Below, piece after piece: positions 1-64,000 of a stretch of DNA of 64,000 nt. The stretch lies in contig NW_002060945.1 of NCBI RefSeq assembly GCF_000150275.1, positions 3,433,172 through 3,497,171 on the forward strand, in the 5' to 3' direction. A model generated the notes under the pieces. That model ran no database searches, was not told the origin of the DNA, and saw only the letters and a list, made by a program, of their open reading frames with translations. The DNA is from Trichoplax adhaerens. Its lineage: Eukaryota > Animalia > Placozoa. A program made the position numbers and the translations under genes. Each line of letters begins with the position of its first letter. Position 1 is the stretch's first letter.

Positions 1-785
1 CTTTTCTAAGCTTTCTAGCTAGAGAAAGGACTAATGCAGTAAATCATACCGTTCAAGTCGCTAGAGCTGTTATAGCCGAGAGAAGACGAAATTTACAAAA
101 TGGCCTAACTAATCGTCGAGATTTATTACAATTAATGATTGAAGCTGCAGAGAATGGAAAATTAACTGATGACGAGATTGTTAGCCAATCCTTCATATTT
201 TTATTAGCCGGCTACGAAACAACGTCGAATGCGTTAGGCTATACGTCTTATCTACTAGCATTAAATCCACAAGCTCAGCAACGTTTAATAGACGAAATCG
301 ACGAGAAATGTCCTAAGGGTACAAATCCGACGATAGAGCTACTTTCCGAACTTCCTTATCTAGATATGGTTTTCAATGAATCGTTACGAATATATCCACC
401 AGCGTATATCGTAAATAGAGCTACAAAGCATGAAACAGTTATTAAGGGAGTTAAGATACCTCAAGGCCTGATAGTAGCGATTCCAATATACGGTATTCAT
501 CATAATGATGAATTATGGCCAGATCCAGAAAAATTTATACCAGAACGATTTACACCCGAAGAGAAAGCTAAACGTCATCCATTCGCTTATCTTCCATTCG
601 GTAACGGTCCAAGAAATTGTATCGGTATGAGATTAGCTATAACCGAAGCTAAGTTAGCTTTAATCAAAATATTACAAAATGTAGTACTTGAACCAGTAAA
701 AGAGACTCCAATTCCTCTAGAAGTTGAACCAAAGTTAACATTATCTGTAGCAAACGGTGTAATAATAGGTGTAAAGGAACGTTAA
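1..785 (+). CDS. Cytochrome P450, clan 3-like (CYP3/CYP5-like), intronless; copy 1, 5' end outside the window
   Basis: Frame is open from the window start (…FLARERTNAVNH…). I-helix AGYETT, K-helix ESLR, PERF and heme motif PFGNGPRNCIG are present. Nearly identical to 3124..4602. Confidence 0.95.
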   Translation, partial: FLSFLARERTNAVNHTVQVARAVIAERRRNLQNGLTNRRDLLQLMIEAAENGKLTDDEIVSQSFIFLLAGYETTSNALGYTSYLLALNPQAQQRLIDEIDEKCPKGTNPTIELLSELPYLDMVFNESLRIYPPAYIVNRATKHETVIKGVKIPQGLIVAIPIYGIHHNDELWPDPEKFIPERFTPEEKAKRHPFAYLPFGNGPRNCIGMRLAITEAKLALIKILQNVVLEPVKETPIPLEVEPKLTLSVANGVIIGVKER

Positions 786-3086
786 AAATCATCTGATGTA
801 ATCACTTTAATTTTCTAATTCATCAATGCTGTACTCTCGTTTGAGTTTTCTACCTTTGCGTTTAACTACTTATAACATAATAATGTCACATTTTAAGTAG
901 TAATTGTTGTATAAAGTGAGTGAAATTTATATCTCCAATTCGATATTTTTATACTTTATATTTATGATTACTAGTAGAATCCACACTCGTAATATTTCAG
1001 GTACTGCATCCACTTATACTTTTTACTTTACAATCTAGATATATCTGCATCCTGTTATTATTATAATTACATGCTAAAAGTTGCAGATCGATTGTATCAA
1101 CTGTAAACCTATTCAAGGTTATACACAATATATCAATGCAATAATGCATGAATAAATTTGCGTGAAAGAAAATTTATAGTATAGTATAGTACTATACTAT
1201 ACAGTAGTAAGTATTAGTAATTCTTGTAATTGGTCGTAACGTATATATATCGATTATTCTGTATATAAACTATGTGAACTTATAGCACAGTATACATCGC
1301 ATATAACAATACAATGTCGACCTTTAATTACTTACTACATACTTTTACGATTATAATAAAATCTATTCCAATTGTGGTTATCCTATCAATCGATTTCTAC
1401 GCAATATGTGTGAAGGGAAACGAAGAGAAATGAAAAGAATTTCATGGTCGTAATTACTGTCTGTAAATCACGAGATTTATGTGGCATAAGATATGAATCA
1501 ATTTATATCATCACTCTCTATTCAACAAAATCTCGCAATTAACCACACGTAAATAATAAATGATAACTGATCTAGATAGCAGATATTTTAATAAGATAGT
1601 GACTAAAATCGCTGTGCACGCTGGCTATATGGCAATTATAATTTTAAATGAATTGACGGCCATGATTTATGTACGTTACTTGGTACGAACATAATAAATA
1701 TACTCGTACTTTAAAAATATTACTATTCTAGAAGGGCTTTCTAACTCTCATGGCTGTAGGTTATGCCATTCAATATTGCAATGAAGTAACTACAAGGCAT
1801 CATTATATGCACAATTTTTTTTTAGCATACTGTATTAAATACGTAAAATACATAGGTTTCCATTACTATGAGGATCAGATTTTGACATCCTCAGTTTACT
1901 TGTATGGCCAAGAGTCCATGAAGCGTGGGTAAAGATAAAAGTACCTTAAAATATCTACCGAAAGAACAGTTCCAGTTACTCAATGCTGATTTAAAGTAAA
2001 TACTGTCCTTTTGACAATAATATTTGACAGTGACTACAGTACGCTGAGGCATAATGTTATAAATTACATCATTGTGATATTTATTTAATGCTGTATACAT
2101 GTGGTTGTATCTTCCAGCTATCAGTTCTATTCATTTACCATTTAGCATAGAGTATACATACATATCGAAGGGATCTTTGCAATACGATTAATGCTATACT
2201 TCAGTTGCTGAGTAAATCTTGTAAAATTAAATGGTAATATACAGTATATATGTTACTCTACATATACTTTGCAGGATTGATAATTTTGACGGCGATCAGT
2301 CAACTTTTTTGTAAAATAAAGCTCTTAGGACTGTACAGCATTTACGAGATACTATTGTAGACTTATGGAATCTGCATTACTAATAGTCAGAATACAACAT
2401 CAACAAAGGGCAATAATTTTGACTATAAATAGTCAATTATATTATTGTTTAGAGCTAACAACGCAGGAAACAAAACACCAATTTATTTTATTTTATTTTA
2501 CCGTACTGAACGATATATATTTGCACCTGTATAGTTAATGCAGTATCATACGAGTTATTGTGTAATCTGAGTCAGTACTTTACATATCATATACTGTATG
2601 CTACGGGCAAATACAAAGCTCAATATGCTATGTAACCTCTATTACCATCAAGGTATGCTATTTTTAACTTACCATTAATAACTACAAGTCTACTTGATAA
2701 CTGTCCTATTATATTAAAAGCAAAGAGGAAAAGCTGGCGTTAGAGCTGGAAAATTGAGCTCAACTTGCAAAGCTTGTAATATCAATCGCAATCATTCGGA
2801 TATTGTATTGGTCTATCGAATATTAACACTAGAGAGGTCTGTTTGACAGTAGTAAATGTTGCACTGAAGCTATAAAATGCAGTACGTATAATAATACAGT
2901 ATTCTATGTTGTGATAATTTGGTAGCCCTCCTATTTGCTTGTTAAAACTATAACAGAAATATATCATCGAAGTACCTAAATACACCCTGCTGATTTTTGA
3001 CAGCTAAAAGAGTAGAATTCATCTGCTATACTCGACTATTCAGCAATATATTTAAAAAATATTATTGTATTACGTTATCCAACTCT

Positions 3087-3094
3087 TATAAGAG
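3087..3094 (+). promoter_or_regulatory. TATA-like box of P450 copy 2
   Basis: TATAAGAG begins 37 nt before the ATG; the context CTTATAA.AGCAA.CATC is shared with copy 3. Confidence 0.45.
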
Positions 3095-3123
3095 CAAACA
3101 TCGACAGCTAATATACGTGTATC

Positions 3124-4602
3124 ATGCTTGAATTCATCGGCATTTCTACCCACACTGTAGCTATAGCTAGCATCACAATTTTATCTTTAATATTCGCATT
3201 CTATCAGTACTTCGTTCGACCGCTCTATTATTTCCAGAAATTAAATATACCAGGTCCTAAGCCTTCATTATTTTTTGGTACTGTATTTACTAAAGAATAT
3301 GGTGGACATCTTGGACAAGTACGTTGCATTAAAAAATATGGTAAATTCTATAGTGGTTTACTTGGTTTAAAGCCAGTTGTTATTATATCTGACCCAGAAA
3401 TGCTTAAAGAGGTTTTGGTGAAACAATTCAGTAACTTCTCTAATAGATTCGATGTTATACCATTTGATCCAGCAGTTAGTAGAAATCTTCTTGCTATCAA
3501 AGATGATGACTGGAAACGTATCAGAAGCGTACTTATACCAACGTTCAGTGCTACAAAGTTAAAACAAATTGAACCGATTATAATCGACGCTTGCGATACT
3601 CTAGTAGGTAAAATAATTAAAGAAAATCGAGAAAATGGGAAAGTTAATATCTGGAAACTATGTGGCGAATACAGCATGGAAGTCATTATGGCGGCTGCAT
3701 TCGGTGTACATGTTGCTGATGATGCTAGAGGGCAAAAAGTTTGTAAAGCTGCGGCTATATTTTTTAGTAGTTCTGATATAGCTTTGTTAATAGCATCAGT
3801 TGTACCTTCTCTATATCATTTTTTAAGCTTTCTAACACGAAATAGAACTAATGCAGTAAATCATATCGTTCAAGTCGCTAGAGCTGTTATAGCCGAGAGA
3901 AGACGAAATTTACAAAATGGCCTAACTAATCGTCGAGATTTATTACAATTAATGATTGAAGCTGCAGAGAATGGAAAATTAACTGATGACGAGATTGTTA
4001 GCCAATCCTTCATATTTTTATTAGCCGGCTACGAAACAACGTCGAATGCGTTAGGCTATACGTCTTATCTACTAGCATTAAATCCACAAGTTCAGCAACG
4101 TTTAATAGACGAAATCGACGAGAAATGTCCTAAGGGTACAAATCTGACGATAGAGCTACTTTCCGAACTTCCTTATCTAGATATGGTTTTCAATGAATCG
4201 TTACGAATATATCCACCAGCGTATATCGTAAATAGAGTTACAAAGCATGAAACAGTTATTGACGAAGTTAAGATACCTCAAGATATGATGGTAGCAATTC
4301 CAATATATGGTATTCATCATAATGATGAATTATGGCCAGATCCAGAAAAATTTATACCAGAACGATTTACACCCGAAGAGAAAGCTAAACGTCATCCATT
4401 CGCTTATCTTCCATTCGGTAACGGTCCAAGAAATTGTATCGGTATGAGATTAGCTATAACCGAAGCTAAGTTAGCTTTAATCAAAATATTACAAAATATA
4501 GTACTTGAACCAGTAAAAGAGACTCCAATTCCTCTAGAAGTTGAACCGAAATTTACGTTATCTGTAGCAAACGGTGTAATAATAGGTGTAAAGGAACGTT
4601 AA
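3124..4602 (+). CDS. Cytochrome P450, clan 3-like, intronless; copy 2 (492 aa)
   Basis: N-terminal TM anchor, IPGPKP hinge, WKRIR C-helix, AGYETT, ESLR, PERF, PFGNGPRNCIG. Confidence 0.97.
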   Translation: MLEFIGISTHTVAIASITILSLIFAFYQYFVRPLYYFQKLNIPGPKPSLFFGTVFTKEYGGHLGQVRCIKKYGKFYSGLLGLKPVVIISDPEMLKEVLVKQFSNFSNRFDVIPFDPAVSRNLLAIKDDDWKRIRSVLIPTFSATKLKQIEPIIIDACDTLVGKIIKENRENGKVNIWKLCGEYSMEVIMAAAFGVHVADDARGQKVCKAAAIFFSSSDIALLIASVVPSLYHFLSFLTRNRTNAVNHIVQVARAVIAERRRNLQNGLTNRRDLLQLMIEAAENGKLTDDEIVSQSFIFLLAGYETTSNALGYTSYLLALNPQVQQRLIDEIDEKCPKGTNLTIELLSELPYLDMVFNESLRIYPPAYIVNRVTKHETVIDEVKIPQDMMVAIPIYGIHHNDELWPDPEKFIPERFTPEEKAKRHPFAYLPFGNGPRNCIGMRLAITEAKLALIKILQNIVLEPVKETPIPLEVEPKFTLSVANGVIIGVKER

Positions 4603-6439
4603 AATCATCTGATGTAATCACTTTATTCTACTGATTTATCAATGCTACATTCTCGTTTGAGTTTTCCACTTTTCCGTTTAACTATTTAGAACATTATAAT
4701 GTAACATTTTATTAAAGAACGTTTATTATTTAGAGAGAGTGACATTATAATCCTAACTGCGATATTTTCGCGCTTTATAATATAGATACTATCTGTATCT
4801 TGTTATTATTCCAATCATAACACTTATGATGTATTTTTGATTACATAGAAAAGTTATAGATCGACCGTATTAACTATAAACCTATTCCTAGCAATTTAGC
4901 ATCCATCAATGCAAATAAGCATGAATTAAGAATGCTTTAAAGCAAATTTGATATTGCACTATGAACCATTAAGATCTTTCTATGAGCACTTGTTTTCATT
5001 GACCTACGTTTTGATGAACTATTAAGTAATACACAGCAATATACTTTGTAATCATTCTATGATTTCAAAGATTCATTCTGGCCATAAATCGTATGCATTT
5101 ACAGTACGTAAATTCATTTTATTAATCATATCAGACTACCGTAAATTAGCCATTTCTCATAAGCTTGAAACGAATAATAATTACGTTGTAGCTTTGATAG
5201 CTAAAGGTAATCTTTTGATGTCTTCTTAACTAAATCATGTTATGGCGTAATTACTTTGCATATCTATAATGCTGAATGTGTTTGGACCTTGGATTGTATG
5301 TTGAGACGTTGCTAAGATTTAGTTTGTATTACGATACGATGGACTGCTACTAGTTGGATGATTAGTACTTTTTGATTCTTTTATAGCCTGCAGCTCTTTC
5401 ATAACTGTTACACTGTCTTTTATTATGGCTGTGATACCTCTATGTATAGCATTTGGTAATGCCAACGATATACAGCATTTAGCAGTATTGTTATTAATAA
5501 ATGATGTTAATATATGTCAACAGAGGTGATTACATCTGTATACGTTAATATGCTTTATATACTCTTACTTATATTTATATTCAGTTTACACATATTAGTA
5601 GGTAAGTGCGACTTGAATAGGAGATTTCTGGTATTTTCTCGTTACAATTTTTTCTACTTGTACTCATATGCATTAATTACTAGTAATAAAAGAATCATCT
5701 TGTGTAATTGAATTTATGAAATTTTCAGTATGCGTGTATGTAAGTACGTCTCTATTCTGTAAATTTAACAGAAACCATCATAGACTTTAAGATTTATACA
5801 AATTATAGGAAGTTATCGAGCAGTATAATTGAATTACTATTGTCTTATTTGCATACTCATAACATGCAATATGACATTTAAGTTGAGGTACTTTTGTATA
5901 TACTTGCGACTAGAATAAATTTTTTTCTAATTGAGGTAGTCCAATCTATTGCATTCCAGTCAATATTGGTCAAGAGGAATGAAAAGAACTTTAAACCGGA
6001 ATTATTTTATGCAAATAAGAAAATTTAATGTCATCTGATATAAATCCATTATGTCATGACTTAATAACATTCGGTAAAGTCTCGTGATTTAACATAAACA
6101 GTAAATTCAATTGATAACTAAAATCTTGTTTTTAGTAATGATCATATGGCAGTCACGTATAATTTAAAGACGTAACTACTCGTTCTGGCTAATAAGATCC
6201 CTAAATAAATCGATAGCAATATTGTACTCTATATGATATGGGTATAGCTATTTTCTAAAAAAATAGAACGACCCTGGAAGTGCTTTCTTACTTCCATGAC
6301 TATAAGTTTTGTTGCGAAATGATATTTTCGTTGTAGTTTCTGGATAGTGCAATATTGTAAGTTTACCTCGACGTTAATCGATTCTGTTGGTGACACTATC
6401 AAGATAGTAACCTAAACATTTAATGTTGAGTATTCTAGT

Positions 6440-6865
6440 GAGTGAACAATTTCGATTACCAACTCTCGGTTTACAGTAAATCCAATCGGTTTGGCAATGA
6501 CATTTGACATTGGCTATATTGCGCTATGTTCTTATGAATTACGTCATTGCAATATGCCATATAAATACTATATCATTGGCCATCATACTCTTTATCCGGA
6601 TATCCATTCCATCCACTTACCATTTAGTTTCAATGACTACAGTTTACTGTCCGCAATTGACATCCGAGCTAGCTGGTAGGTTGGTTTTGTGCAGTATGGT
6701 ATATGTTTTCATTCATACCTTATAGTAGAATGACCGGATAAATGATCAGCTTCGCAATTATTTTGCATTGATAGCCGTTAGCTATCCCGTAGGTTTCTTT
6801 TTTAGTAGTTCCTAGCTATTACTCCTGCTATTACGGCATACTGTATACTTCTGGTAAAATTTGAA
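6440..6865 (+). pseudogene. Possible decayed rhodopsin-class GPCR fragment (TM3-TM5)
   Basis: Across frameshifts and stops it reads VWQ*…YVIAICHINTISLAIILFIR / HSIHLPFSF…IRASW*VGFV / VGFFLVVPSYYSCYYGILY, resembling TM3, ICL2, TM4 and TM5. Confidence 0.35.
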
Positions 6866-7024
6866 TGTAATCTTGGTAGGCAACATCATCGATGAAGTCA
6901 TAATATTTGCTGTAAATACAGTACTTCAAGAATTTAAAGTTCAGTTTATTATTATGACTCGTATTGATACACCTAATAAGACAGTAAATATAACACAATT
7001 TACAGTAATATGTTATTTATTCGA

Positions 7025-7189
7025 TGACCTTGAGTGAGAGAAAAGCTCTTACCTCCCACCGGCATGGGTACAGTACACCATGCACTTTAACAATGTAATA
7101 TTCAGTCTTGTGACCATCATTAATGATCACAGACAGACATACTGTAGCCATAGCGTAAAGGAAAAGCGGTGAACAGATGCTGACCTTGA
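7025..7189 (-). promoter_or_regulatory. Two ERR/NR5A-type extended nuclear-receptor half-sites (TCAAGGTCA) upstream of P450 copy 3
   Basis: TGACCTTGA on the + strand at 7025-7033 and 7181-7189. Confidence 0.45.
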
Positions 7190-7527
7190 CCAAGTACTAT
7201 TGAGTTGAATTCGGAAAGCTATAAATATTGATTGCTTAGAAGTTGAACTTGTTAGTCTGCCCAACACTTATATTAAGGAGATCCATTTCTGATTGCAAGC
7301 TCTGAAGTTGTGCTACACAGTAGAACGGTGCATCTTGGCTGAATTGTGATACTCGACGGTTGGCTCTCCAATTGAATTGCCATCACTGTACATGTAGGTA
7401 CAGTAAATAGAGATAGAATTGATCCAGTTACCTACGCTAGGAATTTCAATCCAGTAATTACCTCGAAGTCATCAATCGATTTGACCTATTCGTGAGATCT
7501 TGTACTTGTTTCATTGCACCCAGTTCT

Positions 7528-7535
7528 TATAAAAG
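7528..7535 (+). promoter_or_regulatory. TATA box of P450 copy 3
   Basis: Consensus TATAAAAG begins 32 nt before the ATG; positionally conserved with copy 2. Confidence 0.55.
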
Positions 7536-7559
7536 CAAGCATCAACATCCAATCTAATC

Positions 7560-9038
7560 ATGCTTGAATTTACTAGCCTTCCTATTCAGATTACAGCTGT
7601 AGTAGGCGTCGCAATTTTATATTTAGCATTTGCATTCTATCAATACTTCGTTCGACCACTTTCTTATTTCCAGAAGTTAAATATACCTGGACCTAAGCCT
7701 TCATTATTTGTTGGTACTGCATTTAGCCAAGAATATGGTGGACATCTTGGCCAAATAAATTGTATTAAAAAATATGGTAAAGTCTATGGTGCTTTTCTTG
7801 GTGTAAAACCTGTTATAGTATTAACAGATCCAGAAATGATTAAAGAGCTTATGGTAAAACAATTTAGCAACTTCCCCAACAGATATGATGTCATACCACC
7901 TCCTGCAGCAGTTAACAGAAATATTCTGGTTATCAGAGACGATGATTGGAAACGTATCAGAAATATACTTATACCAACATTTAGTGCTGCAAAGTTAAGA
8001 CAAATTGAACCTATTATGATCGATGCTTGTGATACTCTAGTAGATAAAATAATTAAAGGAAATGGACAAAATGGAAAAGTCGATATGTGGAGATTATCTG
8101 GCGAATACAGTATGGAAGTTATCATGGCGGCTGCATTCGGCGTACATATCACTGATGATGTTAGAGGGCAAAAAATCCGACAAGCTGCGGCCACATTTTT
8201 CGGCGGTTCAGGTATAGCCTTGATAATAGCATCAATTATACCTGCATTATATCCTTATGTAAGCTTTCTAGAAAGAGAAAGAACCGATGCAGTAAATCAT
8301 ATCGTTCAAGTCGCCAAAGGTGTTATAGCTGAGAGAAGACGAAATTTACAAAATGGTCTAACTAATCGTCGAGATTTATTACAATTAATGATTGAAGCTG
8401 CAGAGAATGGAAAATTGACTGACGATGAGATTGTTAGCCAGTCTTTCATATTTTTATTAGGTGGATACGAAACAACAGCGAATGCAATAGCCTACACATC
8501 TTACCTACTAGCATGCAATCCAGATGTTCAACAACGTTTAATAGACGAAATCGACGAGAAATGTCCTAAGGGTACAACTCCGACTTCAGAGATAATTTCC
8601 GAGCTTCCTTATCTAGATATGGTTTTCAATGAATCGTTACGAATATATCCACCAGCGTTTATTGTAAATAGAGTTGCGAAACATGACGCAGTTATTGACG
8701 GAGTGAAGATACCCCAAGATATGATGGTGGCAATTCCAATATACGGTATTCATCACAATGATGAATTATGGCCAGATCCAGAAAAATTTATACCAGAACG
8801 ATTTACACCCGAAGAGAAAGCTAAACGTCATTCATTCGCTCATATTCCATTCGGTAATGGTCCTAGAAGCTGTGTCGGTATGAGATTAGCTGTAACGGAA
8901 GCTAAGTTAGCCTTAATCAAAATTTTGCAAAATCTGATACTTGAACCAGTGAAGGATACTCAAATTCCTCTGGTTGTTGAACCGAAATTAACCTTAGCTC
9001 CATCTAAAGGTGTGATAATAGGGGCCAGAGAACGGTGA
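7560..9038 (+). CDS. Cytochrome P450, clan 3-like, intronless; copy 3 (492 aa)
   Basis: Same motifs as copy 2, with variants GGYETT and PFGNGPRSCVG. Confidence 0.97.
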   Translation: MLEFTSLPIQITAVVGVAILYLAFAFYQYFVRPLSYFQKLNIPGPKPSLFVGTAFSQEYGGHLGQINCIKKYGKVYGAFLGVKPVIVLTDPEMIKELMVKQFSNFPNRYDVIPPPAAVNRNILVIRDDDWKRIRNILIPTFSAAKLRQIEPIMIDACDTLVDKIIKGNGQNGKVDMWRLSGEYSMEVIMAAAFGVHITDDVRGQKIRQAAATFFGGSGIALIIASIIPALYPYVSFLERERTDAVNHIVQVAKGVIAERRRNLQNGLTNRRDLLQLMIEAAENGKLTDDEIVSQSFIFLLGGYETTANAIAYTSYLLACNPDVQQRLIDEIDEKCPKGTTPTSEIISELPYLDMVFNESLRIYPPAFIVNRVAKHDAVIDGVKIPQDMMVAIPIYGIHHNDELWPDPEKFIPERFTPEEKAKRHSFAHIPFGNGPRSCVGMRLAVTEAKLALIKILQNLILEPVKDTQIPLVVEPKLTLAPSKGVIIGARER

Positions 9039-10314
9039 AGTCGCTATCTTAATATCTCTTTATTCACCTCGAACTATCAATACCATACAAATTCTTATTA
9101 GAATTTAATATCTACATATGTTAGATTAGACTTATAAATTGTAACGCCATATTGTATTCCAATATTCTTACACAGTAGTAGTAATGCTATTAAGGAAGTA
9201 ACTTTATGTCCACTTTGATAATAACTGCAACTTATAATTACGAATACATTTGAAAGCATGCTACTATGCTAACTGTGCACCTTTGGATAACTGATTATAT
9301 CTAATGATTTGTAAATCAAACCAAGCTAATCTCAAACCTTTTATCGCTATTTAAATCTATCGATGCAACTATATATGTATAAATAGGCATGCAAAGGGAA
9401 ATTTAATTATATAGTTATGTAGTATTAAGATCTTTATGATGATTAGTAACCTTATGATATGGATTTCTAAAGATTTTCGTAACCTTACAGTATACGCACG
9501 CAAACATAAATGCTCAATATATTCGAAATACAATTACTGTATGAGCGCCATCATATTCATTTTAGTACTCATACATGTATATTTTTATATTGGTCATCTC
9601 CACTAATCTTATAGCAGACGAGACTCGCTTTAATCTGAAAAGCTATCTTCTGAAGTTTTAGCTAGCATGTCGCATTTTTTACGCATAATATAATTAGTAA
9701 CTTTTTTGTTTATCTGTAGATCTTAATTGCGATATTGACGTTATATAATGGAAAATGCTTCTGCGTTTTTAAATACACTTATTTATGGACTAATGTATGC
9801 TTAGTAATTACAAATTATCCCACTAGATAATAAGAATTTAAACTTTAGCTGTTGTGTCTGGACGTTATGAAGGTAAATGATAGATTATTATCTGTCTCTT
9901 TTAATGTTTTTCCGTTACAACATAAGATTAATATTGCGGAATAAATCGCATTAAAGACCTCAAATACCTACTAATGTAGCAACTAGCTATTCCTTTTCTG
10001 ATATGCTGTCGCTATTATGCCATCTATGAATATGAATATTACGTCTAATGCATTCCAATAATGAATACATGTTTATTCATTTTTATGCAATAAAGGTATT
10101 TAAGTATTTGTCTGGATCGCTATTATTGGGGCAAAATAATTACCGTTATTGCATAGACACACTTGTCGATATGCGCCTGTCATAAAATAGTCTTTCATGG
10201 CCTACTTACTTGACAAATAGCGAATTATATTATAAGTAGATCGAAAGACAAATTATAATGAGAAAAATTTTATCAGTGTTGTTAAAATTTCATAATTTAC
10301 AAAAATACTTCGGA

Positions 10315-13300
10315 TTAACAGCTTTTGAGCTCTAATTGAATATCAAGTAAATATTCATTTTTATTATTTATACTTTGGCGAAACAACTGTGTGTGTTGCC
10401 AAGCAACATCGCCTTTTCCTCCGCTCAAAAACGCCGTTAGAGTAACTTCTTGGCAATCATGTACTTCTGGACATTCAATTACTTCTTTTCCTTCATTAAA
10501 ATAAGAAAGTTGATGGTACCTTGAATCTATTTCTGGATACTCGATTTAGTTCAACTTATTTAGTTATGCTTACCTCCTGCCCACGACTTTTGTACTCCGT
10601 TTTCTCCTTTAATTGTCCATATCACTTGACCGTCTTCGTAAATTGCCGTAGAAGCAAATACAGAGATGGACTTCACTGCAAGACTAGCTTTCGATAAATC
10701 GATCTTCCAAGTTAATGATGCAGAATTGGTTCCTTCAATTCTAGCTAAGTAGACCTTTGGATAGCGAAGATAGAAAGAGAAAGCATGAATCTATCCTATC
10801 TTTAGTATTAAATTACGAAATTCATATGAACTATATTATTTAATAAATCAGATATAAATACATACCATCTTCCAATCGTGTTCAACTTTACGAAATAGAG
10901 AATTGGCTTCGTAAGTATAATTATCCCATCCACTGAGTTCATCTACTTTATCGTGTACATCGTCATTTGAATGTACGTAGACGTCGGTTGAAGGGCAATA
11001 TCTCAATCGAAATCTGAAAAGATTAACTATACGGTAATTATGGGAGTTCTATTTCGTGTAGATACATCTCGTTTACGATAAACGTTGATACCGTAACTCA
11101 CTTTTTATCAGATATGTCTTTTTCATTGGGCTCAAAAACAAAAGATTGACTTCTAGATGACGCATTTTTCGTTTCACCACGTGATTGCCTCCATGCTAGA
11201 GATCCAGATACCCTTCCACCGTAACCTTGCCCATCGGTCTGTTTTGGTGCAAGGAATTCCAAAATTTCAGCAAAGGATCGCAGTTGCAGCAACTGAACCC
11301 TTTCTGTAGGTTTATCTGACTGTAACTAAGTATAATGGAGCAAATGAATGATTAAAAATAGCACGAAATAACAAGGCTATTAGTTAAACTGTTTAAACAT
11401 TTAATAAATCTATCTTTTATCAAATTTTTACCTTCCGATTAAATGAATTTATTGCTTGTGTTAACCAGGTTTCGCGACATTCCTGACGTCTTTGGCGAAC
11501 TTCTTCCGATTTTGCGGTATAGCGCCACGTGACATCGACAACCTGCAGGGATTCAAAGATATTTTATGGCAGAAATGGTGATGGATGAACACTCGTGTAC
11601 ATAATAAACAAATTCATATCGAAAAGTGCATAGCACACATTTTCAACCTGCTCAGACGAAAAAGCAATGACATATGTTAATTTCTTCCCCCAACCAATTT
11701 CGTAGAGTAATGGTTTATCGCATGCATCTTCGCAAGGATCGCAATGTAGCCATCGTTGTTGACGATTAGAGAAGACCTCAGTCCAAACATGGTCTGTCCA
11801 ATCAATTACAAGTCGCGCCTCAAATCCCATAGCTCGACAGCATAGTGTGAAGCAATTAGCCCATTCTCCACATCTTCCTTCACGGGTATCAAGCAATTTA
11901 CTGGGGTGATTAAATCGTGGAAACCTTGTTATTAATCCACATATTGTGCATTTATAGGCTTCAACTCGTGATGCACCCCATTTTAAGTCGTCAGTAGTAG
12001 GAGGAGCATTTCCTATATTTGACGTCTGACCACCACAGGAGTTGCAAGGCGGCTGGTCAACCCATGAGAAGAAATTATTTTTAAACCAATGTAACAACTC
12101 TAAAAGTAAGTAGTCCATTATGATTTGGTCAGATTGATCTGGTCCGGCGGCGCCATCAATTTCCCGCTCCGAGAGTTTGATTGCTTTGGATCTAAGATCA
12201 TCGACAGGGATTACAGAAAGTGCTTTCGCTTGAGAATCTTTCTGTTCGTAAACCATTACTTGTTGAGACCATGTTTCTAACTTTGCATAAAAAGCTTCTT
12301 CTGATCTAGCCTTAAAATAACATTTATAGATACCATGGTATTATTCAATAGCGTTTCAATTTGTTCGAGATATACATCGCATAACATTCAATAATGTATA
12401 ATCAGAAATTCTTACTATCATTACGAGTTGTATACGCAGTAGATACAAAATTAAGACAAGTTTGAAGCACAGTACGAGTATTCATGTGCATGTACATGAT
12501 CATTGGAAGGGGAAAGTAATATTCAAATTGATGCTATCTTACAAGCTGTGATGTCAGTTGTTCACGTGGCGGTGCTTGTTGAGATGCTTGATTTAAGTTA
12601 CTTGGAGTAAGAGCTGGTGTTGCTACTAGTGGCGGTAATTGTAGATTTCTTCGAGTTCTTTCATTTATTAGCGATTGATGAATATCCGTTAAATCATGTA
12701 GCGGATATTGCAATGGTAGAATGTAATTGCCATCTTCCTATGTAGGAGAATGCAAGGAAAAAAGTTTATCAACAAAATTTAGAATGCAGGTAGGATTCAA
12801 TTTCAGACAAGACAGTTTGTACCAAAGAAGCAAGGCTTACGAAATGTCTATTGAGTTCTATCCGTCTATACTGTATGTATGAATTAAAGCTAAGTATTTC
12901 TATGTCTCGATTTTCTTACACTATGTTATTAAGAAAGATGTATGTGGGACTGTCGATAGCACGTATGACTAACGATAACTATATTTTGTTATGGATCACT
13001 CGATCTCTAACGCTATCATTTCATTCAATTCCCGTCTACTGTGCTGTACTGTAGATCAACACAAATACGAGTATTGATATCGGTATCTTTACAATCTACA
13101 TGTTGCTATTTTGTGATAAAGAAAGACGTTATTGGCCATCAATTACACTTGGAAAGACACAGTTATCCTTCGTATTATTCATAGTAACCCTCTACATCCG
13201 TAGTAAACACGTCTATACGAGTATTTACAATATTTTATAATATGCTCGTATTTACTTATGATGATGATTATACTACAGTACTGTCCAGTAGATCGCTTGA

Positions 13301-13682
13301 ACAATACTCCAGTATGCGGTACTGTACTTTGTATTTGCCATCATTATAACTGGGAAAGGAACACTTGCCTTCGTGGATTATTGATTGTACTCAATATAAC
13401 ATCATACATATACATATAAGAGTTTAGAATATTATTAGTTGCTCATGATGAGCGAATGATGACTACCTGTCGAAATCCCATCGCCAGAAGGCATTCAATA
13501 GCGCCATCAGCAGGTAAAATTCGATTCTTAAAGATATCATTGGTAGTTTTAATCTTGCGAAACTTGATAATCTCTGGCTCTTTTAATATGTTACTAGTAT
13601 AACGAAGTATAGCATATGAAGCATCATCGAAAACTTTCCCGCTATTTTTCTCTATCAATCGAATTACTGTAGCGTGCACCAT
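10315..13682 (-). CDS. NGLY1: Peptide:N-glycanase (PUB, transglutaminase-like and PAW domains), about 8 exons
   Basis: PUB exon 13682..~13467 ([16 protein letters not shown]). Core exon has CNSC/CTIC zinc ligands and catalytic-triad motifs [16 protein letters not shown] and HCDPCE. PAW exons include [15 protein letters not shown] and [17 protein letters not shown]. Stop at 10315-10317. Confidence 0.95.
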
Positions 13683-13949
13683 CTTGTCTAGTAGAAGTTG
13701 GGAAGTTTGGAGTTTACGTTAATGCAGAACGATTTGCGATTTTACTTGGAGTTCCAAAGCTGCAGAAAATAATTTCCCTTTGAATGGGTTGAATTTACAG
13801 TTCTACTGTACTCTGCGCAGTACTGACTCAGCTGGCACTATAGTATAGAGCACTGTACTGAACAGTACGATACGGGGCTGTAGTGTACAGTACGTTCTAC
13901 AGCTACAGACAGTGTACTGTACGGACAAGGCCAATGGCAATCTCAGATT

Positions 13950-14215
13950 CAAAAAATTTCTTTCCAATGGTGAACTTCTCGGAGCGAAATTTAACCAGCA
14001 TAAATAAAGAATTCTTGAAGGCTGGTAATTGATTATCTTAGAATTTACAGGAATACTGCCACACCAAGTCAAAAGTTTCAAAAATTTCTAATCAGGAATT
14101 TCTCATGACCAAACTTAGCCAGCGTAAATAAGAATTGTTGAAGGCTGGTGTTTACCTTACAGTAAATAATGCTGTCGAATTTGCACCAATACTGCCGCAT
14201 GAAGCAAAAAGTGAG
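13950..14215. repeat. Diverged two-copy direct repeat (unit about 125-135 bp)
   Basis: CCAGC.TAAATAA.GAATT.TTGAAGGCTGGT at ~13995 and ~14119; AATACTGCC at ~14053 and ~14189. Confidence 0.7.
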
Positions 14216-16623
14216 CATTGCTAACCCCAACATCTTGGTATGCCACTTCTCGTTCGTTATTAATTACCGCATTATTTCAGGAGCTTTAATGAATTAAATT
14301 ACTGTATTGTACACTTGCACAAGATAATGTTTAGACGTACACGGATAAGCCCATGGACTTGTATGCTGTAACATGGACTACTAAATTACATTTTTAGGTG
14401 CATCTAGTAATCCATGTCTGTAGGCATTGCATTCTGGACCGAAGTAGTGCGGATTCTCGCTCGTTAGATATGTGCCGACTACGTGCAGTAGTGGATTTTC
14501 AGAGGAGGAAGCTGAAAACTATAAATTAACAACTCGGGAAGGGATCTCTTACTAAAAGACAGATATCATACGTTCAATGTACTTATACCATAGTACAGCA
14601 TGAGATCGAAATCACCTTGAAAGATATAGTAACTTGCACCTTATCGCTAAACAAATAAACCTTGCTCAAGATGGTACTTCTAAGGCGCATCAGCGCGATC
14701 AAAATCGCTTATTCCTTGTAGCTTTCTTTATCAGTGAATTTTGAGAACGCTATTAAGTAACTTGAATTACAATACTGCACAGGGTTTAAACGGGAAAGTA
14801 TTTATGAAAATGATTGATGGTAATTACAATTCTGTGGCCATCATCGATTGGAGCTGATTCGACTCTATAACTTCACTAGTTAGAATTAAATTCAAGCATT
14901 TAACAGGCATGCTTTGCTTACAACTATTGTAAAATTGACATCTAGCTAATTACACTACTGTAGGATACCTGAATGTATGTTGAAAATCTCATTTCGTGGT
15001 CCAGTTGTGGACATTAAATTAAACCAATGATCATTGGTGATGGAAAGCAGGTGCAATATACCATAATACGCAAAATTTGCATACAAGTTTTTCGATTTTA
15101 TCGAGCCTTCTTGTGCTATATTATAATAATATTTGTTTACGTATCATTAATTCATCTGTAGTACAAAGACAGGGAGCTTCTTCCCTTGGGACTACAGGCT
15201 GGCTCAATCTGTACCACTCTTACAACAACTCTCACTACTTGACATGTAGATTCTAAACTTCTAGCCGAACATTTGTAAAAGGCTTGTTTAGAATATAAAA
15301 TAATCCGCACAGCATATAAACAGAGCAACAATCAATAGATCGTTTTCGTCGCAGTTTTCATCATCTACGATCACTACCTTAACTATGCTGTAGATGTGGT
15401 ATGGTAATAAAGTTAGTACTTTGATTTTGGTGCTCTTTGGTTAATAGCCTGCGAATAAACCCTGCACAAGAATCCGTAAATTTAAAACGTCATCTATGGG
15501 TCCGAATCAATTGAGGTTGACACTTTTGTCAATGAATTATCTACGTTATGTATTTTTAGTCAAATTTCATGAATTAAAACTACTGTATAATATTGAGCTA
15601 GTTGAAATAAATTGCACCTATCACACTTATTGTAAGTTATGTATTCTAAATATCCATGATCAAGTATTGCAAAAAAACATTCAACTGTAACGTCGTCATA
15701 TCGTGCATACAGTTTGTGCACTGTTTTGCATATTACTTTCATGCATTTCAAATTTTTTGTATGAGACTATGAGGCATCAAACCAATTGTAGATAACTATT
15801 ACAGATTATATTTTGTAGTAGTATTAAACAGTAAAAGTATTATTTTTGATGAATGATAACATATCAGAGGGGGATAATTAGAATCACAGGCTCGCCCAAA
15901 CTCTTTGATAATATCACGATAGCATACAAAGGCACTACAATAGCTACGCGCTATGTATTCGTCACAGCAGATACTTAATTGCAAATAACGTCTTATTATT
16001 TATGCAGCGCCATACGGCATAACGGTCAAAGTGAGTCAATTTACCGTTAAATAAAACTGTCAATAAGGATACTGCTGTACTACAACGTTATAGACAGACA
16101 TATTTATATAGGTCGTTATAGATATATGTGCATTCATAAATAATCGCCAGTACAGTAGCGAACTAAAATTTGGAACTTAATCTGAAGCCATAGACTTCAA
16201 TGGTTTAAATATACTCACATCATTATTGCTTATAGCACACAAACTGTCATAAATAATCAATATAGTGGCTTGTGATAGCGAGATACTCTTCGCGTTAGTA
16301 GATTTCAGCTAAAAGTAATGAAAAGCTTTCCAAGTAATAATTTTTATCTCGAATTTGCTCCTAGACATATCATGAAGTTACATAGCTACAATCAAATTAT
16401 ACTTGTATAGCTGATACGGACTTCAATCTACACTATCGAAATATTCTTACCTACTGTAATAAGTGAATTTAACAACAACAATATAGTACTACGGTACTTG
16501 GCATATACCTATTGGGCATCTTATCAAATAATTTACAGAAAAAATTGGCTAAGAATCGTAGAATCGTAAAATCTTTCGTGATAATTAAGCAAACTTTAAT
16601 AACAAGAAAGAATATTACTGTGC

Positions 16624-19600
16624 ATGATGGAGACCAAATCAAGCAAGACTGAAGTAAAAACTGATGACACATCTCCTATTTCAGTACGGCAAACAAGCCT
16701 CCCTGACAAAGATAAACGGATACGTTTCAGGAGCGAAGACAAGGTTAACCTAATTAGATCTTATTTTTACGAACTCTTCGACTATTGTATGAGTATACTA
16801 CCTATACAGTTGTTACATGAATCACCTTTTAACTTAATCCGTCATTTAACGCCCTTATAACTTAGTTGAACTATTGTGCTGTAAACAGAATACTCATACA
16901 AATGCGTACGATACTCAAAGTTTTGTCATATAAATACCTTGAATGAATTACGCTCATCAAAAAAAGATTATCCACTACAACTCCTCTGATTCCTTCCAAA
17001 ATATATGATTGAGCACAGATAATGCGATACTAAATTTTAATTTTATACCCTATTTACAGTTCAAGAAGGCATTAGTATCTAACCGAAACATGTTAATGTA
17101 TAAACTATCGGTCTTATATAGAGTAGTTTAAATACTATACTATGTTGCATTATTAAATAAGCGTCTGTTGACTATGCAATATAGTACTGCAGTTGTCAGG
17201 TCGGTTATCATTTTGTCTTATATATTTTTGTAGCATCCCAATATCATTGCTCGATACCGTAAGCTATGATGACACAATTAGACAGTTCTGTGCTTTGAGT
17301 AAGAGATAATCGCTCGAAAGGAATGAATGTGAATTCCTATCAAATGTGAGAAGGAGTCAATAACATATTTGAAATACGAAAAATAGAATGCAAATATGAT
17401 AGCTATAAAATTCTGTCTTTAGTGGTAGGGAAGTTGTCTCATTTACGTATTACGAATATATTATGACTTTGTCATGTATGGTAATAATTGAAAGTTGTCC
17501 AAGTGAATGCATAACTGCACTTTGATCCAGGTTCCACAGCAATATTATCAGTCACTATATCTATTCGTACATTGCTTTACATATACGTATAACTGCACAA
17601 TTCCTAAAGATAATTTGATCAATCTTTTTGATTCATATACGCCTATTGAATATGAGCTACAACAAGTCCTGATAATACTTGTACGTATTCAGAAATTTAA
17701 ATAGCTTATAAATTAATAAGAATTGGTGCATATCAGATCATATTAATTATCCACTTTTATATTTTTTGTAGTAGCCTCTACCTTGTGTGCCTCGCTCTGA
17801 AAAATTCATTGACGATCAGTATAGTAAAGAGATAATAAAAACTACCAAAACCCGTAAAATTCCACGGTATACTGTACTAACAACGTGATGCACGTACGTG
17901 CTATCGTAATAATATGATTTGAAGTGATCATTCTTACGAATTGCTGTAATATCACAAATATACGAATATTGTAGTAACAGCATGATTCATGATCTTGTGA
18001 AGAAACTAATTAATTATAAATACGAGTCGTACTTGTCATACCTTTATCATATTTTACAATGTCTTCAGAAATACAGTCATATTATAGAATACTATATTTT
18101 TCACTAAAACTTGCCAATTTATAAATATATGACTGTATAACACAATATTTTCAGGTTGCAGAAAGGTAATCTTCCACTTTGTGGTGCTCCACGCTGATAA
18201 AGTTTGTCCCTATGTAATTTCAGCTTGACAATAATCATGCAGCACAGTATTTGTATATTGCCTGCAGTGAATTATTAAGCCTTGTATTAATGGGAATGTA
18301 AGATAGACTTACTGCACTACATGTATACGTCATATGTACAATATACTAGGATTAATAACTACTAGAAAGCGGAACTCTAAATATCCCTAGCACGATTGCA
18401 GTTCTTTAAAACATCTTCTATATAGGATCCCTTACGGAACGTATACGAATCGTTGCAACTTCAACTAAACCATTTATTTTAACTGTTTACTTAATTTCTA
18501 ACATTTAGACAGATTTGTCGTTCATATTGTGTACGTAAAAAATACGTCTATTACTATTCTCGATTTTTTTACTGTATGTATCATAACCCTTCATCAAAGT
18601 TCTCATGTAGCTGCAATGTGTAGGTATAGTTATAATCTATCACAAGATACAATTCAAGTATGTCCTTGCGCTAAGCAAGAAAGAACACGAGCGTTACCTA
18701 TCGTTACTGCAATTTTTATTAAGCTTCATAGCTATCCCGCAAATGGTAAACTGTGCTCATTAAAAGATTTCTCTTGGATGATATCGGTAGCTAGAATGAT
18801 TCTTTATTCGTCTACTGTAGTCACAATTTATATGAAACATAACGGTCACTTTTCTGCTAGCTACGTTGTACAGTAAGTACACATAAAAGCTTACACTACA
18901 GCATATAAAGTTTTAAAAATACAGGGAAGATGAAGTTTTAATGCAATTTAAAACACGGCTGACCAACACGTTTAGAATCTGGCTATATGATGGGTAGTTA
19001 TTCTCTCCTAAATTTTATAGAATTGATTTTTGTAAATCCATTTTTTAGCACAAATACTAGTATGTACTATTGGATCATTTAGGAATTCTATTCACATTGG
19101 GATCCGCTGTGTATTATACGTATGTATGTATTTGGTAAAACATAACTTTACAAAGCAACATCAGGATATCATATCTTCGTTCATCTGTAGTAATAAAATT
19201 AAAATCGTTCATTTGGTATAAAGTAAACTCTTATTATACATAGTAATTTCAAATTTATAATATTGAAAACTTATTAGCAGACTAGTTAATCGATATATCA
19301 ACACTATGTAAAGCTTGATAACTCTGTAGTCGTAACAGATAGACCTACAGCTAGTATAACCCTCTTATTTTATGATCGTTTACCATACACATTTGTATAA
19401 GATACCCAATAATAATATCTTTATATAAATCAGAACTAAATATATTAGTGTCAAAAATTGAAAAACAATAATAATAATAATGGATAGTATTCGCTAATGC
19501 AATTATTCATGGATTAGGACGACAATAAGTTGTTTTCTTGTGCACTATATCATTTATAGCAGTATGATCTCATGTTAAAAATACCTTCAGCAAAGACAAA

Positions 19601-22600
19601 GACGATCACTACTAAGTACTCTTTGAATATCAGGCATAAATAGCACTAGGTAGAATCAACGATAAAACTTTTAGCCTGTACAATGTGCGTACATCTTATA
19701 TAATTATGAATTACAGGAATTGTAAATGAGTATGCGTTGAAACGGCCATTTCATTACGTGTGTAATAACTTACTCATACTTATACGCATATAATAAGATG
19801 AACATCACTTTCATTGATTACCCTTCTTGGCTTGTTTGACAGCCTATACCAGTAATAAAATTTAAACTTACAACTAGAGTATTCGACTAGCGGCATGATT
19901 TTCCTACCAATTAGAGAATATTCATCTGGTTGCTATTGATAATACGTATATATTGACTTTGCACACTTTTTTGATCATTTTAGGGAGTTCGTGGTGGAAG
20001 CGACCAAGATAAAAAAAAAAATAGCGTCCAGACCAACAAGGATTCCAATGAAATTGCAGAACCAATAGAAACAATAAAAACTATCCCGCATGACAACCTT
20101 ATTGGAGGTAATAGTGACGGGGAAATAGCAGAAACTGTAGAAATCATCGGAGAGTATTTATTGAAAAAGCGCAAGTGGCCGATGAAGGGTTGGCATAAGG
20201 TAAGGAGTAATGCATTCAAAAATAAACGTTAGCAAGCTGCACCTGACTTTACTAAAAGTGCCCGATTTTGACTACCCAGCCCACGCTCCTCTAATCTGAG
20301 ATGATTCAATATTATAAATTCAATAGCGCAGACAAATGTAAATCAATCTAGTTTAGAAAATTTGAATGAATCCTATTAATATGTAAATTAAAAAGGAAAT
20401 ACACAGTAGCTAGTGCTAAGTAATAATGATGGACAAGGTATTTATACTATAGCATCCATGATCAAACAATACTTGACCACTTTAACCCAGTAACCTTCAT
20501 ATCTGTTTCAATAATATTAAAAACAGCAATATAGATAGCCAACAAATGAGATTTAGCAATATTATAACTACAGAATGAGGAGTTCGATCAATAAAAATGA
20601 AAGTATTAACTCTATACGGACGATATTGACGAAACAAGAAGGAGACATAAGACAATAGGATAAGAACATAAGAAACGATCAAAAGTAAAAAATTTCTTTT
20701 GTTGATAGGTACTGTTTATCTTTAACTTTGCATTATTGTTATTTTTTGTCTTCTATCCTCATTTTCAATTATTCATGTTAAAATATGATCCGAGCATTGG
20801 CTCCTCTATCATATCTACAATATCATCAACGTTCAGAATTTTCTCACTTATTTTACTTCTTTAGAATTCATTTACAATCACCTAGGAATAGTGTTTACTT
20901 TTGTAAGAGTCTGCGCGTATGTATGTACATTATTAGCAAATGAATGGCCTTCTCTTTACAGCAGTATAAGGGTATGATGAAGAAAGCTGAGACTCTCAAT
21001 AACAGTATCATTTGTATAGTCTTGAAAAGGATAAAAACTATATTGTGTTGCTGTAAGGTTGATAAAGTCGGCTGTAGTGGCTCTGCTCCACTCTGACTCT
21101 ATTACCTTTTCAAATATCGGTCATCTTTTGTTTACATCCAGTCCTCTCTACAATGTATATTGGATTGTAAATTATATAGAAATAGACCATGACAGTCGTT
21201 ATTTATACTTGTATTTATTCTCAATTTTTTCCATTCATTATGTTATTTCTGCCTTACATCTAATACTAGGATACCATCTATATACCGAGAGTCTACAACA
21301 TATACAGTATTCTATTGTGTTGTCTTTTCTAGTTAACTTCATTATATTTTCAATAACATTCCCAATTTAGACATTACTCTCAATAATACTGCTCAACTCA
21401 CTCCTCTAACCAATCATACTTTCTATGGTAATATTTGGCTCATCTATTGATTGTATGACGCAAATTGAGTTTAGAAGATTACCATACGGTTTTTAATAGT
21501 CAAAGCCATTGATTATATACTATAATAAGTCTCAACGTCATAATAATATTATTACCAACCTATTCAGATATAGCGTCATCACCCTACCAATTCTATCCTA
21601 TTCTATACATTCTTCAACATTAGTCGATCACTGAAACTTTCACAACGAGAGCAATATCGATAGAGTAGAATATTCGATATTATTTTTCATCATCTGATCA
21701 AATACCATTTCGTATCAATTCTGGTTGGGTGTAATTGTGTAAAGTCCTATTTCACGCCCAACACATTAAATCCAATAACTGAACATTATCTTTAGAGCTG
21801 AAACTTTTTTGAAAGTAATAGAATCAACGTAAGTAAGATAGTCGAGCACGCTTTGAAGTCAAAATTGGGCTTAATATTAGATTTACTTCTTTCCATAATG
21901 GATTTTCTTAACCAAACTGACTAAAAAAGATGTTGCTCTACTTGCTCTTCTAATTGATTATTTTTTTAAACGATAGAGATTCTTTCGATTGGACAAGGGA
22001 ATTTTAATCTACTCTCATACACAATCGCAAGTAAGTAAATTTCAAGGAAAAGTAATGATTAACTGCTTTAGTGTGGGTAAAGTAAGTTTGAAATTATTAA
22101 TCTTCGACAAGTTCAAGAAGAGACACTAAATTACTGATGTAAAATATAAAATAAAATCAATTCTTTTAAAAAAGCAAATTGCTTTATTCTCTATATATCT
22201 GCTATAATTCACATACAACACTTTCAATTTCTTTTCCTATCTCTTATCCCTTCATTCTTTATTTTACATACGTCTTATCGGTTCTATAGTCATTATTTCT
22301 CTTGAATATCGGAAATTACGAAAGCGTTGGAGTTAGCAGAATATAAATTATGATATATTTCCTAGTTACAGATAGTACAAGTCTGCGTTGATCATATGAT
22401 AGATTTTGAATACACTTTACTATTAGTTTAGTAAAGTTAGACTAATGACCATATTTACTGGCTTTGATAATAAATATGTTGATGGTGTTATAAATAAGAC
22501 GAAATCAAAAATAACCCTTCATACGTTCATTGGATAGCGCTTTGACAACCCACTTACATAAAACAACATCCTATAACACTAGTAAAATGATAGATCAACT

Positions 22601-25600
22601 ACATTTGTGGTATTAACAGACATTAAGATTTCCCTTTAATTTATTTTTACTGTGCTTTATGTCGTCTCATTTACGTATATGTAAATATATATGTAACATT
22701 ATACATGGTCTCTAGCTTGAAATAATATCTAAGTTGTTGTAGTTGATTGTATGGTGAGTCTTAAAAATTAGAATTCTCACAAGATTCGGAATATCTCGAA
22801 ATGAACCATTCATAATGTCGCGTTGCTATTCGCAATGTTCTACGTTAATATGATCTATCAAACCAAAGTTAAAATTTATCAACTTAACCTATCCTTCGTT
22901 CTTTTCTTTGATCATTTTTTTAATGCCCTTTTGCCAACGTAACAATAAATTTCTACAAATTCAATTCTGATTTATACTTGGTTTCCTTCGAAGTTTAAGT
23001 ATTCAGCCAATAATCGAAGCTAGCGCTTTACCTTGTTAATTCTAATTATGATTTGTATACTACGTAGTTAACACTACATGTATATAACTTTCTTTTGAAA
23101 TTGACTTCTTTGATTTGAGCATCAATGATGATAATCATATTTAATGTTATAATGATGTCAAGTGCCTGATAAAAAACTGCCTGAAAGATATCCTTAGATC
23201 TGATAATAGATTTTATCCAATGCCGTTTTTGGCTTTCTAATCTATTTTGTAGTTGACTACGTAATTTGCTAATATGAACATATAACACGGAGTGTACTTT
23301 ATATTTTTAACTGCTATTATATATGCGATCTTTATAACTCTATAATAGATGCAAAAAGGTAAAATTAGTGGAGCTATCTCAGTAAAACAATGTGCAATAT
23401 CTACCAAACGTAATGCACTACGAATCGATATCGATGAAGAATTCGTTTATCATCTCAAGGCAAGTCATTCTTCTATTTTATCAATACTCAGATATTCATA
23501 ATCGTAAGCTTCGTAAATATAATATCAATGTCTAACAGTTGACTTTTACTCATCTACTTCCCTTTCTGAAATATTTACTGAAGTTACTGATATTACAGCA
23601 TAATACCTATTATCATAAAGAATACGATAATATATACAGTCTGAAATAAATTTATTTTTTTACATCCTGTACGGTCTCTAATAATAAAAGAATATATTAT
23701 TTGATAAATTGATCATGCCGATTAAAAAGGCATCATAAGTAGATTGACAGAGACGAATCTTTAAATTTCATCTTCTGTTTCTATCCAAATTAAAGCGTTT
23801 AAATTGAGTTCAAAGAATCATGAATATCGATAGTATTATTTTTAGTTTGCTTCATCATCAGATGTCTAAATCATACATAGAAATATTTTACTGCAGACTA
23901 GCTATTGTCTATTAAATTATATAATAATCTTTTGTGACAGAGCATAGTTGAGATGCTTTCTCCCTGTACATGGTATAGTATAGTTAGCACGCTTGAATTA
24001 TATATGGTATATATATATATATATATATATATCACGCTAACAAACCTCTACGACTACATTATTTATCAGTATCCAATTTTCTCAATATGGTCCTTATTCA
24101 GTACGTACATGGGTAACTGTGTACAAGATACACTCGTATATGACTTTGAGAATTTTGTATAAAACGAATCTCATCTAGTTAGTATACTTGCCTGAAACCG
24201 ATTCAGTTTTATTACATGATAATAGATTCCACTTATTAAGAGTAGGTGACACTTAAGTAATATAGGAATATTTCAATAAATAGAAATGATTTTACCCCAT
24301 ATTTTATGAATTATAATGGCTAAGATCAATCAATGTTGCAGTAGCATAATAACAAAATTAATAATGATCAAAGTTAACTATTTTACAATTTTAGTCTTTT
24401 AAAACGTCATTAATATTGAAAAATAGGCTAAAAATGATGAACAATTTTGTCGTTGGATCAAACATCTGAAAGCACATCGTGATTACTGCCATAAGTTGGC
24501 ATCAATTAATTTACGTACATCATCGATTCAAAGTCCATCTGTATTACATCATTCTACTCATCGTATTAATGTTGATAAAAGTAGTACGCCATATAATCGA
24601 GAAGTAACTGTTGTTGAACCATCACCAAGTGACGGTAATGCTGAAGATAGCTATTGTCAAGTCACCGATAATAAGCCTGATATTGAAAAACTAAAACTAG
24701 GTAAATAAAGATCGTACCATTCAAATATTAGTGTTATATGATCTTCTCACAATTGATTGATGTTTTAGCTTAAATTCTTTTGCTCGATGTTTTTTCTTGA
24801 ATCTTGATATATATTAGCGAATGTCAGTTATAGATACCTATGGTTAAACCTTGTATGTACAGTTCAGATTTGTTTGTAGGGTTCATTTAAATTTACCCAT
24901 ATCAAAATAAGAGTGTTTGAACTTGTATAACTAATAAAAATAGAGAAAATTTTATGTATTATTATTATAAAAATCAATATCTACCATTTCTACAGCTACT
25001 TTACAATCGATAAATTTCACAAATTCTATCATGATAGCAATAAATAGTCAATTACGTGTTCTTTGGACTATCAGTGATTTACAAACTTTACGATTACTTT
25101 ATTAGAACTTCATGATGCCGAAGAAGGATTAACTAGCCTATCACATTTACTGACTAAAATGAAAAATTCAATCGCACATCTTGACAATATCAATGAAAAA
25201 CATACTCAAGCCGCAGTATGTATTTTGTTATCGATCTCTTGATAAGAATATCTAAAAAATTTTTAAAATTAAAAAACCTTTTTCTATCGCTGTTGTTATT
25301 ATTATTATCTTTCTATTCATTTTACATTCAATCAATTGAAACTGGTAATTTCTTTTTCACACTATTTAAATTAGTCATCAGGTACATCAGTGTCCGATAG
25401 TGAGGTTAATGATAAGTCTAAAAAGAAAGGGCGCAAACTAAACGTAAAGAATACTACAAATTCTTCCTCCAACACGGTAAGTCAGCGATGTGTTACCCAA
25501 TTTCTATGAGGTTAACGAGATTGAAATAATAAGATGCTGAGAAAAAATAACGCACCGGTATTCGCTATTTTTAATATTTGAAATTAAATTAAGTGTGTAA

Positions 25601-28600
25601 CTTAGAAAAATGCGATCGAAATCGTAGATTTTGTACTACATATTTTAATAAAAGATAGAAACGAACGATTTTACAAGTTCAGTCCACGATTTAAATCATC
25701 TACCTAATGATTTCTCTTATGGTGCATTTTATTTTGATTTAGAATCAACATAACAGCGATAATAAATCATCAGCATCATCATTAAAAAATCAAGAAAATG
25801 AAACACTACCACAACCTATCGATCAAGATATAAAAATTAAGGAAGAATTTACAGCTCAAGCTAACGTCGGTAAGTCCGAGTACTATATCAGTTGAATATT
25901 CTAACATGTCCAAATCAGTGAAAAAGAGTTGCAATTTTAATTTTGTTTACCTCTTAATCGTTTCTTTCTTTTAACCGAATACATTCATTTAATATTTTTA
26001 ATTTGATTTAGTTTGTAGTCAACTTAAAGCTATCTTTATATTAATGACCGAAGAACGAGAGAAATTAAAAACGGTATAGAAGAGTATAATTTAATGGGTG
26101 ACAATCTATTTATACAATAGATGTTAATTTTTTAACATGTTTACAGTATGCTAGCTATACTTCGATTGAATGATAAATAATGACCATAATTACTAGTAGA
26201 TCATAGCAATAAGTATACACCAGTCAATTTTGAGTTATTTTTATAACAAAATATATTCTGTTTATAATCCTATTAGACCATCGCTGAACAACCAGACAAT
26301 ACTGTAGCTGCTTATCAAGCTCATATAAAATCGTTACGAAATGCTCTTAACCAAGTAAGCTTGCCGATATAGTCCAGAGTTTGAATGAAATACTTGCATA
26401 TGAATACAGCTATTTATAAATCTCTTTCTTACGATTAGAATATTACATTTAACGGATAATCTCTTACATGATTGCAATCGGCATGATAACGAGACAACCG
26501 TGTTAAAATGTTAATAATTATTCATCCGACTCGATAGGCAGTAGCTCACAATGAAGATTTACGGCATAGATTATTGCAGATACAATTATTAACCGAATTT
26601 GGCGGTAGAAGTAGTTCTTCTGAAGGTCATCTGCATTTGGTAAAATGACTTATGTTATGACCTTAAATATGATAAAAAGAAATGATCAATTTAAAAAGAA
26701 TTTTTTATCTGATTACCTTGTGATATTTTATTGTACAATTATATAAATTTGATCAGAAACCCTCTGTTTCAACCGCCTCAGTCCTATCAGACTCTGCTAC
26801 GCTATTTTATGATGCAGAACAGGTTAGAAATTGAATGATTAAATTCAAGTCCTAGTGTTTTCCTTTCCTCTACAACTCTATATTTGAAAACAGTAAAGAT
26901 GATATCGTAACGATAGCAATGATCGATTACTTTTTATAATTATTTAGGGATTTCTCTCGGAAAATGGGTCCTCAGATATCGATGTACGTAATATTTAGTA
27001 ACTAAACAATACGAATTCTTATTGTACAACATAAACGGATTTGTGCTTTGCTTCTTGTATTTCTAGGATTCTGATATTGAAAGTAGTCCATGCGATTCCG
27101 ATGATACCTCCGATTCTGAAGATGTTATACAAGGTATCGCACCCTTAGCACTGTTTTATGTATTACTAGATTTAGATTTAAATTATAATTATATATGGGT
27201 TACAGTGCCATATTTGTACTTATGTTTGAAAGTTCCATCCAAGAGTTTATTTAAATCGGTTAATAATGGTGCTATGAATTAAATATGGCTAGAGTGCATC
27301 TTAACTTCTATTGTTTCTGATTCTGTACCATTATAAATTTGATACATAATATATATATATATTATAACCATCCTTAGAATCTAATATATTAAGCATATTA
27401 CAAGATGTAAGAGTAGAATTTAGGACTCTTAGGTCGAGAATAATACAAAGCATAACGAGCCGTTGTGTGTTAACGGTCGTGTCTAAAAAGATACTACGTC
27501 TTTTAAGCTCGGTACTAACCATTATTCTTTTAATTTAGGTATTCCAGATGATACCTTTCAGCGACGATGTATATTACCAGCATTTAAAAATCCGAGGAAC
27601 GATATTAGTATATTTGGGTTATTAAGTAAAAATATTGGCAAAGATCTTTCTAAAATATCCATGCCAGTCAGCATGAATGAACCATTAAGTGCACTGCAGG
27701 TATATTAAATACTGCTAACTTTAATTATTAACCTTATTCTTGTTGAATTTCGTTCATAATCTATTTTATTAAGCTAAATTTAATTCGATCTTTTACATTT
27801 TAGTATCGTATCAATTGCTTTATTTGTAATCTTTTTAGTCTGATTCTGATTCTATAACGATTTCGCTAAATAAAATTTAACCCGCTTCTTCAGCGTCAGT
27901 GTGAAGAACTTGAATACAGTGATCTTCTAGATAAAGCTGCAATGACTGACGATGTTGTAGAACGAATGGTAACTATTAAATTATAGGATCATCTTTCATC
28001 GTAAATATCTATATTGCTTTACAAGCTATCAAGCACAAAAGATAAGAATCGGAGGGTAAAGCTATTTTATTATTTTTCGAATATAGGCTTATGTTGCTGC
28101 ATTTGCTGTTTCTGCGTACAATAACAGCCATTACCGAGCAGGTAATTCACTTAATACTGTACTGGTACAAGACATTATAGATGCACTATACATACCTTTA
28201 TTGATTTTGGAAATGGTGTAAAGAAAATTTAATTAAATTGCATGCTTATCTAGCCTACTTTCTAATACGATCTTTAGGTCAAAAGCCTTTTAACCCAATA
28301 TTAGGTGAAACTTACGAAACAATTCGAGGAGATCGTGGATTTAACTTTATTGCTGAACAGGTTACAAATAATTATTAAAGCAACTATTTCGGCATAAGAT
28401 TGAAAAAATTGTAAATAAAAGAGTAAACTATAATTATATCCGAATTGTATCTTCAGGTTAGCCATCATCCACCCATTTCAGCATGTCATGCCGATTCTGA
28501 AAGATGGAAATTCTGGCAAGGTATGAGTCTGAATTTTATTAACTATGATAATTCATCGACACAATATATAATGGATTAAATATTCAGAAATATTTTATTT

Positions 28601-30101
28601 TCCACTTTAGATACACGTTTAAAAAATAGGTTTTGGGGTAAATCTTTAGAGATTTTTCCAGTAGGATCCGTAAACCTTACTATTCATAAGTATGTGTAAT
28701 GTTACTCGCGCCAATTATCGCATTATTAAAATGATGCTTTATTTCAAAAAATTCCAGCTAAAGTATTTTATAGTATATAATCGAAATAACTTTATTACAT
28801 TCATTGTCCAGATATAATGAGAGTTATAAATGGAATAAAGTAACAGCTTGCGTACACAGCATTCTTCGTGGCCAACGCTGGATCGAATATTATGGAGATA
28901 TGATTATAAAAAATTCTGTTAATCGATTAACTTGCAAGTTAACGTTCAACAAGGTATTTATCTAAAACAACATTTACCGATCTCATTGAAGCTGTAAGAT
29001 TTGTTTATTTCTAAAAACGTTTTTAATTCTTAGATATTAATTTGGTAAACCTAATTGTTTAAATGGAAATATTCTTCTATAGGGCGGATCTTTTAATAAC
29101 AAGAAATGTGATGTGAAAGGACAAATTCTGGATAGCAATGGAAAAACCATACAAACGCTTTTTGGTAAATGGAATGAAGGTCTATACTTAGGCCAACCTT
29201 CATCAGCAATCTGCCTATGGAGGCCAGGTATGTAGCTTAGGGGATGCGATATGATTTTACTGTTGAATTATTTAATCAAAACTAATATAGTACAGTAAGG
29301 TGTCTTCTTTATCAAGTTATATTCCCGTCGTCTATAATTGCAAGATAGTTAGAGTCACGTTCTCATAACTTTACGAGTTACTCACAGCATTAGGCAGCTT
29401 TCCTAAATGAAGCTTCAAATTTACTTTAATTAATAGGAATTATGCCTCCAAACTATGAAAATTACTATGGATTTACGAAATTTGCTATGGAACTAAATGA
29501 AATCGAGCCAGATCATCCAGAAATTTTGCCTTCTACCGACTCAAGATTTCGAACTGATCAGAGGTATACAAAAAAGTTCCGCAAGTTATGGATATTAAAT
29601 AGAGCTGACACATCATAAAGTGAAAAGCTTATGATTATATTTAATTACTAACTGATGGTTCGTAATATAGATATTTAGAGGAAGGAAATTTAGCTGCAGC
29701 GGAGACTCACAAACTGCGAATAGAAGAAGTAATATAATTAATCTAGCATTACTGAAATAAAATGATAAAACTGATAAGCTTAAGCTTACTGTCTAATCTT
29801 AATCTTTTAAACACACTTTTGTTTCTGCAGCTACAGAGGAAAGCTCGCAAAGCTCGAGAGGCAGCTGGACATAAATGGACCCCTCGATTTTTTGAGTAAG
29901 AATATTTACTGGAGTACATTCAATAATAAATAGGAAAATATTTAACTATGAATAGAGAATAAAAGTTAGAATAACATTGATCAATATGATATTTATTTAA
30001 TTATTAGGAAAACAAGTGAAGGAAACTGGATTTTCAAAGATAATTACTGGAAATTAAGGGAAGAGAAATTTTCCACAATGTCTCATCCTCAGCTGTGGTG
30101 A
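16624..30101 (+). CDS. Oxysterol-binding protein-related protein, ORP3/6/7 subfamily (PH, FFAT, ORD); multi-exon, 5' exons uncertain
   Basis: PH start [15 protein letters not shown]|RFF (exon 19984-20199, next exon ~21978). FFAT-like LFYDAEQ (~26800). ORD motifs [34 protein letters not shown]|VSHHPP and LPSTDSRFR. Ends PQLW* at 30101. The start at 16624 is a candidate first exon only. Confidence 0.92.
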
Positions 30102-32091
30102 TAATTATGGATAATTACTTAGTCAGAAGTTTTAATAAAGTTAGAGATTTGTAAAATGCTAACCCTTAGTCAATCATGGATATCGCAAGTTTCTGGATAA
30201 CATCTTACCTTAAAAAAGTTATTATTTATAAAAAGTTGTTAGCTACATGGCATGCGCCTACGCTGTTCCGCCCTCTGTGGCTATATTGATAGCTATTTCA
30301 AGGATGACAATTTCTACCATTACAGTAGTTGATTAAATAAATTTTTTGGTAAAGCGTAGAGCTTATTTCTGTGCACGCTACTGCTACTAATACCAATTGA
30401 TTTGCCCATACGCTAATTAAAAGTATTGGAAGTAGAAATTCTGCCAAAATCTGTTATTTCATCATGCATACCTCGTATTAATTATATTAATTGCTTGTAT
30501 GAACAAAAATTATACTATGCATCAGTTATACTGAGCAATGAGCGGTTGCTCGTAAAAATTTCTGTCAATGGTTCTTATATATCAACCCTAATACTTTGTA
30601 TTTATGAAAATATTTATAATGCTTTGAACGTGACTGTACTTATTTATCAAAATTTCGTTCATTTTATGGCCTTTAAATATCATTCAAATACAGTTAAGAG
30701 TATCACCTTTTGTAGCTGCCTTTTTCTATAATTCTACTTTAAGAGATGGTTAGAATGATAGATAATATGTGATCAATTTTATAATTTAAATCATTTCTAT
30801 CTATTACCCTGACCTGAATTTGAATAATTAGATAATGGATTCCTGCAAGATCGTTATCAGTATTGATGACTAGTTATAATATTAAATTAAGTATTGATTC
30901 TACTACTAACCTATTCTATACATTATAAATTACAGATTTCTAATCAATTTATAGTAACATATAAGCAGAATAAAGTATTCATTTAGTGTCAATAAATATA
31001 AAAGGGTAGATAGTGTAATATAAGAAAAATTGTTGCCACTATAAGTTAAACGTCGTAGAATACTGCTGAGCTATCGCTAGTGTCTTGATAAAAACTATCT
31101 CCGTTGCTATTTATATATATATATTGAATATCTAACCACTTCCTTGTCAACTCATTCTCCAGGTATCTACATACAAACTAATATCCATCTATATATCATG
31201 AAATGACTAATTATGTGTTAAACATTTTGTTGCTAACCCTTTAAATGTAAGTGTGGAACAGGCGTGACTAAAATACAGAAATGGCTATGACTATGAGTAC
31301 AGCTATCGTTCTGATAGTTCAATTTATAATTTTTAAATGCTTCCATATGATTATTAGTCATTCAAAATCATGATAAAATTCCTGATTCTTATTCTGATGC
31401 AATGTTAACTTGATCATCATATTATTTGCACTTTAATATGGAGATTCCGTATAGTGGACTTGTAAATGATAAAATAGTATTTACTCAAGAATCAAGAATT
31501 ATTATACTGTTATCCATTCTACATGGATAAAGAATTGTAATAAATATGTAGTCGCGTAATCGAATAAGATACCATCATTTGCAATTGGAGCATTATATTC
31601 GATTAAATGTTAGAAGCTCTAACGACCAGCATAAAAGACACTGCTTACATGCAATAAAGTAATTGCTACATACTCCCTTTACAATATGGCTGTTAGATTT
31701 TTATAATGATTTTATTTTGTGAAGCTCGAATGAAGCAGACTAATTTCAAAAGGCAAAGTTATATAAATTTTATTACAAGTGCTAGCAGACAACAAAAATC
31801 TATTAGTCATACAGTATGTAATAATATCTCAATTTAATTGAGATTAAGTTTAATAAATTTGGAAGTAGTGTACTGTACACGATGAGTGATTGTGCTATTA
31901 AAATCAGATAAATGAATCCACATATTTGAGAGTTGCCAGTAATTATAATTTACCGATGACGGTCTATGTGTATTACCAGGAATTTAATAAAAGCTATGCC
32001 CAATCTCTACCGTACTGTGCGATAAAAAAATTACCGGATCTACTGCTTGTGGTTACAAGGAGCATAAATATTTAATTTTATCTTGCTTCGT

Positions 32092-33450
32092 TTACTCCTG
32101 GTTCTTTTCAGATTGAACGACCATTGACAGATGACCATTAATTGCACATAGCGGGTCACTAGAAAATGCAGGATGGCTGAGTACTTGCGAAAAAATCTCC
32201 TTTTCACGGGCTCTAGAGAAATGATAATACATAACACCAACGTTTAACAGGATTTCATGTATAATTATTGCAGCTATGGCAACAATTTCTTTTTTTTAGT
32301 ATATTACTATATACAGGTAATATGTAAGAGAAGAAATTCTTTCTTTTAAAACTATTTACATACAATCCTCTTTGTCTCTGTTTCCTTTTCATTTTATGAA
32401 GTGGTTTGCTAGTTTTTTCATCTTTACTCCTGCGTTGGTTTTGACAGAAACCAAAGGAAAATAAGCATTAGAAACGATAATTCAATTCCTCAAACTTACT
32501 TCTTAAAAAGGAGCCTAATATCATCGTTTGCTAATTAACTATTAACATGCCTATACGATTAAATATCGTATCTTGCAGCGTACTACATTTGTTTGAGTAG
32601 GCCTAAGGTACAGTATATCCAACATTCATAATGATCATCACTATTTTCTGGTGTTTAAACTGTGCTATCCAATACTTGGCAAACAAGTAATCTTTCATCA
32701 ACATGGCGATGAATGGTCTGTGTACTAACTTGGGTATATTCTGACTTTCTCGAATTAATTCCTCCAACGTTGGTAATGCCATCTGTAACGGTTGTAAATC
32801 ACCAACAACAGGAGTTTTCCTTCTTTTAGCAGCCTGGATGTCTTCTTTTCTGGTTGTATAATATGCTTCGATGCCTAATTATTAAGAAATAGTGGATTAC
32901 TTCAAGAGAAACTTAACTACTTGAATATGTAATTGCGTAGGTCTTATTGGTTTCTAATTTGTATAAGGTATACGTACGCATATGCAGATAATTTACATAT
33001 AAGCTATCACATGATATCTATATCGATTCAATCTCTTACTTTGGTTGTATTGAATTACATTGCAGATTATTAGAAGAGACATGGCGCAGTCTTGCAGTAA
33101 CTTTTGCGCTAGTAGCTTTCTAATAATTGTCTGCACATACTGTTATACGCGTATATCCTTAGATGCATGAAAGTATTACAGAAGTTGTAAGCTAAACTGA
33201 AATGATTGCAATACTTACGCCTGGCCCAATTTTCTTTCTTGATCTGCCTTTTCTCTTTTTTAGTCAAATTATTCACCGACATCCGTGAGGTCGTAGAATA
33301 GATGGTACTTAATTTATCGCTTTCATGATCATCTTCCACATCCATAACCGGGTTTAATTCTTCACTTCCTTCTCCATCTTGAAGATTGTCTGCAATGGTA
33401 GACTTGATGGTTCGATTTATACGCTTGGTTCTTTTTCTGAACTTTCCCAT
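32092..33450 (-). CDS. SLX9: Ribosome biogenesis protein SLX9 homolog (FAM207A), 4 exons
   Basis: MGKFRKR start, LTKKEKRQIKKENW, KRRKTPVVGDLQPLQMALP and C-terminal FSQVLSHPAFSSDPLCAI match the family pattern; canonical splice phases join in frame. Confidence 0.85.
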
Positions 33451-34617
33451 TTCGATCTGCAATAGTACCAAGTTATTTAGGCATTGCCTGAGGTTGAAAT
33501 AATGCAAAACAAAAAGGAAACTATTGCTTAGATTGCACGATTTCCCTTTAGTCGAAATCGTGGACAGTATACAGGACCCAAGGACACTGAGGATAGGACT
33601 ACGCTAATGTACAATTTCCCATACAGTTGCTTATAGACTCACTAATAACAGTACAGTACTGTTTTACTACGTACTGTAGTTGACGGATCTTATACTGTAC
33701 TGTCCATACAGAACAGTATAAGATCTAGAAGTGTACAGTGTACAGTGTATAGTATTGTACCGCACATGCTACCATCCGGCAGATAAGCTGTTTAATAATA
33801 ATTAATTATTATCATTATTATAATTAGTTAATTAATTAGGGTAGCAATGGAATGGCAGCCAAGAGGATAGCAAATTCCTCAATGGAATGTAGTATGCATC
33901 ATTAGCCGTTTTTAAATCTATAATTATCCAACTCGGTATAGCTAGTGAAGTACAGTGGTTATAGCTCTATTTCACCTACATTTGCGGTTAATTTGTTTGC
34001 TTTTAATTAGATTATTTTATTAGGTAACTGAGCGCTTAGAAGCATAAATCGATTTTTTGACATAATATACACTTTTGTAATCAAACTAAATCTTAACATA
34101 GCCATTAAAATTAAGAGCAACAACTAAAGGTAGACTGGTATATATATACAATACAATAAAAGATATCGAAGGAAATGGTGACTTATGATACAGTTATTGA
34201 AATATCATTCATACACTGCATTTACATGTTGCATGTACTCGTATAAGATAACATTTAGATACTGCAACGAATTTTCTGCGCTTTTTTATAAAATAAATCA
34301 ATTTATAAAGTATGCATTTTTTGTTAATGAGATAACAGCGAGAAATTGTAAATCATGCACTCGATAAATCTGTGAATTTTAATGACAGTAAGCGAAGCGA
34401 TGAATAAGAATGTAAACTTTAAAAGCGGAAAAGAATTAATTTGCACGGTTATCTATTTGCAGGCGTATTACGCAAGACAATATCAGCTAAACGCTATATG
34501 AATAGTCTGAAAATTTTAAGAATTGAAAACATAGAAGATATCAGTAATTTAAGGAAATAAAAATCAATCCATTTAGCAAAATTTAGAGTCCAATTATTTC
34601 AATCAAGGGAACGGCGA

Positions 34618-37600
34618 TTAATCATTTTCTAAGCATTTGGAAGAAACCCAGGCAAGAGCCCACTTCAAATTTGTTAACATAAATTTCAACGCCTTTGTCC
34701 AGCGTTCCTCAGAATTAAATTGTGTCCTAAATTAGCAAACATGTCCACGTAAAGCATTAAATAACCCTTAAGATTTTCTGTCCTAAAACTAATCTGTTCA
34801 TCGTATCAAGCAGTCAATCAATTAGTCAATTAGCTATTTACTTAATTGAGTAAGATCCTCCAGATCCACTAGAATCTTCAATTTTTCCCTTAGACATTCT
34901 ACAAAATAGAGATTGTTTCTTGTATTTACCCGTTTTTAACTTTATATAGGACACACTGAAAACATATCGACTTTTAATAATATGGCTACGATATTTTTTA
35001 CTTGTAAGGCAAGCTAAATCCAGAGTCATGTTTTTCTACTTCTTCTTTAAACTGTAATACATTGCAGGAATGGATAAATCAAATAAAAGTACCCGTTGAG
35101 GCCGAGAGATTCTTAACAAGTAGCCTTAGAGTAATTTATTATCGATTGGACTAAACTTCTAAGCAAATTTCATTACTGTGCAGTACCTGTTGTAAGCAGT
35201 CTAGGAAGGCCACCATTGCTAGATCAAATCTAATTAGTTCCAGAAAAATAATTAGAGTATTGATAGCAATGCCGCATCTATTTAATGAATTGTGATCAAT
35301 ATACAAGTTATGACAATAGAGATACTCACTTTGAATTCCATAAATATCGAATTCCTCCGTTACAAAACCTACGGGAAAATACCATCGTGACATTACTTTC
35401 ATTTCCTAACTATGTAAGTAGTTAAACCATCTCGATAAGGTAATGCTATTCAAATCTATGGCTAACTAACAGTGTTAATTGTCGCGACTTGTCAGACAAG
35501 GGCTCAATAAAGGAATAACTTCCATAAGGTACCAATCGATACCTATAGAAAAATCAAGTGCAATTTTGTTATACAGGATGTCATTAAGAAAGCGAAAAGT
35601 AGTTACATTTATTAAAGTCTATAACCTTAAGAATGTAAAACCAATTTTCTTTGCTAGGCAGTGTAATAATAATGCCGTCTGACCCCATGCAGCGTTAATT
35701 TCATTCCATTCAACCTTTACAAAATTTGAGAATAAATATAGATTATGTCATAACATAGACAAAAATCAAGTATTTTTAAAGCAGTTATCGTGGTGATGAA
35801 ACCTACCGGTACCGTCGGTAGGCGTCCAAGTCTAAAATTGTTTATTGTGCCAAAATGGCCTCTATGCCTAAAATAAATTTTAAATGAATTAGAATTGAAA
35901 GGCTGAAGTTATTCAAAATTAATCTTGGCACTGTTTTACATTTAAATTTTAATTTAAATTTTAATTTAAATACTAACCATATATGAAACGCGCAGTTAAA
36001 TATATTTGTTCGCTTTAATCTTTCTATTTGTAACTGGGCGTAAATCATTTGGTAATCAACACTACAAAGAAGAAGAAAATTACATCATCGTATTGCATTG
36101 ATATGGCTGGTAAGGTAAAGCTAAACATCAACATACCTTCTATCTTCATTTTCAAATTCAATTCTTCGCTTTTCTAATGAATGGTACTCTAACATGAAAC
36201 TAAGAAAAATGAAATAACTAGATTTTAGCATCCAGAAATCCATTATTGTACAGTATACGTATTTCTAAAATGAATTTTAAGCATTTTCTTCAATGTTGAT
36301 ATACTTTTCTTCTTCTTGATCTAATCGTAACGCCTCTTGTTTTTGTGTTTCTCTTTCCTCTAGCAGACTTTCTCGTTCCTTTTCTCCTTCTTTAAGTTGC
36401 TTTTGCAAGTTTTCTTCTTCCGCTTTTAGCTATATATTATGGAAAACACAACATTCCATTTTAAGACATTAACATCCTTTACCAATTAATGTAGGTCGTT
36501 ATTACTTTTTGTAATTCCGCTTGCAAACTTTCAATATCCTCCTCTCCATCCTTGTCGGAACTATCTAAAAATGCACTAACAAAGCAATAATTCAACGTTT
36601 ACGTAATGAAGTTAACCATAGGTTGATGATTACATGTCGAAACGCTTCAACATTATAATCATCCCAAATAGTGGTGATAGACTTAAAAATATCTACCTGT
36701 AAGTTCTACAATCAACTTCAGCTGCATCTAATTCTTGATCGAGAAAATCTAGTAATAATCCACCACATTCGTCGCATAATGGATGATCAATTTCAGATTG
36801 TGAAGATAGAATATCGAATAGCTTGGCCCGTGACTGTAACATGAATTTATACGAGTATGTCAGTCAACTATGTTAGAAAGTGGAATGGCGTAAGCTTTGA
36901 CATGTTCCAGTGCGTAGTGAGTGCAAATTATGAATCTTACTTTTATTTTATCGTTATAAGATTTAGCTTGGGCTTCAGCAGCTTCAAAATTTGCTTTTTC
37001 TTCTTGGCTACGTCTAGATAAGAGAAATGCAGGAAGGTACTAAAGTGAAAGTATTTAAGTGCTAATAGGGACTGTACTTTCTAAAATGACGAGATTTAGA
37101 AAAGAGCAACAATAGCTACATAACTTGAGCCAATTTTAAAAACTCATTAGTAATTCTATTAGCAATTTAACGTCTATGATAGTGTAATTCTGGAGGTTTA
37201 TCATAATGACAAGATAGTTGGCTGTGATTTTTGATATTATTTAATTATATTGTGCTTCAGTACCTATAAGCAGCGTGTCAAGACAGGTAAGAAGTAATAT
37301 AATAGTAGTTTTACCTGACTACTAAACGATCAACTTCATCCTCTTCATATCTATTAGCCTAAAAGGCAATAATGAAACTGAATCTATCAATACAAACCAA
37401 ACAAATCACCATATATAGTTGAGTTATCCAGTTGAAGGACTGTGTTCAACCCTTCTTGACCTACATGTTCTTTGTCAATTGTTTTATTGCTACTGTTATC
37501 CCCTATAATGGAGTATTCAATTTCGAACGATTAATCGATTCCGTCTTCAATACAACATACTCAATTATTTGACTACAAGTTTTAATATTGCTGAAGCTAA

Positions 37601-38329
37601 ATTGAAGTAGAATGCAAGTATGATGATTCATCCATAGTTAAGTGTTGCAATGGTAGTAACGATTACTCGGTAGCGTCTTCAATACAACATACTCAATTAT
37701 TTGACTACAAGTTTCAATATTGCTGAAGCTAAATTGAAGTAGAATGCAAGTATGATGATTCATCCATAGTTAAGTGTTGCAATGGTAGTAACGATTAATC
37801 GATTACGTCTTCAATACAACGTACTCAATTATTTGACTACAGGTTTCAATATTGCTGAAGCTAAATTGAAGTAGAATGCAAGTATGATGATTCATCCAGA
37901 GTTAAGTGTTGCAATGGTAGATCAGCAGCTAGCGTATATCTATATTATCTACGTATTGGTAATGTAGTGTCTCAGTGGCGTAGTTTTAAAAATTATCAGG
38001 AATGGTAAATCGACTAAGGTCTGGATTGGTCTTCATCATAATCTAATTTCTGTTTCGATCGATAAATAATTGATTGCTACAGCTGCGTTAACGTTGAAGG
38101 ATGGAAAATCAGTTTCTTCACATTGACTCAAAAGGCAACCAAGGACACAAAGTATGTTCAGCATGCAAGCATAGAATTGATCCTATTATATTATACTGTA
38201 ATCTTTTGAGTCCTTACCTTCATCTAATCCATAATCTGTAAAATCTTGGTCAAATGATGGATCTAATCGAACTGGTTGACAACATCGTTGACATACAAAG
38301 CCTACGACTTCACCATTTTTGTCAGCCAT
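34618..38329 (-). CDS. BECN1: Beclin-1 / Atg6, multi-exon
   Basis: N-terminal [29 protein letters not shown], coiled-coil exons, [38 protein letters not shown] and terminal [21 protein letters not shown]. Confidence 0.95.
37527..37919. repeat. 132-bp tandem repeat, three near-identical copies, inside a Beclin-1 intron
   Basis: CGTCTTCAATACAAC recurs at 37542, 37674 and 37806. Confidence 0.95.
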
Positions 38330-38396
38330 ATTTACTACCTGATACTACTGAGCCTGCGTTACTGTACAGTATTTTGGTAGTAAGGGTCTAAGGGAT

Positions 38397-39300
38397 AGTC
38401 GAGTTCTTTATTGCTATCCTGGTCAACCAAGTACAGTACAGTACAGTACAGTACAGTAGGTTTAATAGGTTTAACCTGCTTTGGCAGTACAGTACAGTAC
38501 AGTACTGTACAGAACTCTACAGTGTACTGTACTGTACAGTACTGTACGCTTCTGTACTGTACTGTACATTCAAAAATACTGTAGATTGTAGACTGTAACC
38601 ACCACCAGAGATGACCATAACAAATATGATGTCACTATTAATACTTTATTTTAATAGTATAGTATACTGTATTATGGGCTAACGCGAGTCAAGTTCTTTA
38701 TTGCTATCCTGGTCAACCAAGTACAGTACAGTACAGTACTGTACAGTATAGAACTCTACAGTGCACAGTACGCTGCCGTACCGTACATTCAAAAATACTG
38801 TAGATTGTAGACTGTGACCATTTCCAGAGATGACCATAACAAAAATATAGGGGCATATGGTTAATTTTCCCTAACAAAAATGATGTCATTATTAATACTT
38901 TATTTTAATATATAGTATATTATGAGCTAACGCGAGTCAAGTTCTTTATTGCTATCCTAGTCAACCAAGTACAACTATGATGTCACTATTAATACTTTAT
39001 TTGAATACATAGTATATTATGGGCTAACGCGAGTCAAGTTCTTTATTGCTATCCTGGTCAACCAAGTACAGTACAGTACAGTACAGTACTGTACTGTATA
39101 TGCAGTATACTGTCATACAGTATACCGTACAGTATACAGTAGAACTCTATAGTGCACAGTACGCTGCCGTACCGTACTGTACATTCAAAAATACTGTAGA
39201 TTGTAGACTGTGATCACTTCCAGAGATGACCATAACAAAAATGATGTCACTATTAATACTTTATTTTAATATACTGTATAGTATATTATAGGCTAACGCG
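38397..39300. repeat. Four-copy tandem repeat (about 290, 248, 97 and 269 bp) with variable internal (GTACA)n tracts, between the Beclin-1 start and dapF
   Basis: Units start AGTC(G/A)AGTTCTTTATTGCTATCCT at 38397, 38687, 38935 and 39032 and end GCTAACGCG. Confidence 0.93.
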
Positions 39301-39887
39301 TAAACTAGGCCTTCCACGGCGTTGCTGCTGGTCTCCCTAATACATTATTGATTCTCATTTTGTATATCCGTTATCCAGTATAGCTTGATAGTAACATGAG
39401 CGAAAATATCTACAGTATTGAAAAGTAAAATTACAATAATATTCTACTACTCCATAATTCCAAACGGCTACCGTAAGCTCGGGTGAACATTGTACTGCCT
39501 CCACGCTGCAGTACAGGCAGTAACGACAGAAACACCTCCTACCTCTGACAACGGACTACGAAAGAAAAAGTTGATCCTCCTAAAATCTCAAACCAATCCC
39601 CCTCTAGCTAAATGAAGCCTTCCCTCCACCCCTTTCTCCTTACCAAAAAGAACCAGCTTCATACTGTAGTACCGTAGATCGCTAGCAAACTGTGTACAGC
39701 CTCCTTTGATCGTTTGAGGACAGAGCCTGCCAGTACCTCCCTCATACACTCCAACGTTTGCCCGTCGTACTGCACAGTTACTCATTCAAAATTTAAAGAA
39801 ACTAAATGGATCCACATCAAGCACATTGGATTTTATAATTTGAGGGGAATATTATTATATTATTCATCGACGTAATTAACCAAAGAT

Positions 39888-40700
39888 ATGCTTCAAAAAG
39901 TTCCTTTTGTAAAAATGCATGGTCTCGGTAATGATTTTGTTATTGTTAATGGATGTCATATGCCTAAAAGCTCGGATATTCACAGCTTTGCAAAGGAGAT
40001 TTCTGATAGAGAACTTGGTGTAGGTTGTGACCAGTTTATTATTTATAGACAAGACAGTGATAAAATAAATATGACGATTTACAATCAAGATGGGTCTGGT
40101 GCAAAAGCTTGTGGAAATGCATCAAGGTGTTTAACTAGATTATTATTTGATCATACAGGAGCTAAAAATATAAAGCTTGATGTTGATGGGAGGGTTGTTT
40201 CTGGCAAGTATATTGATAAAAATACAATAAAAGTGGATATGGGTCCGCCATCATTTGAAAGTAGCTGGATGCCTGATAGCACTGACTTGTGCTCACTTGC
40301 AGAGCGTTATATGATCGAGCCTAAAGAGATGATATGTGTTGATGTTGCTAATCCACATTTAGTAATTTTTTCTAAACTTTCGAAAAAAGATATGGGGATG
40401 ATTGGTAATGATTTCCAAAAATGTGAGCTGTTTCCAGATGGCGTAAACGTTAATTTTGCTAGGATTGAAGACAACAAGATCAATTTAACGGTTTGGGAAA
40501 GAGGTACTGGCTTTACTTATGCTTGCGGAAGCGGTGCTATTGCAACTTTTGCCGCTGCAAATAAGCTAAGTTTTTTCGGTGATGAGGCTGAGATAGTCTT
40601 TAAACTCGGTTCTTTAAAAATGCAAAAGCAAAATGATAGTGTTTTAATGAGTGGGCCAGCTAGCTACGTATTTACTGGAGAGTATTTGTATAGCCAATAG
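39888..40700 (+). CDS. dapF: Diaminopimelate epimerase, bacterial (Rickettsia-like), intronless, 270 aa
   Basis: FVKMHGLGNDF, GVGCDQ, NQDGSGAKACGNASRC (first catalytic Cys), NPH, VNVNF, WERGTGFTYACGSGA (second catalytic Cys) and MSGPA; ORF is uninterrupted. Confidence 0.97.
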   Translation: MLQKVPFVKMHGLGNDFVIVNGCHMPKSSDIHSFAKEISDRELGVGCDQFIIYRQDSDKINMTIYNQDGSGAKACGNASRCLTRLLFDHTGAKNIKLDVDGRVVSGKYIDKNTIKVDMGPPSFESSWMPDSTDLCSLAERYMIEPKEMICVDVANPHLVIFSKLSKKDMGMIGNDFQKCELFPDGVNVNFARIEDNKINLTVWERGTGFTYACGSGAIATFAAANKLSFFGDEAEIVFKLGSLKMQKQNDSVLMSGPASYVFTGEYLYSQ

Positions 40701-40779
40701 TTAACAAGTCATTACGTTTGGCTGTCGTTTTAATATTTATGACAGAGAGATTATCAAGGATAATTTATTAAAATCTGGT
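40690..40779 (+). pseudogene. mtaB: 5' stub of a bacterial MtaB/MiaB-family tRNA methylthiotransferase, overlapping the dapF stop
   Basis: Reads (ATA)[28 protein letters not shown], carrying the TFGCRxNxxE/D N-terminal motif. No ATG at the expected start, one in-frame TAA, truncated after about 30 codons. Confidence 0.8.
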
Positions 40780-41195
40780 AGTGATGCATATCCTAGTAAT
40801 GTATTTTATTTGTATTCAAGGCTACTTAAGCGCGCTGCTAAATTATCCAATGAAAAAGCTGATGGATCACTGAAAGCATTGCCAGTTGTTGATGCGCGAG
40901 CTGCTGATGTATCTGCTTATATTCCTATAAATGTGATCTCCATTACTGATAGTCAGGCTTTTTTTTTGAAAGAGAGTTATTTCATAAGGATCTAGTGCCA
41001 ACTGTAAATCTTGGTATATCGGTCAGACGTGTTGGTTCAGCTGCGCAGATTAAAGTAATTGAAAAAGTTGGCTCAATGAAACTGAAACATGCTCTATTTA
41101 GAGAGATGGGAGCGTTTGCTTAATTTAAGTCCGATCTAAATACATCAACACAACTAATTAGGCATGATTAGAAATTGGCAGAGCTTTTAATACAA
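40774..41195 (+). pseudogene. atpA: Internal fragment of F1 ATP synthase alpha subunit, decayed
   Basis: [21 protein letters not shown]…GSLKALP…[17 protein letters not shown], frameshift in a T-run at ~40960, then [29 protein letters not shown]…[13 protein letters not shown]…*KLAELLIQ. Substitutions at normally invariant residues and two stops. Confidence 0.92.
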
Positions 41196-42824
41196 GTAAA
41201 TTTATTTTTGATTAAAAGGACGTTAGTTCTAAGAAGGAGAAGTTCAAGAATAAATAATTTAAGTATATGAAAGTAATTGAGACATTTTCAAATTCATTCT
41301 CTAATTTCTTTAGAAATCCAAAAAGCAGTCTCACATTAGGCAAGTTTGTTTGGTTTTTTATATATTGTATCTTTACATTATACCCTAGCCAAGCAATTGA
41401 TAGAGTACTGTAATTGGTTTTGGTAATTTAGATACTCAATTGATGCCAAGAGTTGGAGTTTATATTCAAGAATTTGGTGTTCAGCGTTTTGTAATTGTTA
41501 CTTAATATTGATAGTATTGATTACAACAATAATATTTAAAATGATTGATATTCCACTATATTACTTTCCGCGAAGTTATATAACATATGTAGTAATGGTA
41601 AGTAAAACTCAATATACTATTACTGGAATGATACTTGCTATATCTGCAGTACGCAGTTTTGTTACCGTTAATGTTAGAATGACAATATACGCTGAGCTAT
41701 GTATTGATATAAGTTAAAATTTAAAAATCGTATTTTACAGGAGATGAAGAAGTTAAGGAATAAATAGACTTAACATTCATCATTAAATTAATCAATATTT
41801 AAGAACAGAATGCAATCAATATAAATAGTTACTCTATCACTGATGGCATATTTTTCTTTACTGATCTTATGTATATGCACATAATAATATAAAGACCTAA
41901 CTTGTAAAACAAGTTAATTTAGTGATAATCATCGCGTTAACTTATGGTTTATTTGGATCCCAAATTTTTATCTAATCGTGAAAAATAAAAATAGAGATAT
42001 ACTGCTAGCCTAAAAATTATGCAGCAGTGGATGAATAAAATAATGGAAAATTTATCCTTTCAGAAAATTATACTAGAGCTGCAGAATTCTTGGTAAGATC
42101 ACGGATATGCAACTTGGTTGGAGGGACGGGTGTGCCTTTGATCTGCTCGCGATTTCATTCCTATATTGTACTGTATTGTATCCTATATTGCCGTACATTC
42201 ATAATGGGAGATTGTAGATATTTCTCCTTTAATATATAGTTAATGGATTGGTTATTGAGATGTTCCTGCTTCTAGATCCCCCCCCTAGTATCTAGAAGCA
42301 AGGACCAACTGCTAGAAGTCCATGCAATAAATAGGCATAGAATGCGTAAAGCCGAGCGGACAGTACAGACGATACTAGGTATCAAGTCTGCCACACTATT
42401 AATAATATACGTACCTGAACATGGCCTAAAGTAGCAAGATATTAACTGCAACATTAAATGCTTACTGTCTTCGGCTAGATATCCATATAAATTCTATATA
42501 CATACTCAAACATGGTATACCACATACTCTGTAAAGTAGAATATGATCCTGTCCGGTGTCATCATATCCGATCGCTATTTTATTTATTTAAAGCCTTTTG
42601 GCCTGTAGATAGAGCCAAGCTAAAGATGCAAGAAATGCATACTATCTCGACGTCTGGATCAAGTTAATGCCCCTAATGTAGCATTTTCTTTCTAATTTCT
42701 CTATTAGCATTGCTTTCATCGCCCAAGAAAAGGGATTACTTAGATGGTGTTTTAATCGATGCATCTCAGCCTTGTATAATTTACACGTATTCGTATATAG
42801 CATAGAATAATCACTACTTTAGTC

Positions 42825-45502
<2,678 letters not shown>

Positions 45503-46099
45503 AACTCATAGTAATTAAGACCCACAGCCCAAATTCAATTCACCTAATTTATTCTTTCAAAGAACATTTTGGTAACGTTACCCAGGTTAAAAATTTCGGT
45601 AGTTTAGGTTAAATTTAAATTATTTCGATTTATCTATCAGGCTTTTTTGATACTATTACCACTTGTCAATACTGATTTACACCCTTAGATACTAGATCTC
45701 TATTTTTATTGTACATCTCTGGTCATTTACGTGTATAATTCTGTTGGCAATAAAATTATAAAGATCTACTTTATGAAATAGATTGGTTTTCTCAATTTTA
45801 CAACTTTGTAAATTAGCAATATCTTTCTACTGTATATAATCGATTTGGTAGTTAGTTCATAATTGTTCTACTTTTAGGTAACCTAGAATTAGAAATTACC
45901 GGTAGTTCTACAAATCAGATATCTTAAGGCACAGCGTGTTCTATGATGTTAATATTAGCAAAGTGATAATACAGATGCCATCTGTTTACTTCAACAACTG
46001 ATGACAGGAATATCTTTGTTGCTAAGCGAATGTGTTATTTACTCCATTTGAATACTACTATATCCTCTATCCTCTATAAAGAATTCCCATCATTAATGT

Positions 46100-48940
46100 A
46101 TCTTTTAGAGATTCTGCCATATCTCAACAGCTGTATCAGCATTCATACCCATACAGCATAGTAAAACTTTTAATATCTTGGTAGGAGTAACCTATTTGCT
46201 TTACGATACAATTATTAGGACCATCCAATCAATAGTTTTGTTATCGAAATAAATTGAACTATTTTGTAAGTTAATAATATCTATCAACCTAAACCTGAAT
46301 CCTGATTCCATGTCAAGATAGTACAAACCGACAATCTCAGCTACACATTCAATTGTTATAGGGATAATATGAGTAATCTCTTACTCTGGTAGCTTGCTTA
46401 AAATTAAGTTGCAACTCAATCGATCAATAATTAATATCTCTGGCAGCTGAATCATTTCATAAAGGATAGCTAGAATGATCTTTCGTTATATAACCTAGTT
46501 TAATTATAATTAGACAAATAATTACTAATCAATTATATATTTATTCACCTAATCCAATGATTACCTTAACTTCTTGCTTAATTATTCGCCGTCGATATTT
46601 AATGTTTTGACCCATTCCATTGTAATATAAATTACATGATTTTCTTTTTATATTCCAGGGATTCGCTACATTATAATCAGCTATTGATCATTGTAATATT
46701 GTTAACATTTTAGCAACTTGTTGAAATAAAAATCTGACACCAATAATGACCAGGCTGATTGGTGCAGACTCGCCCATTTTGCACAATTTACTGCTTTCTA
46801 CGTCAAAACAAAACCGTTGAGAAGTTAATACAAACTATGTTAGGCTTGATTATAAACATAATCTAATCAATGATTATATCATACTATCGCTGAGAGTCTA
46901 AGAGTTCCAATGTGTTAAACCTAATCCATTTAGTTTACTAGATATTCTCTCGCTTAAAGAGAATCTGCTATTTAATCAGTATAATCCACCTTATATGAGG
47001 AGTAATATCTCTAAGTGCTTTTAAAGCGAGCGAATTACTTCATTCCAGTTCGAATCAGCTGTGAGAGAAATTATTTAAAGTGCAGTTCATTCGTCTGTCT
47101 ATTAATCAATCACAGTCTTGGTTGTTATTTTGAATAGTTAAATATGGCACATAATAAGAGTGTAAATTTATCCTGTTTTCCCCACGTGATAAAAATTAGC
47201 ACATTGGATTAAAAATGACTATCCCATGTTAGTTAAGGTTGGAATTAGATATGAACTATATTTAGTCGAGTTTACAATCTTTACCGGATAGAAATCCACG
47301 TATAAATTGAAGACTGATCGGTATACACAAATTAGATGCCCTATAGGTAATAGCTGGTGAAGAAGAGAATAAAAAGAGTTCTAATTCTTGACAAACCCTC
47401 AAGCAGGTTTATTTAATTTTCAAATATTATGATGATGATGGCAATGATGTAAACATGGAGATCAAGTTCTTAATAATCAAAGCGTGATTAATTTTATGCT
47501 ATATTCTGATTTATCACTATAAGTACCGTAATTGAAAGCAAGTTTACTTTAGTTTAACCTGACGAAAGTTAAGGTTTTCAGCTAAAAATTAAAAATGATG
47601 AAAGGTTTTTATCACTCGACAAGATGCTAGCTATCGTTGCTACATTATTCTAGATCAGTGCTGATCAAAAAGGCTTCATTATCTCTTTCTCAGGTGCTCT
47701 CTACGTCGATAATTGGCATCAAGCTTACTGAAAATTGTCGGCCAAAATCTACCCAAGGAGCCTATATTTCACAACTCAAGACTAAGTTAACTGTCTATTC
47801 TCTACTTTAAAATAATCTTAAAAGTGTTAAAAAAGATGAACAACGGTCCATATGAAGAGGTAAGATTCTTACCAATACATTGGGTAAACTTACCTTTTCT
47901 GATCCTACGCATCTTCATGGAACACGATGATTCTATTTCTGATCTACAAAACAGAATAAATTACATCAGTAGATTTTTTTATGAATTGAACATTTCCAAA
48001 CTGATGATGATAGCTTATCAACAAGCATAACATATTTTGAATTCCTTATCCAATACGGATGATGGCGCTATGAAAATCATCCTTGATATTCCTACTGATT
48101 ATTTCCACCAATTAGTATTCTCTATTGTATATGAGAAACGAAATGATAAAATAAGAATCGATTGGTAAATGATACCAAGAGTTGAAAGCTGGTTTTTATA
48201 ATGTTATTTCCGTTGAGTTTCAACCAGGGTAAAGCATTCCTTACAACTTATATATTTTGTGTCGATATGATTTCAAGCATTTCTGTCAATCATTATACAA
48301 TTTGTTTCAAGTTATACTAGGAGCCAAGTATTTGTTTTTCAATCGCTTTTTCTGGTTAAGGTTTAACCAGAGTAGTAGGGTGCGATTCTTTTGTGGGTAT
48401 AAATGACGTCGAAATTTTCGTTAGTTGGTATAAAAATTAGTTTTTGAATTTTTTGCCTTAAGAATTTTAGAAACATTTTTCCGTTAGGTTTTGAATTACG
48501 GTAGAGTACTATTTACGCGTACAGGGTCATATACTCGTACAATATGGCGTAAGCTAAATATGGCGTAGTCTTTATACCAGAATTTTTCGCCAATTAGCCA
48601 GTATTCAATAGCTCATCGCATGATGGATAAAAGATATGACAATTTTTTTCTAATTATTTGCTAAAGAGTTGTAAAATGTTTTACGATCGTTACAACTTCC
48701 GTTCACCTTAACACATAGTAATATGTTTCTTTTAGGCCATAAATGGCATTGACGTTATTGCAGTTTCGTAGCTTTATCACAGCATTAAATTCGTTTTCTA
48801 AAATTACCTGAGGATTGTAGACTCATTCGCAACTTTCCGTTCAATTTTTAACCTGGATAAAAATATTTTACCAATATGAACTGATCTTGAACCGAACCCT
48901 TGACACATCTACGCGTAGTTAGCGCTGATAATATTAGAGA
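46100..48940 (-). pseudogene. Possible heavily decayed gene with EGF-like and F5/8 type C (discoidin)-like motifs
   Basis: After single-base frame corrections: C(K)NGRVCTNQPGHYWC (46786..46734), IGG…QG…YWI(K)EFKICY (48118..48025), IKSFTMLYG…WQ (~46200..46110) and ISALTT…QGFG (~48935..48860). No open frame. Confidence 0.3.
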
Positions 48941-50219
48941 TATATTTTCGTCAACTAGTACAGTATTCGATAGTTTACTGTAAGAGAAGGAATCGGTATC
49001 AGAAACTCGTTTTCATATCATAGCAAGACTTGAAGATTGTTAAATCCTCGTTCTTTTCAGTTAGGTTTTAATAACTAAGATGAAAATATTTTATATGATG
49101 CATAGAATGAGTCGTATTAAAGCCATTCTAGGCGATACCAACTAATCTTCGTATTCGCCTTATCCAAGATAACTCATAAATCATAAAGGTTGTTTTTTTT
49201 ATCAGCTCTGACTTTCGTATTAACTTTAATTAACAGAATCCATAAGTCATAATGGTTGCCTTGAAGCAACGAATTAGATACGAAATACCTCTGAATCACA
49301 CTAAAATCGTTTAATGTAGCTCTTAAGAGTAGAATTGTTTTGAATTATTACCACCTAATGTACACGTGTATCAAGTTACCTTCAATCTCAATCACTATTC
49401 GATTTCATCCTTGCAAATTTCAGATTTCATGTTGAATTGTAGTAGTCTTTAGCATTGAATAGCTTATTACTGTAACTTTTGTGATCCTAGATCATAAAGA
49501 TCGGCAAAAAAATGCAGTTTATTAGTGGTATATGGATGTTGAAAGCTTTAAGTTAAATATTCGAGTAAAGTGGGGAAATAGATGGCTTATTTTATAATAT
49601 TATTGGATGTTACTTTCAAGAATAAATTTCAAATTCGTTTAAACGTAACAAACTTTAAGAATTTACGACAAATCTTGTAATTTCATTAATTGAATCTAAG
49701 CCTCAATGTTAGCTCTTAAAATTAAATTTTTTATCCACGTAGCAAGGATATACGGTAATCTAAAACTTATTACTGAATATCTAAGCAATAGCGCAGAATG
49801 GTTTACTTTTAATTTTAGTCCATTAGTCAGTTTGTTATAGATAATTTTTAAACACTTTCAACAATGCGTTCACTTGTCTCCGTTGTAACAGTAGAATTTA
49901 CACTATTAAAATGAACCATGCGTAGCTCGATTCTTGCCTTCTCATATACTGGAAAGATATAAGGTATTAGATGTAAGTATATATAATATCCTAGGCTTGT
50001 GAAGCAGGAATGAGCATCTCTATTCTTATGATGACATTAGGAATAGTTACAACCCTTTCACCCTAAAATAATTGCGCAATTCAATATCTTTAAGACTCAT
50101 CGTGGCAGCAGAATTTTAGAGCAGTATTTTGCAATCTAACAGTGACATAATTGAAAAAACATCTAAATTACAGGATGATCTTTAATATATTTTCTTTATT
50201 ATTCTTAATCATTGTATAG

Positions 50220-52388
50220 TATTATACCCCGAATTATAATCCAGCACAAAGAGTACCAGTTAATGATGACAATTTACCTCAAGAAGAATCTGAACCGAGC
50301 TGTTTATCTTTGCAACCACCAAAACCTGCAGCAATGCCGGCAGTGGTTCCTTCGCCACTTCCAACTCCGGTACCACCTCTGTCACCTTTAGAGCCAAATC
50401 CTGAATCTGAATGTGTGACAGATATCGTCCCACAAATACAGTGAGTATAGTGCAATAGCTGCATCGTATTATTTGAAAAAAAGGTATTGTAAAATTAAAA
50501 TCCACAACCAATTGGATACAATAGAATCATTCTCTATAAAAATACTATCGTAGGAGGCAAATGGCTTAAATTAGAATCTGAAGGTTTATACTGTTGGCAC
50601 AATAAGCAATAGCAAGCGAGATATCTTACTTATGATACTCAGAACAACATATTGCATGCATAGATAACTTTAAAATTATAAGCAATTGTTGTTTATCGCT
50701 GGTATAGAATGGGCATAGGAAATAAGATCACGCTTATAATATAACTTATGCTATATAAGAAATATTATTTCGTACACTACATATTCCTGCAGAAAGAGGA
50801 TATTATAGTCCAATTATAATTGAAAATTTTGTTTAGTAGTTAAAAAGAGCTATTAAAACGAGGAATATCTCATTTATAATACCAAAATACTTCTTTGTGT
50901 GCAAAATTTAAAGAAACACTCATATTTTAAGACTATAGTAAGAGCGAAAACTTTTTACAGCAGCTACAGTAAGCAACAGGACATAAATATAAAATATATT
51001 ATATAGAATACTAGAAATTTTCCACCTGAATAGAGAATGAAATATATATTTTAAAATAATACTTAGCCATTGCATATAGTAGGTACAATGCAAGTAATAG
51101 CAAACGAACATAACATCATCTTTATGATGCTAGGAACGTTGTTTCAACATTTAACCTGAAATGTAGCCTGAAACTGCGAGATATTGCTTCAAAAGCTAGA
51201 AATGCTGAATATAATCCAAAAGTAACCGTCGTGATGTATAATAATGGCAATTTATATCCTGCTAATATATTTAAGCTGATATATGTAAATTATAAGCTTA
51301 GTGTTTATTCAAGTCGCGATCTTATTTATCTAGCGTTTTGCTGCGTTAATTATGAGGATAAGAGACCCAAAAACTACAGCCTTAATATTTAGCTCCGGAA
51401 AGATTGTTTGTGCAGGAGCTAAAAGGTATCGGACCCTAATGATTTCAATAATTGAGCTTGCATATTGAAATGCACTTTGTAGAGTAGTTTATAATGCTTT
51501 TTACAGGCCATTTGATGGATTTACACTTTTTCTTTGTAGCCCCGAACTATCTCGTTTAGCAGCGAGAAAGCATGCACGGATTATTCAAAAATTGGGATAT
51601 CCTGTAAGTGCAGGATAGGATAATAGCAATAGCCTCCATTTGTATATTACCATAGAAGCCGAAATGTTGCCTAACCCTAGTATTTATGACCCTATAAAAG
51701 GCAAAATTCACCCAATTTCAAATTCAAAACATCGTTGGTAGCTGTGACGTTAAATTTCATATTAGCCTTGAAGGTTTGGTTGTAACGCACTCACACTTTT
51801 GTAGGTAAAGAACAAGACTGTATGTAAATGCTTTCTCAATTAATAGATTTCGATAGAGCGCTATGACGATATAATAATTTTGGGTCTGTAACATCTATAG
51901 TTATGGTGTAATTGGATATAACTGACGTATTGTACTATATCTAATATTACAGCTATGAACCAGAGTTATTTCCTGGTTTGATTTATCGGATGGTTCAACC
52001 AAAAGTCGTTCTTTTGGTTTTTGTCTCAGGCAAAATCGTTCTCACCGGTTGGCATTCTACAGCGCTAATCTATCGTTAAATTACCATACCAATAGATAAT
52101 ACTCATTTCTTATAATTTCATATTCAATTAACTGTACTTACTTTACTGAGCTACCGGATCTGCAAATTAATACATAAAAAAATTACATTCATGCATTACT
52201 CATGTGATCAACTTTTATACTAATAATGATATGGAGATGAACAAGAATGACATTAACAACTCTTCTCTCTATTAGGAGCTAAAGTTGAGGAAGATATTCT
52301 TGAAGCATTCAAGAAAATTTATCCAATGCTAAGAGCATTTATGAAACCACAAAAGCCGTCTAATGATAACCAGCTTGTAAAAACTTAA
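50220..52388 (+). CDS. TBP: TATA-box binding protein family member (TBP-type core, divergent); first exon not located
   Basis: Spliced core IVPQIQ|NVVSTFNL…ARNAEYNPK|[31 protein letters not shown]…[12 protein letters not shown]…[32 protein letters not shown]|AK; Pro-rich N-terminal exon 50220-50440; stop at 52386-52388. Confidence 0.9.
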
Positions 52389-53095
52389 ATTGATTAAAAT
52401 ACTTGCACATAGTAAATCTCTATTTTCACGAGTACAGTTCTATTTACTTTATATTGCACTCATAGGGTAGCTGCAAAATCTGAATTAGGTTATAAAATTT
52501 TATAAGTAAATTATCCCCTTCCAATTCTATTTAAATTACGATATCGCATTTATAGGCAAGCAGAGAACTTTATTTGCATTATAAAAATTATTTCTTCAAT
52601 ACATTTTACAGCTAGAAAATCATTTATTATTTAGTTTTCCTACAATATTTATTAAGGTATTAAATTAATTTACATCAAAGATCTTAAGTAAAAGTTATTA
52701 ACGAATTGAGTGGTACGGCATAGTACTCGTACATCATTGAACCTAGACTCATAATAAAAATTAATTAAACAGTGGCAGGTATGAAAATTTTAAGTTGGTT
52801 ACTTCGACAGAAAAAAAATTATTGAACTAGTTTGTTTTAAACAATTTACATGGTCAGCAGAAGTGATATTCAATAAAGATATAATGTACTTAATGAAAAT
52901 GGTCTTTTATGACTGATAAAATTAAAATAGGTATGATTTATTACACTACTTACAGATTCTAATTCTTAGATCTGTATGAAAATAACATCAATGATAGCAA
53001 TATTATGCAACAGATATTACATTATGCTTTATGACTATCGTTAAATTTACGATAACCTCAAACGCCTCATACGCAGTTACGTCGAATCCAGTCAT

Positions 53096-56000
53096 TTAAT
53101 TAGGATCTTTGTTTCTTTCCATTGACTTAATATTCCCAGCTCGGAAATTAGGAACGGTATCTATATTCTAAAGTAAGTTGATCTATTAAAAGCAAGTTAA
53201 AGTAATTTTACTGTAACAAGCTAGTAAAAGAAACAAATGAGATTTTACCTCCTTAGGTCTAATCCACTCTATCAATGCTAATATTAAGCAATTTATTAAA
53301 GCTACATAACAAAAAATTAATCCAGCGACTGGGCCGCGGGCCAAGTATCTAAGAAAGCCAATTTCATACAAGAAAGCATTTAGCGATTGATGATTGGCCT
53401 AAACATAGCTACAATAAATTTCAGTCACCTTTCCATTCTTTGATAAATGTCAGAATGTGGCATATCAAAGGCTAACTTGTATACCTAGTGAATATCAAAA
53501 CTTAATCATTACTACTACTCTATTTATAATGATCAATTCTAATACAATAACTTTTTAATGCCTTACTCTTTCCGTTCTCTTTGCAATGTTTCTCCAATTG
53601 TACATATTTTTAACGCGATCATGACATTCGTGAGGCGACAACGTTATACCGTTATTCTTATCATCGATTGCCTTTCCAATCATATTTACAAGTGCTTCAC
53701 CAATACATTTAAAACAGACGTAGCACATTGAATTAGTCGCTTAATTTTGCAGGTATATTAAGAAGTAATATGTATCACAAGGTATGATAGTTACATTCAA
53801 CTCTTGGCTCAGCTAAGTAAATCATGTCGTCAGGCAACACTTCTGGCAAACCCCCAACATTAGTGCTAACAATTTGTAGCCTTTACATACAAGTACAGCG
53901 TACGTCTTTTATTGCATTTAGTTTAATATATACAGTTATAGGTTTTACATTGCTTAATAGCTAAACCTACCCACAACTAGCGGCTTCGATAATAGCAATA
54001 CAGAATGCTTCCGTAAGTGATGTGTTAAGGAAAATATCACCTTGGATTAGAACCTGTTATTACGTAAGACGAAAATTGCAGAATAGACTTAAGAGCAATT
54101 TTATGAAGCAACATACTGTAAATGGTTTGAAGCTTTCAATAGACAACTACTAAATTTTACGTACATCTCTAACATCTTCATGATTGACAGGTCCAAGAAG
54201 GCGGACTTGATCATATAACTTGTATGCTTCACAGATTTCCTCTAGTAAAACTTTCTTCGGGCCATCACCACCTAATAATTATTATAGTAATAGTCTTTAC
54301 GAAGAAACAGCATCACTTTCACTTGAAATCAAGATATTACTGCTAATTAAACTTACCTATGATGAAATAGATGTCGGAGTATTGTCTACAGATTTTGATA
54401 AGTATTTTAGCTAATAAGTCTATACCTTTACGATATACCAGTCTTGACATGACAATAATAGTAACTGTATAAAAACGTAATTATAAAGGAGTCAATCGAT
54501 TTATTATAGCTAGAATTGGCATCGAATTATAATGTTGTAAGTAGCACTGTACAAAAGAGAGTAAATACTGTCAATATTTAATATGCTCAGCAGACTTTTA
54601 TCTTTTTGTTTTTTTGACGGATCAGGTTTAAACGAGGACGCATCGACTGCATTTGGTATCACAGATACCATTTCTGGTCTGATTTTTGCTCTTAATACTG
54701 TATTTTCTCTACTGCAATCATAAGTTGATTCATTAGCTGTTACGTTAGCAGATAAACTAAGTATCAAAATTGAAGAAATATATACGTATGTAAAATACCT
54801 GGTGTGGGATACACAAATAATGTGATTAATATTAGTTAAAGTAAATTCTAAGAATTTATTCGTTACAATTGCACCAAGATTAGCAAATCCGAACAAGGAG
54901 TGTTCTGTAAAAACAGTTTTAATACCCAGGGTATTTGCATGGAGGATAGCATCATTACACAATGCAGAACAAGTCTAGTATCATAAACGATATAAGTAAT
55001 TCAGATGACTCTGTATCATACATTAAAATGGCCACAAAATAAAAATAATACTGTACTTTAATTAGAGTAGGTATATTTTGTGCTAAAACTTGTTTTAATG
55101 TAGCAACTTACACCGTGACCATGGACAAGAGTGATTTGCTCTCTTATGAAAATACAACGTAATATAGGTAAAGTAGTAAATATTGTTGGCATAGTAGATT
55201 GTAGCCAAAACACTTTCATAGGCAGGTAATATACCTATAGTAAGGAGTGAAGCTAGCGTTAAATTACGTATAATATAGCTATCAAAGATTCATATACACG
55301 TACGTAAATATCTAATATCGTGCAAATTAGCAATAACACATTATATTCAGATTACGCGTATATAGAAGGCGTACGCTTTAACGTAAAATGCTACTTGGTA
55401 TACTACTAGAAAGGTTGAGCAGTAACTGTGAGAACATCGTGTTTAATATGCATTCGTTACACTACATTATTTTAGGCGCTAAATGCGAACTATTGCTGTT
55501 AATGTACTTTGTTTTCTTGCGGTATTATATTATTCACATATCTAGATCAGCAATAAATATTAGAAAAGAGAGCTACAGGTCTAAAAAAGATCACGTCTAC
55601 TTTAAGTAATAAATGTAGTGAGTATAGTCTTAGAAAAGTGATAAACTCTATTTTTATGCAGATATTGGTTGTTTTAAAGTAGGATATGTAGTGGAGTATC
55701 AATTCTGCATATCAACCTTCACAGAATTTATTACGAATCAAGCAATATTCGGTATGTGGGCTAAACTGACTCTGTCCTTCCTTACTTTGAGAAAATTCGT
55801 CATATGTCTGATTCCAGTCCTATTACCATAAGAATGTGTTACGACTACAACCTATTAAGAAAATTGATACCAAATCATTACATACATTAGAGTAATACGT
55901 AATTAATTGAATAAATACGCCTAAAATATCGTTATACTAGTACACTTTATTGCAATAAACAGGCGTCAATTTTACATTTCACCTATTAACACAGGGATAA

Positions 56001-57461
56001 TATAAGAATAAGTATACGTATATATCCATGCATCAATAGGATAGCCCAATTATACGATAGATTTTATTTCCGTATGATAACTCCACCTGTACAACAGCTA
56101 CGTTCCTACATGGTTAAAAATATGCATTATATTGGCAAGTAGTTGCAATAGCTATTACCTTATGGCCTCTTTCGATCAGACATTGAGATAGTTGAAAGAT
56201 ATGGTTTTCTACTCCTCCAATGTTTGGGTAAAAAAAATCGCAGACCATACTGAATAGAAATGGATAGTATTAGACAAAGACGCAGAATGAAATTTATAGC
56301 GCCTATAGCTGGTATAATTTGTTTACAGTTAGTTCGTTATTCAATTCCGTTCTTTGCTCCATTGAGTAGAGTAGAAACTGTTTCAAATTTTCGTAGGATA
56401 ATATACGTGTACTACTATTAAAATTGAAATGAGCGATTGTAATAAGTATAGCAAGCGTTGCATACACCTTAATTTTTATGTAGGCTAGCTCATAAACACC
56501 TCAAACCGAGCATTTGTGAAATGATTAAATCGTTCGGAAAGATAAGTATAGCACGCACATAAATCTCTACTTTGATATCCTTAATTAGAGTAGTAAAATG
56601 GTACTATGTGTACTTTAAGGACACTACTGAACTGACTGAAAGTCAAAGCAAGGAACATTATCAGCCTGCAGCGATGGGCCATTTCAATTTAATGCATACG
56701 CTAAATTCAAATTGGAATTTGTTCAATGAATATCTGCAGTTTACATGCGATTTCAATCTGTTCATTAATCTGTGGAAGAATAATTGTAATTGAAAATACT
56801 AGTGTTAGGAGCTTGCATAATACGAATAGATCTAAGTACATTGCGTGTCCTCGACGAAATGACTATTCTATGCTTCGACATCAGCATGATGAATATGCCG
56901 GATAGAAGGTGATTCCAGTTAGACCGCTACTGCACGCCCTCGAGACAATAATTGCCATGGGATGGCAAAAAAATGCTATAGTATTTTCTGTCGTGTGCAT
57001 GAGGTATTTTAAGCGTAAGAGTTTAACAAGTATGCAATTTTAGTATCAATCAAACAGATGGAGAATTGAATATTAGATTAAATGAGTATGCATCATGATC
57101 CACAGTACAAGAGTCCATGCATAACATAACATTGCCATGGATGATGTCGTCACTTCCGACTACTTTGATCTGTCAGTATGTACTGTACTAAGTGTACTTG
57201 TATGTTGAGAGCGTAAAGTAGACAGAGGATGAAAAACTTGCAGGATCGTATTGTCAGGGTATTTATGATAAGCAATAGTTTAAATAAATGTCAGATCACT
57301 TTGGATCTACAGGAATTGAGTATAGCAACAAAGTTGTTATGGACAACATAGTGTATTCTACTTCTGCCTCTCTACCTAGTACCTATAGAGGCGGTAAAAT
57401 TTCAGGATTGTAAATATTGTAGCAAAACTCACCAAATATTATGATATTTTCCAGAGAGCAT
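53096..57461 (-). CDS. PIGA: Phosphatidylinositol N-acetylglucosaminyltransferase subunit A, about 14 exons
   Basis: [10 protein letters not shown]|[66 protein letters not shown] and [21 protein letters not shown]. Confidence 0.96.
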
Positions 57462-58570
57462 GTTGCATATCATAACAGCTTTGATGTGAGGACTAAACTA
57501 CTATTTTCTTGCTTTGTGGTTATTGCTATGGTTGCAAACTAGCAATTACAGTCGCTTTGCAATGGCGCAAGCTGTACTACAGCAAAGGATTCTCCTTCGT
57601 TTGGCTCGCTGTTTGAACCATGATAAACTCCATTGAATCCTGCAATCAATGATTGAAATTTTGTAAATATTGAGGCCCAAAATAGCGGTAATTTTTCCCT
57701 GTCTCTAGTTCCAATTCATAACTCCTTGCTAGGAATAGTATTATTGATGTTTGGTAAGCACTCAGTTAGTTACAGGTTGGAACTTGCTTGTAGTTAAGTT
57801 TACAGCTAGCCATGTTGGCGATGAATGAAGTTTCACCAGGGTCCTTTGCCTTTCCACATAGTCCGTCCATCCACAAGTCTATATTACAATTCGAGCAGAA
57901 CCAGGAAGAGTTCTACAGTGTACAGTACTGTATGTAGTGTACTCATTACTGTAGACTGTAGACTGTACACTGCTGGATCCCTCGGACAGATGGACTTTCC
58001 TGACCAAAGGAAAACCGTCAATATCGAAAAATGCCTAGTTAGTATGGATCTTTCGTGTCTATTTTCTAAATCTCTGGTACTCATTGAAACACCATTGATG
58101 ATCTTATATAACTATTTTTCAAGCAGAACTTAGTGACGGATGATAAGATTCAACGAAATATTACTTAATTTAGAAAAAATCAGTCAATGTAAAAACGACC
58201 ATTTGCATACTAAAGTACTGTCATCACCCAGTGTTTGAAACACGATGTTAACGCGATGATGCGGTAAACGTCCGTCCGTCCATGTTGTGATCTATCCATT
58301 CTAGTCATAGTATGAGGAAGAAGAATCTCTTACCTCTATGATTCTACTAGTCCTTGATGTTATGTTTGATACTTTCTACTCGAAGCTGCCTCTTGGTAGC
58401 AGTAATGATAGAAGGTCAAGAAAGTACCGGTACGGTTCGGAACTAGTTGGTCACACTTTCAAAGTTTAAAGCAAGGGAGAGCTGCTAGTAGAGAGCGAGA
58501 TCAATCCTAATTGCATCCATTTCTATTGCTGCAATTAAGTAAGTATTCGGCGATTTTTGGATATCAAGGC

Positions 58571-61500
58571 ATGGCTGGTTCTGCCTTAAAGCGCCTGATG
58601 GCGGAATATAAACGTAAGCTGGTCACACGCCATTAATAAGATCGTTTCAATGCTTGACTTGACTACCGTAATTGCATAGGTAGCACGCGTTTAGGATGCC
58701 AGTACGTTGAACTAGTAGTACAGTATCGTCGACTGCAGCTTCATCATTCAAGCTTAAGCCATACTAAACCACTAAGCATCCATGCTATCGTCCATGGCGA
58801 TTCTGTCATCAATCCTGGCCTGGATCGACGACAAACTACTGTAGCTATCGATTCATATTCATTGACAAGTTTATTAGCCTTGCTTTTATATCGATTTATT
58901 CTACGGTAGAGAGAGAGAGAGAGTGATCAAATCATGTCATGCTTGTACTCGTCGACAAGTTGAACATTCACTCTCTTTGCCCAGTCAATCCATTTATAGA
59001 AAGCTGAGAAAAATGAATCCTTGACAACCAAACTAGCCTCGAATTGTAGCCGTTTTAAATAGAATCATCACCTAGAATAACGTTATAACTCTACTTATGG
59101 ATAGCTTGACAAGGGATACATTCATCTTGCATGACTGTAGTCACTGAACGAATCTAGAAGCATAAGAGAATTCAGCTATAGGAAGCTTTAAAGGATATCC
59201 TTTCGAGGTGCACTTGAATATCAACAGTCAATTGGAGAGCCTTTAAGAAAATGTAGCAAATGAATCATAAACTACTGCAAAATGACCAATTTCATCTATT
59301 TTAAATACAGAGATGGTACACAAAGCTTTCATCATTCTCCTTGTCTATATCTTGCCATCACAACATTCATATGCAACAGTTAATGGAGCAGATTGATATG
59401 AAAACATAACGAGTCCTTGGTATGCTTTTCGTATCATCCATTTTACAGTCATCCCATTGCTCTCTCTGCATGCACTCGTAGGTACCTTACAATTGCGGCA
59501 TTCCTACCTGTTCAACATAGTCCTTTCAGTAGATCTATACGTATAACAAAACGAAATGAGTCTGAGTAGGCTTTAAATTTTGAACTACTCTAGATACAGT
59601 GATAGAATAGAAAACCTGGATGATTGTACCCACCTACACCTTACTACAATCGCAATATTCATATAAACTATTTCATGGTGCGTAAGCTCCTAGTCTCATC
59701 TGTTCTACTGATAGCAATCGCATAGCAGGTCTTAATGACTTTACTCGTATAGGGATGACATTTTTATTCAATAGTTCTTCAGTAGGCTTGTATGTATAAC
59801 GAAATGAAGGAGTCGAAATATGCTACAGATTTTATCTACTCTAGATAAAGTGATAGTATAGAAAGACTTGATTGTACTGGCGTGTAACTTATTACAATCA
59901 TAATATTCATACTTTAACACTTCATACCAAGTAAACTTCTAGCCTCATCTACCCCACAGATAGTGATCACATAAAAGGTCTTGATGACTTTATTCGTATA
60001 GACCCTGTAATCATTACATTGAGATTGATTGATTCATTATGCAGGTTTGTACGCATAGCACAATGAGTCCTAATAAGCGCATTTATTCAGCAGTTGATAG
60101 TAGTAAGCTTCAAATTTCATCCATTCTCATTGCCACGACGTAAAAGGATTGCAATAGATACATTCATATAGATATGCACATCACCAAGAATCATTTCTTG
60201 ATTCTACTTGTACAGTATAAAGCTCATAATAATATCCTGATGTTCTTTGAGGAAGTAGATATGAGCAATTGACGTCAGGCAATAATTTAAAATCAATAGG
60301 ATACTAAACACCCAAGGTCATCATTGTTAAACTTACTCCTCTAGCAACTGTTATTTCTTGTCCATCTTTAACTTATAACAAAATATAAATTGATTTCACA
60401 TATTGTATGTAGAATGAGCATTCTCTGGTAAATCGCCTGACGACTTGCTACAAATTGGATAGATGTGTACGTTAAAGAAGGGTCATTGGATTGAGTTGAT
60501 TTGATACGTTTGGATCTTGGATCGATCATTATAAGCGACTACCTAGGTTACTCTTCTGAATAACCTAATAGTAAATTGAAGAAAAATTTTATCTGTTTTA
60601 CTACATTAATAAAATTAGAAATCAATTTAAACCAGGTAATTTAATTCTCACGCAGTACAAGTACCTGCCCAATCAAATGTCGTACAACCTCAACAAAAAT
60701 ACCAATATACAGTAGCTTGTACGGTATCCATGACCAAAATGTGTAAAAATTACCTCAATTTTAAATCCTTTTATCATTCATTTGTTACAAAATGTCAAAT
60801 GTAAATTTAAAAATATTTAGCTCAATATCTACGTCTTAACATACTAAATGAATTTGTGTCCAATTGAATATTAATCATCATATGACATGTCGAAATTTTA
60901 CTCCAGTTAAAATGATACACAATAATGATTGTCTCTATCCAATATACTATAGAATTAACACTGAATCCTCCAGAAGGAATTGTAGCAGGTAAACAGTATG
61001 AACATGACATTAATATATATCGATAAAATAGATATTTAAATTGCGATCATTTACTATTGCACATTCTTTAGTGTAACGGTAGAATATAGTATACGTTTCT
61101 TTAACAAAACTGTTTGCATACTGTATTAGTATAGTGACATTCCTAGATTTCAAGGTATGCATATAACCATATAAATTATATCACCATCCAGGTCCTCTAG
61201 ATGAAGAGAATTTCTTTGAATGGGAAGCACTAATATGGTCAGTAGGAAACTGTTACCAAGTATTACTACAAATTAGTAAAAATAATAACAATGCGCGTAC
61301 TAGACAAACTGCAGTTGTATAGTCGATGTAAAGCAATTTTTTCAATGCATATCAATAGAGTAAAATCAATGTTTTTATGCCAATTTATCTTAATCTATAA
61401 TATATAGTGGGCCTGAAGGCACTCCATTTGAAGGTGGCGTCTTCCGTACGCAATTAATTTTCCCCTCAGATTACCCTCTAAGTCCTCCTAAAATGCGTTT

Positions 61501-62344
61501 TCTGTGCGAAATTTTTCATCCAAATAGTAAGAGAATAAATAACACAATCAATACTGTTCAATTTTTCTTGATCAAACCGCTTGCTATTGGACGGTTATGA
61601 GAGGTGTTGTAAAAATGATGTCTATACAGCTACTACAATACTTGCATAACCGAATATTGTAATCCTATATTTCACTCATTTTAGGTTACAGTCAAAATAT
61701 CATACGCGATACAGATTAATGTCAGACAATGTTTTCGTTACTAATTTTAATAATATCCCTTGACAATGCATTAACAGTTTATCCAGACGGCCGTGTTTGC
61801 ATATCAATTCTACATGCTCCTGGAGATGACCCATTGGGCTATGAAAGTAGTGCGGAAAGGTGGAGTCCTGTCCAATCCGTAGAGAAAATTTTATTATCTG
61901 TTGTTAGTATGTTGGCTGGTAAGCTTGAACTCGATTATAGCAGAAAATCATTATCTTTTACGATGTTATCAATTCAAGTTCAGTATTGCCACTATTTTAC
62001 CGAAATGCCTTATACTGTACGTACAGTATATCCTGCGTTTTGTACCTTATCTTATTATTTATCTAATTTATCATTTAGAGCCAAACGATGAAAGTGGAGC
62101 TAATGTGGATGCTTCAGTAAGTTTTAATACTACTATTATTATAACATCTAGAACTGTATTTGTACTGTATCGTAAGCTATATAGATTAAAGTGTTAGATC
62201 TGGTTTTTAGTTGACATGCAATAGCAACGAATGATTAATTAATCTATCTAAATTCTAATTAATTACCAGAAAATGTGGCGCGAAGATCGTGAAGAATTCA
62301 ATCGAGTTGCGAAGGATTGTGTACGAAAATCACTAGGACTGTGA
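58571..62344 (+). CDS. UBE2G2: Ubiquitin-conjugating enzyme E2 G2 (Ubc7), 7 exons
   Basis: [102 protein letters not shown] and VRKSLGL*. Confidence 0.97.
59515..60002. repeat. Diverged two-copy tandem duplication (unit about 250 bp) in UBE2G2 intron 1
   Basis: CTACTCTAGATA.AGTGATAG.ATAGAAA at ~59585 and ~59836; AGGTCTT.ATGACTTTA.TCGTATAG at ~59727 and ~59976. Confidence 0.8.
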
Positions 62345-64000
62345 TAGTACAGTGAAATTGCAATGAGCGCGTAGTCGCTATTTATAATGCGGTTGTTACG
62401 AATTAAAGATTGCATAGATAAAATTCAATGAAGGAATATAAACTTATAATACCGTACAGTGTACGTATTATCACTATTATCATAATGAATAGCTTTGAGA
62501 TTATGACCTTATGTCCTCACTTTTAAGATTACAAAAAATTTCTACACATCGATGTGAGAACGATCGTCAGGGTATCAAATTGTGATTTATGCAGAAGAAT
62601 CTGCCATATTACGTTTTTGATCTGGTCTTGCTAGATCTACCAATTGGCTATTGAGTTGTACTTAGATTTAGAAATTAGAATAATAATACAGTGTGTAGCT
62701 ACAGTTTTAGGTTTAGTATAAATTTGCTGCAAATATAGTGGTAGGTTTAGCTTTCTGATGATTCCATCTTGGTTCATTAGATTGTATCAGGGATTTAAAA
62801 TGTAAATATCTGGTTGCAGGACGACCTTTGTTTAACGATACAAATGTCTTATTCTCCATCGGAAAATTGATTTATTAAAATTTTAGAATAATTGAAATGT
62901 CGACTTTTTCTCAACCCTTTGATGTGACACAGAATTGTCAGTATTATTAGCTACAGAGACTTACAGTACTACTCATCGAGAGATTTGCAATATGAACAAA
63001 ATCCTGTTGATAGTCTTACATCTGCTTCTATAAGTTCTTTAGTTGTAGCGTACTAACTTTACACTGCTATAACTTGGTGCTATGTAAAATATTCATAGTT
63101 TTATAATTCATCATATTAACTCGACTAATTGCTCAACATTCTATCAAAAGAAAGTCCTATTGCAAACAAATGGAATAGAAGAGAATCAAGTAGAAAACTA
63201 CTTTCTTATAAATTCCGATAACATAATGGCTTAAGATTTATTCAATGCTTGATTACATAATTTATATTATCCACGATTATTACAGGATTTAGTAGTAATA
63301 AGCACATTGTTCTTGTTATATTAATAATTATGAAACCGCAGACATAATTAGCCGCATGCTAAAGTTATAAATAATGTTCCATCAATGATTTTCAAGACAA
63401 TTTTCAGCCAATACGATACACGCATGATAGCTACTACGTAATAATTCGAGAATGTTATGACAGCATAATATACAAAAGGAATATCTACGGGATTCTTCGC
63501 AAAATTGCATATTAAGTTAGTGATACGACTGTCAATAATATAAATCACATGCTTGAATATGAACATCTAACTAATAGTCTACATCGGCTAAATCTTGCTT
63601 GATGGATTCAAAGACGTGTATAGTCTTTGAAAGCCATTTTTTAACTGATTTCAATTCCAGTTATCGGTAAATTGTACCTTTTACTTCGACAGAAATTAAT
63701 ATCTGATCAATATCTTTGGTAAAAGCAATAGCGCATGTATAGTATTAGCCTATCTTAGTAAACCGTCTATTCGTTAGAAATATACGAGCCTATTCTATAC
63801 ACTACTACTACAAACGAATGCTTCGTCATCTATCTTGCCATTCCATCGGGTTATGGTAAAATAATCGTTTGTATTTTGATAGTAAAAGCAATTTTTAGCC
63901 TTTAATTTTCTTCAACAAATTTTAAGCTTTCCTCGCTTAAGTACTCTTTAAGTAATCCGATAGTATAGTCCCATAATTTTTGCTGTTGTCCTGTGTTTCT

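Follow-up and report, generated by a model that had tools for sequence, protein, structure and literature searches.

How did a bacterial gene for diaminopimelate epimerase (dapF) come to lie between two animal genes in the placozoan Trichoplax adhaerens, is it maintained there as an active gene, and what might the animal use it for? The gene is located in a window of 64,000 nucleotides (C1412:3433172-3497171), the whole stretch of DNA analysed here, which is part of a multi-megabase scaffold in an assembly of 105.6 Mb and 1414 contigs. The product of positions 39888-40700 of this window is T. adhaerens TRIADDRAFT_54386 in the protein database. The transfer itself has been known since 2013, when Driscoll et al. 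2013 (PMC3641634) described this gene as a rickettsial-type lateral transfer, and the pair of nuclear dapF and lysA has been known since Kamm et al. 2019 (PMC6879607) reported both in Trichoplax sp. H2. These two papers already describe dapF as bacterial, rickettsial-like, located on a large eukaryotic scaffold and a complete bacterial ORF without two predicted introns, and they place its enzyme at one of the two final steps in lysine synthesis. A first-pass annotation of this DNA had cautioned that dapF itself might already be published, and it was right. The main text of Driscoll et al. and the consulted sections of Kamm et al. make no mention of atpA, mtaB or other remnants or pseudogenes, and give no selection test. 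What is new here is the anatomy of a three-piece insert of 2.26 kb, a neutral clock with a test of selection, a Rickettsiaceae donor and a second animal contig.

The dapF gene is flanked on the left by a Beclin/APG6 gene (minus strand) and on the right by a VTT/TMEM41-type gene (plus strand), as mapped by alignment of the H2 annotation. The features between these two genes are as follows.

38329-39856, no strand: intergenic animal DNA that separates Beclin/APG6 (minus strand) from the insert (H2 annotation mapped by alignment).
39857-39887, plus strand: left edge of the insert, the last ~31 bases before dapF; matches the end of the donor's 129-aa gene and the following spacer.
39888-40700, plus strand: dapF, diaminopimelate epimerase, 270 aa, intronless; ORF from ATG to TAG with no internal stops.
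40690-40785, plus strand: mtaB stub, codons 1-32 of the tRNA methylthiotransferase gene; start ATG changed to ATA, stop at codon 5.
40786-41195, plus strand: internal fragment of atpA (ATP synthase alpha), ~137 codons (piece B); +2 bp frameshift, two 3-bp deletions, two stops.
41185-41267, plus strand: 3' end of a fliJ-like donor gene of 149 aa, joined to atpA; internal stop.
41268-41760, plus strand: disrupted remains of a donor gene for a 264-aa membrane protein; ATG at 41268, stop after ~48 codons and frame changes.
41761-42042: donor spacer between the membrane-protein remnant and the glyQ stub.
42043-42113, plus strand: glyQ stub, codons 1-23 of glycyl-tRNA synthetase alpha; stop at codon 18; right edge of the insert.
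42114-42824, no strand: animal DNA ahead of the TMEM41/VTT-type gene (plus strand), the first coding exon of which begins near 42825.

The protein encoded by dapF matches TIGR00652, the DapF equivalog model, with 243 bits (cut-off 115) over model positions 3-268 of 270, and PF01678 (DAP_epimerase) with two matches (126 bits) that cover both halves. Against NF038284, the model of a bifunctional DapF/glutamate racemase, it scores 84 bits, below the cut-off of 350. The catalytic residues Cys75 and Cys213 (the protein's own numbering) are present in GN and GSG contexts, bearing out the first-pass description of an intronless 270-aa DapF with both Cys motifs, and N15, Q49, N66, N155, N187, E204 and R205 are present as well. 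All 61 of the 61 near-invariant columns (at least 97% conserved in 114 bacterial DapF homologues) are kept in Trichoplax DapF, which can be aligned over its full length with solved DapF structures. Since an in-frame TAA lies four codons upstream of the dapF ATG, an N-terminal extension is ruled out.

The bacterial insert extends from 39857 to ~42115 (~2.26 kb) and is a three-piece mosaic whose donor parts lie far from one another in the donor's relatives. Piece A (39857-40785) contains all of dapF together with the preceding 31 bases and, at its other end, mtaB codons 1-32, and shows 89.3% DNA identity by blastn to the bacterial contig L002 over 929 bases starting from 39857. No bacterial similarity was found by searching upstream of 39857, and at the other end the match with the dapF locus ends at exactly 40785 for every bacterial relative. 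The mtaB stub overlaps the end of dapF, as in bacteria, where an overlapping UPF0004 and Radical_SAM gene comes after dapF. The atpA fragment shows 74-78% DNA identity to the intact atpA of four Rickettsiaceae genomes, and motifs that are invariant in bacteria are changed in it (ETQAG to DARAA, TDGQIF to TDSQ.F). Piece C (41185-42115) corresponds to a third locus of the same donor-relative genomes, containing the end of the fliJ-like gene, the membrane-protein gene and the start of glyQ; the membrane-protein remnant is recovered by tblastn in pieces at 41291-41401, 41404-41541 and 41714-41752, in different frames. Microhomologies of 4 bases and ~10 bases are located at the joins, the longer one between atpA and the fliJ-like gene. 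In the complete chromosome G004, the three loci (dapF, atpA and fliJ/glyQ) are located at ~1.199, 0.966 and 1.093 Mb, and the gene order in Trichoplax was thus made by insertion rather than inherited from the donor.

Every remnant except dapF is broken. The decay that the first-pass annotation had described for the attached mtaB stub and atpA fragment (stops, a frameshift and changes at invariant residues) is confirmed by alignment to the bacterial genes. Its delimitation of the insert was correct only in part: the mtaB and atpA remnants are real, but the right end is not at 41195, since the bacterial DNA runs from 39857 to ~42115 and the third donor piece had been missed. In NUMTs, NUPTs and Wolbachia-to-host insertions, too, microhomologies connect donor fragments that were not adjacent, and neutral decay follows; end-to-end joining at short microhomologies occurs in double-strand-break repair. 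The Trichoplax mosaic differs from such insertions in containing one complete gene, apparently preserved by selection.

The first-pass annotation had placed an intact bacterial dapF inside an animal chromosome between two animal genes, and had named junction-spanning sequence, depth relative to the flanks and the orthologous locus of a related genome as checks. Each of these agrees with the proposal. Trichoplax sp. H2 contains the same locus with the same neighbours and the same junctions at 99.1% identity, and most of the stretch is present in sequencing runs from 8 studies under two organism labels. Four runs (X1, X14, X19 and X20) were examined as assembled contigs, not as raw reads. The independent DNA run X1 gives a single contig of 3924 bases over 39255-42800, in which animal DNA, the whole insert and animal DNA follow one another, and its depth of 29 equals that of the unique flank. 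Farther to the left, 38400-39300 is a high-copy repeat with DNA depth in the thousands at 38400-38840; in Rfam, the region 38000-43000 gave only sub-threshold miRNA-like matches, located in repeats. Since the H1 and H2 assemblies share identical junctions and the X1 contig crosses both borders, the insert is integrated in the animal chromosome. We regard it as virtually certain that the bacterial DNA, including dapF, is a real nuclear transfer.

The best matches of the DapF protein after two Trichoplax proteins show 75-87% protein identity, and the named ones among them are 'Rickettsiaceae bacterium' MAGs (82-87%). The nearest bacterial DNA, from uncultured Rickettsiaceae, is 89% identical, and the gene order of the closest bacterial contigs is dapE (minus strand), the 129-aa gene, dapF, the overlapping mtaB and gpsA. 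Trichoplax dapF nests in a clade of Rickettsiaceae sequences and the mtaB stub retains the dapF-mtaB overlap of the donor, both of which indicate bacterial ancestry. Driscoll et al. 2013 (PMC3641634) suggested the present Midichloriaceae symbiont (RETA) as the source of dapF. Among 251 genomes sampled from the order, only the Rickettsiaceae MAG itself exceeded 59% identity, in a search that gave no kinship labels and thus did not display the split between the families directly. Since the nearest relatives are Rickettsiaceae MAGs and the other sampled genomes reach at most 59%, the present symbiont is unsupported as the donor. A recent preprint describes Megaira and a sporadic 'Rickettsiaceae-1' in placozoans, whose main symbionts are Midichloriaceae. 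The dead scraps point to a donor lineage other than today's main symbiont.

The scraps around dapF also provide an internal neutral clock of ~0.16 substitutions per site since their arrival. The atpA gene is intact in all four of the nearest bacterial genomes and broken in Trichoplax, so that the decay contrast indeed speaks against a living bacterium, as the first-pass annotation had argued. At codons whose amino acid is invariant in the four bacteria, the atpA scrap shows 42 non-synonymous and 11 synonymous changes, which is the neutral ratio. The dN of this segment is 0.16 for the Trichoplax copy versus 0.006-0.024 among the four bacterial genomes, and its 415 bases contain 3 indels in addition to the two stops. 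On the Trichoplax branch of dapF, 14 non-synonymous and 18 synonymous changes and no indels were counted, giving an omega of ~0.19 for a branch that may in part be older than the transfer and to that extent record constraint in the bacterium. About 4 non-synonymous changes to 1 synonymous change are expected under neutrality, and dapF departs both from this expectation (binomial p = 7e-6) and from the atpA scrap (Fisher p = 0.002). When 0.16 neutral substitutions per site were simulated, the dapF frame remained open in 1.5% of cases, and at the indel rate of the scrap the probability of zero indels in the 813 bases of dapF is 0.3%. Differences between strains amount to 3 synonymous and 2 non-synonymous sites in dapF and to 8 substitutions and one 5-base insertion in 495 bases of scraps; the 2 non-synonymous differences in dapF stand against 11 in the neutral classes (p = 0.02).

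On the assumption that the scraps and dapF arrived together, these comparisons indicate purifying selection on dapF after the transfer, with part of the branch possibly older than the transfer. They support the first-pass reading of an old nuclear insertion in which only dapF is under purifying selection: the atpA scrap appears neutral (42:11), and the omega of dapF, which had been named as a check, is far from 1 on a branch that may include a pre-transfer part. Judged from these substitution patterns and the conserved residues, dapF is very probably maintained by selection as an active epimerase, the activity being predicted.

Transcription had been proposed as a further check, and the contigs of the RNA libraries (two declared, one presumed) cover dapF and skip nearby intergenic DNA. 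In X19 and X20, declared RNA libraries of an H2-type organism, contigs cover 39313-39590 and 39925-41576, and in X14, a presumed RNA library of an H1-type organism, they cover 39382-42302 unbroken. None of the three libraries shows coverage at 38841-39134 or over most of 42369-42662; in X20, coverage resumes at ~42596 in a contig extending to the TMEM41 side. Such contigs carry neither strand, ends nor level, and some DNA carry-over may contribute to them; the uncovered neighbouring intergenic bins argue against plain DNA carry-over. The RNA-library contigs begin at 39313-39382, and the covered region of ~39300-39856 is probably the 5' leader of dapF RNA. It contains three short upstream ORFs with ATGs at 39396, 39612 and 39806. 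On the other side, an AATAAA at 42327 is consistent with the end of coverage near 42302, and no other eukaryotic signal was found at dapF. No splice joints inside the insert are reported in the RNA-library contigs. Published gene models of 350 aa and 382 aa splice in the mtaB/atpA scraps; since the RNA-library contigs cross the supposed introns with no joints reported, both models are best read as annotation artefacts. The two predicted dapF introns were already argued to be artefactual by Driscoll et al. 2013 (PMC3641634).

A second animal copy was found on L015, a contig assembled from a metagenome in ENA (SRR6854575/ERZ27263980) that has a counterpart among the Logan contigs. Its dapF is intact, shows 81% protein identity to the Trichoplax protein and keeps 61 of the 61 conserved residues. 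It is followed by an mtaB remnant with a frameshift, a duplication and an insertion, and the divergence of this remnant at first and second codon positions is 27-31%, versus 2-5% between bacteria. The flank of L015 contains the last exon of a DPH7-like WD40 gene with 72% protein identity to the T. adhaerens copy, which is located on a different scaffold, far from dapF; a search of solved structures with this exon gave no useful match. The insert borders and the disabling mtaB mutations differ between L015 and Trichoplax. A repeat motif looked alike in the two, but the genome search found no shared repeat.

In the tree, the two animal dapF copies are grouped weakly (bootstrap 72-77), with the closest bacterium (SRR14610202/3) as their sister, and the AU test of a single versus an independent origin of the animal copies rejected neither (p = 0.86, 0.23 and 0.059). 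The test is compatible both with a single ancient transfer that was later rearranged and with two separate captures. Domestication may have been convergent, each of two placozoan lineages having taken up dapF from one and the same Rickettsiaceae lineage, distinct from the main present symbiont, and retained it; the two copies occupy different chromosomal sites, have different junctions and lack common disabling mtaB mutations. We consider this reading possible, though rather unlikely. If true, the two captures would record, as a genomic fossil, a symbiont of the past or one that occurs sporadically, perhaps Megaira or 'Rickettsiaceae-1', and a host-side DapF would have been needed repeatedly for a diaminopimelate/lysine circuit between bacterium and animal.

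The first-pass annotation had linked dapF to lysine synthesis and named lysA, dapA and dapE among the genes to search for in the genome. A different large scaffold carries an intact, intron-free nuclear lysA of 403 aa, with 100% identity between T. adhaerens and H2, and this gene strengthens the proposed lysine reading. The nearest bacterial relatives of this lysA show just 61-62% identity, so that it derives from a transfer other than that of dapF, probably an older one. No dapE was found at the family cut-off anywhere in the assembly, and dapA occurs only on small bacterial-type contigs. With dapF and lysA nuclear, no dapE at the cut-off and dapA confined to such contigs, the host encodes just the last two steps of the pathway.

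These observations fit a scheme in which ~2.26 kb of DNA from an uncultured Rickettsiaceae was inserted between Beclin and TMEM41, its three donor pieces being joined end to end at microhomologies, as in double-strand-break repair. The sole complete gene to arrive was dapF, which purifying selection has very probably kept while the scraps decayed at the neutral rate. The insert would be transcribed as an unspliced RNA from ~39300 to ~42300 and would encode a plain bacterial enzyme of 270 aa. In the host cell, DapF would interconvert LL- and meso-diaminopimelate, and together with the separately acquired lysA it would complete the last two steps of lysine synthesis. The diaminopimelate may be supplied by intracellular bacteria carrying the upstream dap genes, in which case host DapF would epimerise it and LysA would decarboxylate it to lysine; meso-diaminopimelate could also return to symbiont cell-wall synthesis. 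The scheme as a whole, from transfer through selection and transcription to the lysine circuit, appears moderately probable as the best explanation of the sequence data, whereas the chance that the lysine route is the main use of DapF seems about even. According to Kamm et al. 2019 (PMC6879607), the H2 'Panama' symbiont is able to make lysine itself. The symbiont's own lysA is on record, and the host dapF and lysA may therefore be redundant with some symbionts. A counterpoint to the lysine reading also lies in the diet, since dietary meso-diaminopimelate would need LysA only and no DapF.

Other explanations differ from this scheme at successive points. At the level of the assembly, the DNA of a living symbiont might have been wrongly joined to an animal scaffold, and the T. 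adhaerens assembly does hold bacterial contigs: C290, of 1.2 kb, carries a second dapF, and dapA and lysA are likewise present on small contigs. Such contamination or chimeric assembly can hardly be correct, since the junctions are identical in the independently built H2 assembly and one contig from an unrelated DNA run spans animal, insert and animal sequence at flank depth. Moreover, three donor genes are cut to stubs or fragments, stops are present in 5 of 5 non-dapF remnants, and the donor pieces stand in an order seen in no relative. The C290 contig (GC 28%) was considered as a source and rejected: its dapF, flanked by dapA and an aminotransferase, is just 30% identical and belongs to another bacterium. 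A genuine insert could still carry dapF as a passenger, transcribed by chance and so far spared a disabling mutation. The missing intron, with an AATAAA as the sole possible eukaryotic feature, the continuation of the transcript across 1.4 kb of dead bacterial scraps, the upstream ATGs in the leader and the 2 non-synonymous and 1 synonymous changes between H1 and H2 dapF are in keeping with this explanation. However, neutral change in the scraps has reached ~0.16 substitutions per site, with 3 indels over 415 bases, and under such decay an open dapF would be expected with a chance of ~1.5% (stops) x 0.3% (indels). The omega of ~0.19, the 61 of 61 near-invariant residues and the second animal contig, which repeats the pattern of an intact dapF beside a decayed mtaB, also speak against a passenger, and we consider it quite improbable.

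If dapF is selected, its product may mainly serve or control the intracellular bacteria, providing meso-diaminopimelate for peptidoglycan and tying their growth to particular host cells, with lysine as a by-product or irrelevant. A DapF that serves symbionts is a published speculation of Driscoll et al. 2013 (PMC3641634), who noted a rickettsial-type murA besides dapF in the nuclear genome and drew a parallel with the cell-wall genes of aphids and rotifers. The alphaproteobacterial dapF transfer of mealybugs likewise belongs to a peptidoglycan mosaic of host and bacterium (PMC6838666), and DapF stands right where the routes to cell wall and to lysine divide. On the other hand, the Trichoplax protein has neither an N-terminal extension nor a signal peptide, the main symbionts reside in the lumen of the rough ER, and the intact nuclear lysA gives meso-diaminopimelate a use on the host side. 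Control of symbionts as the main role of DapF seems unlikely to us.

Two insect systems offer precedents, proven or well argued, for this circuit. In the whitefly (Bao et al. 2021, PMC8659303), acquired dapF and lysA rescue E. coli mutants, and when lysA is silenced, lysine, fecundity and symbiont titre all fall. The parallel, which takes in the alphaproteobacterial dapF of mealybugs (Bublitz et al. 2019, PMC6838666), is that bacterial dapF and lysA in the nucleus of an animal complete a diaminopimelate/lysine pathway run jointly with intracellular bacteria, as is proposed for Trichoplax. Whereas these insects are sap feeders with obligate nutritional symbionts, Trichoplax is a grazer of algae with a symbiosis of uncertain benefit, known here from sequence. 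A further difference is that the Trichoplax dapF still lies within the original patchwork of donor scraps, which makes the locus an unusually clean natural experiment on a selected gene in its donor surroundings. With the core fact published in 2013, what the present analysis contributes is these details and a hypothesis open to test. Animals are generally held to be unable to make lysine. If the scheme is true, Trichoplax, a member of one of the earliest-branching animal phyla, would depart from this rule by means of its own DapF and LysA, with intracellular bacteria supplying the substrate, and would mirror what is proven for the whitefly.

Drift between close strains continues in the decayed gene remnants attached to dapF. 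In the H2-type RNA libraries a 5-base insertion follows window position 40801, one of these libraries (X19) also carries a 1-base deletion at 41205, and the atpA fragment reads TAA in T. adhaerens, whereas the Trichoplax sp. H2 assembly retains CAA; both indels fall within the remnants.

Shortly upstream of the insert, a stretch of 260-280 bases is covered 5-15x more deeply than dapF in both H2 RNA libraries, and it is itself directly preceded by a high-copy repeat:

38400-39300, high-copy repeat made of GTACA-type short repeats and a unit that starts with TATTATRGGCTAACGCG and occurs three times
38677, 39022 and 39291, positions of the TATTATRGGCTAACGCG units
39313-39590, stretch with deep RNA-library coverage

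DNA word depth in the repeat reaches about 14,700, against 29 in unique sequence. The contigs from both H2 RNA libraries stop at exactly 39590, coverage is zero at 39723-39869, and an Rfam search of 39313-39590 returned no match. The deep coverage may reflect a short RNA of its own, a 5' exon with strong expression, or contigs broken by a difference between strains.

A second animal dapF is found on contig k141_175779 (L015; ENA ERZ27263980), which is also present in Logan SRR6854575 (L016):

L015, 870-2240 and 2624-2788, dapF, mtaB remnant and last exon of a DPH7-like gene

This dapF is intact and 81% identical to that of the window, and the mtaB remnant on its 3' side is heavily decayed. The T. 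adhaerens copy of the flanking DPH7-like gene lies on a different scaffold. The source animal is probably another placozoan, and the locus reflects either a further capture, independent of the first, or an orthologue that has been rearranged.

Three further loci lie in a relative of the donor (G002) and in the T. adhaerens assembly (G000):

G002:C17:190500-194500 (L032), fliI and fliJ-like genes adjoining glyQ
G000:C290:1-1202 (L019), dapA end, complete dapF and aminotransferase start
G000:C1405:1987865-1989028 (L020:1480-2691), minus strand, lysA

Since fliI and fliJ-like genes adjoin glyQ in the donor's relatives, its Rickettsiaceae lineage possesses flagellar-type export genes. The small contig C290 (GC 28%), whose dapF is 30% identical to the nuclear dapF, is a piece of another bacterium within the assembly, distinct from the Rickettsiaceae donor.

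The lysA gene (403 aa) is intact and intronless on a large T. adhaerens scaffold, and its Trichoplax sp. H2 counterpart is 100% identical. Identity reaches only 61-62% with the closest bacteria and 52% with the lysA of the H2 Rickettsiales symbiont itself, which points to a separate, older transfer of lysA from a donor other than that of dapF.
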